A stretch of DNA of 64,000 nt from a virus. Made by a program: the position numbers and the translations under genes. Positions 1 to 64,000 of this stretch are shown here, piece after piece. Each line of letters begins with the position of its first letter. Positions within the stretch are counted from its first letter, which is position 1. The notes under the pieces were generated by a model. It was not told where the DNA came from, did not search any database, and saw only the letters and a program-made list of their open reading frames with translations. The stretch spans positions 27,195 to 91,194 of IMG/VR virus record IMGVR_UViG_3300009127_000250; one strand, written 5' to 3'.

Positions 1-51
1 CCGTAGAAAATTGATAGTCAGTCGTGATTCAGGAAAAAGGAGCGAAGTGCT

Positions 52-558
52 ATGTTCGGAGGAACAAACTTAGCAATTAAAATATTATTAAAAGCGATGG
101 AGGTACAAAGTATTATGAACGGAACAGATAATAGCAAGAACACAGTAGATTTCCTCGATATTCAGGATTCGGGGGACAGACAGGAATTCGACACGGGCTC
201 TGTTCGAGATTCTCAGGTTGGCAAGGGTCGGTATGATTTAATTACGCCTTTTGCCATGAAGCGGCTGGCCGTGCATTATGAAGGCGGGGCTATAAAGTAT
301 GCTGTCCGTAATTGGGAAAAGGGTCAAAATATTATGCGCTATCTGGAGAGTGCCGAGAGGCACATCAATGACCTCAAAGCTGCCTTGCTACTTGGTGAAA
401 TGACCGAAGATCACGCTGCTGCGATCATCTGGAATATGTTCGGGTTCATCCATACCGAAGAAATGCTCAAATTAGGCCGTTTGCCTGCATCTTTGGACGA
501 CCGGCCGGTGCCATATCCAAATTACACCGAAGGCGGACCTCTGCCCGAAGCTGCTTAA
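52..558 (+). CDS. dATP/dGTP diphosphohydrolase (DUF5664 family); true start may be 97 or 115
   Basis: GKGRYDLI...RLAVHYEGGAIKY...NWEKG...YLESAERH...HAAAIIWN motifs typical of DUF5664. Confidence 0.8.
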   Translation: MFGGTNLAIKILLKAMEVQSIMNGTDNSKNTVDFLDIQDSGDRQEFDTGSVRDSQVGKGRYDLITPFAMKRLAVHYEGGAIKYAVRNWEKGQNIMRYLESAERHINDLKAALLLGEMTEDHAAAIIWNMFGFIHTEEMLKLGRLPASLDDRPVPYPNYTEGGPLPEAA

Positions 559-882
559 TCTACCCTGGGGGGAACAGGGTCGGGGGCGCTGCTCAAAAAT
601 TTTTCGCACTTCGTCCACCGGACAGGCATGCCTGTTCCCTGTTCCCCGTTTTTAGACCTCATTTCAAATTTCTCATACGCTGCCTTTTCTAAAGGGGAAT
701 ATAGGGTAAAGGGGCCAACCCGCGTCCCCGTTTTAGATGCAAAGACAAATTCGCATCTAAAGTCGCAGCACTTCAAGGACACCCACCCCCCACCCTAAAC
801 GGATCCTTTCCGATTTAATATATTAAAAACAATTTTTTGTTGTTCTTTCGTAGGTTTCAACCTTCGCAGAAAGGGGGTTTTT

Positions 883-1098
883 ATGCTCGAACTCAGGGTT
901 GAATACACTACTCCCACCGGTCGAACGTATCATGAGCCGGTGGCAGGGTACACCGAGGCTTTGCGGTTTATTGATGAAATTGCGAAGTCCGGTAAATGTT
1001 CGGCGGAACTGCAAGTATGGATGGGGAGATGGCTACCAACCGGAGAGGTTACGTCGCAAGCTCTGAGAAAATGGAATAACAGAGCTTGCGTGCATTAG
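883..1098 (+). CDS. hypothetical protein
   Basis: AGGGGG RBS before ATG, 71 aa. Confidence 0.55.
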   Translation: MLELRVEYTTPTGRTYHEPVAGYTEALRFIDEIAKSGKCSAELQVWMGRWLPTGEVTSQALRKWNNRACVH

Positions 1099-1235
1099 CC
1101 CTGTTCATAGTTCAGTTCGCCGGACTCATTATCAGCATGGTCGTAACGTTTTGTTTTTTCGCCTGGCTATGCTTGTAAAAATATTTTTGGTTGTTTTTGA
1201 AGTAATTTTAACCCTTAACGAAAGGAGTCAACATT

Positions 1236-1691
1236 ATGCTGAACTCAGTTACCTTGATTGGAAACCTCGGACGTGATGCCGAACTCCGGTACACTCCGAG
1301 CGGTGTGGCAGTTGCCAACCTGAGTGTTGCTACTTCCGAACGCTGGAAGGACAAGGAGTCCGGCGAAGCTCGGGAGCGCACCGAATGGCACCGCATCGTA
1401 GCATGGAGCAAGCTGGCAGAGATTGCCGGCGAACTCTACACCAAGGGCAAGCAGATCCTTGTTGAAGGCACCCTGCAAACCCGTAAGTGGACGGATGATA
1501 ATGATATCGTCCGTTACACCACCGAAATTCGCGCCACTCGCCTGCGTCTTCTTGGCCCCGCACCCGCCGGAGCCGGTCAAAACGCTCCCGTCCCCTCGGA
1601 TGCTGACGCTCCGCCCGCAGTAGCTGCCGCCGCCGCTCAAAGCACCGAGCAGCCTGCACCTGTCCGTGTGGAAGACGACATTCCGTTCTAA
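1236..1691 (+). CDS. ssb: single-stranded DNA-binding protein
   Basis: [14 protein letters not shown]...[11 protein letters not shown]-fold; acidic tail DDIPF; AAGGAG RBS. Confidence 0.97.
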
Positions 1692-1700
1692 ACCTGAAAC

Positions 1701-1721
1701 GGGGGCGCGAAGCCCCCAAAA
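1701..1721 (+). terminator. GC hairpin after ssb
   Basis: GGGGC-GCGAA-GCCCC followed by an A run. Confidence 0.45.
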
Positions 1722-1779
1722 ACTATTGTCAATTGTATTTCCTAAAATTTTTAACTTTCTCGAAAGGAGAACACTAATC

Positions 1780-2115
1780 ATGAATCGTTTACTCAAACTG
1801 TCCCTTTTCGCAGCAATGTTCGCTTTGGTACTGAGCGTTGGCGTGGCTTACGCTGGAGACCTCAAACTGGAAGGCGTTACCGTCGATTCCGCCGTCACCA
1901 AGATCGACAAAAACGGTGCCGAGTACGTCCGGATCATTTTCACGGAACAACGTTCCATTGACGGAATCAAATACCCCGCCGGAACCCCGCTGATGGCCTT
2001 TGGTAACCATGCCGAGGTTGCCAAGTCCCTCAAACCCGGCGACAAAATCAACGTGATCGCTGACAGGACGGAATATAACGGCAGAGTCTCGTACAATATC
2101 CGTACTTTCTTCTAA
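1780..2115 (+). CDS. exported protein with signal peptide
   Basis: AAGGAG RBS; MNRLLKLSLFAAMFALVLSVGVAYA signal peptide. Confidence 0.75.
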   Translation: MNRLLKLSLFAAMFALVLSVGVAYAGDLKLEGVTVDSAVTKIDKNGAEYVRIIFTEQRSIDGIKYPAGTPLMAFGNHAEVAKSLKPGDKINVIADRTEYNGRVSYNIRTFF

Positions 2116-2135
2116 GTCGCCTGCATCACCGACCG

Positions 2136-2185
2136 ATGGACAGGTCGCCGCCTCCAAAAATAATGAGCGGCCTGTCCATTTTTTG
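2136..2185 (+). terminator. intrinsic terminator
   Basis: ATGGACAGG/CCTGTCCAT stem followed by a T run. Confidence 0.6.
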
Positions 2186-2208
2186 TTATCTAAAATCAGG
2201 AGCATATT

Positions 2209-2565
2209 ATGGAAAACAAAGTTGAAATCATGCTATTATCCGTGGTCTTGGTGTTTATGATCATGATCGGATGGTACTCCAAGCTGTCATTCGAGAAAAG
2301 TCTGAATCTAAGACCGGATCAGCTTAAACATATTCAGCACCATTGGATAAATCACGATTCACGGCTTGTCACGGTTTTGATTGATGAAACTTTAGCCACC
2401 GGCACAGACGGAGCCTGTGAAACCGCCGCTCAAATATTCCATGCCATCACTTCGCAGGGATACCGGCTCCATGTTCTGTCGCCTAACGGCTTCGTGCCTT
2501 CGGACATGAACCCGATGGATGCCCAATGGACGGCTCAACTCGTAAATTTGGAGCTTAAATATTGA
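2209..2565 (+). CDS. membrane-anchored hypothetical protein
   Basis: AGGAG RBS; N-terminal hydrophobic helix. Confidence 0.65.
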   Translation: MENKVEIMLLSVVLVFMIMIGWYSKLSFEKSLNLRPDQLKHIQHHWINHDSRLVTVLIDETLATGTDGACETAAQIFHAITSQGYRLHVLSPNGFVPSDMNPMDAQWTAQLVNLELKY

Positions 2566-3110
2566 TCGGCCGGTCTAAAAACTGGCTGAAATACGTGGCC
2601 TTGATTTTATCTATCATGGGATTGGTCACATTCAGCCTCTTTATACTTGAAGAAAGCTTCCAAACCGTCATGTTCGGCACTTGGCCGGCCCAGGACGCCC
2701 AAAGGTGGGACATAGTTTACGATGGATGCAAGATGATGAAGCGAATCACTGGCACCATGAAGGTCGTAAACTACACTTTAGGCTGGATTCAGCCAATTGC
2801 CTTTATATCATACCAATCTTACGCCGAATCCGGCGATTATTACACCAGGGCTCTAAGAGCCAAGGTGCTTGCTCATTCGCCAAAGCAATTTGAGGGTGAG
2901 GAAATCACCCTTACCTTCCGATATAATGAACTCAAGGCAATGCCAGACGGCTCCATATTGCTTATTAACGGAAAAAAGGGAATCCGAGTATGGACAAAAC
3001 CCGAAAAATCCGTTGTAAGTGCCTCTGGGATTCTGACAAGGCATAAAAATCTGTTCATTATAGACAATCGGAAGGAAAATGGGCGCAATCCCGCCCGCCA
3101 AGTCCGGTAA
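2562..3110 (+). CDS. membrane-anchored hypothetical protein
   Basis: overlaps the upstream stop; N-terminal TM helix. Confidence 0.6.
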   Translation: MIGRSKNWLKYVALILSIMGLVTFSLFILEESFQTVMFGTWPAQDAQRWDIVYDGCKMMKRITGTMKVVNYTLGWIQPIAFISYQSYAESGDYYTRALRAKVLAHSPKQFEGEEITLTFRYNELKAMPDGSILLINGKKGIRVWTKPEKSVVSASGILTRHKNLFIIDNRKENGRNPARQVR

Positions 3111-3332
3111 GAGTCCGGTTCAATCGGGATCATTGAGCAGAGCTTGGCTTCCACTATAACAATTTGGCCTATATGTTGCCGAGAGTGTGACACATAGGAC
3201 TTCGTGAGGGGATTGCGGTGGCACCGGTATCGCCTCATGTATAAGTAGCAAGGCCAGCCACCTTGTTCCAAAACCGCCCAGCCCCTTTCGCTGTCGTGGC
3301 GGCATATAAGTCCGGGTTAAACAGCATAAATT

Positions 3333-3364
3333 AAGCCCCTTCTCTCTAAGTTGGGGCTTTTTTT
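3333..3364 (+). terminator. intrinsic terminator
   Basis: AAGCCCC/GGGGCTT stem + T7. Confidence 0.65.
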
Positions 3365-3462
3365 ATGTTAGATTAGTGCGATCCCCTCCGGGTCGGTTGT
3401 CTTCCAGGCTCGCTGTTCGCTCGGTCCCAAGGGACTACACCTTCCAGCCCCCCTATCGCCTG

Positions 3463-3896
3463 ACGCCCTCCGGTTGTCAAAAGGAACGCCGCAAGCGGCT
3501 TCTTTTCGCCCATTTCTGTAAGGCTTGGATTCGCGGAAGCTCTAAAAATCAAAATCAGACGAAAAAGATTTAAAGGAAACATCTGATTTTTATTTTATAG
3601 AGCTTCTTACGCGCCAAGCCTAACATAAATCGGCGACTCCTTGACAGATGCGGAGAGCATCCAAAAAAAGATTTTTGTTGTTCTTGGAGAAATCGCTCAG
3701 AACCTGTCAAGACCTGTTTGATCGGGAGTTTTTGGGCAAACTTTCAGGACGATAGAACTTTGAAAGTTTACCAAAAAACGAACGTTCCGACCAAACAGCG
3801 AGTCAGCAAAGCCCACGCCAGCAAGCTGTCATGTACTTTGCATGAGTCTTGACAGAACCCTCACGATTTCCCTTGGTGGAACCAAAAACTTTTTTT
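3463..3896. repeat. two long imperfect nested inverted repeats (Frpo/ssi-like or structured RNA)
   Basis: GAAGCTCTA 3536/TAGAGCTTC 3598; AGGCTTGG 3521/CCAAGCCT 3614; TGTCAA 3475/TTGACA 3641; CTGTCAAGAC 3704/GTCTTGACAG 3846; AAACTTTCA 3738/TGAAAGTTT 3761. Confidence 0.75.
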
Positions 3897-3972
3897 ATTT
3901 TATTTGGCTGATTATAGTTTCCGCTTTTTGAAAAAAGCTTGGCAAAAACTTTAAGATTATAAGGGGGCTCTT

Positions 3973-4311
3973 ATGGTTATCGTCCACAATTATCGAAACG
4001 AGATTCCAAGTATTATGTGTGATTCTGATACTTGGGCTGAAACTGGAATTATGCAGTCTAAAGGAGCAATTCTCGGCAATCCGTTTTATAAAGAACCGAG
4101 AAATCAGGCTGTTAAGAAGTTTCGGTCTTATTTATGGGCTGAAATGCAAAAAATGGACAGTCTGATTAGGTTGGAACTCTACAGGCTTGCTGGAGAAATT
4201 AAAAATGGAAAAACAGTGATTTTAACATGTTGCTGCGCTCCGAAAGCCTGTCATGGAGATGTTATTAAAAACGCTATCGAATGGATTAATTCCGAAAGGA
4301 GCGTATCATGA
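3973..4311 (+). CDS. DUF4326-like protein
   Basis: LGNPF...LTCCCAPKACHGDVI signature. Confidence 0.85.
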   Translation: MVIVHNYRNEIPSIMCDSDTWAETGIMQSKGAILGNPFYKEPRNQAVKKFRSYLWAEMQKMDSLIRLELYRLAGEIKNGKTVILTCCCAPKACHGDVIKNAIEWINSERSVS

Positions 4312-4742
4312 ATAAATCAGGACGTAATTGGTTTAGTAATTTTTTGCCATTTGAAGAATCGTTAAAGTACCAAGGACTTTTCTTTGTAACGCCTGAACAT
4401 TTCTACCAGGCTATGAAAAGCAAGGACTTTAACGACCGGCATCACGTTAGCCTGGCACGAACACCTGGTCAAGCAAAGCGCCGAGGCAGGTCAATCAAGC
4501 TTCGCTCCGATTGGGAGCAAATTAAACAAGACGTTATGGAATATGCTTTGCGTTATAAGTTCCAAGCATCAACATGGCGCAAAAAATTGCTCGCTACCGG
4601 CAATGATGAAATAATCGAATGGAATTATTGGCATGATAATATTTGGGGCAATTGCACCTGCAACAAATGCCAAAATATTAAAGGCCAGAATTTGCTTGGA
4701 AAGTTGCTTATGAAAATTCGGGCAGAATTAAATAAATCTTAA
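4308..4742 (+). CDS. NADAR family protein
   Basis: WFSNF...EHFYQAMK...AKRRGR...KF...LLATG...E...D.IWG...GQNLLGKLLMKIR. Confidence 0.92.
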   Translation: MNKSGRNWFSNFLPFEESLKYQGLFFVTPEHFYQAMKSKDFNDRHHVSLARTPGQAKRRGRSIKLRSDWEQIKQDVMEYALRYKFQASTWRKKLLATGNDEIIEWNYWHDNIWGNCTCNKCQNIKGQNLLGKLLMKIRAELNKS

Positions 4743-4831
4743 ATTGTTCTTAAATTAAAACGCCCGTGGGCAACGCCGCAAACGAAACCCACGGGCAAAT
4801 TGCAACTCTCTCTGGTGAAAGGAGCAATATC

Positions 4832-6424
4832 ATGCGTAATACTGCAAAATCAATTTGGCGTCAAGCGTGGATCGATAAACACATTGCTATTCACACATCA
4901 GTCAAGTCTCATCTACCCGGCTGGCCAACTCCTAAAGAAATTCACTTCACCCAACCCAAATCTGAACTTGTCGAAAACATCGTCACCCATGAACGTGACG
5001 TTGACGTGTTCACCCACGATAATCGCTCTATGGATATCGTGGCCTTCTTGCCGCCTACGGAATACATCATTACAAGGTACAGCCCCGAAGGTAAAATCTG
5101 CGGTGTTGTCAAAGAACACACCGACGATCAGTACCAGCAGATTGCCGATGATCTGGCTGACCGGCCAGTTTACGATTTTGGCGAATGCTGGACAGCCGTT
5201 GGCGCTCACGTTACCGAAATGACCGGCCTTGATCGTATGATCTTCGAAGACGGCCACAACGGATCCGGCAAAGTCCAACGTCAAGGCATGAATATACCAA
5301 TCGTTTCCAAGTGGCGCCGACCCGACTGGCTGCATTATAAATTCAAGGGCGCTGGCCTTGAAGTTACATTCGACCAGGCCGAAGATCTGATAGATTTTTG
5401 GAATATCATCGATCCCGACTGTAGAATCTGGACGGATTTCTTCGTATGGACAGTCAAAGGCGGCATAGAACAAGCCCTTGACTACTTCGAAAATCTGGCC
5501 GGCTCATTGGTTGATGATGAAGTCTGCATCAACGATAAGCCTATGAACAACGGTTCGCCCCACCAGGAAATAGGCGAAGGCGACTACGAGCAGGCCATGA
5601 TCGCTGATATCATAGAATCAGGCTCCATCGAAGATATCGGCACTTTCAAAACCTTCGATGAACTGGCTGATGCTTGGGACGCGTTGTTCGTTGACCACGA
5701 AGAATACGCCGGAGAAAACTATCTTGATCACGAAATTGACGAAATCTTCGGTAAATTCACCTATGAAACAGAGTGCGGCCAACTTCGCCTTGATCGTGGG
5801 TTTGGTACGCCGGATACGTTCAGGTACAACGTCATCAATGACGACCTGTACTGGCCTCAACATACACCGGCTGTTCTTGATGATGGTACACGCACATATC
5901 CCAAGCTCTGGTGGGCTTGGGGTTGTCCACGCTACGCCAAGATACGCCGCTTCATCGAGAATGCGAACCTTGCCCAGATAAACGCCATCCGTCGCAAAGC
6001 ACATAACAACTGTGACTGGATGAACTACTACCAACGCTCTATATTCTGGGGCGTTACCAAGCAACGCAAAAGCTACCTTGAAGGATGCAAGGCGATCTAC
6101 GTACAAACGTTGCTTGATAGTATTACGGCAGTTGAGAAACGCTCTCTGACCATGATGCGTAACACTAAAAGCATCAAGCAGGCTAAGTTCTATTGGTACT
6201 TGATCTACTCAAACACAAAGAACCTTGGCCGCCCACGGTTTGTCGAGTACGTGCTCAAGCCTGAATTGAACAAACGTCAGCAGATGCTTGAAAAACTGCC
6301 GGACATGACGCCGCCTGAACCGGAAATGCTCTTTGATAGCTACGATGATGCGTTCTACCATGAACACACTTACGAGGAGTTCGACGACTGGACGGTGCAT
6401 GTGCCCAACGAACAAGTAATTTAG
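4832..6424 (+). CDS. large hypothetical phage protein (acidic middle, basic C-terminal part)
   Basis: long ORF; AAGGAG RBS before ATG 4832; terminator follows. Confidence 0.8.
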   Translation: MRNTAKSIWRQAWIDKHIAIHTSVKSHLPGWPTPKEIHFTQPKSELVENIVTHERDVDVFTHDNRSMDIVAFLPPTEYIITRYSPEGKICGVVKEHTDDQYQQIADDLADRPVYDFGECWTAVGAHVTEMTGLDRMIFEDGHNGSGKVQRQGMNIPIVSKWRRPDWLHYKFKGAGLEVTFDQAEDLIDFWNIIDPDCRIWTDFFVWTVKGGIEQALDYFENLAGSLVDDEVCINDKPMNNGSPHQEIGEGDYEQAMIADIIESGSIEDIGTFKTFDELADAWDALFVDHEEYAGENYLDHEIDEIFGKFTYETECGQLRLDRGFGTPDTFRYNVINDDLYWPQHTPAVLDDGTRTYPKLWWAWGCPRYAKIRRFIENANLAQINAIRRKAHNNCDWMNYYQRSIFWGVTKQRKSYLEGCKAIYVQTLLDSITAVEKRSLTMMRNTKSIKQAKFYWYLIYSNTKNLGRPRFVEYVLKPELNKRQQMLEKLPDMTPPEPEMLFDSYDDAFYHEHTYEEFDDWTVHVPNEQVI

Positions 6425-6430
6425 TTACCA

Positions 6431-6461
6431 GGCCGGGACTCTACGGAGTCTCGGTCTTTTT
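6431..6461 (+). terminator. intrinsic terminator
   Basis: GGCCGGGACTC-TACG-GAGTCTCGGTC + T5. Confidence 0.75.
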
Positions 6462-6616
6462 CGCATTGATAAGGATGAACATCATGTTCATACTCAGGCC
6501 AATCTTATGTGCAACGCATAGGTAGGCAGGAAGGGAAGGTATGTAGGCTGATTACATAGAGGTAGGACAGGTTGGACTTGTCTCTAAAATTTTACGAATT
6601 TCCGCATTTTTATTTT

Positions 6617-7045
6617 TCAAATCGGACCTTTTAATTCCGGACATTTATCAATATTATTTTGTACCCAATCCATAATAACAGGGCTGATTCTTTTTAACCA
6701 CCTATCAGTCTTATAATAACTAACAACCAAAGTCCCCTGATCTCCGTCATTTCTAATTTGAACAACGAATAATTCGCAAAAATCTGAGGAAACGGTAATA
6801 TGTCCTTCTTTAATGTCTGGATAGAGGTTTCCGTCTACGTAGCTACCCGGGCGCAGCATTGGAATTGCTGATCGAGCAAAGCAATTTACGGTTTTTTCCA
6901 GCAGGTCACGATAAACGTTCTGGTAGTCTCCGGCCACTTTGAATTTACTAATATTGGGATTAGCGGAGCTTTGTTTTAATGTGCTGCTGCCGCATCCAGC
7001 TAAAATTAACATCAACATAATTATTATAGTAGTAATTTTCCGCAT
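6617..7045 (-). CDS. lipoprotein
   Basis: GGAGG RBS; MRKITTIIIMLMLILAG-C lipobox. Confidence 0.8.
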   Translation of the reverse strand: MRKITTIIIMLMLILAGCGSSTLKQSSANPNISKFKVAGDYQNVYRDLLEKTVNCFARSAIPMLRPGSYVDGNLYPDIKEGHITVSSDFCELFVVQIRNDGDQGTLVVSYYKTDRWLKRISPVIMDWVQNNIDKCPELKGPI

Positions 7046-7211
7046 AAAATTCCTCCAAAGAATATTTTTATAAAAACCGATCATAAAAGTTATTAAGATG
7101 TCAAGGGAATTTTAAAAAATATTATAAAATTGTTATGAATATGAAAATAACACTTGCTTTTTTATAATTATTTGTTACTAATAGTAAGAATTACAAAAAG
7201 GAGATATCTAA

Positions 7212-7457
7212 TTGAAAGATTTTTGGAGTACCCATCCAGGTCAAAGATTCCGCTCTATTTTAGAATCATCCCTACCTCTGATTGCTAACAGTCTGGCAGC
7301 AGTTGCTATCCATCTTGAAAAAAGTCCCAAGTCCCAAGTCCAAAATACACCGATCGTATTTAATAGTCAGGAAGAATTTGAAAAAGCGGTCAGGCTTGCC
7401 ATAATGCAGGCTTATCGTGAAAATACCAATAATTTTCGCCAATATTTTAATTGTTGA
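7212..7457 (+). CDS. hypothetical protein upstream of the Nop-domain gene
   Basis: AAGGAG RBS, TTG start. Confidence 0.55.
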   Translation: MKDFWSTHPGQRFRSILESSLPLIANSLAAVAIHLEKSPKSQVQNTPIVFNSQEEFEKAVRLAIMQAYRENTNNFRQYFNC

Positions 7458-7475
7458 AAAAATTTTATTAACCAT

Positions 7476-7490
7476 CTTACTGAAAGTAAG
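7476..7490. promoter_or_regulatory. palindromic operator CTTACT-N3-AGTAAG (recurs at 7174, 16562, 30892, 40582, 48988, 52740)
   Basis: CTTACTGAAAGTAAG overlapping the RBS; intergenic copies at several gene starts. Confidence 0.7.
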
Positions 7491-7501
7491 GAGAATTATT
7501 C

Positions 7502-8371
7502 ATGAAACAGTATTTAAAGACTATGGTTCGGGGTTGTTATACCGTTCAGAAATTAAGAATTCAGACTGGCAATCGGTTGGTTGCCAACTTTAGGGCCAAG
7601 TTGGGTTTGGATCCGAGTCAGAAGGAAGATGAGCTTGACAAGGAAGGTAAGCGGATCATGGAAGACATTCGGGCTGCTTTTCGGAAGATTACTGACGGTG
7701 TTTTGAGTTTGCCGAACCGGAAGAAATTTAAGGCCGAGGGTGTTATTTCGTCATACACGGAATTTGCTTTGATTTCTCAGTACATTGGACTTGAGGAATC
7801 GGAGAAGCGTCATTTTAAGCAATTAGAGGGTATATTGGCTGAATTTCCGCTTTGGACGAAGTATTTGGAGTCGGTTAAGGGCGTGGGCCCCGCTATGGCC
7901 GGTGTGATTATTTCGGAGATTGACATCGAAAAGGCGGAGTATCCGTCCTCACTGTGGAAGTATGCGGGTTTGGACGTTGCTGAGGACGGCAAGGGTCGGA
8001 GTAAGCGCAAGGAGCATCTTATTGAGGTTGAATATAAAGCTGCTGACGGGGAGGCCAAGCTTCGAAACAGCATAACGTTCAATCCGTTTTTAAAGACGAA
8101 GTTGCTTGGTGTTCTTGGGACTTCATTTTTGAGATTGGGGCCGGATCGGTCTAATTATGCCAAGACTTATTATGATTACAAGAATCGTCTTGAGAATCAT
8201 CCGGACCATCAAGAAAAGACCAAAATGCATCGTCATCGTATGGCTTTGCGGTATGCGGTGAAGCGTTTTCTTGTGGATCTGCATATTGCGTGGCGTGCGA
8301 TTGAGGGTTTACCTGTTTCAGTTGAATACAGTGAGGCCAAGCTTGGCATGGAGCATAAGAAGGCTGCTTAA
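7502..8371 (+). CDS. Nop-domain RNA-binding protein, IS110-related, without RuvC/HNH (TasA-like)
   Basis: N-terminal coiled coil (QKLRIQTGNRL); VKGVGPAMAGVIISEI...SSLWKYAGL (Transposase_20/Nop-like); HRHRMALRYAVKRFL; no DEDD domain; array follows directly. Confidence 0.85.
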   Translation: MKQYLKTMVRGCYTVQKLRIQTGNRLVANFRAKLGLDPSQKEDELDKEGKRIMEDIRAAFRKITDGVLSLPNRKKFKAEGVISSYTEFALISQYIGLEESEKRHFKQLEGILAEFPLWTKYLESVKGVGPAMAGVIISEIDIEKAEYPSSLWKYAGLDVAEDGKGRSKRKEHLIEVEYKAADGEAKLRNSITFNPFLKTKLLGVLGTSFLRLGPDRSNYAKTYYDYKNRLENHPDHQEKTKMHRHRMALRYAVKRFLVDLHIAWRAIEGLPVSVEYSEAKLGMEHKKAA

Positions 8372-8378
8372 GTCCGTT

Positions 8379-8797
8379 AGTAACCCTAAGTGTCATAGCG
8401 AGTCATTGGCATTAAGAAATCCAACATCTTGTAGCGAGTCATCGATATACAGAAACCCTGACATCTTTAGCGTACCGTCCCTGGCAAGAAAACCAGATTA
8501 AAGTAGTGGATCAGAAAGGGTTAGAAATCCAATAAGTTTGAAGTGTGCCAGAAAGGGGGAGAAACCCAATTTACCACAGCGAGTCTATGGAAAAATTAAC
8601 CCAACATAATTTAGCGAGTCATTTGGTGTAAGCAAACCAGCACAATATAGCGAGTCAGGAGGACAAAGAAATCCATTGTCAAATAGCGTGCCAGGAGGTG
8701 AGAGTAATCCAGTCATTTGTTAGCGAATCAATCCTTACAAGAAATCCAACGAGCAGTAGTGGGTCAGAAAGAAGAAGAAAACCAATCTTGTTCAGCG
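8379..8797 (+). repeat. TIGR-like dual-repeat guide RNA array, 11 complete ~36-nt units plus a leading half unit
   Basis: edge repeats (consensus AGCGAGTCA) at 8397, 8433, 8469, 8505, 8542, 8578, 8613, 8649, 8685, 8722, 8758, 8794 alternate with loop repeats (consensus AGAAATCCA) at 8379, 8415, 8451, 8487, 8523, 8560, 8595, 8631, 8667, 8703, 8740, 8776; unique 9-nt (8-10) spacers. Confidence 0.92.
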
Positions 8798-8842
8798 ATT
8801 TTAAAGTAATTTTAGTTGTTCTTTTTAAATTATAGTTTATAT

Positions 8843-8916
8843 GGCGCGTTGGTGAAGCGGTCGAACACACCGGTCTTTCACGCCGGTATTCACGGGTTCA
8901 AATCCCGTACGCGTCA
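8843..8916 (+). tRNA. tRNA-Glu(TTC)
   Basis: cloverleaf; CCGGT-CTTTCAC-GCCGG anticodon arm; GGTTCAAATCC T-arm. Confidence 0.92.
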
Positions 8917-8920
8917 CTTT

Positions 8921-9073
8921 TGTTTTCTTTGGCCTAAGTGCTTTGACCTGATTGTGTCCAGACCATGAGGTACGGGGAGTTCGAAAAATTCGTTCAATGA
9001 TCCTATCAAGGAAGTGTGGCGAGAACAAAAGGGTGACACTCCGGAGAGACGGAGTTTTAGACCAAAGAAAACA
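8921..9073 (+). ncRNA. unidentified structured RNA between tRNA-Glu and tRNA-Asp
   Basis: closing stem TGTTTTCTTTGG-C-CTAA/TTAG-A-CCAAAGAAAACA; internal hairpins (ACTCCG/CGGAGT, GAGTT/AATTC). Confidence 0.55.
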
Positions 9074-9080
9074 GTTTTAT

Positions 9081-9159
9081 AGTCCAGTAGTGAAGTCTGG
9101 TCTATCACGTCGGCCTGTCACGCCGAAGATCGCGGGTTCAAATCCCGTCTGGACTGCCA
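9081..9159 (+). tRNA. tRNA-Asp(GTC)
   Basis: TCGGC-CTGTCAC-GCCGA anticodon arm; encoded CCA. Confidence 0.93.
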
Positions 9160-9162
9160 GTT

Positions 9163-9278
9163 TGGGGAATGTGGATCGTCGTATCACGGGAGAACCGGCG
9201 TAGGGTGTGAAATAGCACTTACGGCTCCGGAACTGGCCTGTCGGTTGGGCTAAAACACCGACCTTCGACCCTGCCCCA
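9163..9278 (+). ncRNA. unidentified structured RNA after tRNA-Asp
   Basis: TGGGG/CCCCA closing stem; hairpins CGTAGG-GTG/CAC-TTACG and GTCGGT/ACCGAC. Confidence 0.45.
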
Positions 9279-9305
9279 TTAAACAAACAAACAGGAGAAA
9301 AATAA

Positions 9306-9638
9306 ATGTTACATTATGAAGCAACGGGAAAAAAGCTAACATTAGCTAAAATTGCCAAAGTGGTAAATTGTATGGTGCTCGCAGAGTTTATGTTTGACCA
9401 TCTCAAATACAATTTCCAAGATGGCATATTACGTGCCAATAAGGCAATTGTAGTAGATTCTCAACTCATTTCTTATGCCGAAAAAGATCGGTACTTTATG
9501 GGGTTTTTACTTAAAGATGGATATCTCGGCCTAAAACAATCTAATTGCAATAAGTGTTTCGGACCATGTCCCCATGAGCTTGAATCTCACAGGGATAAGC
9601 TTGTCCATTGGGCCAAGCAAATGCCAATAGCAGCTTAA
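9306..9638 (+). CDS. hypothetical protein
   Basis: AGGAG RBS, 110 aa. Confidence 0.65.
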   Translation: MLHYEATGKKLTLAKIAKVVNCMVLAEFMFDHLKYNFQDGILRANKAIVVDSQLISYAEKDRYFMGFLLKDGYLGLKQSNCNKCFGPCPHELESHRDKLVHWAKQMPIAA

Positions 9639-9783
9639 TATCGATTTTAGATCTGGTTGATTTGTATTTCCAAATTGGTTCTGAAGGTCTTGAGTTAAAA
9701 ATCAAAAACATCGGCAATTGCCCGTATGTGCCGACGTTTTTGTACCAAGCCGTACAACAATTTGCATACAGAGATACAAAATT

Positions 9784-10173
9784 ATGTATATCGAAAAAAC
9801 ACGAATATATTATAAAAGCACAGAGCAAAGAACTATGCCCGCCAGGTTTTTGATTCTGATCCAACACAAAGATAAACCTCTTGGCCCTGACAATTTTCGC
9901 GCAATAGTGCGCAAGGTTGCTTTGCACCAATTTGGTCATTTCATGATGGGAACTGCCAGGATTAAAGGCCATAGCATAACGCTCAGCGGTTCTTACGGCA
10001 GTGATGGATTGCCGCACACCACGGACATCGATGAAGTTTATAATGCTGCCATACCTGTTCCGAAAGAGCTTTATGATGCTTGGAGTGAAGGCGGCGGTCA
10101 TAACAGTTGCGGAACCGAAGCCTGTGCTATGCGGGATTGGGCTTTAAAAAACATAAAGGAGCTAACGAAATAA
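9784..10173 (+). CDS. hypothetical protein (start 9784 or 9835)
   Basis: TAATG coupling to the next gene. Confidence 0.6.
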   Translation: MYIEKTRIYYKSTEQRTMPARFLILIQHKDKPLGPDNFRAIVRKVALHQFGHFMMGTARIKGHSITLSGSYGSDGLPHTTDIDEVYNAAIPVPKELYDAWSEGGGHNSCGTEACAMRDWALKNIKELTK

Positions 10174-10349
10174 TGGCTGAAATAACGGAAGTTTTAAACA
10201 AAGTGGATAAGGCTTTGGCCGAAGGTCGGATTACAGTAGGGCAGGTTATTGATGCCGCCCCGCAGTCGGTCAAGAGGGAACTATTTAAAGTCCCCGTATT
10301 AAATTCCGATGATATGCCTAAATATGACGGAAAATTCGACAATGGGTGA
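10173..10349 (+). CDS. small hypothetical protein
   Basis: AAGGAG RBS, TAATG coupling. Confidence 0.55.
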   Translation: MAEITEVLNKVDKALAEGRITVGQVIDAAPQSVKRELFKVPVLNSDDMPKYDGKFDNG

Positions 10350-11118
10350 GCATATTGGCGATCTTATCGACAGAGTTTACGATCAAGAGCGTGACAGACG
10401 GATGATGGAAGGAGTGGAAAATATGGTTATTGAAGCCGTTGAAACAGGATTTGACTGCCCTGTATGCAGTTGCCCGAACGAAAAATTAGAGTTTTACGAT
10501 ACCAATGAGGCCGGGACTGGCGGTTGGTATCGTTGTCCGGAGTGTGGAAGAAACACTATCTGGAAGACCTTGAAAGCCGAAAGTGCTACTGATGTTTTGT
10601 CCATGTTCGCGGATCCGGAAGTTCTGGCAAAATATCAGGCTAAAAAGCAGGCCAGGTTCGATCAAATAGCTCAGGCTGAGCAAGATATTAAGGTTTTGCT
10701 TTGTACTTTTATGAACGTCAAATGCGAAGCTGTTGAGCGTTATGTAGGCCTTAACACCAAAGATGGATTTCCGCAGTATTTCACCGATGCGGACATAGAC
10801 GCCATTTTTGATTTTAATCGTGTCCAATTGTGGAAAATAGCCCATTTGTTTGAAAGTTCTCGAAACGACATATGGTCTTGTCCGTTCTGTCTCGCTTTTT
10901 CAACCCAAATTAGCCATGAAACCAAAGTGGTTTCAAAGAACTGCACTCGATGCACTTATGCGGCTACTCATAAGCCTTGCATGGAACATGATTCTACTTA
11001 TGGAAAAATTCAGGACATTATCGGAGTACCAATTCTGGTCATTTTAGAAGAAATGGACGTTATACCTGAACTTGCAAAAATTACCAGCGCAATACGCCGC
11101 AAACTAACGGAGATGTAA
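10342..11118 (+). CDS. Zn-finger-containing hypothetical protein
   Basis: CPVC...CPEC and CPFC...CTRC pairs. Confidence 0.7.
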   Translation: MGEHIGDLIDRVYDQERDRRMMEGVENMVIEAVETGFDCPVCSCPNEKLEFYDTNEAGTGGWYRCPECGRNTIWKTLKAESATDVLSMFADPEVLAKYQAKKQARFDQIAQAEQDIKVLLCTFMNVKCEAVERYVGLNTKDGFPQYFTDADIDAIFDFNRVQLWKIAHLFESSRNDIWSCPFCLAFSTQISHETKVVSKNCTRCTYAATHKPCMEHDSTYGKIQDIIGVPILVILEEMDVIPELAKITSAIRRKLTEM

Positions 11119-11119
11119 T

Positions 11120-11746
11120 ATGCCAGAAAGTTCAATTGCCTTCGACCTTGATGGAGTTCTGATAGATATTGTTACACCGATCAAAAGGCTTCTATTAGAA
11201 CTTTATGATTTTGATTTACAGGATAACGACCCTGAATACGACCAATTCAATTTAGTCAAAGCAACCGGCATATCTTCCAAGAAGTTATGGGAGATATACC
11301 GGATGGTTTACACGGAAGTTAAAACTACACCTATTTACCCGGGCGCAACGGAACTTCTGGCCAAATTATATGAAAAGACCAACGAACCGCCGCTGATCGT
11401 CACGGCCAGGCCGCCGGATTCAGCCAGCCTGACTTATCAGATAGTCAAAAGGGTTGCCAAGAAAACGCCCTTTGCTGTCGTCTTAAAGCATCCCAGATGC
11501 CATAAGTCGCAACATTTATCCGGTTATTACTATTTTGTTGAAGATCGCAGACGGACGGCCTTGGAGCTTGCTGATTTAAACTTTGTTATTCCGTTAGTCC
11601 GGAAGAATTACAATCCCATTCCGAACATCAAGAAATATCGGAATATTTTTTATATCGAGGGAGTGCATGAACTGATCCCTCATGTGGATGAGTTTACCAA
11701 CAGGAATAAATACTTTGATGTTAGCCTTTTTAAAAAATGTGCGTGA
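11120..11746 (+). CDS. HAD-superfamily 5'(3')-deoxyribonucleotidase-like protein
   Basis: FDLDGVL motif I; IVTAR motif II; K...FVEDR motifs III/IV. Confidence 0.85.
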   Translation: MPESSIAFDLDGVLIDIVTPIKRLLLELYDFDLQDNDPEYDQFNLVKATGISSKKLWEIYRMVYTEVKTTPIYPGATELLAKLYEKTNEPPLIVTARPPDSASLTYQIVKRVAKKTPFAVVLKHPRCHKSQHLSGYYYFVEDRRRTALELADLNFVIPLVRKNYNPIPNIKKYRNIFYIEGVHELIPHVDEFTNRNKYFDVSLFKKCA

Positions 11747-11807
11747 TTTTGTTCTTTTAACAATTGTTTTGGCCTGTGTAGCGTTCTATCTGGCCAGTTT
11801 AATTTGA

Positions 11808-11880
11808 CGCGGGAAGATCAGGTGATCCGCTTGGGCTCATATCCCAGGTCGCAGGGGTTCAATTCCCCTTCCCGCTCCCA
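11808..11880 (+). tRNA. tRNA-Met(CAT), initiator-like, with shortened D-arm
   Basis: unpaired C1; GGG/CCC in the anticodon stem; CTCATAT loop; GGTTCAATTCC; CCA. Confidence 0.8.
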
Positions 11881-11897
11881 ATTTAAAAGGGTTAAAA

Positions 11898-12071
11898 ATG
11901 GACAAACCAATTCCAATTCCGCAAGATGATCGGCCCATGATGCCAAAAAGCTTACTTCCTAGTTTTTCAGTAAAGAAAAGCCAGTTTAAGAAAAGCACTC
12001 ATGGCAACATGGCTCGCAATCAAATAGCCAGGCGACGTATGCGTCGTAAAATGGCCAGAAAATCAAAGTAA
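11898..12071 (+). CDS. small basic protein (57 aa)
   Basis: open frame read manually; AAGGG RBS; Arg-rich C-terminus. Confidence 0.45.
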   Translation: MDKPIPIPQDDRPMMPKSLLPSFSVKKSQFKKSTHGNMARNQIARRRMRRKMARKSK

Positions 12072-12085
12072 AGGAATCGCAGATA

Positions 12086-12274
12086 ATGGTTCAAATTAAT
12101 TTGTTGGATGCTGATATGGCTAAGTTAAAAGAACTGGCTAAAAAATTAGGTGTTGATGTCAATAATTCCAACGGTAACAAAGCTGTTTATAGGGACGGCC
12201 ATGTTGATTCCTGGTTTGTTGATATGATGGCTATTATTACTAAAGAGGTTTTACTAAACAAATGGATGCTTTAA
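12086..12274 (+). CDS. hypothetical protein
   Basis: operon packing. Confidence 0.55.
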   Translation: MVQINLLDADMAKLKELAKKLGVDVNNSNGNKAVYRDGHVDSWFVDMMAIITKEVLLNKWML

Positions 12275-12534
12275 TGATCGAAGAAACAGTCTTAAAGGGC
12301 AAAGCAGCACGCTCAATGATTCAAAGCCTTGTCACGGTTTATGACAGACACACCGGTAAAGCCGTTGCAGAATATTCATGCTCTCCCAAAGAAGCGATCG
12401 TTGCCTGTTGGGAACAGCATCATGGCAATAACAATACATGGGAGTATGCTCAGAAAATTAAAGCCGAGGTTTATCCTTTGGAAAGAACTAAATTCGGCTG
12501 GATTCTCGGTAAGTTTTGGGTAATGGACTTATAA
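12274..12534 (+). CDS. hypothetical protein
   Basis: TAATG coupling. Confidence 0.6.
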   Translation: MIEETVLKGKAARSMIQSLVTVYDRHTGKAVAEYSCSPKEAIVACWEQHHGNNNTWEYAQKIKAEVYPLERTKFGWILGKFWVMDL

Positions 12535-12535
12535 A

Positions 12536-13375
12536 ATGGCACGTTTTTTATGTAAACAAGCTAAATTTGAAGCAAAGTACAAAGGTGCAAGCGCGGGATT
12601 ATTTAATCCCGGTGCAGAAGCATATCGTATTTTGGGTGAATTAAACTACGGCAATGTGTTTGCTTATCTTTTCAGGCGTTTTGGATACCCATGTTATGGA
12701 TGGGATGATTATAAGGAATTAACTATTTACTATTTAACAACTTCCATGGACGGAGTTGTTTTAAGCATAAAGCCAAGTGTATCTACTGCCACTTCTTTTG
12801 GATATATGCTTCGGCATGATGTTCACGCAAAATGCAAATTTGAAAGTTTCAAGCCGTTAGTTTATTGGACTAAAAAATTTAAAAAATGGGTGGCAATTAA
12901 GTACAGAATTATAGCCTTTGACGGTTTTTACGTTAATTGCAGTAAAAAAGAGATAGATCGCGCTGCAAGGGTTTGGATTCGTAAAAATTGTTTCAATAGA
13001 ACGCCAACACAGAAAGATAGCATTGCTTTTTGGGAATATAAAAGAAAGCAGTGCGATAAATTAAGAAAAGAATACCAGCGCATAGAACCAAGTTTTCCGC
13101 ATCCTGATATTTGGAATTGGCGTTCATTATCACCAAGCTGGACAAGTTATCAAGTTATGCAAGCACTCTGCGAAACCATTAAAAACTTACTTATCCCCGT
13201 TAATGTTAGGGATTGGTATATCAACATTCAAGGAAAAATCAGAAATAACCTGCCATTAATTCCCGATCCGGATGATCCAAATGAAATGATAGTTGACTCA
13301 GCACCATATTCAGAAACGGCCGGCTATGGTGTTACGATTAATTCTAAAAATAATAGACCAGAGGTACGACTTTAA
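12536..13375 (+). CDS. hypothetical protein
   Basis: 279-aa ORF in the operon. Confidence 0.7.
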   Translation: MARFLCKQAKFEAKYKGASAGLFNPGAEAYRILGELNYGNVFAYLFRRFGYPCYGWDDYKELTIYYLTTSMDGVVLSIKPSVSTATSFGYMLRHDVHAKCKFESFKPLVYWTKKFKKWVAIKYRIIAFDGFYVNCSKKEIDRAARVWIRKNCFNRTPTQKDSIAFWEYKRKQCDKLRKEYQRIEPSFPHPDIWNWRSLSPSWTSYQVMQALCETIKNLLIPVNVRDWYINIQGKIRNNLPLIPDPDDPNEMIVDSAPYSETAGYGVTINSKNNRPEVRL

Positions 13376-14296
13376 ATGGAAGCTGCTCTTAATTTCAATT
13401 ATACAGACGATGTTGAAGCAACCGAAATGCTGAAAAGCATTCATGCCGGTGAGTCAACATGGGATGATTATACATTTGAGCAGAAAGCTTATAAGGGCTG
13501 GTTCTGGCCGTATATGCTTCAAATTGACGAATTGGTCGGCAGTAAGCGCTGGAATTATTGGTTTAGAACCATACTGAACGGCGAACTATTTGATGAACCG
13601 ATTCCTCAGATCAAGTTTCTTGGTCATGCTGATCCTGAACCAATGAAAAATCTACGTAATTGTTTGGAACATCATCATTGTCTGATGCACTCAGTCGGTC
13701 ATTCGGAGTTTTTCGATTGGCTGCTATGGGGGTTCGGAGAAGGGAATGAAAAGCCGCGAATTTCCGAAAAGGTCAATGAGCTTTGGTATCGGACGTTCAA
13801 CCTGGGCCCGTTTATCCAAAAGCCCCACGATTATTTAGGCGAGATTATTTCGGAAGCTAAGGCAGGCAAGACTTACTGGACAAACCCGAATGCTTTTTTC
13901 CCTACGCCACATCATATAGTCGATTTTATGACTCAAATGAGTTTTACAGATGCTCCCGAAGATAAAGATCAACACACTATGTCGGTCTGCGATCCCTGTG
14001 TAGGTTCGGGTCGATTTCTTATGTACGCCAGTAATTACAGCTTGAATTTATATGGTGTTGATATCGATCCGATCTGCGTTAAAGCCTGCAAGCTTAACGG
14101 CTATTTTTATGTTCCGTGGCTAGTCAAGCCGGTTAATTTTTTCGATGGTCCGCCGTCCGGTATTGTTCAAGGCAATTCACTAAAAATGGGTTTTTCAACA
14201 AATGCTGAAAAAGTCAGCCCTACTGAGAAAACCAGAACCATTGAGCGCAAACCCATAATGCCAAGGTTGATTAGAGATGATAACGACAGCGATTAA
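13376..14296 (+). CDS. N6-adenine methyltransferase-like protein lacking the NPPY/F motif
   Basis: FFPTP, DPCVGSGRFL, YGVDID and QGNSL present; no motif IV afterwards. Confidence 0.75.
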   Translation: MEAALNFNYTDDVEATEMLKSIHAGESTWDDYTFEQKAYKGWFWPYMLQIDELVGSKRWNYWFRTILNGELFDEPIPQIKFLGHADPEPMKNLRNCLEHHHCLMHSVGHSEFFDWLLWGFGEGNEKPRISEKVNELWYRTFNLGPFIQKPHDYLGEIISEAKAGKTYWTNPNAFFPTPHHIVDFMTQMSFTDAPEDKDQHTMSVCDPCVGSGRFLMYASNYSLNLYGVDIDPICVKACKLNGYFYVPWLVKPVNFFDGPPSGIVQGNSLKMGFSTNAEKVSPTEKTRTIERKPIMPRLIRDDNDSD

Positions 14297-14744
14297 TACC
14301 AAGTTTGACGAACCTCAGCCGGTTCTCGATGGATCGGAACAATGGCCGGTTATTGGCAATGCCCTATCTGAACAGCAGCTCGCAAGTATCAATTTTCAAA
14401 TGGTGGGTTTAACCCGTCATTGGAACTGCGAAACAAAGGTAAAGATTGTTTTGGACGTCATTGGTAGTGGATTTGTCGTTATAGGCTCGATGTATGTTCT
14501 CAGTCCAAATAATTATGGTGAGTATGGTTTTGAGTTTAATCCGCCTTTTGAGTTCCATGCATGGGTACAACTTCTTAACAATGATATCGTTGATGTTGCC
14601 TTGCCGGGAGTTATAGAAAAAGGGCTTAACACTTCTGACCATATAGGCCCGATGATTATTAACAGAGAACCAGCAATCCTTGCCGGCAGGCCACCGGATT
14701 GGCTGCAATATAAACCTATAGCGGTTTATAAGATTAAATTTTAA
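14277..14744 (+). CDS. hypothetical protein
   Basis: overlaps upstream gene; FHAWV motif. Confidence 0.6.
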   Translation: MITTAINTKFDEPQPVLDGSEQWPVIGNALSEQQLASINFQMVGLTRHWNCETKVKIVLDVIGSGFVVIGSMYVLSPNNYGEYGFEFNPPFEFHAWVQLLNNDIVDVALPGVIEKGLNTSDHIGPMIINREPAILAGRPPDWLQYKPIAVYKIKF

Positions 14745-14803
14745 TTGTTTTCACGGCAAGAAATTTGCCGTGTAACTATAATTTTAAAAAGGAGATTTAC
14801 CAC

Positions 14804-16492
14804 ATGACGGAAGAATTAAAGCACGTATTATTTGCCGACATTAACATCGTTAAGGGTTTTAATGTCAGGGGTAGAGGGCGATTCAAGGGGCCGGACTTTG
14901 ATGAACTTGTTGAATCGATCAAAACACAGGGCATTTTGCAACCGGTTCTTTTAAGGCCAAATGGCAAGGATTACGAATTGATTGCCGGTGAACGGCGTAT
15001 CAAGGCTGCTAAGAAAGCCGCTAAGGGCAACGGCGGAGTGAAAGAGCTTCAAATTCCCGCATTGGTTCGTGAAATGACGGACGATCAAGCCATTGAGTTC
15101 ATGCTGACTGAAAATATTCAACGGGACGATCTGACGCCTTTGGAAGAAGCCGAAGGGTTCAAAAGGTATATTGACAACGTTGAAGACGCCGACATCAACG
15201 TTATTGCCGACCGCTGTGGGAAGCCGGCACCGTATGTTCAAAAACGGATTAAGGTACTGGAACTTCCAAAGAAAGTCCTCCAGGCATGGAACAAAGGTTT
15301 TCTTAGTTATGGTCATCTGGAACAATTTATTCGTATTGAACCGAGTGTTGCTTTGAAGCTGTTTAATGAAATGGTTGATGACCATGAAAGTTATGGACGC
15401 AAAACCAGCGTAGATCAACTTCGCCGTTCGATCAATAATTTTTCACCTCAGCTCAAAAATGCTAAATTCAAAACCAAAGAAGCTGGCTGTACGCAATGTC
15501 CTCATAATTCGGACATTCAGAAGTCTTTATTCGCCAAAGATGATATCGAAAATATGAGCTGTTTGAAGCCGGACTGCTTTGCTGAAAAGCAAGGAGAACA
15601 TCTAACAAAGCACTGGAAAAAAACTGGTTATTATAAGGACCATAAAACTACAGGGTTTGAGTTCAACGAACAGGTTGACAGGGATGCTTACAGGGAATTC
15701 GGATTTGGTGACGGCAGTTTAAAGGAAAAATGCGCTTCTTGCGATTATTTTAAGTCCGTTATCCGGCTGGACGGAAGCGTATGGGCGCAAAAAGCTTGCT
15801 TCGGTGAAGAAAGTTGTTTCAACGCTAAAGAAAAACAGGCTCCGAAAGACCCACAGGCCCAAGCTACTCTGGATATGCAGGCTAAAAAGGAACGTACACA
15901 GCAACGTTCTCAAAAGCATGGCGTTGAGTTTCGGGAAATTCATTTTGAAACATCTATTCCAAAAAAGATTCAGGCCATCAAGTCGAACAATGAAAAGTCC
16001 TATCGGCTGTCTTTAATTGCCATCATCAGCGCCAGGCCGGAACTACATGAAAAGCTCAATGAAGATTTCAAGCTTGGCGGAAGCAAATGGTTCCGTATGG
16101 GCGACAAGGACATCGTTGATTTTGTCAATGGCCTGGACATTAGTTCGGTTAAACAACTTCTGCAAACCACGGCAGTTGAAACCATTATGAGTTCAGGATT
16201 TTCAGCAAGCGGCCGTTTCAAAATTGCTGATCTTGTCGGTGTTGATCTTCAAGCAGAATGGATGATAACCGAAGATTTCCTTAAAAAGAAACAAAAAGCT
16301 GAAATCATCACTCTGCTCAACGATGATAAGTTCAAGATTGCAGAACGTCCGGAAATTAAGGACTACCTGGGGCAAACTCTTGGTAACGGCAGCTTTGAAG
16401 TTTGCAAAAAGGGCGAGTTGATCGATTTGCTTATTAAATCCGGAACTGATCTGGCCGGCATTGTTCCCGAAGAAATCTTAAAAGATTCTTAA
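14804..16492 (+). CDS. ParB/RepB/Spo0J-family protein with Cys-rich C-terminal extension
   Basis: GILQPVLLR...LIAGERR...ENIQRDDLTPLEEA, HTH, CxxC clusters; AAGGAG RBS. Confidence 0.9.
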   Translation: MTEELKHVLFADINIVKGFNVRGRGRFKGPDFDELVESIKTQGILQPVLLRPNGKDYELIAGERRIKAAKKAAKGNGGVKELQIPALVREMTDDQAIEFMLTENIQRDDLTPLEEAEGFKRYIDNVEDADINVIADRCGKPAPYVQKRIKVLELPKKVLQAWNKGFLSYGHLEQFIRIEPSVALKLFNEMVDDHESYGRKTSVDQLRRSINNFSPQLKNAKFKTKEAGCTQCPHNSDIQKSLFAKDDIENMSCLKPDCFAEKQGEHLTKHWKKTGYYKDHKTTGFEFNEQVDRDAYREFGFGDGSLKEKCASCDYFKSVIRLDGSVWAQKACFGEESCFNAKEKQAPKDPQAQATLDMQAKKERTQQRSQKHGVEFREIHFETSIPKKIQAIKSNNEKSYRLSLIAIISARPELHEKLNEDFKLGGSKWFRMGDKDIVDFVNGLDISSVKQLLQTTAVETIMSSGFSASGRFKIADLVGVDLQAEWMITEDFLKKKQKAEIITLLNDDKFKIAERPEIKDYLGQTLGNGSFEVCKKGELIDLLIKSGTDLAGIVPEEILKDS

Positions 16493-16583
16493 AAATATCG
16501 TCGTTATTTAACAAGCAACGTCGTTACTTTAATGGTAACGGCGTTGTTTTATGCCAATGGTCTTACTGAAAGTAAGGTGAACT

Positions 16584-16841
16584 ATGTCAGTATTAGATGA
16601 AGTTAGAGAATTAACGCAACATATTCTCGACACCGAACGCAATAGTTTTAAGGACAGTATCGGTAATTCCAGTTTAAGCCCGGCAGATGATTTTATCAAT
16701 AAGGAAGAATGGCTGAAACTGCAAAACAAATGCCTTAAAATGCCAAATTCAAGATTGCATTTAGTAAAATTCGCAAGCCGGACAGAAGGCCACATTTTTT
16801 GTACCGCAGTTCGTGTTTATGAAGGTTTATTTGAGGATTAA
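16584..16841 (+). CDS. hypothetical protein
   Basis: AAGGTGA RBS overlapping the palindrome at 16562-16576. Confidence 0.65.
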   Translation: MSVLDEVRELTQHILDTERNSFKDSIGNSSLSPADDFINKEEWLKLQNKCLKMPNSRLHLVKFASRTEGHIFCTAVRVYEGLFED

Positions 16842-16843
16842 AA

Positions 16844-17293
16844 ATGAATTATTGGCATTATACTTTATGGGAAAAAATTACAAGCATAATTACTGATGGG
16901 AAGATCAAATTTGCCAATCCGTACAACAAGTCTGAATTACCTGCTGTATGGTTTTCTTCTAATTCGGATTGGGAACAAACAGTTAGAAAAAGCCTGTTAA
17001 CAAAAAAAGGAATTTCCGAATTATTTTCACGCGATTCCCTTTATAAGCACAGCAAGTCCTATCATCAAATTCTGCCGGTCAGAATTGAACTCGACACTCA
17101 AAAGGTATCACTCGTATCATGGGATGATCACAAGAAGCATAGCGGAATTACGAAAAAATTGGCATTTGAACTGGAAAGGTACGCAGAGAAATGGGGTGCC
17201 AATACTGATGAATGGGGAATTTGTTACACCGAAGTATCGATTAAGTTTTGTCATTTGCCGTTTGAAATTTGGAATGGCAGGCAATGGCTATAA
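16844..17293 (+). CDS. hypothetical protein, possible ADP-ribosyltransferase fold
   Basis: WHYT...SII.DG.I...PAVWFS pattern. Confidence 0.5.
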   Translation: MNYWHYTLWEKITSIITDGKIKFANPYNKSELPAVWFSSNSDWEQTVRKSLLTKKGISELFSRDSLYKHSKSYHQILPVRIELDTQKVSLVSWDDHKKHSGITKKLAFELERYAEKWGANTDEWGICYTEVSIKFCHLPFEIWNGRQWL

Positions 17294-17346
17294 TTAAAAA
17301 CAATCTTTTTTGTTATGAATCAAAAATCAATTCAAGTGAGGTTTAA

Positions 17347-18417
17347 ATGAACGATGTAATGGACAATGAAGATATTGGCAAAAGTATTCAAACTGGATTA
17401 ACCCCGAAACAGATGATTCAGCTTTTAACGATAGGTGTCAAGCATTGCATGTCGATTTTGATTAAAGGCGCTCCGGGCATTGGTAAGACTGAATTGGTCT
17501 ATGAGGCTGCTAGAAGGAACAATGCCCATGTCATTTTGAGCCATCCGGTAGTTGACGATCCGGTTGATTATAAAGGCATGCCGTATGTTCTTACGGACGA
17601 AAACGGCAAAGAATATGCCACTTTTTTGCCTTTTGGCAATCTAAAGGCTGCTATCGATGTCACAGAACCAACGATTTATTTTCTGGATGATTTAGGACAG
17701 GCAGCTCCGGCGGTTCAGGCAGCAGCCATGCAGTTGCTTTTGGCCAGAAAGATTAATGGCCATGATATTTCGAAGCACGTTACATTTATGGCTGCCACTA
17801 ATCGCAAGAAAGACAAAGCCGGAGTCGCAGGTATATTGGAACCGGTCAAGTCAAGGTTTGCAACGATCGTTGAACTTATAGTTCACGCTCCCGATTGGAT
17901 TGAATGGGCTTTACAAGCTGGAATACCCACAGAGCTTATCCATTTTATTCGGTGGAAAAATGATATGCTTTTTCAGTTTGAGCCTACCGCAGACCTGACC
18001 AATTCACCGTGTCCACGGACAGTTGAAAATGTCGGCACGCTTTACAAAACAGGAATTCCTAAAGAGATTGAATTTGTAACTTATGCCGGAGCCGCCGGAG
18101 AGGGTTTTGCAACGGAATTTATTGCATTCCTCGATGTATTCAGGGATCTGCCCGATCCCGATTGGTGTTTGATGAACCCGCACCTTGTGGACATTCCGAG
18201 CTTTGACGACAAGCCTTCTGTTCTCTATGCACTAGGCGCTGCTGTTTCCAAAAAAGCTTCACATAACAATATGGAAAGATTTGTCACATTAGCCAATCGG
18301 TTCCCCGATGATTTTTCAGTAATGATGATGCGGGATGCTCTGGTCAATGATGAAACATTAAAAGAAACCCGCGCTTATATCGAGTGGGTTGTTGATCACG
18401 AAGATGTATTAACCTAA
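17347..18417 (+). CDS. MoxR-like AAA+ ATPase
   Basis: GAPGIGKT Walker A; YFLDD Walker B; AATN; SRF arginine finger. Confidence 0.9.
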   Translation: MNDVMDNEDIGKSIQTGLTPKQMIQLLTIGVKHCMSILIKGAPGIGKTELVYEAARRNNAHVILSHPVVDDPVDYKGMPYVLTDENGKEYATFLPFGNLKAAIDVTEPTIYFLDDLGQAAPAVQAAAMQLLLARKINGHDISKHVTFMAATNRKKDKAGVAGILEPVKSRFATIVELIVHAPDWIEWALQAGIPTELIHFIRWKNDMLFQFEPTADLTNSPCPRTVENVGTLYKTGIPKEIEFVTYAGAAGEGFATEFIAFLDVFRDLPDPDWCLMNPHLVDIPSFDDKPSVLYALGAAVSKKASHNNMERFVTLANRFPDDFSVMMMRDALVNDETLKETRAYIEWVVDHEDVLT

Positions 18418-18435
18418 AAAATAAGGAGCAAGTAA

Positions 18436-19368
18436 ATGGACGATCGTATATCAGCAATTCAAGAAGTTGCCATTAAGGTCAAACTCAATGTTAGTTGCTG
18501 GCCTGCAAAAAAGGAAGATAAAGAAGCTACAAAAGCCACGCATTTACAACAAGGCGCCAAGCAAGATGCCGGTACTTACCGCAAAAACATGGTATCCAAA
18601 AAGCATCTCAAACCTATCAGGGACATTGAAACCGAAGCCAGGAAATTCCACAGGGAAGTCACGCTTCCATGGGGACAAGATGGCGAACGGGTACTTCCGG
18701 CCAGCATGGTTGATGAATATACCGCTGAAATGCGAAGGCTTCATCAAGATTTTGATCTTGCGGTTGCCGAGTTTAAACAGAAATATCCGGCTATTGTTAT
18801 CGATGAAAAGAGCACCCTGGGATCAATGTATAATCAAAGTGAATATCCTTCGCTCAGGGAACTTGAAGACAAATTTGATTTTAGGGTATCTATTACACCT
18901 ATTGAATCCGCTGATGATTTTAGGATTAAACTGTCTGAATCCATAATCGACCGGATTAAGGATGATGTCAGAAGGCAAGAAAACGAAAATCAGCTTAACA
19001 TAACGACAGATCTTTACAATCGGCTTCAAAATGTTATCGAAGATATGATTGGCAGGCTTACAGCTACCAAGAAAGATAAGAAAACCGGCGAAACGATCTA
19101 TAAGAGTTTTTCATACACGGCACTTACGAACATTACCGATCTTGCCGCTCTCTTGCCAAAACTCAATATCAATAATAATTACGGCCTTTCAGAGCTTCAT
19201 AAGGAAATTATGGATAAACTTGGCAAAATTTCCGTTGAGGATATTCGTGAGAGTGAAGCCGTGAGGGAAGTTACTGTCCAGAAAGGCCAGGAACTTCTGG
19301 ACGACATTGGCCAGAAAATGAGTTTTTACACCGGACCCGTTGAACAAAATCAAAAAGAGGCCGCATGA
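18436..19368 (+). CDS. DUF3150-like protein
   Basis: TLPW...G.RVLP and YNQSEYPS...L.DKF motifs; position between AAA and VWA genes. Confidence 0.65.
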   Translation: MDDRISAIQEVAIKVKLNVSCWPAKKEDKEATKATHLQQGAKQDAGTYRKNMVSKKHLKPIRDIETEARKFHREVTLPWGQDGERVLPASMVDEYTAEMRRLHQDFDLAVAEFKQKYPAIVIDEKSTLGSMYNQSEYPSLRELEDKFDFRVSITPIESADDFRIKLSESIIDRIKDDVRRQENENQLNITTDLYNRLQNVIEDMIGRLTATKKDKKTGETIYKSFSYTALTNITDLAALLPKLNINNNYGLSELHKEIMDKLGKISVEDIRESEAVREVTVQKGQELLDDIGQKMSFYTGPVEQNQKEAA

Positions 19369-19751
19369 AAAAAAGAGAAATAGCGGCTATTGTTTTAATG
19401 ATAGCCGCTGCAATTCTTGCACAGTTTGAATTCACCGCAGCTACAGTAATTGCTATTGGATCCTTGGTTGTTGTTGCAATAATTATCTTAACTGTAAAAA
19501 AGGAAGACCCGAAATTAAAAGGCAAATATTTAACAAACGAAATAACCGTAAAGATATCCTACACATTTATGGATCCGGCATCTCAAACAGCCCTCTGTGC
19601 GCTTGATACCGTTATTACTATACCGCCACAAAAAGTAGACACGCCACCAGATCAGGAAACATACAAAAAGATACTCAATATGGCCGGAGAAACTTGGTTA
19701 AAAGATAACGTACAGCCTCAATATCACATAATTGCAGTAAAGCAGAGCTAA
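19365..19751 (+). CDS. membrane protein
   Basis: two N-terminal hydrophobic helices. Confidence 0.65.
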   Translation: MKKREIAAIVLMIAAAILAQFEFTAATVIAIGSLVVVAIIILTVKKEDPKLKGKYLTNEITVKISYTFMDPASQTALCALDTVITIPPQKVDTPPDQETYKKILNMAGETWLKDNVQPQYHIIAVKQS

Positions 19752-19753
19752 CA

Positions 19754-21073
19754 ATGAAATATATAGACGAAATTCAGCAAAAAGCACTTAAAGCCCGTAC
19801 TGGCCTTGTATTGGATCAACCGTTTTTCGGAAGTCTTTGTTTAAAGATGAAAGTCCATGAAGACCCAACCTGTGAATCTGTTTACACAAATGGAGTTTCA
19901 TTCGGTTATAATCCGCAGGCTATTAAAGACCTTTCATTGCAAAATGTTAAAGCTTTAATGGCTAAGTCTGTCATTCACTTGATTCTCGGCCATCACGTTC
20001 GCAGGGGAAATCGAGATGAAAATAAATGGAAAAAGGCTTGCAATCTTATAGCCGAAGCCATCATCAAAAAAGCCAAATTTGTTCTACCAAATGAAGACAA
20101 TATAGATCTTAGCTATGTTAAAGATCACGTTGAAAATGTCTATGCCAAGCTACCCGATGATCCGGAAGGAGATAACGAAGACCAACAGCCGGATCCGGAC
20201 GGTGATGATTGTATGGACGGTTGTTCGGGCGGAAACGGAAGCGGCTCTGGTGATGGTGATGATAATGATGACCAGGGTGACCAAAATCAGGACGACCAAG
20301 ATCAAAACGACCAGGACGATCAAGGCCAAGAAGAATTTCCAAACGGCGAAGTCAGAGATCTCCCGTCACAAACCAACTCTGCTCAGGCTTCAAATTCGGA
20401 AAAAGCTAATTCTGAACAGGATTGGAAGATTGCAGCTATGCAAGCTGCCCAAACCGCAAAACAAATGGGCGATCTCCCGGGCGGCATAGAGCGTATTATT
20501 GAATCTCTACTTGAGCCGTCACAAGACTGGCGGGATGTGCTTCGGGAATTTGTCGAAAAAACGACTTATGGTGATTATACTTGGATGAGACCAAACCGCC
20601 GGTATTTTCCGCAAGGTTTAATACTCCCAAGTTTGGCTGCCGGGCTGGATTTACTCAAAGCTGAATGTGATGTTGATGCTTCCGGTAGTGTTTATGATAA
20701 GGAACTGGCACAATTTGGTGCTGAAATTTCAAATGTTCTTGAAGAATTTCCGCAAATTGAACTGACTGTTCGGTTTTTTGATACTGATGTTAAACACAAA
20801 GATACTAAAGTTTACACCCATGAGGATGTCCCCGTGGTTTTAGAAACTCAGGCGGGTGGTGGTACTGATTTTGTGCCAATTTTTGAAAATATCTACGAAA
20901 TTGAAAAACAAACCGGAGAAAGTCCCAAATTCTTGATTGTCTTTACTGATCTTGAATGCAGCCGATTTCCAAAACAGCATCCGGATTTTCCGGTTCTATG
21001 GGCAAAAGTCGGCGACAGTGATTGGGCAGAAACTCCGCCTTTTGGCGAAATCGTTCAAATTGAGGTAGGATAA
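19754..21073 (+). CDS. DUF2201-type metallopeptidase-like + VWA protein
   Basis: PFFGSL...TNG..F.YNP, acidic linker, DASGS MIDAS, GGGTDF, FTD. Confidence 0.88.
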   Translation: MKYIDEIQQKALKARTGLVLDQPFFGSLCLKMKVHEDPTCESVYTNGVSFGYNPQAIKDLSLQNVKALMAKSVIHLILGHHVRRGNRDENKWKKACNLIAEAIIKKAKFVLPNEDNIDLSYVKDHVENVYAKLPDDPEGDNEDQQPDPDGDDCMDGCSGGNGSGSGDGDDNDDQGDQNQDDQDQNDQDDQGQEEFPNGEVRDLPSQTNSAQASNSEKANSEQDWKIAAMQAAQTAKQMGDLPGGIERIIESLLEPSQDWRDVLREFVEKTTYGDYTWMRPNRRYFPQGLILPSLAAGLDLLKAECDVDASGSVYDKELAQFGAEISNVLEEFPQIELTVRFFDTDVKHKDTKVYTHEDVPVVLETQAGGGTDFVPIFENIYEIEKQTGESPKFLIVFTDLECSRFPKQHPDFPVLWAKVGDSDWAETPPFGEIVQIEVG

Positions 21074-21074
21074 A

Positions 21075-21296
21075 ATGTTTATTAAGAATTTAGAATATGG
21101 CTATACTCAGCTTCTTGACCATGCCGATGAAAGGGCTATGGTTGTAAAGCAACACGGCCCTTTTCATATCGGGGAGCAATTTATAGCATTGGTCGATGAT
21201 AGGGATAACGTAGCATCTTTTGTTCTGTCCGGCTATACAAACGAATCAATATGGGAGTGTATTTATACAGATTTTAAACTTGAATTGGTAAAATAA
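21075..21296 (+). CDS. hypothetical protein
   Basis: operon packing. Confidence 0.55.
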   Translation: MFIKNLEYGYTQLLDHADERAMVVKQHGPFHIGEQFIALVDDRDNVASFVLSGYTNESIWECIYTDFKLELVK

Positions 21297-21616
21297 TGCA
21301 CATCAGACGATTCTTAAAAGGCGCACATGAACATGCCGGAACAACGGACGGCACAGGTCAATGGACTCCTAAATCGGAATTCATCGTTTCTGGAACTTTT
21401 CACGGGCCTTGCAAAAATTACTTGAAACATTTCTACACGGTTAGATACGCCAGATTATTACATAAACACAAGCCCAAATTATACCAATGGCTACACATGA
21501 TTACCAAGCCCCAAATATATATGGGCATGCTTGGTGTTGACCCTAAATCGGACGATGGCCGTAAAATACTGGCCGAAAATGTAGCGTTTAGAATGACCAA
21601 AAAGGTAGGTGGATGA
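21296..21616 (+). CDS. hypothetical protein
   Basis: TAATG coupling. Confidence 0.6.
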   Translation: MHIRRFLKGAHEHAGTTDGTGQWTPKSEFIVSGTFHGPCKNYLKHFYTVRYARLLHKHKPKLYQWLHMITKPQIYMGMLGVDPKSDDGRKILAENVAFRMTKKVGG

Positions 21617-21852
21617 CGTTCAAAGAACAAGAAATGCTCGATCTTTTTATACGGATCATGGAGCAAAATCCGGTAGTTGAAAAGATAGTCACCATTAAGG
21701 AAAATCCAGATTGCGGACTATATGCCAGAATCAACGGCAATCCATGTGATATTCCCTGCTTTGCCGTAGCTAAAACAAAAGAAGACCATTGGTTCGGTCT
21801 TAGCAGAAAATCATGTCAACTTTTATATTTCAACAATAAGGATATTTTGTAA
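21613..21852 (+). CDS. hypothetical protein
   Basis: ATGA coupling. Confidence 0.55.
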   Translation: MTFKEQEMLDLFIRIMEQNPVVEKIVTIKENPDCGLYARINGNPCDIPCFAVAKTKEDHWFGLSRKSCQLLYFNNKDIL

Positions 21853-22173
21853 TTTTAGTTCAAACCAAATCCGACACTATTAGCTATCCATTACGTATCA
21901 ACACCAGCTACTTTTCCGCTTTTTGACCGTATCACAAATCGCATACGATTAAATTTGGCGGATTTTATAAATTGAAGATTCGGCATCCCCATCGATTCCA
22001 ATATTGAGGTCGCCGAAGTTTGCGGTTCAAGGCAGTAACCTTCAATCAGGCTAAATTGAAGATTTGAATTTTATCCATGCGCGCCGTGATAAGTTGGAGA
22101 AAGCACAGTTTTTAGAACTAAATGAAAGCTGTGATATCATCAGAAACCAGCAATCCAACCTAATTTGGCTTAA

Positions 22174-22189
22174 CCACCAGATATAGTGG
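22174..22189. promoter_or_regulatory. NrdR-box-like palindrome
   Basis: CCACCAGATATAGTGG vs consensus acaCwAtATaTwGtgt. Confidence 0.45.
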
Positions 22190-22340
22190 ATTAACCGCTA
22201 ACAACTCAATAGAATTAAGATTTGACGTTATACATTTGATGATATATATGATTTTTAATTATTCGAACTTCGTACTTAACCTGACCTGATGCATGAATTC
22301 TTTTGTTGGATCGAGATAGCTTTTTAAGGGGTAAAATATT

Positions 22341-25300
22341 ATGAAGGATTTACTTAAAACTCTTGGCTTCAAGCAAAAAAAGAATGGAACCCTATCTCAG
22401 AAAATCAATAAATATGAGTTAAGAATTCTTTATAACGAATCATCTCCTAAAAAGTCAAAGATTGACTATGGCGACAAAATAACGGTTTGGAGAAAAACAA
22501 CTAATAATCTCTCTAAATCAGAAAATTTAGTGATCTTGGAATGTATTATCCGTTTGTTGAAAAAAGGCTACCTTCCTGAATCGATTGAATTAGAAAAGAC
22601 ATGGAAATCAGGTCACGGCACGAGTGGCCGTTTAGATATCCTCGTAAGAGACAGAAAAAAGCAAGTGTTTTCTATGATTGAATGTAAAACATGGGATGAA
22701 GAGTTTGAAAAGGAAAGAAACAAAATTCTTGAGGATGGTGGCCAGCTCTTTAGCTATTTTATACAAGAGAAGTCCACTAATTTCCTCATACTTTATGCAT
22801 CTAAAATTGGTCCTCCAATTGAATTTCTTGCCGTAACTATAGATGCAAAACCATTAAAAGGCTCAAACTCAGAGGAACTACATAGATCCTGGAATAAATC
22901 TTTTGTTTCTGGCAGTATTTTTGAAAGTGCTGCCTCGCCATATAGCCTCAAACAGAAACACCTGAAAATAAGTGACTTAAAAGAGCTGGACCAAGATACC
23001 GGCAGGGGATTGTTTAACAGCTTCGCAGAAATTCTAAGAAGGCATGCTGTTTCTGATAAGTCTAATGCATTTAATAAAATATTTAACCTTTTCGCTTGTA
23101 AAATTTATGATGAGGATACCCATAATCTTGATGATGTTGTTGATTTTCAATGGAAGCCGAACGATACTTTACAGTCTCTGATTGACCGGCTGTCGGATTT
23201 ATATTCAAAAGGAATTAAAGATTATCTCGGTGTATCAATTGATGATCAATATTTTTCGCCTTATTCAGAGTTCGCATTTATCGATATTTACAACAAGGAA
23301 TCTTATGAAGAAAATTTTGCAATCGTAAAAGAGATTGTGGAACTATTACAAAAATACCAGATTAAATATACAAAAAAACACCAATTTTTAGGGGACTTTT
23401 TTGAGGACCTATTAAACACGGGAATTAAGCAAGAGGCCGGCCAGTTCTTCACGCCGACCCCCTTGTCCCGGTTTTTTATAAGGTCTATTCCGGTTGAACA
23501 TTTAATTGAAAATAATATTTCTGATAAAAAGCCTGATATCTTGCCAGCATTAATTGATCACGCTTGTGGCGCCGGCCACTTTCTTACAGAATCTATTGAT
23601 GAAATCGAATATTTCATACAAAATCTTGATTACAAGAGACTTGTTGGTCGTACACAAAAACATTTTTTGGCAATAAAAAATGATTTCTACTGGGCTAAAG
23701 ATTATATTTATGGCATCGAAAAAGACTATAGACTGGCAAAAACGACAAAAATTGCCTTATTTCTAAACGGCGATGGAGACGCAATTGTACTGAACTCTGA
23801 TGCACTTGATTCATTTCGCAAATCAAAAAAGTTCATGGGGCTTTTATCAACAAAGAAGAAAAAACAAACTAATGACGTTTTTGATATTTTAGTTTCTAAT
23901 CCACCTTTTTCAGTAAGCGGATTTAAAAAAGACCTCCGTAATGGCAAATCTGATTTTAATTTCTTCCCATTAGTTTCTCCAAAAAGCAGCGAAATTGAAT
24001 GCTTTTTTGTTGAAAGATCATTTCAATTACTTAAAGAAGGTGGCTTTCTTGGCATTATTCTGCCTTTAAGCATATTAAACAATGAAAACCGCGTATATAT
24101 ACAGGCTCGTCGCCTCCTCTTAATATTTTTCGAAATAAAGGGAATCGTTGAACTACGCGACAAAACTTTCAAGCCAACGAATACAACAACAGTTGGTATG
24201 TTTGCTAAAAAACGTAAAAAATCTGATGTTATAAATGCTACCGGTAAGCTTTTAAAATCAATTCAAGCTGGCCCAAAAAACGCATTATTAAATGAATTCT
24301 GCCAAGAATCATCATTTAAAGTTGATGATGTACTATCAATTTTAAAGCCTCTTGCATCTTTATTAAAATCTTTAAAAAAGGATAATGTTTATAAAAAAAT
24401 TATTGGCAACGGACTGCCAGCCGAATTTTATCTTTTTTTGATTTATATTTTAAACAAAGAGTCATCTATTGTAATTTCTTATTCTGGCGAAAAAAAGGAG
24501 CAGGAGGATTATTTGGGCTATAGGTTTTCTAAATCTCGTGGACAGGAGGGATTAGAAATTCTATACAACGACGACGGCTCTATCGCCACCAAAATGTTTT
24601 CATCAAATAGAAAACACGAAGAAACGAAAGTCGCATTCTATATACGAGAGGCATTTGTTGGAAATACACATGACATTAATGAAGAGGTTGAAAAACATCT
24701 TCAATATAAAAACATAGCGTCTCTTATCAAATTTAGTAATAGTCTAATCATTGATAATCCTTCTAAACATTTCACTTCAAACAGAATAAAAATTGAAAGT
24801 AATAGCCCGTTCGGAGACTTTATTGATAATTACAAACAGAAAAAGCTTTCCTTGAAAAAGCTTTTATCTTCGGACAAGCTTTTTTATGATAGTGGGTTAA
24901 TTTACAACAAAACTGAAGCTGAGGTTCCATATGAGACAAAAAATCGGGTCCTTACCGCCAGTAATTTAGACCTTAAATCAGCCTCCATTGTTTTAGAGGA
25001 TAAAATGATTTACCTGAAAGAGGGCTATCCGGTGCCCAGTGAACTAAAGCCCAAAAAAAATGACATTATAATTTCTAATGCGAGCGGAAGCCTAACACAT
25101 TTAGGCAAGGTGGCATGGGTAGATGTTGATTATCCCGAGTATGTGATAGGTGGATTTTTAGGTATTTATCGATTCAGAGATTTGAAAATTGCTAAAGCTG
25201 TGTTTTACAGGCTTATGTCATTAAGATTTCGAAAATACATATGGAGTCTAAGAGGGCAAAATATCAACAATTTAGATTTTGATAAGGTCGATTCGTTCGG

Positions 25301-25403
25301 AATACAAATTCCAAAAGACTTAAACACTTTCTATAAAGAGGTTGTTAAAAAGGAAAAAGAGCTAAAGGAAATTAGAAAAAAACTCCTTAGTCTACATCTT
25401 TGA
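22341..25403 (+). CDS. fused restriction endonuclease - N6-adenine methyltransferase - specificity protein (Type IIG-like)
   Basis: D...ECK nuclease; GQFFTP; DHACGAGHFL; NPPF; C-terminal HsdS-like TRD; AT-rich. Confidence 0.88.
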   Translation: MKDLLKTLGFKQKKNGTLSQKINKYELRILYNESSPKKSKIDYGDKITVWRKTTNNLSKSENLVILECIIRLLKKGYLPESIELEKTWKSGHGTSGRLDILVRDRKKQVFSMIECKTWDEEFEKERNKILEDGGQLFSYFIQEKSTNFLILYASKIGPPIEFLAVTIDAKPLKGSNSEELHRSWNKSFVSGSIFESAASPYSLKQKHLKISDLKELDQDTGRGLFNSFAEILRRHAVSDKSNAFNKIFNLFACKIYDEDTHNLDDVVDFQWKPNDTLQSLIDRLSDLYSKGIKDYLGVSIDDQYFSPYSEFAFIDIYNKESYEENFAIVKEIVELLQKYQIKYTKKHQFLGDFFEDLLNTGIKQEAGQFFTPTPLSRFFIRSIPVEHLIENNISDKKPDILPALIDHACGAGHFLTESIDEIEYFIQNLDYKRLVGRTQKHFLAIKNDFYWAKDYIYGIEKDYRLAKTTKIALFLNGDGDAIVLNSDALDSFRKSKKFMGLLSTKKKKQTNDVFDILVSNPPFSVSGFKKDLRNGKSDFNFFPLVSPKSSEIECFFVERSFQLLKEGGFLGIILPLSILNNENRVYIQARRLLLIFFEIKGIVELRDKTFKPTNTTTVGMFAKKRKKSDVINATGKLLKSIQAGPKNALLNEFCQESSFKVDDVLSILKPLASLLKSLKKDNVYKKIIGNGLPAEFYLFLIYILNKESSIVISYSGEKKEQEDYLGYRFSKSRGQEGLEILYNDDGSIATKMFSSNRKHEETKVAFYIREAFVGNTHDINEEVEKHLQYKNIASLIKFSNSLIIDNPSKHFTSNRIKIESNSPFGDFIDNYKQKKLSLKKLLSSDKLFYDSGLIYNKTEAEVPYETKNRVLTASNLDLKSASIVLEDKMIYLKEGYPVPSELKPKKNDIIISNASGSLTHLGKVAWVDVDYPEYVIGGFLGIYRFRDLKIAKAVFYRLMSLRFRKYIWSLRGQNINNLDFDKVDSFGIQIPKDLNTFYKEVVKKEKELKEIRKKLLSLHL

Positions 25404-25516
25404 ATACCTTAACTTATCCCGTGTTTGCGACAACCAGTGATTTGTTGAGACTATCTCAACTTTTATTATAGTTGGGATATTTATTGCAATTTAAAGAGAT
25501 CAAGTTTCACTTCTAT

Positions 25517-25795
25517 CTAATATTCAATATTATAATGTCTTCCTATATATTCCAATAATCCCCACTTTCCTGGTGACACTCGCACAAACCTCTGTTCTCT
25601 ATTTGATTTCTCTCTTCTTTTTCTTTCGTTAATAAAATTAGAATTCAATGTTGCATCAGGAGTTTTACCTTTCATAACAAGACCAAAATCGTTAATTGCA
25701 ATGTTAATTATTTCACTTGTCCTCATTGGGCGCTTTTTTCGTTTCAATATTTCATATGCTATTTCAGTTGAAGTTCGTTTTTGTTTTGTAGCCAT
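25517..25795 (-). CDS. HARE-HTH (HB1/ASXL/restriction endonuclease HTH) protein
   Basis: AYEIL...PM...EI...GKTPDATL...RFVRVSPGKWGL. Confidence 0.8.
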   Translation of the reverse strand: MATKQKRTSTEIAYEILKRKKRPMRTSEIINIAINDFGLVMKGKTPDATLNSNFINERKRREKSNREQRFVRVSPGKWGLLEYIGRHYNIEY

Positions 25796-25889
25796 AAAAT
25801 CCCCCTTAGAATTTTAATAATTCAGATTCACACATCAAATAATTTAGATTAAGCCAATATAACTTTCAACAATCCTTCCTCTTCAGTCT

Positions 25890-26039
25890 TCAGAATACTT
25901 TAGTCCATACCGACAGCTTCGGCAGCTTCTCCGACCGTTCGATGATCGAGCAGAGCTATTATAGCTTTCGTCTGATATCTGGTTGCTTCCTCGACAATTT
26001 TGCTTCGTGACCTATGTATTGTATGAATTTAGATATCAT
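25890..26039 (-). pseudogene. degraded small HTH gene
   Basis: GHEAKLSRKQ, then a frameshift to TKAIIALLDHRTVGEAAEAVGMD*, matching a common phage HTH pattern. Confidence 0.45.
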
Positions 26040-26286
26040 GGCAGAAAAGCAAATATCATTGAGCTTGTGATTAATTGAGATTATCTTCAGTTTTTATTGG
26101 CTTGTAAAACTGACGATCCCTTGCCTAAATGGTGAATTGCACGAATTTAAAGATTACGAACCAAAATCGTGAACGCGTTATTATAATTTGATTCCGGTCA
26201 CATTGGACCAGCAAACAATTTTTTATACCAGATTATTGTGATGTTTTCAATTCAAGGTGGGCAAGCTATTATTTAATGTCCATAAT

Positions 26287-27741
26287 TTATTTAACCGCAG
26301 GCTTGTCATTGGCTTTGGCAGCACTTTTAACGCCTTCGATATTGGTTTTATCAAGGTCTTCAATACTGCCTTTATTGCCTGTAATTTCCTTATCAACTTC
26401 AGCTTTGTCCTTTTCCGACATATCCGGTAAAGTCCTTTTGGCAATGTTTTGCTGAATAAGAATTCGGTATTTTTTACTGACAACAGCCTTCATTGAGGTA
26501 ATCATATTTTCAAGGGCAATACTCAGATCGTCAATCGAAAATTCTTTTGATCGTCTAATATCGATATCCTTGTCCTCGTATTCCGTTTGTTGCCACACAA
26601 AAAAGAACCGGACAATATTGCGCTCTGCTTCGGTCATGCTGTCCGATTTTTTGGTCAACACACTTCTTAGTTGACCATACTCATACCTTAAAGCCAATCC
26701 GGATCCCACATTTTTATTGTTGCTTTTTCGTTGTCCATGAACACCGGACAAATGCGCTATTCTGTAAATTTCATCAGCCTTCCGATCAGTCCACTTCAAG
26801 ATAGCCTCAATCGGTTCCAAAACCTCTGTCTTCATCCAATCCGCTTTACCGTAATCTCCATAACTCGGATCGAACTCAACAACTGCCTCCGGCCCTGATT
26901 CGTCTTTTGATTCTCTACCTTCTTCTTCCATTGGTTTTCGCATAATTGGAAAACCCGCAAATTTGATAATTTCATCCCCCATGCTAATATCACGAATGAT
27001 GCTCGCTGTAATTTTGCTGATATTAACAATATCCGATTTTCCAAGATACGGAGTATTTATTTTCTTGACATTCTGCATCCAAGTAAACGGTATTTCACCA
27101 AGTGGATTATCACCATTTTCAATCAACTTGGGCGTTCTCCGCATGCTTACATCTTCCCAAGTTTCCCATTTGTTCGGCCACCACAAATAATATAGATCCC
27201 CATTTCGAAGCTTAAGATAAGTAAGTATAGGTCTGCCGGAATCAGGATGCTTTCCGAATTTCCAGTCTATAATATTAGGCGGAGTAAAAATAGCAACGTA
27301 TGGATAAATCTTCTGCTGAATTTCCTGTTCACGGGTCTGGGTATTCGTTTGAGGCTTGTTCGTTAAAATCCCAACCGCACCGAACACGGAAGCAAGTTTT
27401 TGAGCTTCGTTCATAAAAACGTCAAAATCAGTACCGATAAGATCGCAATCCTCAAGAAACATTTCCCATTGTCGATCTTTTTTCAGTTTTTCAATCGTAC
27501 GGATAGCTGCTTTTTCAGTCAGGTAAAAATTAAAAAGATCAACGATCGCTTCCGTATAATTAAAGCAAATACCTTCCTCTATTCGCATTCTCCAATTTGC
27601 CATTGACTCCCTTAAATTCCGGTTGCCAATAGCCTTTCTAACAAAAGGCACTCCACCTTCATAAGCCAGATGATAAAAATTCCAATCATTGATATGCTTG
27701 TCATATTCTTTGTGCTTTTTGATCAGATCTTTTCTTTTCAT
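26287..27741 (-). CDS. phage portal protein (SPP1-like)
   Basis: 484 aa after TerL; NPLGEIPF and SGLALRYEY motifs. Confidence 0.85.
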   Translation of the reverse strand: MKRKDLIKKHKEYDKHINDWNFYHLAYEGGVPFVRKAIGNRNLRESMANWRMRIEEGICFNYTEAIVDLFNFYLTEKAAIRTIEKLKKDRQWEMFLEDCDLIGTDFDVFMNEAQKLASVFGAVGILTNKPQTNTQTREQEIQQKIYPYVAIFTPPNIIDWKFGKHPDSGRPILTYLKLRNGDLYYLWWPNKWETWEDVSMRRTPKLIENGDNPLGEIPFTWMQNVKKINTPYLGKSDIVNISKITASIIRDISMGDEIIKFAGFPIMRKPMEEEGRESKDESGPEAVVEFDPSYGDYGKADWMKTEVLEPIEAILKWTDRKADEIYRIAHLSGVHGQRKSNNKNVGSGLALRYEYGQLRSVLTKKSDSMTEAERNIVRFFFVWQQTEYEDKDIDIRRSKEFSIDDLSIALENMITSMKAVVSKKYRILIQQNIAKRTLPDMSEKDKAEVDKEITGNKGSIEDLDKTNIEGVKSAAKANDKPAVK

Positions 27742-27751
27742 TTTACCCTCT

Positions 27752-30304
27752 CTATTTCCAATACTGTTTTTTCTTACTTTTCACGAATTTAGGTTTCCCG
27801 ACCCACCTGAGAAATTGGGAAGTCGCATCCACCATATCGTCATGCTTGGAGAACGGGAATTGGCAAAGCTGTGTTTCGTAATCAACAAGCCACGCTGATT
27901 GTTCCGGTAAATACACACGGCCGGCCTCGATGATTGCGGTTACTTCACTAAGCCGAACTTGTTTATTGGCATCGGCCTTGATCGCAATAACAGGAATATT
28001 GGTGTATCGTTTTAATTCCTGAATTAAACTCTGACCGCTGGCCCTATCTTCAACCAGGACAGGACACTGCCCTGTGGTAAAATTAAAATGTTTTTTGTTG
28101 CGTTCATGGACTCTGATGGCTTCTTTGACAAGCTCCGGAAATTCAAGTCGCTTATTAACAACCCAAAGCAGATAATAAAGATTGTCATTAGTAACGCCCC
28201 ATATAGTACAGGCTGAAGGGTCTGCAAGCTGAGATTCTTTAAACGCCGTATCCCATGACGCAACGATTTTAACGAACTTCCGTGATCCGAATTGTTTTTC
28301 GCCAAGCATTCGGTTTGCTGTTTTTTCAGCAAGAAGTTTAACCCGTTCCTTTTCTGTCATGGTTTGCCTTGAATTAACTTCAAGGTCTCTGTGTTCTCTA
28401 AAGCTGTATCTTTTAAACCAATCAAGCTTGACCATCCCACCTTCTTCGGGAAGCGGTCTTTGCTGATATTGGGAATTCCATTCTCTTGTACCAACTGCTT
28501 TTTTAATATTTCGCAACACCGGAACATCGTAAGCATCCGGCCATAATGCCTGATCTCTTTCCCTGCCGATTTCATCCGGGCCTTCTGCGATCGCTGGCAA
28601 ATCGATAGTTACCCAACCTTCGTGCTTTTGTTCTTCAAGCAGATAGCCGGCTAGATCGTAGTAACTCCATCGGGTCATAATAAGAATAATACCGCTTTTC
28701 CCCGGCATTAATCTCGTATATGCAACCGATTGATACCATTCCCTAAGCTTACGCTGTACAACTTCGCTTTCAGCATCAGCCCTGCTTTTAATAGGATCGT
28801 CTATTAAAAACAGATGCGCTCCACGTCCGACAGTTGCTCCGCCGACACCAACGCTAAAATAATTACCGCCTTGCAGAGTTCCGAGTTTGTTGGCGCTTTT
28901 GGAATCGCTTGATATTTCACAGTCAGGAAAAATTTCAGAATAAGTCTGGTCAATAGCTTGGTTCCTGACTTTCCGGCCAACATCACCGGCACGCTCAAAA
29001 GAATAAGTAGCAGCAATTATTTGTTTCTGAGGATTTCTTCCCAAAAACCATGCAGGAAAAAATTCACTCGTCAGCATTGTGTTGTGTGTTGGAACTAATT
29101 TGCGACCAACAAGATATAGGCCATCTTCGCTCTCTACGCTAATTGAGTGTCCAGGTTCAGGTATGCATGGTGTAATAGATTTAATCGATGTTCTTCTGCG
29201 CAGTGCATACCTGATAATTTTTTTACGTTTAAGACAGACCGGGATATTCAATGTTGGCTGAAATCCAATATAGCTTATCTTTTTTTTTCCAATGATTCCA
29301 GAACTTGAGGTTGTTGGCGCAATTTTAGAATTGCAAACATGCCAACCAAACGATTGCACAAGCTCGATGATATTGCGTGCTAAAACTGAATCTCCAGTAA
29401 CAATGCGCACACGTGAATCCTTATCAACACTTCCATCAGTATCAATTAAGCCTGCAAGTAGCTGAAGTCTTTGTTTAACAGATGCTCTTTGGTAAATATC
29501 TGGAATATGTTTATTGTTTAGAAGTTTATTCTTCTTTAATGCAAGTTTAAGTTCTCTGGAATAATTTTGGTACAACACGCCAGTAGTTTTATGAATCGTA
29601 CAAGTGGTTTTAAGGTATCCACACTTTTCTATATGATCCAAAACGGCAGAATCTTTAGGAGCTGCACATATTCGTGCTCTATCCGAATTACCATCACCAA
29701 GCCATGCGCCCAAGACATACGGATGTATGGGAAGTTTTGCATCAGGGAATTCAATAGGATCAATTAGCGAAAGTTGATATATAAAACGCCCAGCACTTTC
29801 TAATTTGCGCTGTTCACCGAACTTTGTAGTCGAAATAAAATATTTTGTTTCATAAGTAGCAAATGCGTTTTTCGTCCTATCCCATACAGTCCATTCATGA
29901 TTTTTATGACATTTAATTTTGGTTCCATTAGTAAATTCAATCTCAAGCGTAGCAAGGGTTTTCGGAGCAATCCAATTTATGCGCACAGGGCGGCCATTAA
30001 TTCCAAAAACAAAATCTCCAATTTTTAAGTCACCATGCTTTTTCCACCCAAGTGTTGTTAAAATATCAGTATTATCAGCAAGTTGTTTGCCGTGGCGGGG
30101 CGGCATAAAGATCATTAATCTTGTTATGTCCCCCCGCTCAACGGCCATTAAATGCTGTGCTACATACTCAATATGCGGAGCAACTTGATAGTCGTTATAC
30201 ATCAATGCGGCATAAGCAAGCAGATTGGAAAACGCCAAATCTTCAACAGGTAGCGATCGCAACCTGTTAAGCTGCTGCTGTGTGGGTTGTGTCGCTATTT
30301 CCAT
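27752..30304 (-). CDS. terL: terminase large subunit with LAGLIDADG intein
   Basis: PPRHGK|intein|T Walker A; LIDDP Walker B; SWDTA...HDDMVDA nuclease. Confidence 0.95.
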   Translation of the reverse strand: MEIATQPTQQQLNRLRSLPVEDLAFSNLLAYAALMYNDYQVAPHIEYVAQHLMAVERGDITRLMIFMPPRHGKQLADNTDILTTLGWKKHGDLKIGDFVFGINGRPVRINWIAPKTLATLEIEFTNGTKIKCHKNHEWTVWDRTKNAFATYETKYFISTTKFGEQRKLESAGRFIYQLSLIDPIEFPDAKLPIHPYVLGAWLGDGNSDRARICAAPKDSAVLDHIEKCGYLKTTCTIHKTTGVLYQNYSRELKLALKKNKLLNNKHIPDIYQRASVKQRLQLLAGLIDTDGSVDKDSRVRIVTGDSVLARNIIELVQSFGWHVCNSKIAPTTSSSGIIGKKKISYIGFQPTLNIPVCLKRKKIIRYALRRRTSIKSITPCIPEPGHSISVESEDGLYLVGRKLVPTHNTMLTSEFFPAWFLGRNPQKQIIAATYSFERAGDVGRKVRNQAIDQTYSEIFPDCEISSDSKSANKLGTLQGGNYFSVGVGGATVGRGAHLFLIDDPIKSRADAESEVVQRKLREWYQSVAYTRLMPGKSGIILIMTRWSYYDLAGYLLEEQKHEGWVTIDLPAIAEGPDEIGRERDQALWPDAYDVPVLRNIKKAVGTREWNSQYQQRPLPEEGGMVKLDWFKRYSFREHRDLEVNSRQTMTEKERVKLLAEKTANRMLGEKQFGSRKFVKIVASWDTAFKESQLADPSACTIWGVTNDNLYYLLWVVNKRLEFPELVKEAIRVHERNKKHFNFTTGQCPVLVEDRASGQSLIQELKRYTNIPVIAIKADANKQVRLSEVTAIIEAGRVYLPEQSAWLVDYETQLCQFPFSKHDDMVDATSQFLRWVGKPKFVKSKKKQYWK
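29081..30085 (-). mobile_element. intein (335 aa) with homing endonuclease, class 3-like
   Basis: starts QLADNT; block B CHKNHEW; LGAWLGDG and LAGLIDTDG; ends VPTHN followed by T. Confidence 0.92.
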
Positions 30305-30830
30305 TAGAAGATTTTATTTCCTCAAATTCCACATCGATTGCATCTCCGGTAAAACCAATTTTAGGATTGTACTCAATGCCTTCCGGAAGCCGGTTACCAA
30401 GAGCAGCTAAAACAACTTGGTCGCGTTTTTCCTTGGTGATAATGGTCAGCTCACGCTTAACGCTCATTTTTTGCTCTGCATCCAGGCCGAGCAGTTTTGA
30501 TCGGCGTTCTTTGATCTTCCGGCGTTCTTCCATCCAGCGTGATCCCTGATGTGGATTTTTTGCTAATTTTTCCAATCTTTCGATGCAAATTCGTTCCATG
30601 TCATCCAAATCGGCAAGCTCCCGTAATCTTACTATATGTAAATTATCGAGAGCTTCGGCTTTCCATTCTTTTTGGATCGCTTTTATGTCTTTGGTAATTG
30701 TGGAACGATCAACGCCGAGCATTTGGGCTATTTCATAATGTTTATATCTCTTTTTAAATAGCTCACTTACCTTCACACGGCGCTCTATAATTTCGTGCAT
30801 TTTGGAAGGATGAACAGGTCTTCGGAACAT
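30267..30830 (-). CDS. terminase small subunit (HTH)
   Basis: EIAQMLGVDRSTITKD HTH; ERRSKLLGLDA; directly upstream of terL. Confidence 0.8.
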   Translation of the reverse strand: MFRRPVHPSKMHEIIERRVKVSELFKKRYKHYEIAQMLGVDRSTITKDIKAIQKEWKAEALDNLHIVRLRELADLDDMERICIERLEKLAKNPHQGSRWMEERRKIKERRSKLLGLDAEQKMSVKRELTIITKEKRDQVVLAALGNRLPEGIEYNPKIGFTGDAIDVEFEEIKSSNGNSDTTHTAAA

Positions 30831-30879
30831 AGAAACCTACACTTTTGTAAGAAAATTATTGGAAAGTTACATTTTTGTC

Positions 30880-30915
30880 TTGACATTTAATCTCACTATC
30901 AGTAAGAATTGTCAA
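30880..30915. promoter_or_regulatory. divergent sigma70-like promoters flanking a palindromic operator
   Basis: TTGACA 30880 (+) and TGTCAA 30910 (TTGACA on -) around CTCACTATCAGTAAG 30892-30906. Confidence 0.6.
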
Positions 30916-30988
30916 GAAATTTATAAAGGGGTTCTGTATTTTGGGGTCTGGCCACCTTAAAAATACGAATTCAATGAAACAAAAAATC

Positions 30989-31032
30989 CAAGGGCAGTAC
31001 GGTGTCCGTACACATCGTGCTGCCCTTTTTTT
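30989..31032 (+). terminator. terminator/attenuator in the head-operon leader
   Basis: AAGGGCAGTACGGTGT/ACATCGTGCTGCCCTT stem + T run. Confidence 0.7.
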
Positions 31033-31131
31033 GTTTCTCCCCAAGCTAAAGCCGAGCGTGAAGCTCACCCAAGTTTTTGGCATGAAGCCAACCCAAAGGT
31101 AATACGGCGAGAAGCCGAAAGGAGTGTAAGC

Positions 31132-31968
31132 ATGTGGAAATTAAAACTCGATGAAAATGGCAATGTCGTAGTTCAGGATGGAAAACCTGTCTACATCAAA
31201 GAGATCGAAGGTGGTGAAGCCGAAGAAATGGTTTTTGATGCACCGGATGCACTGTCGAAGATCGCTGCTCTTAACAACGAAGCCAAAGAACACCGGCTGG
31301 CAAAGGAAGAAGCTCTGGAAAAGCTGAAAGCTTTTAAAAGTATTACCGATCCTGCCAAGGCTCTGGAAGCTCTCAAGACGATTCAAAATCTTGAGGATGA
31401 AGAATTAGTCAAGGCTGAAAAGGTCGAAGAATTGAAAAAGCAACTCGGTGAAATTTACGAAACCGAGAAAACTCAGCTTGTTACGGAACATGAAAAGATT
31501 GTTGGTGAAAGAGATACAACGATTGCCGATCAGGAAAACACCATTCGGCATCTTTCGCTTACGTCTGAATTCGCCAAGAGTCCCTGGTTTAACGGCGAGA
31601 AGCCTAAAACCATTCTGCCACCGGACATGGGCGCTGACTTTTTCGGAAAATACTTCAAGGTTGAAGGCTCCGGAAGGGATGTAAAAATCGTCGGTTATCT
31701 TAACGGTGCAAAAATCCTTTCCAAAGATCCGCAGAAACTTGGCGAACCGGCTGGTTTTGAAACTGCCATTTCAGCGATTGTTGAAGCTTACCCCGACAAA
31801 AACAGAATTCTCCGTTCGACCCCGGGAGGTCCAGGGGCGCACGGCAACGACAACATCGGAGAAGGCTCAATTATCACCCTTTCTAAAGCAGAAGCCAAAG
31901 ACCCAGGCACTTATAAGGCTGCCAGGGACAGGGCGGAAAAAACGGGTGCTTCTCTGAACATCGTTTAG
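31132..31968 (+). CDS. capsid scaffolding protein
   Basis: coiled coil, EAKEHRL, upstream of the capsid gene. Confidence 0.8.
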   Translation: MWKLKLDENGNVVVQDGKPVYIKEIEGGEAEEMVFDAPDALSKIAALNNEAKEHRLAKEEALEKLKAFKSITDPAKALEALKTIQNLEDEELVKAEKVEELKKQLGEIYETEKTQLVTEHEKIVGERDTTIADQENTIRHLSLTSEFAKSPWFNGEKPKTILPPDMGADFFGKYFKVEGSGRDVKIVGYLNGAKILSKDPQKLGEPAGFETAISAIVEAYPDKNRILRSTPGGPGAHGNDNIGEGSIITLSKAEAKDPGTYKAARDRAEKTGASLNIV

Positions 31969-31981
31969 CGAGGTAAAATAA

Positions 31982-33172
31982 ATGTCCAATTACATTGATC
32001 CTTATAATCCAATTTTTTATGCCCAAGAAGCACTGATCGTCCTTGAAGACTGCCTGGGCATGGCAGGACGTATCCATCGTGGCTACGATGAAGAACGCAA
32101 AAGCGCAAACAAGGGCGACACCATCCAGATCTCCAAGCCTGGTACTTTCACAACCCAGTCTGGCGGTGATGGAACCGTAAACGACGTCAATCCAACAAAG
32201 ATCGACATTACCGTCGGCACATGGGAAGAAGTTAAATTCGGCCTTACCGACAAAGAGTTGGCCCACACCACGGAAAAGATCATCACCGATCATATTTCCC
32301 CTGCCGTGTACGCTATCGCCCACAGCATCGAATCCGATGTTACCGATCTTTACGTGGACTGTCCATGGTCTTACAACCTGGCAAGTTCTCTCACAACCGC
32401 CGATATCGTCAATGCCCGTAAGGTTCTTCGGGATACAGCCGGTACGCTGATTGATCAGGACATGGTTCATTTCGGTCTGGATTCCACCCTTGAGGCGGCC
32501 CTGTTGAACATGACCCTGTTCCACGCTGCTAACGTAGCCGGCGAGCAAGACTCCAAGGCTACCCGCCGGAGGGGTTCTCTCGGTACTCGGTTCGGTGTTG
32601 AACATTTCGTTCAACAAACCCTGACCGATCATACTTCCGGTACGGTTGTTTCGGCCGAAACCGACGTGGCTGGTTCCCTGGGCGCTAACATGGCAATTCG
32701 CGCCACCACAATGAATCTGGCCGATCTGTCTCTGGTAGAAACTTTGAAAGCCGGTGACAGTTTCGTGATTGCCGGCAACACACAGCGGTACGTTGTTACT
32801 GCCGACGCCACCCTGTCGAGTGGTGCCAACGCTGCCGTTTCGATCTATCCGCAAGCAGTTCAGGCCTACAGCTCTGGCGCGGTTGTGACGTTTGAAACCA
32901 TCGGTTCGGCTAACTACGCCGATCGCTACTTCGCCAACCTGATGTTCCATCGGAACGCTTTCGCTCTGGCTATGGCTCCATTGCCGGAAATCGGCGACGG
33001 TGCAGGCGCGAAAATGGCCGTTGTTCAAGATCCTCGAACGGGTCTGTCTATCCGATCACGGCTGGCCTACGACGACACAAACGCCAAAGTGGTCGTAACC
33101 CTTGATGCCCTATGGGGCGTTAAGACCCTCGATCCCAACCTGTGTGTAGTCGCCAGACGTAACTACGCATAA
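31982..33172 (+). CDS. major capsid protein (P22 coat-like)
   Basis: KGDTIQISKP...DALWGVKTLDP; terminator follows. Confidence 0.9.
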   Translation: MSNYIDPYNPIFYAQEALIVLEDCLGMAGRIHRGYDEERKSANKGDTIQISKPGTFTTQSGGDGTVNDVNPTKIDITVGTWEEVKFGLTDKELAHTTEKIITDHISPAVYAIAHSIESDVTDLYVDCPWSYNLASSLTTADIVNARKVLRDTAGTLIDQDMVHFGLDSTLEAALLNMTLFHAANVAGEQDSKATRRRGSLGTRFGVEHFVQQTLTDHTSGTVVSAETDVAGSLGANMAIRATTMNLADLSLVETLKAGDSFVIAGNTQRYVVTADATLSSGANAAVSIYPQAVQAYSSGAVVTFETIGSANYADRYFANLMFHRNAFALAMAPLPEIGDGAGAKMAVVQDPRTGLSIRSRLAYDDTNAKVVVTLDALWGVKTLDPNLCVVARRNYA

Positions 33173-33191
33173 ACCGTTTATCCATTAAAAT

Positions 33192-33228
33192 AAAAGGGGC
33201 GGTGGCTCTACAGCCCCCGCCCCTTTTT
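33192..33228 (+). terminator. terminator after the capsid gene
   Basis: AAAAGGGGCGG/CCGCCCCTTTT. Confidence 0.75.
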
Positions 33229-33257
33229 CCATTTTAACCATAAAGGAAGGATATAAA

Positions 33258-33554
33258 ATGAGCGAAATGAGATCTCTGGAAACGATTACAATCGTTAATC
33301 CGAAGAAAAAAAAGAATAAGGATGCGCCCGAGGTTGTTATTATCAATTTAGAGGACTTTGACCCTAAGAAACACACCAAGGCCAAAGCTCCGGAACCGGT
33401 GAGCGCACAAGCTCAGGCTGAGGAAGTTCTGAAAAAGGCCGAGGAAATGATGAAAGACGCCACGGCTATGATGGAACAGGTTCAGGCCGCTGCCGGAAAA
33501 CCTGGATCCAAAAAGGACGATAAAGATAATAAGGACGACCCCAAAACAAAGTAA
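33258..33554 (+). CDS. small head-associated protein
   Basis: VIINLEDFDPKKH motif, directly after the capsid gene. Confidence 0.65.
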   Translation: MSEMRSLETITIVNPKKKKNKDAPEVVIINLEDFDPKKHTKAKAPEPVSAQAQAEEVLKKAEEMMKDATAMMEQVQAAAGKPGSKKDDKDNKDDPKTK

Positions 33555-33564
33555 GAGGTAAAGC

Positions 33565-34431
33565 ATGGAAATTCTAACCTTGCTCGATGGGGTTAAAGCA
33601 ACCGGCGCAAGCGAAGCCCTTAACATCGTAAACATATTACGCGCCCCTGAAACGTACATAAGCCAGATTCCTGCCCATATTTTCGGTACAACGGTTCCAG
33701 CTGTATCAGCAACGGCTCCCGGACTTGATGATTGCACATCCGGCGGGACGTTCACCGGCGTTGTGGCAACCGATTACCAGGTTAAAATCGATGCGATTGC
33801 AGATATTGCTGCTGCGGTGCACGCTGGAAGCGGACCGGATGATATAACATCCGGCGGAACATATACCGGTCCCGAGGATTTGGTTTATGTTGTTGAAATT
33901 GACGCTGAAGGCACACCGGATACATTTCAATGGTCAAAGGACGGCGGGCTAACATGGGAAGCCACCGGAGTTGCAATCACCGGTTCGGCCCAAGCTCTTG
34001 ACAATGGTGTTACGGTTACATCTGTAGGCACCGATAATCATACTGCTGGTGATACCTGGACGTTTACATGCACCGTGGATACGTTTAAATGGTCGAGTGA
34101 TGGCGGGTCAACATTTCCGATAACAGGCGTTTCAATCACGGCCGCTGCTCAAACCCTTGAATTGGGCGTTATCGTAACATTCGGTTCCGCCACTGGACAT
34201 GCGCTCGATGATCTTTGGGACATTGCCTGCACTCTGGCCTTTGTCGGAACGGTTTTGATCGAAGCCACACTTGCCACCGATGCCGAAGTTGCCGCCGGAA
34301 CTGCCAGGTGGGATACGTTACTCAGTAAAACAGCCGCCGCTCTGGATGAAGTAGCAATTGCATACACCCATATTCGGGCTAACGTAACAGCTTATACGTC
34401 TGGAGCTATTTGGGCGAAGGTGCTTATATAA
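33565..34431 (+). CDS. virion structural/decoration protein with nested repeat domains
   Basis: Thr/Gly-rich; two copies of DD.TSGGT.TG...DTF.WS.DGG. Confidence 0.7.
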   Translation: MEILTLLDGVKATGASEALNIVNILRAPETYISQIPAHIFGTTVPAVSATAPGLDDCTSGGTFTGVVATDYQVKIDAIADIAAAVHAGSGPDDITSGGTYTGPEDLVYVVEIDAEGTPDTFQWSKDGGLTWEATGVAITGSAQALDNGVTVTSVGTDNHTAGDTWTFTCTVDTFKWSSDGGSTFPITGVSITAAAQTLELGVIVTFGSATGHALDDLWDIACTLAFVGTVLIEATLATDAEVAAGTARWDTLLSKTAAALDEVAIAYTHIRANVTAYTSGAIWAKVLI

Positions 34432-34998
34432 ATGGCTTTAACATTAATCGCTACTGCGGGCGCTGTTGACGCTAACACGTACAGCACGCTCGCAGAGGCA
34501 AACACATATTTTGAAAGTCGTCTGAACGCCACTGTTTGGGCTGGTGAAACCGATCCCAATAAGAACATAGCTTTGGCTATGGCCACACGGTTGTTTGACC
34601 AGGGTATCGATTGGAACGGCTTAAAGGCCGCTTCAACTCAAGCCCTTGGATATCCCCGAATTGGTGTTACCGATCCCGAAGGATATCTGGTTGATGAAAG
34701 CTCAATTCCGGATTTTTTAAAAGAAGCAACGGCTGAATTCGCCATGTGGCTGCTTTCTTCTGACCGCACTGTTGAAGATGGCATGAAAGGCATGAGGCGC
34801 ATGAAGCTCGGCAATCTTGATTTAACAGCCGATAAATATGATCGCAAATCTGTCATGCCGGATTTTGTTTATCAGATGGTCAGAGAATATGGCGTCAAGA
34901 AAAGAGGTCCGGCCCGCAGGCTTCAACGAACAAGGGGAGCAAATTACGCTTCGGACGACATTTTAACAATGAATATTGCTGACGGTAGGATCTTTTAA
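34432..34998 (+). CDS. head-tail adaptor (DnaT-like)
   Basis: ANTYSTLAEA...QAL.YPR...IP..LKEATAE.A. Confidence 0.8.
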   Translation: MALTLIATAGAVDANTYSTLAEANTYFESRLNATVWAGETDPNKNIALAMATRLFDQGIDWNGLKAASTQALGYPRIGVTDPEGYLVDESSIPDFLKEATAEFAMWLLSSDRTVEDGMKGMRRMKLGNLDLTADKYDRKSVMPDFVYQMVREYGVKKRGPARRLQRTRGANYASDDILTMNIADGRIF

Positions 34999-35363
34999 TG
35001 GGATTGCAAGATGCGTTTAAAAATGCAGCAGTTGCCGCTTTTAAAGCAGCAAGCGATTTGCTTGAAACGGTAACATTTAAATATATCGAAGACGATTCTG
35101 GTTACGATACTGAATCAGGAACGCCTTCTGACAGCATTAACGAATATACGGTAGAAATGCTTTTTCTGGATTGGAGTGTCAATGAAGTTGATGGTGTCAC
35201 AGTGCTTCCCACGGATATGAAAGCCCAAATCCCTGTGGAAAATATGTCTGTCACTCCAAATCTTAAATGCAAGATCGAGCATAACAGCGTTGATCTTGAC
35301 ATTAAGAATATTAAAACCGATCCGGCTAAAGCAATCTGGACGTTTCAATTGAGACAGTCGTGA
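34998..35363 (+). CDS. head closure protein
   Basis: position and size; YD..SG. Confidence 0.65.
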   Translation: MGLQDAFKNAAVAAFKAASDLLETVTFKYIEDDSGYDTESGTPSDSINEYTVEMLFLDWSVNEVDGVTVLPTDMKAQIPVENMSVTPNLKCKIEHNSVDLDIKNIKTDPAKAIWTFQLRQS

Positions 35364-35800
35364 AAAATGATACAAGCCAAATAAAAAAAGCATTCGGCCA
35401 AGCCAAACAGGGTATCAAAGAAGCGTCCAGAGAATTCCGTATCGATGTTGCCACCAAAGCATTTAAACGCATCGTAGCACGCTCTCCTATCCATACCGGC
35501 TCATATGTTTTAAGCCATCGAATCGGCGTTAAAGCCAAAGACAGCTCCGTGGCAATGCGCTTGTTTCCGGCCGTCAATAAAGAAGGCGTTAAGAAAGAAG
35601 CCCTTGGTGAACTGATTAAATTAAAACAAGTCGGACCTTTTGACACTATCATCATATCGAACTGTATTCCTCATAATATCAATGTTGAATACGTTGGATG
35701 GAAGCATACCCCGGCTTATCAAGTTTACGGCTTAACGTTCATTGAACTTTTTATGGGAACGCAGATTAGAGGGTTTGTTCCAACTTTAAAATTTGGATAG
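35360..35800 (+). CDS. neck protein (HK97 gp10-like)
   Basis: SPIHTGSY...ISN..P....EY. Confidence 0.65.
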   Translation: MKNDTSQIKKAFGQAKQGIKEASREFRIDVATKAFKRIVARSPIHTGSYVLSHRIGVKAKDSSVAMRLFPAVNKEGVKKEALGELIKLKQVGPFDTIIISNCIPHNINVEYVGWKHTPAYQVYGLTFIELFMGTQIRGFVPTLKFG

Positions 35801-35806
35801 GCAATT

Positions 35807-36202
35807 ATGTCTTTCGAAGATGAAGCAAAGGCCATAGAGCAACGATTTGAAACCGAATGGGGAGCCACAACGCCCATTAAATGGGAAAACACAGATTATA
35901 CCCCTGATCCGGATGTGACCTTTACGGAACTTGAAATTCATCACGGCCAGGGCGTTCGGCTCGATATCGGATCGTCACAGCGTTACCGATATCCCGGGAT
36001 CATTTCAATTAACATTCGGGGGCCGCTGACTAAAGGAACACGGGCTTTAAAGACTCTGGCCGACACAGCACAGGCTGTTTTTCAGGGCGTAACTTTCTCA
36101 GGAATTATCTGCTACACATCGAGTATAACGCGCATTGGCGAGGTCGATGGGCGGTTTGTATATAACGTATCAACCCCTTTTACAAGGGACGAATCTTTTT
36201 AG
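35807..36202 (+). CDS. tail terminator
   Basis: IKWEN..Y.P; position before the tail tube gene. Confidence 0.7.
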   Translation: MSFEDEAKAIEQRFETEWGATTPIKWENTDYTPDPDVTFTELEIHHGQGVRLDIGSSQRYRYPGIISINIRGPLTKGTRALKTLADTAQAVFQGVTFSGIICYTSSITRIGEVDGRFVYNVSTPFTRDESF

Positions 36203-36214
36203 TGGAGGCTTATT

Positions 36215-37414
36215 ATGTCTGACTCAAATAGAGGGCAACTCAGCTACTTAAAGGAAAGTACATGGGGAGAAACCCCTTCCTCGGCTCTTACCGATCTACG
36301 TTTTACCGGAGAGGATTTCGGCCACGGAGTTGCAACCCGTGAGTCCAATGAAATTCGATCAGACCGACAGGTTCCCGATGCTGTCAGGGTCGGCGGAGAA
36401 GCAGCCGGCGGATTTGATTTTGAACTATCCTATGAAGCACCGCCCGATGAACTTCTGGAAGGTGCGCTGTTCGGCGCCTTTGTGGGCGTCGGTACAGGAT
36501 CAACCACTACGATCACATCCGGAGCCACCGGCTCAAATCTGGATTTCACCCTTGCTTCCGCAGGCAATACCATTACCTTCGGCTCATCTGTGACACACGG
36601 AATCGTAGCCGGTCAATGGGTCGAACTTTACGGTTCAGCCGGCGATGATGGTTATCATCTGGTAACAGCGGTCGATGGGCAGGAACTCACCGTGGAAAGC
36701 ATCACAGGCGATGAAGTTTTGGACGAAATTGATGCTGCCACAATCAAGGGCTCAATGCTCCGGAACGGTACAACAATGTCCAGCTTTACGTTCCAACGTC
36801 AATTGGCCGACATGACCAAATTTTTCGCATTCCGTGGCCAGGTCTGTAACGCTCTTTCTCTGATCGTTCAAGCCGAAGAATTTGTCAGTGGACGGATGGA
36901 CTTTGTAGGTGGAACAATCGCTGCATCGGATTTTGCCGGATCATCATTCGGTACAGGAGCAAACGTAGCTGCTCCAGCCAATACCGTGATGAACGCCGCT
37001 GTCAATGTCGGTTCAATCCGTGAAGCCGGTTCAGCGGTTTCTTCTGATTTGATTATTCAGGAAATTTCCCTGAATGTCAGTAATAACATCCGTGGCAACA
37101 AGGGCGTTGGCATCCTGGGTAACGCTGATATCGGTGTCGGTAAGTTCAGAGTAAACGGCTCATTTAACGTGCTGTTTAATGACGGTGCGATCTACGCCAA
37201 GTACCTTGCCGGAACGGAATCAAGCATGTCTTTCAATGTCGAAGATGGAGACGGCAACGCCTATATTTTTACATTTCCGCGCATTAAGTTTGATGAAGAT
37301 GATGGCGGAAAGGTCTCTGGATCTGACACGGAAGTTGTCGAGAACGTTGGATGGTCGGCCCTGCGTGACACCACGTATGACTGCATGATGCAGATCGACA
37401 AAATCGCTGCTTAA
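36215..37414 (+). CDS. tail tube protein
   Basis: ESTWGETP...ESNEIRSDRQ...FELSY; DGNAYIFTFPRIKF. Confidence 0.85.
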   Translation: MSDSNRGQLSYLKESTWGETPSSALTDLRFTGEDFGHGVATRESNEIRSDRQVPDAVRVGGEAAGGFDFELSYEAPPDELLEGALFGAFVGVGTGSTTTITSGATGSNLDFTLASAGNTITFGSSVTHGIVAGQWVELYGSAGDDGYHLVTAVDGQELTVESITGDEVLDEIDAATIKGSMLRNGTTMSSFTFQRQLADMTKFFAFRGQVCNALSLIVQAEEFVSGRMDFVGGTIAASDFAGSSFGTGANVAAPANTVMNAAVNVGSIREAGSAVSSDLIIQEISLNVSNNIRGNKGVGILGNADIGVGKFRVNGSFNVLFNDGAIYAKYLAGTESSMSFNVEDGDGNAYIFTFPRIKFDEDDGGKVSGSDTEVVENVGWSALRDTTYDCMMQIDKIAA

Positions 37415-37428
37415 AGAAAGGAATCAGC

Positions 37429-37890
37429 ATGAAAACGTTTAACGATCTTTTTGTAAGTGACACTGACAAGGCCAACAACGGTGTTCCCATCGTTGTTGGT
37501 TATAATGTCAAGAATGAACCTGTAACCTTGTTTATAGCCGAAGCTGGCAATCCGGGCCATGAAAAGGCTCAGCGCCAGTTTGCCAAAGAGCTTGAAGTTT
37601 CCCGCCGAAACAGAAAGCATCGGCAGCGCATCAACGCCAGAATTATTGCGATCGGCGTTCTGAAAACCTGGGAAGGCGTTCTCGACGATGACGGCAATCC
37701 AGTTGACCCAACTGTGGACAATAAGGTTGCAGCTCTTTTGAAGTACAAAAAGATGTATCTCAGGGTTCTGCAAGAATCCGATGATCCTGATAATTATCGG
37801 TCTGACGATCCCGATGAAGATTTGGATGAAGACGATCTGGATGAAGACGAAGCGCTTGAGGATACCTCGGGAAACTTGCAAGCGTCCTAA
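37429..37890 (+). CDS. tail assembly chaperone (G)
   Basis: after the tube gene; slippery G GGA AAC at 37869-37875. Confidence 0.8.
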   Translation: MKTFNDLFVSDTDKANNGVPIVVGYNVKNEPVTLFIAEAGNPGHEKAQRQFAKELEVSRRNRKHRQRINARIIAIGVLKTWEGVLDDDGNPVDPTVDNKVAALLKYKKMYLRVLQESDDPDNYRSDDPDEDLDEDDLDEDEALEDTSGNLQAS

Positions 37891-38261
37891 GATGGACGCT
37901 GAAACACGGCAAACATCTTAAATGGTATGAACGGCTTCACAAAGCCGGTCATACAGTCAAGGTTTACCTTGAACGTCCGCTTCTTTATGAAGATCTCAGT
38001 TACGATTTTAATGCGTTCTTTGAGTTGAATTCAAGTCGCAGTATGGGGTTTTCAATTGGGCCGATTCCGCTTACCGAAATCTACGCCTATATGAAAATCC
38101 GCAAGATTGACAATCCCGAAGAACGTCAGGTTTTTCTAAGACGCATCCAGATACTCGACATGGAGTATCTAAAAATCACATCTGAGGGCAACAATGTCAA
38201 CAAAAGATCCAAACATAGAACTGAGGATCGGAGCCAAAGGAAAGACAAAAAAGGATTTTGA
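37869..38261 (+). CDS. tail assembly chaperone -1 frameshift extension (GT)
   Basis: -1 frame is open from the slippery site through LNSSRSMGFSIGPIPLTEI to 38261. Confidence 0.75.
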   Translation, partial: GKLASVLRWTLKHGKHLKWYERLHKAGHTVKVYLERPLLYEDLSYDFNAFFELNSSRSMGFSIGPIPLTEIYAYMKIRKIDNPEERQVFLRRIQILDMEYLKITSEGNNVNKRSKHRTEDRSQRKDKKGF

Positions 38262-40563
38262 TAGCCTTGATCGTCAGTTAGATAAATCTTTGGACAGATT
38301 CGAAAAACTTGGAGCTTCTGCCGATAAAGTACAGGCTCAATCTTCACGTTTCAGCAAGAAGTATGTAAAGGCCAAACAAGAAGAAAAGAAAATGTTGGAC
38401 ATGATTTCCGGCAAGTCTTTACGTGACTATACTAAAAAGCTGTTTGAAGAAGCCAGAGCTACGGACAGATCTACTCAGGCGATTAAAAAAAGGTCGAAAG
38501 CTGTTAAAGGTGCGGTTGATGTTGAAAAGGAATGGGCTCACCTTAAAGAAATTCAAGCCAGGCGGGAAAAAAGTGGTGCTGCTGCAAAATCAAGAGCCGC
38601 ATTAGACGCCCATCCGGGCGATTTTTACGACCATTACAAAACACCTGAAAGAAATTTAGAAGAATCTATTAAGAGGCAGCGAGACTATGACAAACAAATG
38701 GAAAAGACTGGCAAAACTACGGAAAAAACTGCCAGACGTGTAAGCATCCTGAATACTCGGCTCGGTGATTTCTTTATCATTATGAGTGGTATAGCCGCTT
38801 CCATGTTTGTTTTCCAAAAGCTTCATCAATGGATTCGGGATACTGCCAGGGTTACAATGAGAGCCGAAGAAGCAATGGCCGGATTAAAGTCTGAGATCAG
38901 CGCAACTTCAACTGAAATAAGATTTATAACAGATACATCTAAATTCGCCGGATTCGGCGGGCACATGTCGATTGAAAAAGCAATCGAAAAAATGCAAGCA
39001 TATATCCAAGAAGGATACACCGCAATTCAAGCTACGCAACTGGTGTCCGCAGAAGTTAATAAACTCGAAACCCTTTATGACGGAACTCTAAGTGGAGCGG
39101 CCAATGAACTTAAAGGCGTTTTTACAGAAATTGCCACGGTAATCGGCAAAGCAATAACTCCGGAAGTCCGTGCTTGGGCTAATTATTTTAACAATATTCG
39201 GGAAGAAAAGTTCAGAGATAAAGAAAAGATGTTGCTGGAAGGTATTTCTGATCTTAAATCCGGTAAGCCAAGCCGACATATAGAACATTACGGTCCTAAT
39301 CCCAAAACTCTTAAAGATCTGATCGATGATCTTGGAGTTTTGAATTATCAAAGGCAAATGCAGCTTCATGGTGTTGGTTCCGATCATTGGGATACTGGCA
39401 AGCCTGGCGCTGATATTCGTTATTGGGATGCCAAAGGTAAAGAATCAAAAACATTGGGAGATAAATGGAAAAAAATCTACAAAGATAAAGTTCAGTTCTA
39501 CGGCATGACAGATCGTGAACGTGAAACTGAAATCCATAGCAGGCTGTATAAAAAATTCGAAAAGTTTTTTAAAGACGATCAGAAAAAACTGGAACAGCTT
39601 CTCAAATGGGACACAGTAACCCGGGCTGAAATCTGGCTGAAATACTATAACTATCCTAAAGATGCTGGCTCTGACCATGAAAAACGCAGGCTTAAAGCAT
39701 CAGGTGCCGATGTGAAAGGCACGAAGGGTTGGGATGTTGGAGCGCACGAAACTGCTGAAAATATGCGGAAGTTTCGTGAAAAAAGAGCAAAAGAAATTCT
39801 TAAAGCTGGAAAAGCATCGATGTCTAAAGATCATCATATAACTGCTGCCATGTACGGAAGCGGTTATGCTGTTGACGGCTTTTTCAATCCAACTGATCAT
39901 GAAAGGCGTAGGCTCGGCCTTGATAAGCCCCAATACACCGTGGCCGACCAGGATCGTGATCTTGAACGCATCACGAAAAAAAATAACCGCACAGCCGAAA
40001 AGGTTCTTAAAGAATCTCGTATTTGGACTGACGGTGCTAAAAGGGCGTTTCAAGGCTATGCCGATGAAGCGACCAATGCCGCTCAAAATGTTGAGAATGT
40101 TATAACCAACGGGTTTCAAAATATGGAAGATTCCCTTGTAAATTTTGTTACTACAGGAAAGCTAAATTTCAGAAATCTTGTCGATGGCATGCTTGCTGAT
40201 CTGGCGAGACTTGCTATTCGCCAGAGCATTATTGGTCCGTTGGCCGGTGCATTTAATACTTGGATGGGACCACCATCAACAGGCAAAGCCAGTGGCGGGA
40301 CTGTGGATCCATACTCTGCTTATGTCGTCGGTGAAAAAGGGCCGGAGATTCTACAAATGGGTGGTTCCGGCGGAAATATTATTTCTAACAATAAAATTGG
40401 CCCTGCGCCACCTGTAACGGTCAATGTTCATAATAACACGGAGCAACAAACTAAGGTTCGTCAAGAAGCTCCGCAATTCAACGGCCAGGAATGGGTTGTA
40501 AATGTTTGGCTGGATGCTTTCACCCGAAATGCCTATGGCCTAAGAGACAGTCTCGGCGGATAA
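38194..40563 (+). CDS. tail tape measure protein
   Basis: lambda-H-like C-terminus (FQNMEDSLVNFVTTGKLNF...ADLARLAIRQ, VGEKGPE). Confidence 0.88.
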   Translation: MSTKDPNIELRIGAKGKTKKDFDSLDRQLDKSLDRFEKLGASADKVQAQSSRFSKKYVKAKQEEKKMLDMISGKSLRDYTKKLFEEARATDRSTQAIKKRSKAVKGAVDVEKEWAHLKEIQARREKSGAAAKSRAALDAHPGDFYDHYKTPERNLEESIKRQRDYDKQMEKTGKTTEKTARRVSILNTRLGDFFIIMSGIAASMFVFQKLHQWIRDTARVTMRAEEAMAGLKSEISATSTEIRFITDTSKFAGFGGHMSIEKAIEKMQAYIQEGYTAIQATQLVSAEVNKLETLYDGTLSGAANELKGVFTEIATVIGKAITPEVRAWANYFNNIREEKFRDKEKMLLEGISDLKSGKPSRHIEHYGPNPKTLKDLIDDLGVLNYQRQMQLHGVGSDHWDTGKPGADIRYWDAKGKESKTLGDKWKKIYKDKVQFYGMTDRERETEIHSRLYKKFEKFFKDDQKKLEQLLKWDTVTRAEIWLKYYNYPKDAGSDHEKRRLKASGADVKGTKGWDVGAHETAENMRKFREKRAKEILKAGKASMSKDHHITAAMYGSGYAVDGFFNPTDHERRRLGLDKPQYTVADQDRDLERITKKNNRTAEKVLKESRIWTDGAKRAFQGYADEATNAAQNVENVITNGFQNMEDSLVNFVTTGKLNFRNLVDGMLADLARLAIRQSIIGPLAGAFNTWMGPPSTGKASGGTVDPYSAYVVGEKGPEILQMGGSGGNIISNNKIGPAPPVTVNVHNNTEQQTKVRQEAPQFNGQEWVVNVWLDAFTRNAYGLRDSLGG

Positions 40564-40601
40564 TTTTTTTTTAACCTTAATCTTACTGATAGTAATATAT
40601 T

Positions 40602-40958
40602 ATGGCTAACTTTCCCTTATCCAGAAAACCATCCCCCAAATATTTTTCTCAGAATCCGTTTAAACCACAGGTGAAAACGAATTTTGATGCAGGATATGTG
40701 CAGTCACGCGCTAATGCTACCCGATCAAGGATGGAATTCAGTACTGGATGGGATGGAATTACAGAAACAGAATTGCAGTCGCTTATTACTTTTTTTGAAG
40801 ACAATATCGGCACAACATTCAATTGGACGCATCCCACGACAAGTACGGTTTATACGGTACGATTTGTGGAAAACCGTCTTCCTAAAGCTTCTTATGCCGG
40901 CCAGCTTGACGGCGAAGATGCTTGGGAGCTTGGGCCGATCTTACTGGAAGAAGCGTAA
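40602..40958 (+). CDS. distal tail / minor tail protein M-like
   Basis: GYVQSR...FNWTHP...VRF; position. Confidence 0.75.
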   Translation: MANFPLSRKPSPKYFSQNPFKPQVKTNFDAGYVQSRANATRSRMEFSTGWDGITETELQSLITFFEDNIGTTFNWTHPTTSTVYTVRFVENRLPKASYAGQLDGEDAWELGPILLEEA

Positions 40959-41620
40959 TGTCTTTATCAGCAACAGCCTTTATAGAAAAAAACAAATTAG
41001 CTTCTGAATATTCATGGATAGTTCTTTTAAAGGTCACTTTTCCTGATTCTACGATTATCAGGATTTGCAAGAATGTTGAGGATATAACATGGCCTGTAAC
41101 TGCCGGAGATATCTGGACAGCTTTCCCGTTTGAATTGGATGAAATTGGAGATTCAAAAAAAGGCGAAGTTCCACAGGTGGTCGTTCGAATAGGAAACGCT
41201 ACCAGGGCAATACAGGTATATATGGAAGCCTACGACGGCCTGGTTGAATCCGAAGTGGATATCATGGTTGTTCATGCCAAAAACGTCACTTCGGCCACAT
41301 TGGGAGCAGGCGCAAATAATAGTAATCCTGAAATTGAGCTTAATTATCGCATTGTCGGATCGCATGCTGACAATATGTGGGCAAGCTTTGTGCTTGGGGC
41401 TTCAAGTCCGTACAATTTGCGATTTCCAAGGGGCAGGGTGCTTAGGAATTTTTGCAGATACTACGATTTTAAAGGCGGGCGCTGCGGGTATGACGGTGCA
41501 GACACTTCCTGCGAACGAACGCTGGCAGCTTGCAGATTAAAAATCAACTTGGATTCAAGTAGTAATGAAGCAAGATTCGGTGGATCCCCGGGCGTTGGAA
41601 CAAAAGGTATCTATGTTTAA
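40958..41620 (+). CDS. minor tail protein L-like
   Basis: C-terminal Cys cluster (FCRY...RCGY...CERTLAAC...RFGG.PG). Confidence 0.8.
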   Translation: MSLSATAFIEKNKLASEYSWIVLLKVTFPDSTIIRICKNVEDITWPVTAGDIWTAFPFELDEIGDSKKGEVPQVVVRIGNATRAIQVYMEAYDGLVESEVDIMVVHAKNVTSATLGAGANNSNPEIELNYRIVGSHADNMWASFVLGASSPYNLRFPRGRVLRNFCRYYDFKGGRCGYDGADTSCERTLAACRLKINLDSSSNEARFGGSPGVGTKGIYV

Positions 41621-41999
41621 CGATTTAATTGGCATACCGTTTGTAAAAGGCGAAACAGATTGCTGGTGGCTTGTTAGGCAAGGATTTAAAAAATTCGGAA
41701 TTGAAGTCCCGAATTATGACATTGTCAGAGAAGCCATCGAACAAGTGAATTACGATCTTAAATTAACCGAACATATTGCCATGTCTTTCAGGTTTCAATG
41801 GGAATATTTAGAAGAACCCAAAATTCCATGTTTGGTTTTTATGAGTATGCACGTACCGGATACATTAAGTCATTTTGCTTTATATATCGGCAATAACGAA
41901 ATTCTTCACACATTGAAGGGTAAAAATTCCTGTCGGCAAAAATTAGATCATCCGTATCTAAAAAACAGACAGAAGGTTTTTTATAAATATGTTGGATAG
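41613..41999 (+). CDS. NlpC/P60-like tail assembly protein
   Basis: LIGIPF...DCWWLV...HFALYIG...ILH. Confidence 0.8.
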   Translation: MFNDLIGIPFVKGETDCWWLVRQGFKKFGIEVPNYDIVREAIEQVNYDLKLTEHIAMSFRFQWEYLEEPKIPCLVFMSMHVPDTLSHFALYIGNNEILHTLKGKNSCRQKLDHPYLKNRQKVFYKYVG

Positions 42000-44900
42000 A
42001 AGTCAAATATTAATAACCGCCATTACGAACCATCTGGATCCACTGAACAACCGGATCGTCAGGCGTATTGATTGGGAAGACGGCAAGGCTGTATTTGAAT
42101 ACATGCGGGACATCTATCCAACCATGCCCGAAGATGTCAATGTGGTGAGTTCTGTCAACGGCGGCCCGGTCAGAGATATTCACACTTTTGCTCCTCATAT
42201 CGATGATAATCTTGTTTTCTGCTTAGTCCCTCAAGGCGATGGTGATACTACAAGCATCCTCGCTGTAGTGGCAATGATCGCAGTTATGGTTGTTGCACCA
42301 TATATTGCTGCTGGTTTAGCGAATATGTACGGCGGTGGAACATTTATGGCAGGAGCTGCTGGCGACTATTCGGCAGGAGCAATCTTAGGAAGTCAAGTTG
42401 CTGGATCTTTGTTGACAGTAGGCGTAGCTATGGGCGGGGCTATGATCGTAAACGCCATGCTGCCGAGGTCAAGCGCCGATACTTCTGTAGGTGGAAATCC
42501 GGCTGACGAATCCGCAACTTACGGATGGTCTACACAGGGCAATACTGCTTTAGAAGGTAAAACATGGCCTGTACTGTACGGCACTATGAGGGTTTTTCCT
42601 TATTTGATCGGCAGATACATTTCAAGTTCCGATAATAAGCAATATTTGAATATGCTGTTCGGCGTTGCCGATCACGCTGTGGATTCAATCGGTGACATAG
42701 AGATCAACGAAAATGCTTCAAGTCAATACACAGATATAAATATAGATACGTCTAAAAAAGGTTCACTCAGCCAGACCCCGATTGCAAATTTCAACGATAC
42801 TTACACTGAAAGCTCTGTATGGCAGCCATTGGCATACGGCAGTTGGAAACAGGACACTGCCACGGGCAATGCTACGCAAGGGCTTGTTGTTGGGATCACC
42901 CTGCCCAACGGTCTGTGTTATTTTGCAGACAACGGATCGTTATCTAACGCATCGGTCAGTGTTCAAATCCAGTATCGCCCAACAAGCGGCGGTGCATGGA
43001 CAAATATTGCAACAGACACGATCACCGACAAGACTCAAAAAGCTATCCGGAAAGAATATCGTGTAGATAATTTAACTGCCGATGAATATGAAATTCAAGC
43101 TTGCCTTACGGCTGATCCGCCATCGACCAATCGATATTCAAATACTATATATCTTGATTACGTCCAATCAGTTATTTATGACGATTTTGCATATCCTGGC
43201 GCCTCACTTCTTGGAGTGGAAGCCTTGGCCACAGATCAACTGTCTGGTTCAATGCCAAGGATTTCGTGCCTTGTTACCCGTAACAATGTAGATGTTTACG
43301 TTCCTGGAACTGGCTGGACAACCAAGCCATCTAACAATCCAGCCTGGGCCTGTTATGATATGCACGTTAATGCAGAATACGGCGCAGCCATTCCGTATTC
43401 CAGAATGAATTACTCAGAGTTTAGTGATTGGGCTGATTTTTGCACAACCAATAATTATACCGTCAATATGTATTTTGACACGGCTATGTCGTTCTCTCAG
43501 GCTGTGAATATTCTCAGCACGATGGGACGCGGCACTGTTGTTCAAAAAGGTACAAAGTTCGGTGTTGTTATCGACAAGGCCGACGATCCTGTCCAGATGT
43601 TCGGAATGGGTAATATCGTTACCAATTCTTATAAAGAAACATTCTTAGACACTAAAGACAGGGCAAACTGTATAGAAATTACCTATTTCGATGCTGCTAA
43701 AAATTATACTCGGCAGACCTTTGAGCTTCGGTCAAGTTCTTTTGATACGGATGCTGATATAACTGAAAATAAAATATCCATTGTTTTATATGCCTGCACA
43801 TCCAAAACGCTCGCACTTAAACATGCTAAATTTTTACTTAATTGTAATGAATATCTTACCAGGACAATTTCATTTGAAGTCGGGGTCGATGCTTTAGCTT
43901 CCAATGTCGGTGATGTTATTTATTTTTCACACGATGTTCCACAATGGGGGTATTCAGGCAGAATAACAGGAGCAACATCTACAACTGTTAATCTTGACAG
44001 ATTTGTTACGCTTGAATCAGGCACGTCATACCAGGTCGTTGTGCGTCACTATGACGACGACGATCTTGAATTTGCGAGCATTTCTTTTACTGCACCTGAT
44101 TGGGTCACAGCTACGGCATATAAAGAAGGTGAGAGCGTCAAGAACGGCGGGAATAGCTATACTTCCAAGTCAGATCATACATCTGCGGCTTCTTCTGAGC
44201 CCGGCGTCGGTGGAAGCTGGACGACATACTGGACGCTTGATAACACCGAAATTACAATCAAGGATTTAACTCTTAGCGGAGTATGGAGCCAAACACCACA
44301 AGCTGACGATATTTATTCGTTCGGAGTAACAAATTCGGTTGTCAAAGAATTTAGGATCATTGGTATCACTCGCACCCAAGATCAAAACAGAAAAATCATG
44401 GCTCTTGAATATGACGCCAATGTTTACAGTGATACTGCAACAATCGAAGACTATGAAACTGATTATGATCTGCCATTCGTAACGGATTTGAGGGTTCAGG
44501 AGATTTGGGCAGTGGAAGGCGATCTTCCGACCACATTCGTTAATCTGTCATGGCGGGGCTTTGGGGTTCATACTATATATCAAAAAGAATCAACCGAAGA
44601 TATATGGCGAGCTATCGATACGATTACAGGCAAGAATGATTATGATGTTTATAATCTTGAACCTGGAAAGACATATTATTTTGCAGTTTCGTCAACAAGC
44701 AATTGGGAAGACGGCGAATCAGACAGCATTACATTCGATGGGCCTGCCGGAACAGTTCCCTCTGTCCAGAATATTACCCATTCCGAAGAAGTCTATGCCT
44801 ATCGTGAAAGAAGTTTTACACGCTGGAAAGTGAAATTCGACCCACCAACCTACGGCGATTATTTCTTTTGGTCACATGCCGAGATCTGGCAAATGATTAT

Positions 44901-46758
44901 CGACATGAATACCATCGCCAACGATGAAACGAGCAATGCGAACCATGGAACGATCGAAGGATCCCCGACTATTGAGGACGGTGTCTGGGGTGTCTGGGGC
45001 AAATGTCTTGAATTTAACGGCACGACTCAACGGGTGGACTGTGGCGATGGCGGCACAACCGATCTGGCCGATCTTGGCAATGGTGATTTTTCGATCAGTT
45101 TTTGGATGGACAGCACATCGATACAGAGTGATGGCTGTATGTTTTCCAAGTATGTCGGTGTCAACGATCATATTTTAATCCGGTCGAACGGCACAAGCAA
45201 TGAGCTTGAAGTTGCACTGGCCGATGGAGTGAATTCAGTTGTTGGCACATTCACCGATCTGACACCATTTGATAGTAGCTGGCATCATGTTGTCGTAGTT
45301 GTAAACAGAACAGACGATAAAATTTATGCCTATATAGACAAAACGATCAGTGCTACGGAACCGGATATCAGTTCTATCGATGCAGATGCTTCGAACGCAG
45401 GCAATGTGTCCTGGGGAGCGCAGGACGACGGTTCTTCACCGTATGCCGGCAAGCTCGATGAATGTCGGATTTATAATAGGGCGCTCACGCAAGCTAATGT
45501 TGAAGCTTTATACGAACTTGAAGATCTGCAAACCGATCTGATCGGTTACTGGCCATTCAGTTTGTGGCGATTCGTTACTAAGGCCACCAAAGATTATACG
45601 TTTGATCCGGTGGAAGAAGGCACAGTCCATTATTGCAAAATACGTTCAGTTTCTTCTCACGGTGTTAAAGAAGATTTTGATGCTGCTCAAACGGTCAGCA
45701 AAACAATCATAGGAAAACTGGCCCCGCCAAGCAATCTGTCATCCATGACCGCTGTGGCTAACGGCGATAGCGTTTCAATCTATGCCGATCCGGTGACCGA
45801 CCCCGATATCGAAGGCTACGAAGTAAGACTCGGAGACGCTTGGGACGGAGCTATCTTTATCAGCCTGAATAAAAACTGTTCACTTCGGTTAAACGGTGTC
45901 AGACCCGGAACGCATACATTCTGGATGTCGCCCAAAGATAACTCTGGTAATTACTCGGCCACTCCGGTCAGCGCAACTGTAACGGTATTTATTCCGCCTG
46001 GATTCAGCGAGCTTGCAACCTATGGAAGTTGGGCTTGGGACTTCAATACAGGCACTCATAGCAACACGGAACATACGACCTATGACAGCGGAGATGCTTT
46101 AAAATGTTCTCACACAGCAAGCGTTTTAACCGGAACGTTCACAAGTCCGGTGCATGATCTAAATGCCATCAAAAAAGTCAGAATTTGGGGTGATTTCAGG
46201 ACCGCCTTTGTGTCAACCGACACGACCTGGGACGGCGTAGCTCCGGTAGACGTAGATGAAACAATCGATAATGCCGCAGCCGTTGACAAGGGAGGCGGTA
46301 AGGTCGGCATTCCAATCACAGATCATAATTTTTCTGCAACCGATGGAATAATGCTGTCCGGCACAACAAATTATGATGGAGAAAACACGGTAGATTCTGA
46401 AACGGCCAATGAGGTTGTTATAACGGCAACCTATGTGGCGGAAACATTCGCCGGAACAGAAAGAGCATTTTCTTCGGAAGACGGTGCAACTTGGGACGAC
46501 CTTTTAGCATCGGTTAAAACCTGGAATCAGATTTTTGAACCGGAAGAAGCCGGCCAGGTCAAAGCAACGTTGTATTACAGTGAATCAAGCAGTACGCCGG
46601 GAGTTGGAACTTGGGGATCGGTGGATTTCTTTGAAATTCTGTGCGCTGAAGTTTCGGCCCGGTACGTGTATGTCGAAGTTGAAATTACAGATCCAACGGT
46701 AGATACGAATATATATTTAAAAGAATTAAACATGAAAGCTTACGAAGGCCCGCAATAG
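41989..46758 (+). CDS. tail tip / host-specificity protein J-like with CBM, FN3 and LamG inserts
   Basis: PVLYG, SNNPAW, VGDVI; LamG (FSISFW...WHHVVVV...LDECRIYNRAL). Confidence 0.88.
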   Translation: MLDRSQILITAITNHLDPLNNRIVRRIDWEDGKAVFEYMRDIYPTMPEDVNVVSSVNGGPVRDIHTFAPHIDDNLVFCLVPQGDGDTTSILAVVAMIAVMVVAPYIAAGLANMYGGGTFMAGAAGDYSAGAILGSQVAGSLLTVGVAMGGAMIVNAMLPRSSADTSVGGNPADESATYGWSTQGNTALEGKTWPVLYGTMRVFPYLIGRYISSSDNKQYLNMLFGVADHAVDSIGDIEINENASSQYTDINIDTSKKGSLSQTPIANFNDTYTESSVWQPLAYGSWKQDTATGNATQGLVVGITLPNGLCYFADNGSLSNASVSVQIQYRPTSGGAWTNIATDTITDKTQKAIRKEYRVDNLTADEYEIQACLTADPPSTNRYSNTIYLDYVQSVIYDDFAYPGASLLGVEALATDQLSGSMPRISCLVTRNNVDVYVPGTGWTTKPSNNPAWACYDMHVNAEYGAAIPYSRMNYSEFSDWADFCTTNNYTVNMYFDTAMSFSQAVNILSTMGRGTVVQKGTKFGVVIDKADDPVQMFGMGNIVTNSYKETFLDTKDRANCIEITYFDAAKNYTRQTFELRSSSFDTDADITENKISIVLYACTSKTLALKHAKFLLNCNEYLTRTISFEVGVDALASNVGDVIYFSHDVPQWGYSGRITGATSTTVNLDRFVTLESGTSYQVVVRHYDDDDLEFASISFTAPDWVTATAYKEGESVKNGGNSYTSKSDHTSAASSEPGVGGSWTTYWTLDNTEITIKDLTLSGVWSQTPQADDIYSFGVTNSVVKEFRIIGITRTQDQNRKIMALEYDANVYSDTATIEDYETDYDLPFVTDLRVQEIWAVEGDLPTTFVNLSWRGFGVHTIYQKESTEDIWRAIDTITGKNDYDVYNLEPGKTYYFAVSSTSNWEDGESDSITFDGPAGTVPSVQNITHSEEVYAYRERSFTRWKVKFDPPTYGDYFFWSHAEIWQMIIDMNTIANDETSNANHGTIEGSPTIEDGVWGVWGKCLEFNGTTQRVDCGDGGTTDLADLGNGDFSISFWMDSTSIQSDGCMFSKYVGVNDHILIRSNGTSNELEVALADGVNSVVGTFTDLTPFDSSWHHVVVVVNRTDDKIYAYIDKTISATEPDISSIDADASNAGNVSWGAQDDGSSPYAGKLDECRIYNRALTQANVEALYELEDLQTDLIGYWPFSLWRFVTKATKDYTFDPVEEGTVHYCKIRSVSSHGVKEDFDAAQTVSKTIIGKLAPPSNLSSMTAVANGDSVSIYADPVTDPDIEGYEVRLGDAWDGAIFISLNKNCSLRLNGVRPGTHTFWMSPKDNSGNYSATPVSATVTVFIPPGFSELATYGSWAWDFNTGTHSNTEHTTYDSGDALKCSHTASVLTGTFTSPVHDLNAIKKVRIWGDFRTAFVSTDTTWDGVAPVDVDETIDNAAAVDKGGGKVGIPITDHNFSATDGIMLSGTTNYDGENTVDSETANEVVITATYVAETFAGTERAFSSEDGATWDDLLASVKTWNQIFEPEEAGQVKATLYYSESSSTPGVGTWGSVDFFEILCAEVSARYVYVEVEITDPTVDTNIYLKELNMKAYEGPQ

Positions 46759-46768
46759 GAAATAGGTT

Positions 46769-48001
46769 ATGCCTAATTGGGTAGATGATATTTTTGCTGG
46801 AGGTCATGTAGCACAGACCGATATGCAGAATTTTGAGAATAATCTTGGTTTGTTAAAGAACTGTTTTGCCGGTACATCTGCACCGACCGTTGGTGTAGCC
46901 GACGGTATGTGGTGGTTGGACACAACCAATAGGCTTTTGAAGTATAGGGAAAATTCGGGATGGGTAAGCATTTGGGATTTTGTTGCCGGCGGGCCGGTTG
47001 GCGGTGCTGGCGTACCGACTTCACGGTTAATTTCGGCTGGAGCGGGTATGTCCGGCGGTGGCGATTTATCGGCTGACAGAACGCTCACCCATGCCGCCCA
47101 TACTGGAGACGTTACAGGAGCCGCAGCTTTGGCCATTGCTTCCGGTGCGGTTGACCAAGATGCCATCGGGCCTAATGCCGTCGGTAGAGGTGAACTAAAA
47201 ACGACAATGCAAAGCATTAATAGAACAGCCACAGGTTTTCAAAGAACATCTTGCACAGGCGCAGGGTACTGTTTCGCTCACATGACACAATGGAGCCATG
47301 CGGGGGGGAATTGTGAAGGTGGCGTACTTTGGGGATGGCATGGAGGTTTAGATACATGGGGTAAGGCTTCAATAAAAACAAGTTTATCAAATGGTGCTTG
47401 GATAACATTGCGTAATGGAAACGGATCTTATTTAAACGTATATGTCGATGTTTATTATGTTCAATCTTCGGGAGAACTTCATTGGGTATGGATATTAATG
47501 CAAAATGGAGAAATTGCGGGAATGTCCGCAGCACCAGATCATCCGGCATATGGCACCGGTGTAATGGAAACACCTTTTAGTCCGGAAGATTATGATGTGT
47601 CAAAAGGAGATGAAATTGTACTGATAAACCCAACACTCAAACAGGTAGCACAAGTCAATGCTCGATGCCTTCCGAAAGAAGGCGGTGGTTTTTTGACAAT
47701 AGCAGACATAGAAGCAGGTGCTAAGCGTGACTACCTTAAACAAAAAAGACCCTGGACAGATGCCTTTCTTGAGCTTTTTGAAATTCAGGAATCAAAACAA
47801 GCTGATTGGCCAGACATTCCTGTCACTGTTGCACTTCCCGACGTTTACGAAGGCCAAATTATTTCAGATTGGCGAATGATGCCACAAAAGAAATATGACG
47901 AGGATGGAAATTTAGTATCTGTTATAATTGAACCGATTAAACGGGTAATAGCAAGACCGGACTTTGTTACGCCTTTAACAATAAAAGAAAGGGTTATTTA
48001 A
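46769..48001 (+). CDS. tail fiber-like protein 1
   Basis: GMWWLDT; GMSGGGDLSADRT fiber motif. Confidence 0.7.
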   Translation: MPNWVDDIFAGGHVAQTDMQNFENNLGLLKNCFAGTSAPTVGVADGMWWLDTTNRLLKYRENSGWVSIWDFVAGGPVGGAGVPTSRLISAGAGMSGGGDLSADRTLTHAAHTGDVTGAAALAIASGAVDQDAIGPNAVGRGELKTTMQSINRTATGFQRTSCTGAGYCFAHMTQWSHAGGNCEGGVLWGWHGGLDTWGKASIKTSLSNGAWITLRNGNGSYLNVYVDVYYVQSSGELHWVWILMQNGEIAGMSAAPDHPAYGTGVMETPFSPEDYDVSKGDEIVLINPTLKQVAQVNARCLPKEGGGFLTIADIEAGAKRDYLKQKRPWTDAFLELFEIQESKQADWPDIPVTVALPDVYEGQIISDWRMMPQKKYDEDGNLVSVIIEPIKRVIARPDFVTPLTIKERVI

Positions 48002-48011
48002 GGAGTAAGTT

Positions 48012-48749
48012 ATGCCTGATTGGGTAGACGATATTTTTGCTGGAGGTCACGTAGCACAGACTGACATGCAGGCCATTGAAAACAATTTTGGATTGTTGAA
48101 GATTTCTTTTGCCGGCGCTTCTGCACCAACGGTCAACGTAGCTGACGGTATGTGGTGGCTGGATACAGGTAATAGAATCTTGAAGTATCGGGAAAACGGT
48201 TTGTGGGTTAACATTTATGATTTTGCCAATTCCCGCGTTCTTGCTTCCCTCGATTGCAGCCGGAGTGTTTTAGCTGGAACCGGCATGTCGGGCGGGGGAG
48301 TATTAAGTGCTGATCGAACAATCAGCCACGGCAGTTCACAGGTCTGTACGCTTGATACCATTCCTGCCGATTTAATTACATTAGCAAATATGCAACATGG
48401 TTCTATCCCTCTGCCGTTTATAGACTCCGAAAAAGGTACAGAACTTTCTACAAATAGCAGCTCTTATGTTTCTGTATTTACGTCAAGGTTTTATGTGCCT
48501 ACTGATGCAACGGTTATTTATGGCTACGCACGGATGAGAGGGCAAAGCAGTGTAACCGTTTCTTGCCGATTAGTTATCAGTGCAACCGGCGCTGCTGGAT
48601 CAACTTCCAGTACGAGTTATACATGGATACCAATCGGAGCATGTGATGTCAGTAGTGTGTCGGGATGGCAAACTTTACAAATACAATTGAAAGTAACCAA
48701 TGTGGCTTATACTGGTTATCTTCAAGGTTATTCATTCTATTGGGCGTAA
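48012..48749 (+). CDS. tail fiber-like protein 2 (paralog of 46769)
   Basis: near-identical first ~70 aa, different C-terminus. Confidence 0.7.
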   Translation: MPDWVDDIFAGGHVAQTDMQAIENNFGLLKISFAGASAPTVNVADGMWWLDTGNRILKYRENGLWVNIYDFANSRVLASLDCSRSVLAGTGMSGGGVLSADRTISHGSSQVCTLDTIPADLITLANMQHGSIPLPFIDSEKGTELSTNSSSYVSVFTSRFYVPTDATVIYGYARMRGQSSVTVSCRLVISATGAAGSTSSTSYTWIPIGACDVSSVSGWQTLQIQLKVTNVAYTGYLQGYSFYWA

Positions 48750-48750
48750 A

Positions 48751-48963
48751 ATGTTTAAAGAATTAGCTGATTTAATAGGTTTCGGCCGGAAAATTTATGC
48801 TCACGGCAAATGGTGGACACGTCTGCAAGAGCTTCAACACGGCGTACTGTTAGTAACAAAGTCGCCAGATGAACTTCCCTGCCGTGTGTATATCGTTCGG
48901 CCTACTGACGAAGACAAACGGCACGAAATTTTATTCAGGAATTTTAAAGAAAAGAAGTCTTGA
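48751..48963 (+). CDS. hypothetical protein
   Basis: ATG directly after the fiber stop. Confidence 0.5.
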   Translation: MFKELADLIGFGRKIYAHGKWWTRLQELQHGVLLVTKSPDELPCRVYIVRPTDEDKRHEILFRNFKEKKS

Positions 48964-49052
48964 CAGGCTTTTTATTTTCGATACAATCTTACTATTAGTA
49001 AGTAAAATTATTTAATCACCATAATTTTATTACAATAGGCAAGAAGGACAGC

Positions 49053-49493
49053 ATGATTGAATGGAACAAAATACCGGAATTTGCCCGGGAAGAATTTGAC
49101 GATCCGAATCACCCTGGATCCGGTGATTTAATTGATCCAGTGTTATTCAGTAAAATATTAACTATGCGTAGATATACCGGATGGCCGACCGTAATACATG
49201 GGATCGTCGGCGGAGCGGTCGATGTGGATGGCAGGCACGGCCATGCTAAAAGCAGTCTTCATTTAAAGAAGATGGGCTGCAAGGCTGCTGATTTTCACTT
49301 TAATACCGAAGCACCGACCCGTGAGCAGTATAATATAGTCCGGCAGTTTGGGTTTTCGGGTGTTGGAATTTATTACGACTGGCATTGGTTCGGAGAACAA
49401 CTCCGAATTGGATTTCATGTGGATGATCGTCCACGGGACCGCATTCAACGTTGGACCCGCAGGGACGGAGAATATTTTTATCTGTTAAGATAG
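49053..49493 (+). CDS. peptidase M15-like endolysin
   Basis: SSLH......AAD...GVGIY...FHVD. Confidence 0.75.
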   Translation: MIEWNKIPEFAREEFDDPNHPGSGDLIDPVLFSKILTMRRYTGWPTVIHGIVGGAVDVDGRHGHAKSSLHLKKMGCKAADFHFNTEAPTREQYNIVRQFGFSGVGIYYDWHWFGEQLRIGFHVDDRPRDRIQRWTRRDGEYFYLLR

Positions 49494-49504
49494 CGGAGGT
49501 TTTT

Positions 49505-50080
49505 ATGCCACTACCATTGATATTAGCACCACTTGTAACTATGCTCGCCAATAAGGGGTTAAACGCTTTGGCAAAGGCCGTTGATGGGGCAGGGGACAAG
49601 GCTCTTGAATTCGTTGAAGAAAAAACCGGCATAAAATTAACTGACAATGCGGGTTTGCCGGTACAAACGCTTTCGTCCGATCAAGTGGTTACGCTAAAGA
49701 AGCTTGAATCTGACGAAAAAGTCGAGATTCTACGGTTGTCTCTGGAAAGACAAAAAGAGGAAAACCGGCATAAAGAAGCCGTGATCGATGATAAAAAAGA
49801 TGCTCGCAGCATGTATACGTCAACCGACCACGCCCTGCAGGACGAAATCGCTAAAAAGGTGTTCAAGCAAACCACTTTTCTTGTGCCGATTTTAGTAGGG
49901 CTAAACATGGCGATGATCTTATTTGCTAAATGGAAAAACATCGATCCGGCAGTAGCGGTCGCCCTGGGAAATATATTGGGCTTTGTACTTGGCAAGCTGC
50001 TCGATGAACGCAAAACCGTCATTGAGTTTCTGTTCGGCGCGTCAATAGATAAGGTTGAGCGAGGTAAAGAAAATGGCTAA
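49505..50080 (+). CDS. holin-like membrane protein
   Basis: GGAGG RBS; DAR.M, two C-terminal TM helices, FLFGAS. Confidence 0.6.
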   Translation: MPLPLILAPLVTMLANKGLNALAKAVDGAGDKALEFVEEKTGIKLTDNAGLPVQTLSSDQVVTLKKLESDEKVEILRLSLERQKEENRHKEAVIDDKKDARSMYTSTDHALQDEIAKKVFKQTTFLVPILVGLNMAMILFAKWKNIDPAVAVALGNILGFVLGKLLDERKTVIEFLFGASIDKVERGKENG

Positions 50081-50333
50081 ACAAGTGTGCTCCCTGCATT
50101 CAGGGTTTGAAAAGTCTATCGAAACATTAGAAACAGATAGTTCAGACAATAAAACTGCTCATGAACGTATTCACCGGCGTATCGATGAACGGGTAACAAA
50201 CAAGTACTTTCTTTTGCTCGTTGTCCTTGTAATCGGTGGGCTTGGTTTTCAATGGGGAGTTTACGAAAAGATAAACAGCGTTGAAAAAAAGGTTGCTGTT
50301 ATTGAAGCAAAAATTACAAATAAAAAACGGTAA
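50073..50333 (+). CDS. lysis-associated membrane protein
   Basis: coiled coil + HRRID + TM helix. Confidence 0.55.
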   Translation: MAKQVCSLHSGFEKSIETLETDSSDNKTAHERIHRRIDERVTNKYFLLLVVLVIGGLGFQWGVYEKINSVEKKVAVIEAKITNKKR

Positions 50334-50491
50334 GTATGAAAATACATAAATATCTTAAAATATCCCTCACTTGTTTCATGCTTAAAAGAATTTAAGCTAA
50401 TTCCTGCCGTTAATCTCGCCCAAAATAATATTTTTCCCTTGTTTTTATCTAAAATTTATACTTTAAGTAAGATATAAGCACAGGTGGAAGT

Positions 50492-50992
50492 ATGGAAGAT
50501 ATTCGCTGTTCAGGCAGACATATTCTGATTGAAAATTTATTAGAGCAATGTGCCGATGAATGGAAAAATATGTGGCACAACGCTACGATCACAGATTGGC
50601 CTGAAATTGAGTCCGATAAAGAGTGGACATGGTTTTGGAGCTGGCTCGGGGATCAGTCTCATTTCTGGATAGACGATCTTCAAGAACTTATCAAAGAAGA
50701 TTTTGGACTTGACATGGTTCTTTATTTTTGGGGCCGGTCAAGCGCAACAGTAGCTCCGGACGGTTTTCTTAGTAAGTATTATAGAGAGCTTGGCGAAGAT
50801 ACCATTTTAGATCTGGAATATTATAGCGATCTCCAATGTCCGGACGAATATCTTGACGCTTACAATATCGCTAAAAATCACCTCGAAGCATTCCGGCTAA
50901 TCAACAAAACCGTCAAGGCCGGAGCCAGTGTGATCGCTAAGCAGTGGGAAGAAGCCAAAGAAGCTAACAAATGGGAATTTGATTGTGTATAA
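50492..50992 (+). CDS. hypothetical protein
   Basis: 166 aa, Trp/acidic-rich. Confidence 0.65.
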   Translation: MEDIRCSGRHILIENLLEQCADEWKNMWHNATITDWPEIESDKEWTWFWSWLGDQSHFWIDDLQELIKEDFGLDMVLYFWGRSSATVAPDGFLSKYYRELGEDTILDLEYYSDLQCPDEYLDAYNIAKNHLEAFRLINKTVKAGASVIAKQWEEAKEANKWEFDCV

Positions 50993-51461
50993 AAACGCAA
51001 CCTTTTCAATGTGCCGGACTTGGCGCTATGAACTTCGTCGTATATGGGACGACCGAAAGCCGTTTGTGCTTTTTATATGTCTGAATCCGTCAACGGCAGA
51101 TGAAACAAAGAACGATCCCACTGTGACCCGCTGTATTAAGTACGCTGAACGATGGGGTTACGGCGGAATGGTCATGGCCAATATTTTTGCGTTCAGGGCT
51201 ACTAAGCCCAAAGTAATGAAAGCGTTCCACGCTCCCATTGGTCCTGAGAATGATCGATATTTAAAACAACTTCACAGTATGGCAGGCATAACTATTTGTG
51301 CCTGGGGAAATCACGGAAAGTTCAAAAATCGCGGCATTGAGGTCTATTCGTTTTTAAGGAGTCCATATTGTTTAAAAACAACAGGCAGCGGTCATCCCGG
51401 GCATCCTCTGTATTTAAGAGCTGATGCAAGGCCGACGCCGTTTTATTTTGCTGGCATATAG
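50979..51461 (+). CDS. DUF1643 family protein
   Basis: RYEL.R.W...LNPSTAD...DPT...NIFAFRATKP...AWG...P.HPLY. Confidence 0.9.
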   Translation: MIVYKNATFSMCRTWRYELRRIWDDRKPFVLFICLNPSTADETKNDPTVTRCIKYAERWGYGGMVMANIFAFRATKPKVMKAFHAPIGPENDRYLKQLHSMAGITICAWGNHGKFKNRGIEVYSFLRSPYCLKTTGSGHPGHPLYLRADARPTPFYFAGI

Positions 51462-51490
51462 CTCAATTGGCAGAGCGTTGTTATGCCAGC
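51450..51490 (+). ncRNA. tRNA fragment: acceptor-like stem plus D-arm only
   Basis: GCTGGCATA/TATGCCAGC enclosing TAGCTCAATTGGCAGAGC. Confidence 0.6.
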
Positions 51491-51507
51491 TAAATGAGAT
51501 TTGAACT

Positions 51508-51732
51508 ATGGACTTTTTACTGAGAAGGTTTGTTCATGATGTAAGCGAGTTCTATGATCTGTATTATCACGGTGATATGATAATCTGCAATATAAAGGCG
51601 CTGCATCTTGAAAAAATAAAAGAAATGTTCGATCCAAAAAGATTTGAAAATACATTAAATATTCGAACTGAATGCAGAGCGTTTTTGTCAGAAGTTCAGG
51701 AAGCGGTAAATCAAGAATGTTATGTGTTCTAA
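51508..51732 (+). CDS. hypothetical protein
   Basis: 74-aa ORF. Confidence 0.45.
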   Translation: MDFLLRRFVHDVSEFYDLYYHGDMIICNIKALHLEKIKEMFDPKRFENTLNIRTECRAFLSEVQEAVNQECYVF

Positions 51733-51784
51733 ATTTTAAAATCCAGAATAACGGGGCGTGAGAATGCCTTCTCGCCCCTGCCAC

Positions 51785-51871
51785 AGAGGGTACTACGGAA
51801 GCGGTCTGTAATCGGCCTTGAAAGCCGAGGGGTGGTAAAACATCGGGGTTCGAACCCTCTACCCTCTGCCA
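51785..51871 (+). tRNA. tRNA-Ser(TGA)
   Basis: TCGGC-CTTGAAA-GCCGA; long variable arm; GCCA end. Confidence 0.88.
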
Positions 51872-51881
51872 TAAAACAAAA

Positions 51882-51957
51882 GCCGGTATAGCTCCAACGG
51901 TAGAGCAGCGGGTTTGTAACCTGACGGTTGGGGGTTCAAATCCCTCTACCGGCTCCA
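51882..51957 (+). tRNA. tRNA-Thr(TGT)
   Basis: cloverleaf; TTTGTAA loop; CCA. Confidence 0.9.
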
Positions 51958-52019
51958 AAGTATCATTAAAGGCGCATATAGAACCTATATGTGCTTTTTA
52001 AGTATCAAAAGTATAATAA

Positions 52020-52106
52020 GGTGGGTTCGCACAGTCCGGTAGTGCAGTCGCCTGCTAAGCGACCGGTGTAAAAGCCTCACAGGTTCAAATCCTGTACCCA
52101 CCGCCA
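52020..52106 (+). tRNA. tRNA-Ser(GCT)
   Basis: GTCGC-CTGCTAA-GCGAC; variable arm; GCCA. Confidence 0.9.
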
Positions 52107-52107
52107 C

Positions 52108-52183
52108 GGATGGATAGCTCAGTTGATAGAGCAGCCGACTTTTAATCGGCATGTCGTAGGTTTAACCCCTACTCCATCCACCA
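52108..52183 (+). tRNA. tRNA-Lys(TTT)
   Basis: GCCGA-CTTTTAA-TCGGC; atypical TTTAACC T-loop. Confidence 0.85.
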
Positions 52184-52184
52184 T

Positions 52185-52260
52185 GGATGGATAGCTCAGT
52201 TGATAGAGCCGCCGGCTCATAACCGGCAGGTCGTAGGTTTAACTCCTACTCCATTCACCA
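52185..52260 (+). tRNA. tRNA with CAT anticodon (elongator Met or Ile2)
   Basis: GCCGG-CTCATAA-CCGGC; body nearly identical to the adjacent tRNA-Lys. Confidence 0.85.
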
Positions 52261-52261
52261 C

Positions 52262-52338
52262 GGGCGGGTAGCTCAGTTCGGTAGAGCAAACGGCCGATAA
52301 CCGTTAGGCCGCAAGTTCGAATCTTGCCCCGCCTACCA
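52262..52338 (+). tRNA. tRNA-Ile(GAT)
   Basis: AACGG-CCGATAA-CCGTT (C33); CCA. Confidence 0.85.
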
Positions 52339-52339
52339 C

Positions 52340-52415
52340 GGGCGCTCATGTTCCTCGGTGGCGACGGAGTCTCCAAAACTCTGTGTGGTAGGTTCAATTC
52401 CTACAGCGTTCGCCA
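52340..52415 (+). tRNA. tRNA-Trp(CCA)
   Basis: GGAGT-CTCCAAA-ACTCT; GGTTCAATTCC; GCCA. Confidence 0.85.
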
Positions 52416-52503
52416 TTTTAAAATATTTCTTTAATTGTTTTCTTACTAATAATAAACTTTTTTCTTGACATCTGCTAAGATGTCCATTACAAAGCAAAAA
52501 GAT

Positions 52504-52586
52504 CAGGTGCAGTAAGAGAAGGGCTACTTCGCTCATACCGAAAAACGGGCCTGGCCCGTTTAATCCCTTCTCAATTTTCTCTCCTG
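52504..52586 (+). ncRNA. candidate Ro60-binding (Y-like) RNA 1
   Basis: CAGG/CCTG and GAGAAGGG/CCCTTCTC stems; AGTAAG..GGGCTACTTCG..AATTTTCT shared with RNA 2; TTGACA at 52465. Confidence 0.65.
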
Positions 52587-52601
52587 TAACAATTTGGATA
52601 G

Positions 52602-52672
52602 CAGAGGAAGTAAGCTGAGGGCTACTTCGATAATTAGGCATTGAAAACCTCCCTCAACAATTTTCTCCTTTG
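52602..52672 (+). ncRNA. candidate Ro60-binding (Y-like) RNA 2
   Basis: CAGAGGA/TCCTTTG and TGAGGG/CCCTCA stems; same conserved motifs. Confidence 0.65.
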
Positions 52673-52685
52673 ACTTCGAATTAAA

Positions 52686-52730
52686 GCAGGACAGTAGATT
52701 TCATTATTAATTTACTGCCTGTTTTTTTTT
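52686..52730 (+). terminator. terminator closing the two-RNA unit
   Basis: CAGG-CAGTAGA/TTTACTG-CCTG + T9. Confidence 0.75.
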
Positions 52731-52780
52731 GCCTTGTATCTCTCTAATAGTAAGATTTAATTAAGAAAGGAGAAGCAAAA

Positions 52781-54325
52781 ATGGCACGATTTAATAAACC
52801 TACAGAAGTCCAAAGTCAAACGGTCAACCATGAGGGCGCTGTGGCCTATCAGATGGGTGCGGAGATGGAGTTGGTCACGATCCTGCTGACCTCTTTCGCC
52901 CAGGACAGTTATTACGAATCCGCTGATAAGACATTTGACAGGCTGATCGGTCTGATCGATGCACTCCCCGATAAAACATTTGCCGCTAAAGCTGCGATTT
53001 ATGCCCGTAACCAATTCGGTATGCGGTCAATCAGCCATGTCGTGGCCGGCGAGATCGCCGCTAAAGTGAAGGGCGAATCCTGGACAAAACGTTTTATTGA
53101 GCAAGTTGTCCGGAGACCGGACGATATGACTGAAATCCTCAGTTATTATCAGTCCAAATATGGCAGAACTCCGATCCCGAATTCTTTAAAGAAGGGCTTT
53201 GCCTTGGCCTTTAATAAATTTGACCGGTATCAGCTTGCTAAGTACCGTGGCGAACGGCAGGCCGTATCGTTGATCGATGTGGTTAATATTTCACATCCGG
53301 TTCCGACAGAACACAATAAAGAAGCTCTAAGGCTTCTGGTCGCTGACAAGCTGCGATCTGAGGACACCCGTGATGCTGTTATGACGGAAATCGGTCAGCG
53401 GGATATCAGCGATACCGAAAAGATTGAAAAGAAAGCCGAAGCATGGACTGATTTGCTCAAGACTGATTCACATGGCAGGCGTAAACTCGGGTACTTTGCA
53501 CTTGTCAAAAATCTGCGGAATATCATCGAGCAAGCTCCGGAGCAAATTGATACGGTCTGTGAGGCATTGATAGATACACAGGTTATCCGTAAATCCTTGG
53601 TAATGCCGTTTCGTCTTTATACGGCCTATAAGCAAATTCAGGATATCCACAACTATGAGGCTGTTAGGGTGCTGGACGCTCTCGCTACGGCGCTTAATCT
53701 GTCCTGTGAGAATATTCCAGGGCTTCCAGGTAACAGTATCATAGGTATCGATAATTCACATTCGATGAAAGGTAATTTAATTTCACCGAAAAGTGTTGTC
53801 ACAAGGGCTGATATCGCCTGTCTGTTGGGCGCCATGATGTTCGAAAGAACCGACAATACCGTTGTTATGCTGTTTGCTGATACCCATGAAATTGCACCGT
53901 TGATGAAATCAAACAGTGTGCTTGCCAATATGGAAATCATTCGCAGGGTTGACGTTGGTCTTGGTCATAACACCAATGGTTATTTGGTTCCCGAACAGGC
54001 AAGACGCAGCAATCTGCATGTTGACAACTTTTTGATTTTCACCGATCTGCAAATGTACGATGCCGAAGGTGTCAGGTATGATCGAACACCACCGACTCCT
54101 GGTCGGAGTTTCAAGAAAGAAATCACCAAATATCGCCGTGATGTAAATCCGAAAGCTAAGGTTTATTCGTTCGATTGTGCAGGCTATGGCACATTGCAAA
54201 TGCCTGCGGGCGATCCGAAGTCTTACCTTCTGGCTGGATTCAGTGAAAAGATGTTTGACACCATCAAACTGCTGGAAAAGGATCGGAACGCTTTTCTCAA
54301 TATGATTAAAACCATCGATCTATAA
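52781..54325 (+). CDS. TROVE domain protein (Ro60/Rsr homolog) with C-terminal VWA
   Basis: TVNHEG..AY, YAR...GMRS, RRPDD, F..YQLAKY, HP.P, AL.KNLRN, PFR..TAY, DNSHSM, FTD.Q, GFSEK. Confidence 0.93.
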   Translation: MARFNKPTEVQSQTVNHEGAVAYQMGAEMELVTILLTSFAQDSYYESADKTFDRLIGLIDALPDKTFAAKAAIYARNQFGMRSISHVVAGEIAAKVKGESWTKRFIEQVVRRPDDMTEILSYYQSKYGRTPIPNSLKKGFALAFNKFDRYQLAKYRGERQAVSLIDVVNISHPVPTEHNKEALRLLVADKLRSEDTRDAVMTEIGQRDISDTEKIEKKAEAWTDLLKTDSHGRRKLGYFALVKNLRNIIEQAPEQIDTVCEALIDTQVIRKSLVMPFRLYTAYKQIQDIHNYEAVRVLDALATALNLSCENIPGLPGNSIIGIDNSHSMKGNLISPKSVVTRADIACLLGAMMFERTDNTVVMLFADTHEIAPLMKSNSVLANMEIIRRVDVGLGHNTNGYLVPEQARRSNLHVDNFLIFTDLQMYDAEGVRYDRTPPTPGRSFKKEITKYRRDVNPKAKVYSFDCAGYGTLQMPAGDPKSYLLAGFSEKMFDTIKLLEKDRNAFLNMIKTIDL

Positions 54326-54330
54326 CGTAA

Positions 54331-54420
54331 ACATGGGGGAAAGTCTCACGTCTTTAATCTGGCTACGCCAATGCCAGGGAGTTAGTCACTCCAATTACCG
54401 GTACGTGAGCCTTCCCCTGT
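54331..54420 (+). ncRNA. structured RNA candidate after TROVE, complementary to array unit 3
   Basis: outer stem GGGGAA..CTCACGT/ACGTGAG..TTCCCC; inner hairpins CTGGC/GCCAG and GGAGT/ACTCC. Confidence 0.65.
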
Positions 54421-54443
54421 TTTTAACCAGGAGAATATAATCC

Positions 54444-54761
54444 ATGCACGACTATATTATCAAAGAAATGGCTGATTTGGTCTGCAAAGAAATTGGATCG
54501 GCAGACTTTCCAGCAGAAACTAAGATCAGCGAAAAAGTTGAATCAGCTTTAGAGCAGTATTGGGCAGATAAGATCGCCTGTATTTGGTCGGTTGAAGATG
54601 TTCATTTTCAGGCCAAACAGGACGAAGTCAAAGTCACCGATGAACAGGCCGTAGAGGTCTTGGAACTTGTCCACAGGAAGATGGACGCTAATTTAGGCAT
54701 TAATTGGGATGTGCTTAGCGAAGGCATCAGTACAATTTTAAGGGAACAGGAAAGCCTATGA
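54444..54761 (+). CDS. hypothetical phage protein
   Basis: AGGAG RBS; IW.VEDV...DA..GINWD pattern. Confidence 0.7.
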   Translation: MHDYIIKEMADLVCKEIGSADFPAETKISEKVESALEQYWADKIACIWSVEDVHFQAKQDEVKVTDEQAVEVLELVHRKMDANLGINWDVLSEGISTILREQESL

Positions 54762-55144
54762 CAGTTCAATGCGAAAACTGCAGCAAACAGTTCAATGAAT
54801 CAAAAATTCTTTTTAAGTTGATTGAAATCCAGAATTTATTTGAACGGATTGCACCCGGGGACATTGTGCCTTTTGGTGAATGTCCGGAATGCGATTCGTT
54901 TGTGTATCCATACGTGCAGCCTATCCGCGTTCTTTGGGGATCAGATCAAAACGGACATACTTTTGAAAGCTTTAATTCAGAACATGAAAAAAAGGGATAT
55001 CTACAAGCCTTGGACGACCATGCTGGATGGCTTGAATCCGAAGTGTTTCATCCCGACAAAAATGGAAAATTTGAACCTCTGGAAGATGGAATAAGAGAAG
55101 ATTTAATACAATGCGGTTATTCAGAGGATGATCTTGAATGGTAA
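54758..55144 (+). CDS. Zn-finger hypothetical protein
   Basis: CENC...CPEC. Confidence 0.65.
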   Translation: MTVQCENCSKQFNESKILFKLIEIQNLFERIAPGDIVPFGECPECDSFVYPYVQPIRVLWGSDQNGHTFESFNSEHEKKGYLQALDDHAGWLESEVFHPDKNGKFEPLEDGIREDLIQCGYSEDDLEW

Positions 55145-55151
55145 AAAACAT

Positions 55152-55228
55152 GGTGGGGATGGTGAAGCGGTCAACACGAAGGATTGTGGCTCCTTTATTC
55201 GCGGGTTCAAATCCCGTTCCTCACCCCA
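55152..55228 (+). tRNA. tRNA-His(GTG)
   Basis: G-1; AAGGA-TTGTGGC-TCCTT; CCCA end. Confidence 0.9.
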
Positions 55229-55236
55229 CATAATAT

Positions 55237-55314
55237 TGGGGAGTAGGTCAGTCTGGTCAGACGGCCGGCCTTGGGAGCCGGAGGTCGCCGGTTCAAATCC
55301 GGCCTCCCCAACCA
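55237..55314 (+). tRNA. tRNA-Pro(TGG)
   Basis: CCGGC-CTTGGGA-GCCGG; ACCA. Confidence 0.9.
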
Positions 55315-55322
55315 TTTTATAT

Positions 55323-55401
55323 ACGGGCGTAGCAGAATTGGCATATGCTGCGGGCTTAGACCCCGTGTATTCTGGAGGTTCGACTCCTCTCGCCCGTACC
55401 A
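55323..55401 (+). tRNA. tRNA-Leu(TAG) with short variable region
   Basis: GCGGG-CTTAGAC-CCCGT; GGTTCGACTCC; ACCA. Confidence 0.85.
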
Positions 55402-55421
55402 ATTTCAATCAGGAGAATCCA

Positions 55422-55595
55422 ATGTCATCAAATTACGTTCTGCAAAAAGCCGAAAAAAGCTACTGTCCAGACTGCAATAATAATGTGTTCCTTTTGGCAA
55501 CTCAAGAGTTTTTAAAAAACGATCCAGCTTTTTATATTTGTTTTGAATGTCAAAGAATAGCAGAGGTCGGGGTAAGGCCAATCGAAAAAATATAA
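55422..55595 (+). CDS. small Zn-ribbon protein
   Basis: AGGAG RBS; CPDC...CFEC. Confidence 0.6.
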   Translation: MSSNYVLQKAEKSYCPDCNNNVFLLATQEFLKNDPAFYICFECQRIAEVGVRPIEKI

Positions 55596-55599
55596 ATGA

Positions 55600-56379
55600 A
55601 TGAAGCTTTATGATCTAACAAATATTTCGTTTGACAATAAAATCACCCCCACCTTTGCCTGCGTCTTTGACCGGCATGCCTTTATTTCACACGTTCTGCG
55701 GTGCAAATATGAAAGAGGCGGCTACGAACTTAATGAAACCAAAGTGATTTTATTTAAGCTGGCCTCACAGATCTATCGCAATCCAATCTATTTTGATGCA
55801 TTTACCAGAAATGTATTTGTTGATCGTGATGTGTCGGACATGAACCGACTCGGTGCTTGCCCTGTCAGAGCAGAATTCGAACACGCATTTGTGTTCGGCA
55901 GCATCCGTGAAGCTTTCTGGATCAGAGGCTATACCAAAATTGAAGGCAAGCCCAAAACTCTATGGGGCGATCTCATTGCCATTCATCCGTTCGGCCAGGA
56001 CGATCCCTGGGGCGGCTGGCACTCCTATTACATCCTCAAAGAATCCAACCCTATCCATCAAAAGTGGGTCACTCGGAACGAATACAAAGGCATTCTGAAA
56101 CGCTACGGTCAGTCCGCAACGTATGTCAGTTATGCAATTTCATTTCCGTGGAAGCGATATAAAACCTATTTCGAAAAAAATGGCGAGTTCAGCAAAGCTT
56201 TTATTGAAGGTCATTTTGGGATCAGCGTCAAGGATTTCTGGCGCAACTGTAAACACGGCAATTATGAGCATATTAAGCAGCTCAAAAAAGAGCGCAGACT
56301 TGCCCCATCCCGATTCGTTCCGGGCGTAACAAAATTTGATCGCGGACCTCAGCCCGTACAGACAGCATTATTTAATTAG
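55600..56379 (+). CDS. hypothetical protein
   Basis: 259-aa ORF. Confidence 0.7.
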   Translation: MKLYDLTNISFDNKITPTFACVFDRHAFISHVLRCKYERGGYELNETKVILFKLASQIYRNPIYFDAFTRNVFVDRDVSDMNRLGACPVRAEFEHAFVFGSIREAFWIRGYTKIEGKPKTLWGDLIAIHPFGQDDPWGGWHSYYILKESNPIHQKWVTRNEYKGILKRYGQSATYVSYAISFPWKRYKTYFEKNGEFSKAFIEGHFGISVKDFWRNCKHGNYEHIKQLKKERRLAPSRFVPGVTKFDRGPQPVQTALFN

Positions 56380-56387
56380 GAGTAACC

Positions 56388-56606
56388 ATGAAGCCATCTA
56401 AAAGAAAGCTGAAAATTATCAACAAAATGATCGGCAAAGATACAGGTATTCAAAGTGAAATTGCCAAATTAATCGATAAGCACGGTCATTGGGGCCAGTA
56501 CGACAAATACGACAGAGAGGACTGGAAGTACGAAATTACCAACAGTTATACCAACCTCGGCTATTGGGAATGGGTTGTCCATCAAATAGAAGCCGAAGAT
56601 GCTTAG
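56388..56606 (+). CDS. hypothetical phage protein
   Basis: AGGAG RBS; DWKYE...T.LGYWEWV. Confidence 0.65.
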   Translation: MKPSKRKLKIINKMIGKDTGIQSEIAKLIDKHGHWGQYDKYDREDWKYEITNSYTNLGYWEWVVHQIEAEDA

Positions 56607-56619
56607 AAGGAAAACCATC

Positions 56620-56784
56620 ATGAAAAAATGGCTGTCAGTGCCAAAAGAAAAATGCGAACTGGCAGGACCGTATGAATGTCCGGCCTGCGGATATCACTGC
56701 ATGATCGATACTACTTTTCTTGACCAGGTTCAAGATACGATTATTTGTCCGTCATGCGTAACAATATCGGAAGTTCCAGAATAA
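56620..56784 (+). CDS. small Zn-ribbon protein
   Basis: CPAC...CPSC. Confidence 0.55.
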   Translation: MKKWLSVPKEKCELAGPYECPACGYHCMIDTTFLDQVQDTIICPSCVTISEVPE

Positions 56785-56824
56785 TTTTTAATTGTTCTTA
56801 ACTAAAATTTGTCCAAGGAAAACT

Positions 56825-57025
56825 ATGCCCGTATATGAATTTGAATGCGAAGATTGTGGCGAGATCTTTGAACTTATCACGATTAAAAGTCAAAAAACGG
56901 CTCCATGCCCCGAATGTATCGGCGGGCCTGACGATAAACCTGGAAGGGGGATCAAAGTTCCTTCCGCAGCGAACTTTGTAGTGAAAGGCTATAACGCTAA
57001 AAACCAATATTCAAAGGCAAGTTAA
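56825..57025 (+). CDS. FmdB-family Zn-ribbon protein
   Basis: MPVYEFECEDCG..FE...CPEC...F..KG. Confidence 0.8.
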   Translation: MPVYEFECEDCGEIFELITIKSQKTAPCPECIGGPDDKPGRGIKVPSAANFVVKGYNAKNQYSKAS

Positions 57026-57328
57026 ATGGAAGCACATCAAATAGTAGAAGAATGCGACAATTTTTGTAATGGCTGCTTGATGTCTATTCGTGGATGCAAG
57101 GATGCCATTATCAGAGATCAAACAGATAAAAAATGTACTGGCTGTGATCATATTATCGAAAGGGATGATCTGGCTGAATGCACAGCATGGTACTGCAATG
57201 CCTACGCCAATCCGTCTTTAAAATGGCGAAATGACCAAATATGCCCGCTTGCCACGCATGTCAAAGCGGCCAGTTCAGTCAAGTCCGAAAAGGTCAGGGT
57301 CGGCCAGCAAAAAAGGAAAAAACACTAA
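57026..57328 (+). CDS. PxxKW-family Cys-rich protein
   Basis: CTGCDHI...C.AY.NPSLKW...CPLATH...KVRVGQQK. Confidence 0.75.
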   Translation: MEAHQIVEECDNFCNGCLMSIRGCKDAIIRDQTDKKCTGCDHIIERDDLAECTAWYCNAYANPSLKWRNDQICPLATHVKAASSVKSEKVRVGQQKRKKH

Positions 57329-57834
57329 TGAGCACCCGTGAAATTCTTGACAAGCTGCTGCTTAACGATTTTGAGGTTGAAGATATTGTTTCTCACCTTG
57401 GAGATCCAAACGCTGTCAGCGATATGGTTGAATTCAGGATGGGTCTTACCGGCTCAAAAATACCAAACAGTATTTGGAACAACGCTCCGACCAGAATTTA
57501 TCAGCTTAAAATCCCTGATGAAATTCAGGGCCTCATTGATCGGCTGTATAAAATATTACAAAGCACGAAATCATCTACAGATTTTGATCAGCTCATACTG
57601 ACAAATCTTGTTCGTGACGGCCTTGTTCACCTTCATGAGCGGCACAAACGGCGCTACGCCCGGCTGAAAGGCTATGACATCATAGACTGTCCTATGTGTG
57701 ACCGGCCTTTTATAACCGGTGGTAAAAAGAATTGTGATTACAATGCCATCAAAAAATACGGCGGCTGCACCCACTGCCTTGGATATTGTCCGATCTGCTC
57801 AAAAGAAAAAGGAAAAACCCATGATGATTCCTGA
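57328..57834 (+). CDS. hypothetical protein with C-terminal Cys cluster
   Basis: TAATG coupling; CPMC, CTHC, CPIC. Confidence 0.6.
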   Translation: MSTREILDKLLLNDFEVEDIVSHLGDPNAVSDMVEFRMGLTGSKIPNSIWNNAPTRIYQLKIPDEIQGLIDRLYKILQSTKSSTDFDQLILTNLVRDGLVHLHERHKRRYARLKGYDIIDCPMCDRPFITGGKKNCDYNAIKKYGGCTHCLGYCPICSKEKGKTHDDS

Positions 57835-58081
57835 CAGAATTACAATCGAAAGTTACATTGAAGCTACCATCATAGTTGCAAAATTTTTATGGAAGGTCTT
57901 TAAAAAACACCGCCTTAATCTGCCTGGATGGAACTATGAACTTAAACTGTTTACTGCATGGCAAAGAATCGGAACTGAATTATTGAAGTTGCAAATTGAG
58001 GTCCGGATGCTCCAAATTCAGCAGGCATTCAAGGAAGATCCAGTTATTTTACTAACCGATGAAGTCAAGGACGCAGCATGA
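57821..58081 (+). CDS. hypothetical protein
   Basis: operon packing. Confidence 0.5.
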   Translation: MMIPDRITIESYIEATIIVAKFLWKVFKKHRLNLPGWNYELKLFTAWQRIGTELLKLQIEVRMLQIQQAFKEDPVILLTDEVKDAA

Positions 58082-58275
58082 AGATCCTCACACCATCCGA
58101 CATGCTTGATAAATTCAAGTTGGAAGTATGCGCCAAAACTGAGGACATAGATCCCGATGAAGAAAGAGATTGGTTTTGTCTTTCTATCGGGTACTTCCTT
58201 GCTCTCGGAGCCGGCCCTGAGCTATCTCATGAGCTGGCTCGAACAGCACGATATAAATACGGTTACTGGCAATAA
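58078..58275 (+). CDS. hypothetical protein
   Basis: ATGA coupling. Confidence 0.55.
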   Translation: MKILTPSDMLDKFKLEVCAKTEDIDPDEERDWFCLSIGYFLALGAGPELSHELARTARYKYGYWQ

Positions 58276-58292
58276 ATTAAGGACGCAGCCTA

Positions 58293-58520
58293 ATGGGATT
58301 CTGGAATCAATATCCAAAACGAAAAGACCGACGCAAGCCGCGCAAATTTCCAAGCAACGGATGTTATCCTGGCGGTAGCTGTCCCTGGTGTCGTGGTAAT
58401 CGCCGGTTTTTTGATCGTAAACGCCGGGTTCCAGCCGATCAGGAGTTGGCTAAATATCAAAAAGGGAAAGGAAGAACGCAACATGGGGATGGAGATAGCC
58501 GAAATCAAAGAAAGGATTGA
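58293..58520 (+). CDS. small basic Cys-containing protein
   Basis: RKP...C..GGSCPWCRGNR pattern. Confidence 0.55.
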   Translation: MGFWNQYPKRKDRRKPRKFPSNGCYPGGSCPWCRGNRRFFDRKRRVPADQELAKYQKGKGRTQHGDGDSRNQRKD

Positions 58521-58710
58521 CAAACCCGACTCCCTGTGGCGAGTATGGCATTTGGTGGACCCGGACGAACCGTATAGCGTTTATGACCTTTCAATCGATG
58601 ATCTGATAAAAAGGTATCCAACGGCCGCTGTTATGCTGGCTGAATGCCACGGCATCGAGCTTGAAGTCATTGGTAAAAAACACATAAGGATCGCCAGAAT
58701 TGAAATTTAA
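58483..58710 (+). CDS. hypothetical protein
   Basis: overlap packing. Confidence 0.5.
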   Translation: MGMEIAEIKERIDKPDSLWRVWHLVDPDEPYSVYDLSIDDLIKRYPTAAVMLAECHGIELEVIGKKHIRIARIEI

Positions 58711-58981
58711 ATTAATCATCATACTGATTGCTTTGATTTTTGTCCTTCAAGTTTGGGCCGGCGAGCCATTATTGAGGGACGGACAGCGTCTACAACCGGA
58801 CAGATGGAATAAAAACCGTATCAATATTACCACAGGCGCCGGCAAGAAGGTCGGCCACATCCAGCGGGATCCGTGGGGGCCCAACAAGATGACAGTTCAC
58901 GACAAAAACGGAAAGCATACCAAGGATTTAAAGCGTGATCTGTTCTGGCCGGATCGGTGGAAGGTGAAGGAAGATCAATGA
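58700..58981 (+). CDS. exported small protein
   Basis: signal-peptide-like N-terminus; D.W..P repeats. Confidence 0.55.
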   Translation: MKFKLIIILIALIFVLQVWAGEPLLRDGQRLQPDRWNKNRINITTGAGKKVGHIQRDPWGPNKMTVHDKNGKHTKDLKRDLFWPDRWKVKEDQ

Positions 58982-59196
58982 AACGAATCTGTCTTACATG
59001 CAAAGAGGACGAAACGGAATATTACGATAAGATCACTCAGATCTTAATGAAATATCCACATAGTCAGTTCGTAAATCCCGGTGGCCGGGAGTTTGAATTT
59101 AGTTTCGGCAGATGTCACGTTCAGGATTATTGCTATAAAGAAGATTACGAAACGCTTCGTAGTTTTCTGCTTAAAAACAACAAAGAGTTGCCGTAA
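58978..59196 (+). CDS. hypothetical protein
   Basis: ATGA coupling. Confidence 0.5.
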   Translation: MKRICLTCKEDETEYYDKITQILMKYPHSQFVNPGGREFEFSFGRCHVQDYCYKEDYETLRSFLLKNNKELP

Positions 59197-59411
59197 AGGG
59201 ATCATGTCCGAATATCAACACATAATCTGTGCTTAAATTAAAAATGGTGTTCATGATGTTGGTCCCGAATCTTTTCTTTTGGATGATCCACGATTGAGGC
59301 AAGGGATCTTGAGTTTTAGTTATTCTTATGACGATCTGTATGTTGTGTCCTGTAATATCGTATAACTTTGCGCAAAATATCACAATATAACTGGCTAAAA
59401 GGAGGAAAAGT

Positions 59412-59854
59412 ATGCGTCAGTATTGGCTTGGTGTGGTTGGAAGTATTATGGCTGTAGATGATTTTGAATCAAGACTTTGGTGGTGTTTTCCACCAAAAGC
59501 TAAGCGAGGTGATTACATATTTATGTACTGCACAAAAACTGTTAGTGAAAAACGACAGGGTATTTTTTGTTTGTGCAAACTAAAAACAGCACCTAAGGTT
59601 CAAAATGAAAAGAACCTTAGTTGCTCAGGATACGGAAAAACCAGTTTCGCTATAAAGGAAGTCTTCTTTATGGTGACTTGGAATTTATTGAAAGATTCAA
59701 AATTCACTTAACAGCTAAGAAAATAAAGAAAGATAGAAAATTATATGAAATTAGCGCAGTAAGGAGAAATTTTCAAGGCACGACTTTCGAGCTTGATAAA
59801 TTTGCTTTTGATAGAATGAAATTGATTTTGAAGGAAAAAAATAAGGATTGCTAA
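59412..59854 (+). pseudogene. EVE/PUA-like domain gene split by a 1-nt frameshift near 59636-59640
   Basis: YWL...WW...AKRGDYIFMY...GIF in one frame, continuing L.AK.IK.D...NFQGTTFEL in the overlapping frame; GGAGG RBS. Confidence 0.55.
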
Positions 59855-59879
59855 GAACACAAAATAACAGAATAGAATA

Positions 59880-60842
59880 TTATTCTTCGATTATAAATAT
59901 TTCTGCCGGCAAACTATCTACGTTTTCTTGTATTTTGGAAGCTTCTTCTGGCGGTTCATTTAATTCAACATTTGTTAAGGGATTTAAATATCTATAAATT
60001 TCTAATAAAGGATTATTATTTCTAATTTGAACTAATTTCACCCCTTGATTCTCGGCTGTTTGATAAACTCTTGAACTTTGTCCAAGTTTGTCAAAAATTA
60101 CTACTCCATGTCGCCCCACTCTTCCTATTTTATCTTCAATCACTTCTTGATTTCCTGAAGCTATAAGGCCAAGTTCTATTCTTATTCTTCCTCGTTTAGA
60201 TTCAACTTCCGCATCTGCTTCTCGATCAACTTCCGCATCTCTATCAATATTCATCCAACAATTTACATTTTCTGTAAAACCCAACAATGTTAATATTGCC
60301 CGTGTTAAAACTCCCTCAAACTGTTTACCTATCTTAGATTTTTGAGATCCTCTTATATTGAGAGTAGCAGATCCTGCCATTAATAAAAGCCATGCTTGAT
60401 CTTTAAAATCTTCTCTCCCGATGTCGGAAAACAACTCATGAAAAAATTCTATTGTTTCTTTTAAAATCTCTGGATAATGTTCTTTCTTAAACCCTAAGTT
60501 TGTAGCTGTTTTTGCCGCTAACCCCATTATCCACAAAAGGAGATTTTTTAATTCTTTTGGTGTACTTGTTTTAGTATTTAAATCTTGTAAAAGAAACTCC
60601 ATCCAATCTGGACCATATTTTTCTATAGCATCCTTTTGTATCTCACTTAACCATAAATAGGTTGCTAACAATTTACCTTTTGTGTTGTATTCAGTTAGCA
60701 GTCTGTAATTTCCCCCCATAAGGGTATCAAATGTGAGTTTTCTCAATGCTATCTCTGAAAAAGGATCAGTTAAAATAACATTTTTCGCGAGCCATTCTTT
60801 ATAATTGTCTAATCTATAATCAAATTCCATATTAGTAGCCAT
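59880..60842 (-). CDS. Type II restriction endonuclease, CfrBI-like
   Basis: G.NYRLLTE, AGSATLNIRGSQKSKIGKQFE, RE.DA, IELGLI..GN.EVI.DK. Confidence 0.75.
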   Translation of the reverse strand: MATNMEFDYRLDNYKEWLAKNVILTDPFSEIALRKLTFDTLMGGNYRLLTEYNTKGKLLATYLWLSEIQKDAIEKYGPDWMEFLLQDLNTKTSTPKELKNLLLWIMGLAAKTATNLGFKKEHYPEILKETIEFFHELFSDIGREDFKDQAWLLLMAGSATLNIRGSQKSKIGKQFEGVLTRAILTLLGFTENVNCWMNIDRDAEVDREADAEVESKRGRIRIELGLIASGNQEVIEDKIGRVGRHGVVIFDKLGQSSRVYQTAENQGVKLVQIRNNNPLLEIYRYLNPLTNVELNEPPEEASKIQENVDSLPAEIFIIEE

Positions 60843-61983
60843 TTCTGAACCTTTCATGAATATCAAAATCTACTCTTTTTATTTCAGGAAACAACTTTTT
60901 TTTGTTTTGTTTCATATAATCAAAATATTTTGGCTCATTATCTATTAACAGGAATCTTCTATTTAGCTCATGGGCTGCTTCACCAACTGTTCCAATTCCG
61001 GCAAAAGGATCTAATACCAAATCATCTTTAAAGGAGTAATATCTTATCACTTTTTTAGCTAATTCTAAAGGAAATACAGCAGGATGTATTTTTGAATGTC
61101 CTGGATGAATTTCCCAAACATTAGTAACATCATAATCACCTAAGATTTTAGACTCCTCTACGAGATTAGGGTCGTGATGCTTTCTTAAATTCCAATCAAT
61201 AAGTTTATCAGTCTTTTTTCGATAGACTATAATATATTCAGTTACTGGAACAGGTTTATATTGCAATGGTTGACGATCTGCTGCAAACCTTCTACCCCTA
61301 CCAAGATTCCAACCAGCTCCTTCTGGTTTCACCCAGATTATATCATCTATAAATTCAAACCCTACACTATCAAATATTTTATGAAAATCAAAGGGGATAG
61401 GAATCCTTTTGCTGGAAGTATTTCTGGATGTTCGTCTAATTAGAATTGGGGAAACATTTATAACAAAAAATCTACCTTCTGATAAAATTGAATGAGTTCT
61501 TTTTATAACTTTTCTAATAAAATCTAAGTATTCTTGGTAATCAACATATTCTGAATATTCAGGTTTTGCGTTAAAATATGGTGGAGAAGTAAAAACCAAT
61601 TGAGCAGTATCTGGCGGGAAATCTTCTAAAACATCTACACTATCTCCTAAAATTACTTTATTAGGGATTGCTGCTGGATAAAAACGCTTTGCCTTTGTTT
61701 TCCGTTTTTTGGGTTTGGTGTCTTTATACTTATTGACCCTTGATTTGATAATTTTCGTATCAGTTGAATCTATTATTTTAGTCAATTGTTGATCTATATT
61801 TATCTCACCTATAAGCCTATTCTTATCATTTTTTAGTTTTAGTGGGACTCTCCAAATTTCATGGCGATCATCATATTCAGGCAATCCCAATAAGACAAAT
61901 TCAGAACAATCTGATAATTTTTCATTAATCCATTTACCAGAAAGTGCTTTTGCTTTTTTTACTGAGCCTTTCTCAAATAACAT
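60832..61983 (-). CDS. N4-cytosine/N6-adenine DNA methyltransferase (beta class)
   Basis: FTSPPY, HPAVFP, DPFAGIGT. Confidence 0.92.
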   Translation of the reverse strand: MLFEKGSVKKAKALSGKWINEKLSDCSEFVLLGLPEYDDRHEIWRVPLKLKNDKNRLIGEINIDQQLTKIIDSTDTKIIKSRVNKYKDTKPKKRKTKAKRFYPAAIPNKVILGDSVDVLEDFPPDTAQLVFTSPPYFNAKPEYSEYVDYQEYLDFIRKVIKRTHSILSEGRFFVINVSPILIRRTSRNTSSKRIPIPFDFHKIFDSVGFEFIDDIIWVKPEGAGWNLGRGRRFAADRQPLQYKPVPVTEYIIVYRKKTDKLIDWNLRKHHDPNLVEESKILGDYDVTNVWEIHPGHSKIHPAVFPLELAKKVIRYYSFKDDLVLDPFAGIGTVGEAAHELNRRFLLIDNEPKYFDYMKQNKKKLFPEIKRVDFDIHERFRNGY

Positions 61984-62058
61984 TGGATTCAGATTTTATT
62001 TTGGATTTGGAATATAGGAATAGTACCACGAAATATTATTACAAAATTAGCTATTATA

Positions 62059-62106
62059 CCAAAATATATTGTGTGTCAATAATTATCAATACACAATATA
62101 TAGCAT
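62059..62106. promoter_or_regulatory. tandem NrdR-box-like palindromes
   Basis: CCAAAATATATTGTGT 62059-62074 and ACACAATATATAGCAT 62091-62106, starts 32 bp apart. Confidence 0.5.
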
Positions 62107-62717
62107 ATATATAACAAACTGGAATTTTTAGGAAGTTCGTTTACATGGCTTGGTTGGATACTATCTTAGCATTTCATTTTGCGGTGTACCCCCCTCAAAG
62201 CCCTACCCCCTTAATCAATCAAATTGCCACCAGTAGCAGCCTCTTTTGTAAGCAATAGCACAACAGGAATATCTATCTTATGTCAACCATTATTCTATGC
62301 ATTAATTTACGATACCTGCCTTTCAATCAATATCCAGGTCACCTCAGAATATGAATTGATTGGGGTTCCTTATCTTCAATCATAAACAATTTGTGATATG
62401 GTCAAAAATCGGAAAAGCGGCCGGCGGTGATACGTAATGGTGAGCGCGGGGTTTTGAACGTCTTAAAACCTGCACTATCTCCAACGTATTTGCACATTAA
62501 ATGGCTTTTGAAATGTTTTGATATCTTAAGTGTCAATAGAGGTTTTAATTCGTTTTCAGGTTCGTCAAGTCAAGTATAGGTCAGGACAAATAATGGAAGT
62601 TAATAATGAATTTCAAGGTCGAATTTAACTACAAAGACGGTCTGCTGCACGTGAAAAAACCGCAGGGTGAGGAAAAGGCATTCCTGTGGCCTCTGCCCGA
62701 AGTCGAAGTTCAGCCCT

Positions 62718-63032
62718 TTATCCGGTTTGTGAGTGAATCAACTTTGGCCGCTCCCCAGGCATTTTCTGCTCAAACTTCTCCGGATTTGCCGTCATCATCC
62801 GATATCTCTGAAAGTCAGCCGTAATCAATTCGTTATTCATAAGCGCAATAAAAGCCAGTATGATATAAAATTCTTTTTTTCGGTGCTTAATTTTATACTT
62901 GGCAGCCAATTTAAATACGGCTTGCGACAACGGATCGCTGGGCAAATTTTCCTGAATCTGATCCTTCATCCACCTCACCGGATCTTTCCTGAAAGCCTCT
63001 ACCTCTTTAGAATTCATTGGCATTCGATACAT
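62718..63032 (-). CDS. hypothetical protein
   Basis: GGAG RBS; follows the 63035-63361 gene. Confidence 0.55.
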   Translation of the reverse strand: MYRMPMNSKEVEAFRKDPVRWMKDQIQENLPSDPLSQAVFKLAAKYKIKHRKKEFYIILAFIALMNNELITADFQRYRMMTANPEKFEQKMPGERPKLIHSQTG

Positions 63033-63034
63033 AT

Positions 63035-63361
63035 CTAATTTCTCCCAAGCATTCGGTCAGCTACATCGTGATAAGTTACCATCTGTGCAACTATAAAAGT
63101 AAGATCTGAAAGATCTTGATGGATTATAATTACCTTGTTTAAGTCAAATTCCTGATCTGCAAGATGGGTTTTGAGGGTCTCAGGCAACATGCCAGGATCC
63201 TGCTGTACCAAACCAACCCAAGCCCTCATATCAAAATGTCCGTATCCAGCAACAAATTTCATTCGTTCCAAAATCGATTCAGGAATTTTAATCTCACGAA
63301 TAACAGCATGATCAGATATTCGTTTTTTGGTGGCTTGATATTGATCCAAGTTAGTCATCAT
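63035..63361 (-). CDS. hypothetical protein
   Basis: GGGG RBS, 108 aa. Confidence 0.6.
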   Translation of the reverse strand: MMTNLDQYQATKKRISDHAVIREIKIPESILERMKFVAGYGHFDMRAWVGLVQQDPGMLPETLKTHLADQEFDLNKVIIIHQDLSDLTFIVAQMVTYHDVADRMLGRN

Positions 63362-64000
63362 AGCCCCGTTTCCATTTTGGTAATGTCATTACCAAAATAA
63401 TATAAAATAATATAAAACTATGGAAAATCGCCTTGCAACCCCCTTAAAAATTTGTAATAATTTCAAGGCTTGAAAAAATCAGTACAATATAGGGGCTAAC
63501 AGGTATTTCAGTTTTGCTGATCAAGGTTATATCGCCCGTATGAACGGCGAGTTTGATCAGCAAATTCAAACCTAAGCTGAGCGTTTCAAATTTTAAAAGG
63601 GGATCAAATATATTTTGTTTTCAATGAATTATTTTGATTTATATTTTTAAAATTCGAAACCCTTCGGGATTGCCGATCTTACCGCATCTACTGTGTCAGA
63701 TGCCGTCCCGCATAGTTGACTATAGCGGAACGACATCTTCCTTGTATCTGCGGCAATCTCGACAATCGCTCAACTTAGGTCAAAAGTAGTTTTGATTTGT
63801 TCTAAGTTTTTATAGGTTACGGAAGATTAGAAATTAAATGACAAAAGATTCGTCTACTGATAATAAAATGTAAACTGTTGAGTTATCACTGCTGTCCGGT
63901 TAACTTTTTTGAAAAGCAAGTTAACTATATGAATTTAAATTAAATATTGACGAAATTGAAAGGGAACGATTTGAATTTGCCTTAAACCTGGTTTCATGGT

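Follow-up and report, generated by a model that had tools for sequence, protein, structure and literature searches.

A probable RNA-guided, nuclease-free TIGR-TasA system of a marine phage, with further guide units inside a primase-like gene

The virus record that carries the locus comprises 91,194 bp and is 93% complete, and the window, which is the whole stretch of 64,000 nucleotides that was analysed, corresponds to its bases 27195-91194. The sequencing runs that contain the phage are DNA only and come from seawater. On the plus strand of the window, positions 7502-8371 hold the 289-aa open reading frame that had been picked out in the first-pass annotation; it was confirmed at this place and contains GVGPAMAGVIISEI...SLWKYAGL. 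The gene, tasA, encodes a solo-Nop TIGR-associated protein without a nuclease domain. Upstream of it, at 7378-7405 (+), lies a sigma-70-type promoter candidate (TTGAAA, 16 nt, CATAAT, with TG before), which matched the consensus at 10 of 12 positions in a consensus scan and, as a pattern match, is the candidate promoter of tasA. The palindrome CTTACT-N3-AGTAAG at 7476-7490 (+) overlaps the Shine-Dalgarno sequence, that is, the ribosome-binding site, of tasA. Six copies of this palindrome were found in the window, at positions 7174, 7476, 16562, 30892, 40582, and 48988, against 0.07 expected by chance, and most of them stand directly after promoter-like hexamers or directly before gene starts. 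We believe that it is probably a regulatory site of the phage, either an operator or a 5' hairpin. The ORFs adjoining tasA encode no ParB and no other recognisable partner.

A short array of alternating repeats begins almost immediately behind the gene. A degenerate leading half-unit at 8379-8396 (+), made up of a loop-like repeat and one spacer, starts 8 nt past the tasA stop codon and is in register with the TIGR array proper, which occupies 8397-8793 (+) and has 11 units, each consisting of an edge repeat of 9 nt, a spacer A of 8-9 nt, a loop repeat of 9 nt, and a spacer B of 9-10 nt. In an independent parse, the edge repeats were placed at 8397, 8433, 8469, 8505, 8542, 8578, 8613, 8649, 8685, 8722, 8758, and 8794 (+), and the loop repeats at 8415 to 8776 (+). 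The terminal edge repeat, at 8794-8802 (+), is truncated on its 3' side, where AGCGA is followed by T-rich sequence. The parse reproduced exactly the edge periods read before (36, 36, 36, 37, 36, 35, 36, 36, 37, 36, and 36 nt) as well as all eleven spacer pairs, and the anatomy of the array is the published dual-repeat TIGR anatomy, as the first-pass annotation had claimed. The consensus sequences of the edge and the loop are AGCGAGTCA and AGAAATCCA, respectively; in both of them the first two letters are AG and the last three YCA, and G2 is able to pair with Y7/C7. When the window was searched for an edge, 9 nt, and a loop with up to three mismatches, nine matches were obtained, all of them in the array, and shuffled sequences gave 0.06. 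Several repeats are off the consensus, such as edge 3 (AGCGTACCG) and loop 6 (ATTAACCCA), and three spacers in the array are 8 or 10 nt long. Intrinsic structure is absent from the unprocessed array RNA (z +0.43), which fits the dual-repeat type, and no Rfam family matches the array. Seawater DNA contigs, which are of low depth, were identical across the array, with no variation in its units.

A terminator scan detected no terminator between tasA and the array, and because both lie on the same strand, we consider their co-transcription most likely. The scan also detected no hairpin terminator between the array and the tRNA-Glu gene at 8843, and the guides and the tRNAs may share one transcript. 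The tRNA-Glu gene (8843-8917) is followed by a tRNA-Asp gene (9081-9159); both are on the array strand, and no terminator was detected in between. In total, the window contains 13 tRNA genes.

The Nop-domain assignment of the protein was borne out by profile and structure comparisons, in which both its fold and its sequence profile agree with the Nop domain seen in the TasR and TasH structures. In the search against solved structures, the single TasA sequence alone already matched TasR (9mty) and TasH, and a profile of 28 family members searched against the PDB matched TasR (9mty) with an E-value of 1.5e-20 over 183 positions and TasH with an E-value of 1.6e-12. The AF2 model, which has a mean pLDDT of 81.9, consists of helices and one beta-hairpin and starts with the Nop coiled-coil. 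When this AlphaFold model was submitted to Foldseek, the best ten matches were TasH and TasR chains (E about 6e-8, probability 1.0, TM 0.52-0.59), whereas the IS110-family recombinases of the IS621 type reached an E-value of only 3e-3. The first helix of the protein aligns with approximately residues 123-137 of TasR (TasA residues 15-28 with TasR 124-137), past the RuvC domain of TasR, which agrees with the earlier statement that no nuclease domain is present. Because there is no room for a nuclease N-terminal to the Nop domain, the protein is a solo-Nop TasA. The companion statement, that no IS110-type serine follows YAGL, is doubtful, because the nearly invariant Ser167 stands in a G-R-S motif 10 residues after YAGL; this serine aligns with Lys in TasR.

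The expectation that standard libraries would label the family as a transposase proved right. Pfam returned a partial match to the IS110 C-terminal domain PF02371 (E 5e-6), a weak HhH match, and nothing else, and PHROG returned phrog_4285 (transposase) with an E-value of 8e-34. Both labels are explained by the Nop-like RNA-binding domain that TasA has in common with the IS110/IS621 bridge-RNA recombinases; unlike these, the phage locus lacks a DEDD/RuvC domain, a bridge RNA, and element ends.

At the C-terminus, Y276, K280, and H285 are invariant in the 28 sequences. Y276 aligns with Y289 of SpTasH and K280-L281-G282 with K293-L294-G295, and the invariant H285 lies two residues past the position of the catalytic H296 of SpTasH, a residue that is needed for guide maturation in TasH. 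A C-terminal Y/H loop is reported to mark dual-repeat systems and to be absent in stem-loop ones (Xu et al. 2026, bioRxiv 10.64898/2026.09.09.750476). Judging from these residues, self-processing of guides by TasA is plausible rather than proven, because H285 is offset by two residues from the catalytic His of TasH.

In a word-indexed protein search, 2479 homologues with lengths of about 285-295 aa were obtained; their identities to TasA are 60-68% (best 68%), and those of them that have a name are called hypothetical protein. A single-sequence scan of viral contigs and a megablast search against INPHARED phages gave no match. With an alignment-based scan, 161 loci could be confirmed in IMG/VR, and 80 of these were fetched. 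Nearly all of the fetched loci showed a 36-nt periodicity beside the gene, and arrays of at least four chained units with the same repeat families were found in 74 of the 80, so the objection foreseen in the first-pass annotation, that homologues might lack such arrays, does not refute the system. The array is on the same strand as tas in 73 of these 74 loci and on the opposite strand in one (L073, with four units). Across the clade, the edges are of the AGCGAGYCA type and the loops of the AGAAAMCCA type, and 7% of the spacer pairs in the whole clade are off-size. Among the arrays of the relatives (L002-L081), 74 of 7387 within-array pairs of units (1.0%) differ at no more than 6 of the 18 spacer positions, and the corresponding share between arrays is 0.07%, about 14-fold less. 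These near-copy units suggest that arrays grow partly by internal duplication followed by divergence.

Homologues of tasA were also found in bacterial assemblies, on contigs binned to many phyla, and these contigs are probably phage contigs. The sole isolate with a relative is Sporomusa aerivorans DSM 13326, whose prophage (L101:2335-2950) encodes a TasA that is 42% identical. The array of this prophage has 17 units of the same repeat family and lies upstream of its TasA gene. This cultured strain is tractable for tests of natural targets.

Faure et al. (2025, PMC12045711) described two base pairs between the half-edges at both ends of the mature guide. In our array, position 3 of edge i+1 and position 6 of edge i are Watson-Crick partners in 11 of 11 units, and in units 3, 4, and 10 this between-edge pair is T-A in place of C-G, which means that a change in one edge is compensated in its neighbour. 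When the same 3-6 pairing is read within a single edge, it is mismatched in 3 of 12 edges. The clade behaves in the same way: among the 74 informative cases, in which position 3 is not the same in two adjacent edges, a Watson-Crick pair is found between the edges in 60 but within the edge in only 10. Such compensated changes in neighbouring edges point to selection on the mature 36-nt guide. As far as sequence can tell, the covariation supports processing inside the edge repeat and counts against decay of the array, and compensated edge changes make it possible to judge from sequence alone if an array is alive. The predicted mature guides would begin at about position 5 of an edge and finish at position 4 of the following one (8401-8436, for instance), with ends placed according to Faure 2025 (PMC12045711).

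In this study, we believe that the locus is very probably a canonical TIGR-TasA system of the dual-repeat type, carried by a marine phage and acting as an RNA-guided, nuclease-free DNA binder. This reading is built on the anatomy, homology, conservation, and covariation observed here, and for processing, DNA binding, and repression it would follow the published relatives. The gene tasA and the array would be transcribed together. By homology, a TasA dimer would bind the precursor at the repeat ends, which are box D-like (AG) and box C-like (YCA/CCA), the C-terminal Tyr/His would cut inside each edge repeat, and the resulting 36-nt guides would be retained, with the 5' and 3' half-edges of each guide paired with each other. 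Each guide would then open an 18-bp DNA site, where spacers A and B would pair with different strands, and one of the two target strands would read spacer A and then spacer B in reverse complement; this geometry is our own deduction from the reported 3' overhangs, the C-5 rule, and the text on the TasH structure. Because there is no nuclease, the complex would only sit on its site and bend the DNA, and in this way it would block transcription or replication. Because no guide matches the phage itself, the targets would most likely be foreign DNA, be it genes of the host or mobile elements that compete with the phage.

Studies have shown that TasA, TasR, and TasH proteins, FpTasA included, co-purify with 36-nt RNAs, both ends of which fall in the middle of edge repeats (Faure 2025, PMC12045711). 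One guide is bound per Tas dimer, and at an 18-bp site each of its two spacers pairs with a different DNA strand. Under RNA guidance, MbTasA attaches to its target DNA and causes a reversible repression of transcription, and the dead TasR proteins studied alongside it showed no cleavage, which fits a protein that lacks a nuclease domain (Xu 2026, 10.64898/2026.09.09.750476). The view of the first-pass annotation that the protein would be a programmable binder agrees with these later experiments on other TasA proteins. MbTasA was characterised alongside stem-loop TasR proteins, may have an array other than the dual-repeat type, and may not be closely related to the phage TasA.

Six further guide units were found in the 91,194-bp record, giving the phage a total of 17, namely 11 in the array, 5 inside a gene, and 1 after that gene. 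The five units are at genome positions 20807-20995 (L082:3808-3996), upstream of the window, and have an exact 36-nt period. They are part of the reading frame of a primase-like ORF of 639 aa at genome positions 20153-22072 (PHROG: DNA polymerase/primase), in whose product they are translated as a periodic Ser-Glu-Pro / Ser-Asn-Pro linker. The single complete unit, at genome positions 22086-22130 (L082:5087-5131), starts 14 nt past the stop codon of the primase-like gene, and its last edge is truncated on the 3' side. In the two closest orthologues of the primase-like protein, P0122 (61% identity) and P0123 (49% identity), the 12-residue periodicity is conserved but the spacer positions are occupied by other residues, and more distant homologues are without the linker segment. 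Arrays inside tas coding sequences have been reported (Xu et al. 2026, bioRxiv 10.64898/2026.09.09.750476); in those parts of the TIGR-Tas literature that were available to us, no mention of an array inside a non-tas gene was found. We tentatively speculate, and rate the chance as somewhat below even, that a single TasA draws its guides from three genomic locations, one of which is the in-frame five-unit linker of the primase-like protein. If the embedded units are processed, this would be a TIGR array that is dual-coding in a non-tas gene, and the supply of guides would be tied to the transcription of the replication genes. As a further part of this speculation, guide 3 may also pair with a structured RNA that the phage itself has behind its Ro60-like gene. 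Guide units that lie far from tas, even inside another gene, would be missed by surveys centred on tas.

The natural targets of TIGR-Tas systems are stated as unknown in both papers (Faure 2025, PMC12045711; Xu 2026, 10.64898/2026.09.09.750476). The search for 18-mer sites that the first-pass annotation had suggested came out negative in the phage itself: the 17 guides found no site with up to two mismatches in the 91-kb genome in either geometry, and the self matches with 3-4 mismatches were at chance level. Exact scans of IMG/VR with five guides, in which a gap of 0-2 nt was allowed, gave 5, 2, 1, 0, and 1 matches, respectively, which is about the chance level by a rough estimate, and the matches of the guide with five fall into two independent gene families. 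When 829 guides of the clade, taken from 55 non-redundant arrays, were searched against 0.95 Mb of the loci of the relatives, no real match was found. In the Sporomusa aerivorans host, 5 of the 17 prophage guides, searched with up to two mismatches, had no exact site; one site with a single mismatch lies in an NlpC/P60-like gene, and reversed-pattern controls matched too. Exact-match hunting for 18-nt sites in public viral data thus stays at chance.

Two more specific ideas about the targets were rejected. The first was that the guides are directed against kin, whose genes would differ from those of the phage at silent positions; the own genome gave 15 five-residue peptide matches, compared with an estimated 9 or so by chance. 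The best of these was between unit 8 and the ORF at 18436-19368, and a metagenome scan for relatives of this gene returned one fragment. The second was that translation starts are targeted, as some reconstructed targets, such as that of unit 9, resemble a Shine-Dalgarno sequence with an ATG; the 823 distinct 9+9 spacer pairs collected from the clade showed neither ATG nor GGAG-type words in positional excess. Such a word occurs in 4 of the 11 spacers A of this array versus approximately 10% in the clade (p about 0.02, estimated post hoc), and the units behind this count are partly paralogous. The resemblance of the targets of this array to ribosome-binding sites and start codons could be taken as a weak lead.

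Nop-domain proteins are ancestrally RNA-guided RNA binders, and the guides might accordingly be thought to work on RNA as box C/D snoRNAs do, with both spacers pairing with one RNA strand. In a variant of this idea, a structured RNA of the phage behind a Ro60-like gene would be modified, sequestered, or chaperoned, or would be a decoy for guide 3. Positions 54352-54405 of the window match unit 3 in reverse complement, in three colinear blocks of 11, 9, and 7 nt that include the whole of spacer A as well as the aberrant edge 3, and the score of this chain was reached by 1 of 2000 unit shuffles. The RNA-like region at 54333-54420 folds well (z -4.3), ends in a U-run, and has no matching Rfam family. 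However, the p-value of the match is only about 0.02 after correction for 17 units, the blocks are 9 and 18 nt apart where the guide has 6 and 0 nt, and no other unit has a comparable match. Moreover, fibrillarin (PF01269) and L7Ae (PF01248) are absent from the 91-kb genome in a search that was positive in control genomes, TasR has been published as inactive on RNA substrates, and for TasA proteins, binding to DNA has been demonstrated (Xu 2026, 10.64898/2026.09.09.750476). We consider it very unlikely that RNA is what the guides act on.

It could also be supposed that the array is a decaying relic, with TasA kept for another role and the guides unused. The off-consensus repeats such as edge 3 and loop 6, the three spacers of 8 or 10 nt, and the failure to find a target for the guides tried would fit this supposition. 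However, the deviant edges are compensated in their neighbours by the T-A pairs of units 3, 4, and 10, the processing residues are invariant, and spacer pairs of unusual size also occur in the clade as a whole (7%), which leaves decay a slim chance. The last reading, a truncated IS110-family transposase beside a chance or unrelated short tandem repeat, can cite the transposase labels of PF02371 and phrog_4285, but it is refuted by the co-occurrence of arrays in 74 of 80 loci and by the covariation, and the missing DEDD/RuvC domain, the length of about 285-295 aa conserved over 2479 homologues, and a fold nearer to TasR/TasH than to IS621 by five orders of E-value also speak against it, so that its probability is negligible.

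For the TIGR-TasA reading, the closest known counterpart is FpTIGR of Flavonifractor plautii (Faure 2025, Science, PMC12045711), which likewise has a solo-Nop effector and is phage-borne. FpTIGR-like dual-repeat systems have the same alternating short repeats, 9-nt spacer pairs, and 36-nt unit, the same box C/D-like repeat ends and 3'-truncated last edge, and the same placement of the array, on the tas strand and directly downstream. Unlike these systems, the phage locus has no detected hairpin terminator after the array and a tRNA gene instead, and the phage has six additional units at a distance of 13-15 kb, of which five are embedded in a non-tas coding sequence. TaTasR (PDB 9mty) and SpTasH (PDB 9w03, 9w04, and 9vzx) have a Nop domain homologous to that of TasA, with about 20% identity. 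Both carry an N-terminal RuvC or HNH nuclease and cut DNA, whereas the phage TasA has neither domain; the C-terminal loop of SpTasH with the Tyr/His of maturation has a counterpart in the phage protein. The nuclease-free, RNA-guided DNA binding of MbTasA and dead TasR (Xu 2026, 10.64898/2026.09.09.750476) would be the most likely mode of action here. Structures of PlTasA have also been described (Guan et al. 2026, bioRxiv 10.64898/2026.08.11.744272). The archaeal box C/D sRNP, composed of Nop5, fibrillarin, and L7Ae, has the same Nop fold and coiled-coil and likewise uses two guide segments framed by box C/D-like motifs. In contrast to it, the phage has no fibrillarin, L7Ae, or K-turns, and all tested Tas systems target DNA, whereas the box C/D sRNP targets RNA.

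TasA is the commonest effector of these systems, of which 20,096 tas loci have been catalogued (Faure 2025, PMC12045711; Xu 2026, 10.64898/2026.09.09.750476), and the TIGR-TasA locus itself is one more member of a known family. It is useful for two open questions of the field, the natural targets of TasA and the growth of arrays. More than the locus itself, it is the guides dispersed over the genome and embedded in a gene, together with the covariation test, that give it its value. As for the repeat ends, box D is AG in this phage, whereas TasR arrays are described with UG. A distant relative of the primase-like gene in IMG/VR is flanked by a TIGR-like array (L135:3664-3850) with edges TGCGAGCCA and loops TGTAACCCA, and these repeats have UG...CCA ends, as described for TasR arrays.

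What the first reader, a model, noticed from the sequence alone, without database searches (positions are those of the whole stretch)
52465..54325. Phage Ro60/TROVE with a dedicated transcription unit of two paralogous Y-like RNAs
Seen: TTGACA (52465), a -10-like TACAAA 17 bp later, two RNAs sharing AGTAAG..GGGCTACTTCG..CCCT..CAATTTTCT, a T9 terminator, then the TROVE-VWA gene. The RNAs' 5' and 3' ends pair through different but compensatory stems (GAGAAGGG/CCCTTCTC vs TGAGGG/CCCTCA). The unit sits between two tRNA clusters. Known: Ro60 binds Y RNAs at an end-to-end stem, and bacterial Ro60 loci relate to RNA damage and repair. These RNAs lack an obvious YrlA-type tRNA-like D/T domain, so they may be a different Ro60-RNA class. 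No RtcB is visible in this window.
Basis: partly seen in the sequence, partly recalled or inferred. Interest (0 to 1): 0.75.

Follow-up and report, generated by a model that had tools for sequence, protein, structure and literature searches.

The report
Phage Ro60 with two minimal Y RNAs
A marine phage encodes the ring-shaped RNA-binding protein Ro60 and, just upstream, two small partner RNAs. They keep the conserved two-helix "handle" of bacterial Y RNAs but lack the tRNA look-alike domain, so this is a stripped-down version of a known protein-RNA system, not a new one.

Summary
Two small RNAs (52504-52586 and 52602-52672, + strand) lie between a sigma-70-like promoter and a strong T9 terminator, directly upstream of a full-length Ro60 (TROVE+vWA) gene and between two tRNA clusters.

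They share a two-helix "handle": outer stem, 1-nt bulge, AG:CU, a UAA x AAUUUU internal loop, an 8-bp inner stem, then CUACUUCG. A covariance model of this handle finds about 250 further copies. All significant ones lie on the TROVE strand, mostly in tandem arrays (up to 9) upstream of TROVE genes, in phages and in Bacteroidota and Verrucomicrobiota genomes. Both helices covary strongly (93-95% paired against 41-61% in controls).

Long family members carry T, acceptor-like and D arms in YrlA order and hit Rfam YrlA (RF02553) below its threshold. The window's two RNAs are the short, tRNA-less form, comparable to YrlB or to phiLo Yrl1/Yrl2.

They are therefore Y RNAs of the known Ro60 system. 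They are a variant with a diverged handle that Rfam does not capture, not a separate class. Ro60 binding, expression and function are inferred, not shown.

This scan has already reported the same handle family beside phage Ro60 genes on other DNA. No RtcB, RNA ligase or CCA-adding enzyme is found in the 91-kb phage record.

The parts
52465..52493 (+). sigma-70-like promoter candidate: -35 TTGACA (52465-70), 17-nt spacer, -10-like TACAAA (52488-93). The predicted start is about 52500, 4 nt before RNA-A.
   Evidence: Read from the sequence. Not reported by the consensus scan because the -10 lacks the final T. Inferred only.
52504..52586 (+). Y RNA-like RNA-A (83 nt). Outer stem CAGG.G/C.CCUG, AG:CU (52511-12 with 52579-80), loop UAA x AAUUUU, inner stem GAGAAGGG/CCCUUCUC (52516-23 with 52565-72), box CUACUUCG (52524-31), and two small apical hairpins.
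   Evidence: R1 55.3 bits, E 1e-9. R2 (bacterial seeds only) 50.7 bits, E 5e-11. Fold.
52602..52672 (+). Y RNA-like RNA-B (71 nt). Outer stem CAGAGG/CCUUUG with bulged A52608, AG:CU (52609-10 with 52665-66), loop UAA x AAUUUU, inner stem GCUGAGGG/CCCUCAAC (52614-21 with 52651-58), box CUACUUCG (52622-29), and one apical hairpin UUCGAU/AUUGAA.
   Evidence: R1 59.3 bits, E 1e-10. R2 42.5 bits, E 8e-9. Fold.
52684..52730 (+). Intrinsic terminator: a 13-bp hairpin with one bulged A, followed by U9.
   Evidence: -22.3 kcal/mol against -6.6 for shuffles, z -7.2, 0 of 200 shuffles as good. Equivalent terminators follow the RNA pair in L001, L031, L038, L048, L050, L067 and L071.
52781..54325 (+). Ro60 orthologue (514 aa): TROVE HEAT-repeat ring plus vWA domain with MIDAS DxSxS (D324-N-S-H-S328). 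RBS GGAG at 52769-72.
   Evidence: Pfam TROVE E 7.5e-14, vWA_Ro60 E 1e-4. PDB sequence matches: phiLo Ro60 9KOP/9L5Y E 3.6e-16, Xenopus Ro60 1YVP E 1.6e-5. AlphaFold model pLDDT 79.7, Foldseek TM 0.58-0.71 to all solved Ro60/Rsr structures. DxSxS is invariant in alignments A1 and A5.
51785..52415 (+). Upstream tRNA array (Ser, Thr, Ser, Lys, Met, Ile, Trp). No terminator lies between it and the RNA pair.
   Evidence: ARAGORN and Rfam.
55153..55401 (+). Downstream tRNA array (His, Pro, Leu).
   Evidence: ARAGORN and Rfam.

Best explanation
The locus encodes a phage Ro60 ribonucleoprotein: the Ro60 ring protein plus two tandem, minimal Y RNAs.

The RNAs are probably made as one transcript of about 230 nt. 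It would start either at the TTGACA/TACAAA promoter or as the tail of the upstream tRNA transcript, and would end at the T9 terminator. It would then be cut in the AU-rich spacers into an 83-nt and a 71-nt RNA.

Each RNA folds into the conserved handle: outer stem, single bulged base, AG:CU, asymmetric internal loop (5' URA against 3' RNNUUUU), 8-bp inner stem, then the (N)UACUUCG box. This handle occupies the same position as the Ro60-binding module and 'anticodon stem' with its UA kink in YrlA. It is the part inferred to dock on Ro60.

Where YrlA carries a tRNA-like effector domain, these RNAs carry only one or two short hairpins and an A-rich single strand. By analogy with Deinococcus Yrn1, Salmonella YrlA/YrlB and Thermus phage phiLo Yrl1/Yrl2, the RNAs would gate access to the Ro60 cavity and/or tether Ro60 to a host single-strand RNA-binding exonuclease such as PNPase. 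That would redirect decay or quality control of structured RNAs (tRNAs, rRNA) during infection.

Shown here: the structure, its conservation and covariation, exclusive linkage to TROVE genes, and the Ro60 fold.
Inferred: transcription, processing, Ro60 binding and the downstream function.
For: Linkage to TROVE genes
- An exact-pattern scan of IMG/VR gave 71 loci. The 11 that also match the CM all carry or may carry TROVE: 9 hold a TROVE gene in the fetched piece, one has it about 240 nt downstream in its record, and one ends 444 nt after the RNAs.
- The other 60 pattern matches (488 kb searched with L007 and L036) have no CM match.
- R1 finds 76 same-strand copies in the window plus 32 phage and metagenome TROVE loci.
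- R1 finds 176 hits in 69 of 80 bacterial TROVE loci, all on the TROVE strand and all but one upstream.
- In five whole genomes (about 32 Mb) the only 4 hits lie at TROVE loci.

Structure
- Paired cells are 93.1% (A4) and 95.1% (A6), against 50-61% and 41-61% when the partner is slid.
- 14 of 15 pairs change on both sides, and 0 of 500 shuffles reach the observed score.

Homology to Y RNAs
- Long members with the same handle carry T, AS and D arms in YrlA order. They match RF02553 YrlA end to end at 43.1 and 33.1 bits, E 1e-6 to 1e-8.
- CcrColossus, which PMC12135203 lists (citing Chen et al. 2014) among phages with Y RNA-like RNAs, has five upstream RNAs with the same architecture and the same UACUUCG box.
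- R2, built without any phage or window sequence, recovers both window RNAs and nothing else in the window.

Protein
- Ro60 fold and an intact MIDAS motif.

Precedent
- Phage Ro60 binds two upstream tRNA-less Yrl RNAs and forms ternary complexes with host PNPase (PMC12135203).
- Bacterial Y RNAs lie within 4 kb of Ro60 on the same strand, and more than one per species is usual (PMC4201824).
Against: - There is no expression or binding evidence for this phage.
- The RNAs do not match Rfam YrlA even at E<=10.
- They lack the literal GNCGAAN0-1G motif. AGUAAG sits at the equivalent place.
- R1 and R2 do not detect the CcrColossus, Vibrio phage or HGTV-1 loci. The link to classical YrlA therefore rests on shared architecture and sub-threshold Rfam matches of the long members.
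- The promoter is weak.
- How the Ro60 gene itself is transcribed past a strong terminator is unresolved.
- RNA-B (71 nt) is below the 80-130 nt range quoted for characterised Y RNAs.
Confidence: 0.85

Rival explanations
1. The two elements act in cis as a leader or attenuator of the Ro60 mRNA, for example as Ro60 autoregulatory binding sites that control read-through of the T9 terminator, rather than as stable trans-acting RNAs.
For: They lie directly upstream on the same strand. A strong terminator sits between them and the gene, and no convincing separate promoter for the gene was found.
Against: In related loci the same RNAs lie 1.6-2.8 kb downstream of TROVE (L006, L018, L054). In others a small ORF lies between them and TROVE (L048, L050, L067, L071). 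They also occur in arrays of up to 9. Long members are YrlA-like, a class shown to be stable Ro60-bound RNAs (PMC4201824).
Confidence: 0.05
2. They are functional small RNAs of the handle family, but their real partner is a host or phage protein other than the adjacent Ro60, such as a tRNA-processing or decay enzyme.
For: Binding has not been tested. The most conserved box (UACUUCG) and the A-rich tract have no assigned contact.
Against: Every significant CM hit in about 1.2 Mb of loci and about 32 Mb of genomes is next to a TROVE gene on the same strand, apart from L007, where the contig ends 444 nt after the RNAs. No other neighbouring gene is conserved with the RNAs.
Confidence: 0.05
3. They are decaying remnants of YrlA genes that lost the tRNA-like domain and no longer function.
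For: They lack the effector domain that dominates the YrlA model.
Against: Both copies keep every invariant handle position and both helices through compensatory changes. Short forms make up 45 of 76 family members, and they are the only form in several independent phage lineages.
Confidence: 0.03
4. It is a chance repeat, or an artefact of AT-rich intergenic sequence.
For: 60 of the 71 exact-pattern matches in IMG/VR were indeed chance.
Against: CM E-values are 1e-9 to 5e-11 from two models, with covariation and exclusive TROVE linkage.
Confidence: 0.01

Closest known systems
Thermus phage phiLo Ro60 with Yrl1 and Yrl2 (PMC12135203; PDB 9KOP, 9L5Y)
   Same: A phage-encoded Ro60 with two short Y-like RNAs directly upstream on the same strand. 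The RNAs have a stem-bulge-stem shape and no tRNA-like domain. phiLo Ro60 is the best PDB sequence match of the window protein (E 3.6e-16).
   Different: The proteins share only about 20% identity. The phiLo RNAs were defined by a CGAA motif in an internal bulge; RNA-A has a CGAA only in its apical hairpin, and RNA-B has none. I could not fetch the phiLo locus, so the handle model was not run on it.
YrlA (Rfam RF02553; Chen et al. 2014, PMC4201824; Wang et al. 2018, 10.1101/312249)
   Same: Same genomic rule: within a few kb of Ro60, on the same strand, often beside tRNAs, and often several copies. Same two-helix module: outer stem, asymmetric internal loop, inner 'anticodon-like' stem, conserved UA. 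Long RNAs sharing the window's handle have V/T/AS/D arms in YrlA order and match RF02553 end to end below its threshold.
   Different: The window RNAs have no T, AS or D arms and no RF02553 match at E<=10. The GNCGAAN0-1G box is replaced at the equivalent position by G[N]AGU(G/A)A. The box (N)UACUUCG is much more conserved than in the Rfam consensus (CUAc).
YrlB / Yrn2-type second Y RNAs (Salmonella, M. smegmatis, D. radiodurans; PMC4201824)
   Same: A second, shorter Ro60-bound RNA encoded beside the first one. It lacks a full tRNA-like domain. In M. smegmatis it is processed with YrlA from one precursor upstream of rsr.
   Different: YrlB-type RNAs have no defined family model and 'eluded bioinformatic discovery'. 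No sequence was available to compare. Here both RNAs of the locus are of the short type.
Metazoan Y RNAs with Ro60 (Xenopus 1YVP)
   Same: A terminal stem with a bulged nucleotide serves as the Ro60 docking site, with a variable effector loop. The protein has the same fold (TM 0.65-0.71).
   Different: There is no sequence similarity in the RNA (no RF00019 match). Transcription would end at an intrinsic terminator, not by Pol III.

Membership tests
Ro60 / Rsr protein (TROVE + vWA) | TROVE HEAT-repeat ring domain | tested here: met
   Pfam PF05731 at 52.2 bits against a cut-off of 23. Foldseek TM 0.58-0.71 to every solved Ro60/Rsr.
Ro60 / Rsr protein (TROVE + vWA) | C-terminal vWA domain with a MIDAS motif | tested here: met
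   PF25045 at 22.6 bits, under its cut-off of 27.7. DxSxS (D324, S326, S328) is invariant in A1 and A5. The model shows a Rossmann-like beta/alpha region at 319-510 that aligns with vWA domains.
Y RNA (Ro60-associated ncRNA, general) | Encoded close to the Ro60 gene on the same strand | tested here: met
   109-277 nt upstream, + strand.
Y RNA (Ro60-associated ncRNA, general) | 5' and 3' ends pair into a long, bulged stem that holds the Ro60 site | tested here: met
   Two covarying helices with a conserved single-base bulge.
Y RNA (Ro60-associated ncRNA, general) | Length of 80-130 nt | tested here: inconclusive
   RNA-A is 83 nt. RNA-B is 71 nt by its helix ends. The true ends are unknown.
Y RNA (Ro60-associated ncRNA, general) | Physically bound and stabilised by Ro60 | not testable with these tools
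   Needs RIP or EMSA.
YrlA (Rfam RF02553) | Reaches the Rfam gathering score (69 bits) | tested here: not met
   No match even at E<=10 over 52400-55200.
YrlA (Rfam RF02553) | tRNA-like effector domain (T, AS and D arms) | tested here: not met
   No tRNA or YrlA match and no GGTTCRA T-loop motif.
YrlA (Rfam RF02553) | GNCGAAN0-1G motif near the 5' end | tested here: not met
   The equivalent position reads gCAGUAAG in RNA-A and gAAGUAAG in RNA-B. Equivalence comes from the cmscan alignment of a long family member.
YrlA (Rfam RF02553) | Ro60-binding module: outer stem, internal loop, inner stem, UA kink | tested here: met
   The architecture matches the RF02553 consensus structure. It is shared with long members that match RF02553 below threshold.
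TROVE-linked 'handle' RNA family defined here (models R1, R2) | Significant match to a covariance model of the handle | tested here: met
   R1 55.3 and 59.3 bits. R2, built without window or phage sequences, 50.7 and 42.5 bits.
phiLo Yrl1/Yrl2-type short phage Y RNAs | Stem-bulge-stem RNA with a CGAA motif, upstream of a phage Ro60 gene | tested here: inconclusive
   Position and shape fit. CGAA occurs only in RNA-A (52538-41), and there in an apical hairpin.

The most novel reading that the evidence does not exclude
The handle-only RNAs are a functionally distinct, effector-less class of Y RNA. In phages that carry only short forms (this one, and L031, L048, L050, L067, L071), Ro60 would be loaded with RNAs that merely gate its cavity, or that present an A-rich single strand to host PNPase. 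A tRNA-rich phage with no RtcB or RNA ligase could use this to redirect host RNA decay, for example to clear tRNAs damaged by host anticodon nucleases or to blunt RNA-based defence.
Probability: 0.15. Interest if true: 0.65.

Novelty: new variant of a known kind. Interest (0 to 1): 0.42.

Why it matters
Ro60 with Y RNAs is an established RNA quality-control particle, and phage versions are already known, so the system itself is not new. This locus and its family add three things.

1. A covariation-supported definition of a diverged Ro60 "handle". Neither Rfam nor the published GNCGAA motif captures it. It detects both tRNA-like and tRNA-less partners, and the tRNA-less type has been hard to find by computation.
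2. Evidence that such RNAs form arrays of up to nine copies beside Ro60 in Bacteroidota and Verrucomicrobiota (including an Akkermansia muciniphila MAG) and in marine, gut and huge phages.
3. A natural minimal Y RNA of about 70-83 nt, which is a convenient substrate for structural and binding work on how bacterial-type Ro60 recognises its RNA.

Tried and rejected
- Rfam cmscan at the gathering score and at E<=10 gave nothing for the two RNAs or for the element behind the gene.
- A protein-pattern scan of IMG/VR with the single protein found no relatives.
The contigs of the closest protein relatives (P0002 at 70%, P0003 and P0004 at 55-56%) could not be fetched that way. Only one 56% relative (L075) was obtained, through the metagenome scan.
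- The look-up of sequencing runs listed no RNA holder, only DNA runs labelled marine or seawater metagenome.
- R1 and R2 on Caulobacter phage CcrColossus, Vibrio phage phiTY18 and HGTV-1 gave no hits. Streptomyces phage BRock gave only partial, weak hits (E 0.02-0.25). The models do not span the whole Y RNA superfamily.
- A third helix (UUCN pairing with a downstream NGAA) can form in both window RNAs, but it is only weakly enriched in the family: 30 of 76 against 19.6 expected. I do not claim it.
- The flanking ORFs (54444-54761, 54758-55144, 50492-50992, the DUF1643 gene, 55600-56379) are not conserved next to TROVE in any fetched locus.
- RtcB, PolyA_pol/CCA-adding enzyme and RNA_ligase Pfam families are absent from the 91-kb record.
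- The - strand ORF at 52333-52641 overlaps tRNA-Trp and both RNAs, and I dismissed it as spurious.
- The review PMC10870794 is not held.
- Complex prediction was not used, because it does not take RNA chains.
Full report
**What is in the sequence**

- TTGACA lies at 52465-52470, followed by a 17-nt spacer and TACAAA at 52488-52493.
- Two segments share AGUAAG, GGGCUACUUCG and CAAUUUUCU.
- A 13-bp hairpin plus U9 lies at 52684-52730. It folds at -22.3 kcal/mol against -6.6 for shuffles (z -7.2).
- A 514-aa ORF at 52781-54325 follows a GGAG ribosome-binding site.
- ARAGORN and Rfam place seven tRNAs at 51785-52415 and three at 55153-55401.
- No terminator separates the upstream tRNA array from the RNAs, so they could also be the tail of the tRNA transcript.

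**The protein is Ro60**

- Pfam gives TROVE (E 7.5e-14) and the Ro60 vWA domain just under its cut-off.
- The best solved relatives by sequence are Thermus phage phiLo Ro60 (9KOP/9L5Y, E 3.6e-16) and Xenopus Ro60.
- An AlphaFold model (pLDDT 79.7) superposes on every solved Ro60/Rsr structure with TM 0.58-0.71.
- The MIDAS DxSxS motif is invariant among relatives.
- The window lies in a 91-kb IMG/VR virus record estimated 93% complete.
- That record has no RtcB, CCA-adding enzyme or RNA ligase family match.
- The DNA is held by sequencing runs labelled marine or seawater metagenome.

**Anatomy of the two RNAs**

Both fold the same way.
- The outer stem is CAGG.G/C.CCUG in RNA-A and CAGAGG/CCUUUG in RNA-B.
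- A bulged base follows, and then an invariant AG paired with CU.
- The internal loop has UAA on the 5' side and AAUUUU on the 3' side.
- The inner stem has 8 bp: GAGAAGGG/CCCUUCUC in A and GCUGAGGG/CCCUCAAC in B.
- Directly after the inner stem comes CUACUUCG.
- The apex differs. RNA-A has two small hairpins; RNA-B has one hairpin and an A-rich strand.
A second compensatory helix closes the ends.

**Is the motif linked to TROVE genes?**

- The nearest phage relative of the protein is a 635-kb uncultured phage (40.6% identity). It has the same boxes upstream of its TROVE gene.
- An exact-pattern scan of IMG/VR returned 71 loci. Nine of them hold a TROVE gene on the same strand.
- I built a covariance model, R1, from 29 short copies.
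- Over the window plus 32 TROVE loci it found 77 matches at E<=1. Of these, 76 are on the TROVE strand and mostly in tandem arrays upstream of the gene.
- Of the 62 pattern-matched loci without a visible TROVE gene, only two match R1. One has TROVE about 240 nt downstream in its full record. The other ends 444 nt after the RNAs. The remaining 60 were chance matches.
- In 80 bacterial TROVE loci from GTDB genomes (Saprospiraceae, Lewinella, Hymenobacter, Verrucomicrobiales, Akkermansia, SAR202, Saccharimonadales and others), R1 gave 176 hits at E<=0.01.
- Those hits fall in 69 loci. All are on the TROVE strand, and all but one are upstream, with up to nine per locus.
- In five whole genomes (about 32 Mb) the only four hits are at TROVE loci.
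- The phage's own genome holds only the two copies.
- A second model, R2, was built solely from bacterial and metagenome hits. It recovers both window RNAs (E 5e-11 and 8e-9) and nothing else in the window.

**Structure support**

- On the 76-sequence alignment, 93.1% of cells pair, against 50-61% when partners are slid or shuffled.
- On that alignment 14 of 15 pairs change on both sides, and no shuffle reaches the observed covariation.
- The 93 bacterial copies give 95.1% against 41-61% when partners are slid and 73% when shuffled.
- These alignments are fitted to the model, which favours the structure, but the margin is large.
- Invariant or nearly invariant positions are A-G-U-R-A at the 5' loop, U-A-C-U-U-C after the inner stem, and UUUU-CU on the 3' side.

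**Relation to known Y RNAs**

- Rfam 15 contains YrlA (RF02553).
- The window RNAs do not match it even at E<=10.
- Long members of the R1 family do match it, end to end but below the gathering score: L075:1298-1424 at 43.1 bits and L081:590-709 at 33.1 bits.
- These long members carry a T arm, a closed acceptor-like hairpin and a D arm, in the permuted order described for YrlA (PMC4201824, section 6).
- The cmscan alignment shows that the RF02553 consensus has the same plan: outer stem, asymmetric internal loop, inner stem, then an unpaired CUA.
- The published GNCGAAN0-1G motif (gGCgaAUG in the consensus) sits at the junction of outer stem and loop. In the R1 family, G[N]AGU(G/A)A sits at that position.
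- The conserved UA of UACUUCG corresponds to the UA kink of the YrlA 'anticodon stem' (10.1101/312249).
- PMC12135203, citing Chen et al. 2014, names Caulobacter phage CcrColossus among phages with Y RNA-like RNAs. It has five tandem upstream RNAs with GGUGGCGUAG...(A/U)UACUUCG...CUUGUUCCCC.
- Streptomyces phage BRock has four with GAUGCGUAG...UUACUUC.
- The box and the architecture therefore extend across the superfamily, although R1 and R2 do not score those loci.
- Among the 76 copies, 45 are short (100 nt or less, with no T-loop motif apart from one 91-nt copy) and 31 are long (23 with a T-loop motif).
- Several phage lineages, like this window, carry short forms only.

**Mechanism**

The best-supported reading is a phage Ro60 particle with two minimal Y RNAs. 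The handle is the inferred Ro60 docking site. The tRNA-like effector module of YrlA is replaced by small hairpins and an A-rich strand.

By analogy with Deinococcus, Salmonella and especially phiLo, the RNAs would gate Ro60 and/or tether it to a host exonuclease. In phiLo, two upstream tRNA-less RNAs bind phage Ro60 and form ternary complexes with host PNPase (PMC12135203).

Transcription, processing, binding and function are all inferred. No RNA data set holding this phage was listed.

The rivals are each disfavoured by the linkage, array and covariation data. They are a cis-acting leader, a partner other than Ro60, decayed remnants, and chance.

**Novelty**

Phage Ro60 genes, Y RNAs beside them, several Y RNAs per locus, proximity to tRNAs and tRNA-less Y RNAs are all in print (PMC4201824, PMC12135203). 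The specific handle family is absent from Rfam. I found it described in none of the papers I could search.

Earlier notes of this same scan already report the same handle beside phage Ro60 genes on other DNA, and my reading agrees with them. I rate it a new variant of a known kind, of moderate interest.

**Limits**

The phiLo, Salmonella and mycobacterial short Y RNAs could not be aligned.

Noticed in passing
window 54333-54425 (+): Directly after the Ro60 stop codon lies a three-way-junction element. A 15-bp bulged stem (GGGGGAAAGUCUCACGU / ACGUGAGCCUUCCCC) encloses two hairpins and is followed by U5 (-39.4 kcal/mol, z -3.7). It matches neither R1, R2 nor any Rfam family. Relatives have a plain terminator (L001) or nothing comparable (L075) at this place. 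It could be an elaborate terminator or a 3'-end-derived RNA.
   Followed up: partly
L001:2625-2915 and L038 (about 6060 down to 5770, - strand): In the 635-kb uncultured phage LR745206 and an IMG/VR relative, the second RNA upstream of TROVE has the same UACUUCG box and closing stem. It encloses an insert of about 230-290 nt with no tRNA-like motifs, which would be a different cargo on the same handle.
   Followed up: partly
L002:2666-2738 and 2811-2884 (OR575929); L099:2173-2240 (JX100810): Genes annotated in GenBank as tRNA-Tyr and tRNA-Lys of crAss-like phage csAssE-Sib, and as tRNA-Gln of CcrColossus, lie inside handle-flanked Y RNA-like units upstream of the Ro60 gene. They are probably the tRNA-like domains of Y RNAs rather than free-standing tRNAs.
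   Followed up: partly
L181:484-1828; L182:1884-2470: A Chthoniobacteraceae MAG has nine tandem handle RNAs upstream of its TROVE gene. An Akkermansia muciniphila MAG has four. Ro60 of gut commensals is discussed as a lupus-related antigen, but I found no description of their Y RNAs.
   Followed up: no
L105:1847-2290 (IMG/VR contig end): Here two handle RNAs are followed by tRNA genes up to the contig end, with no TROVE gene visible. This is the only handle locus where linkage could not be confirmed.
   Followed up: partly
L100:5079-5242 (Streptomyces phage BRock): A sub-threshold match to the manA RNA motif (49.7 bits against a gathering score of 55.2) lies between tRNA genes downstream of the Ro60 gene.
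   Followed up: no
window 52333-52641 (-): A 102-aa ORF on the opposite strand overlaps tRNA-Trp and both Y RNAs. It is almost certainly spurious, but a gene caller could annotate it.
   Followed up: no
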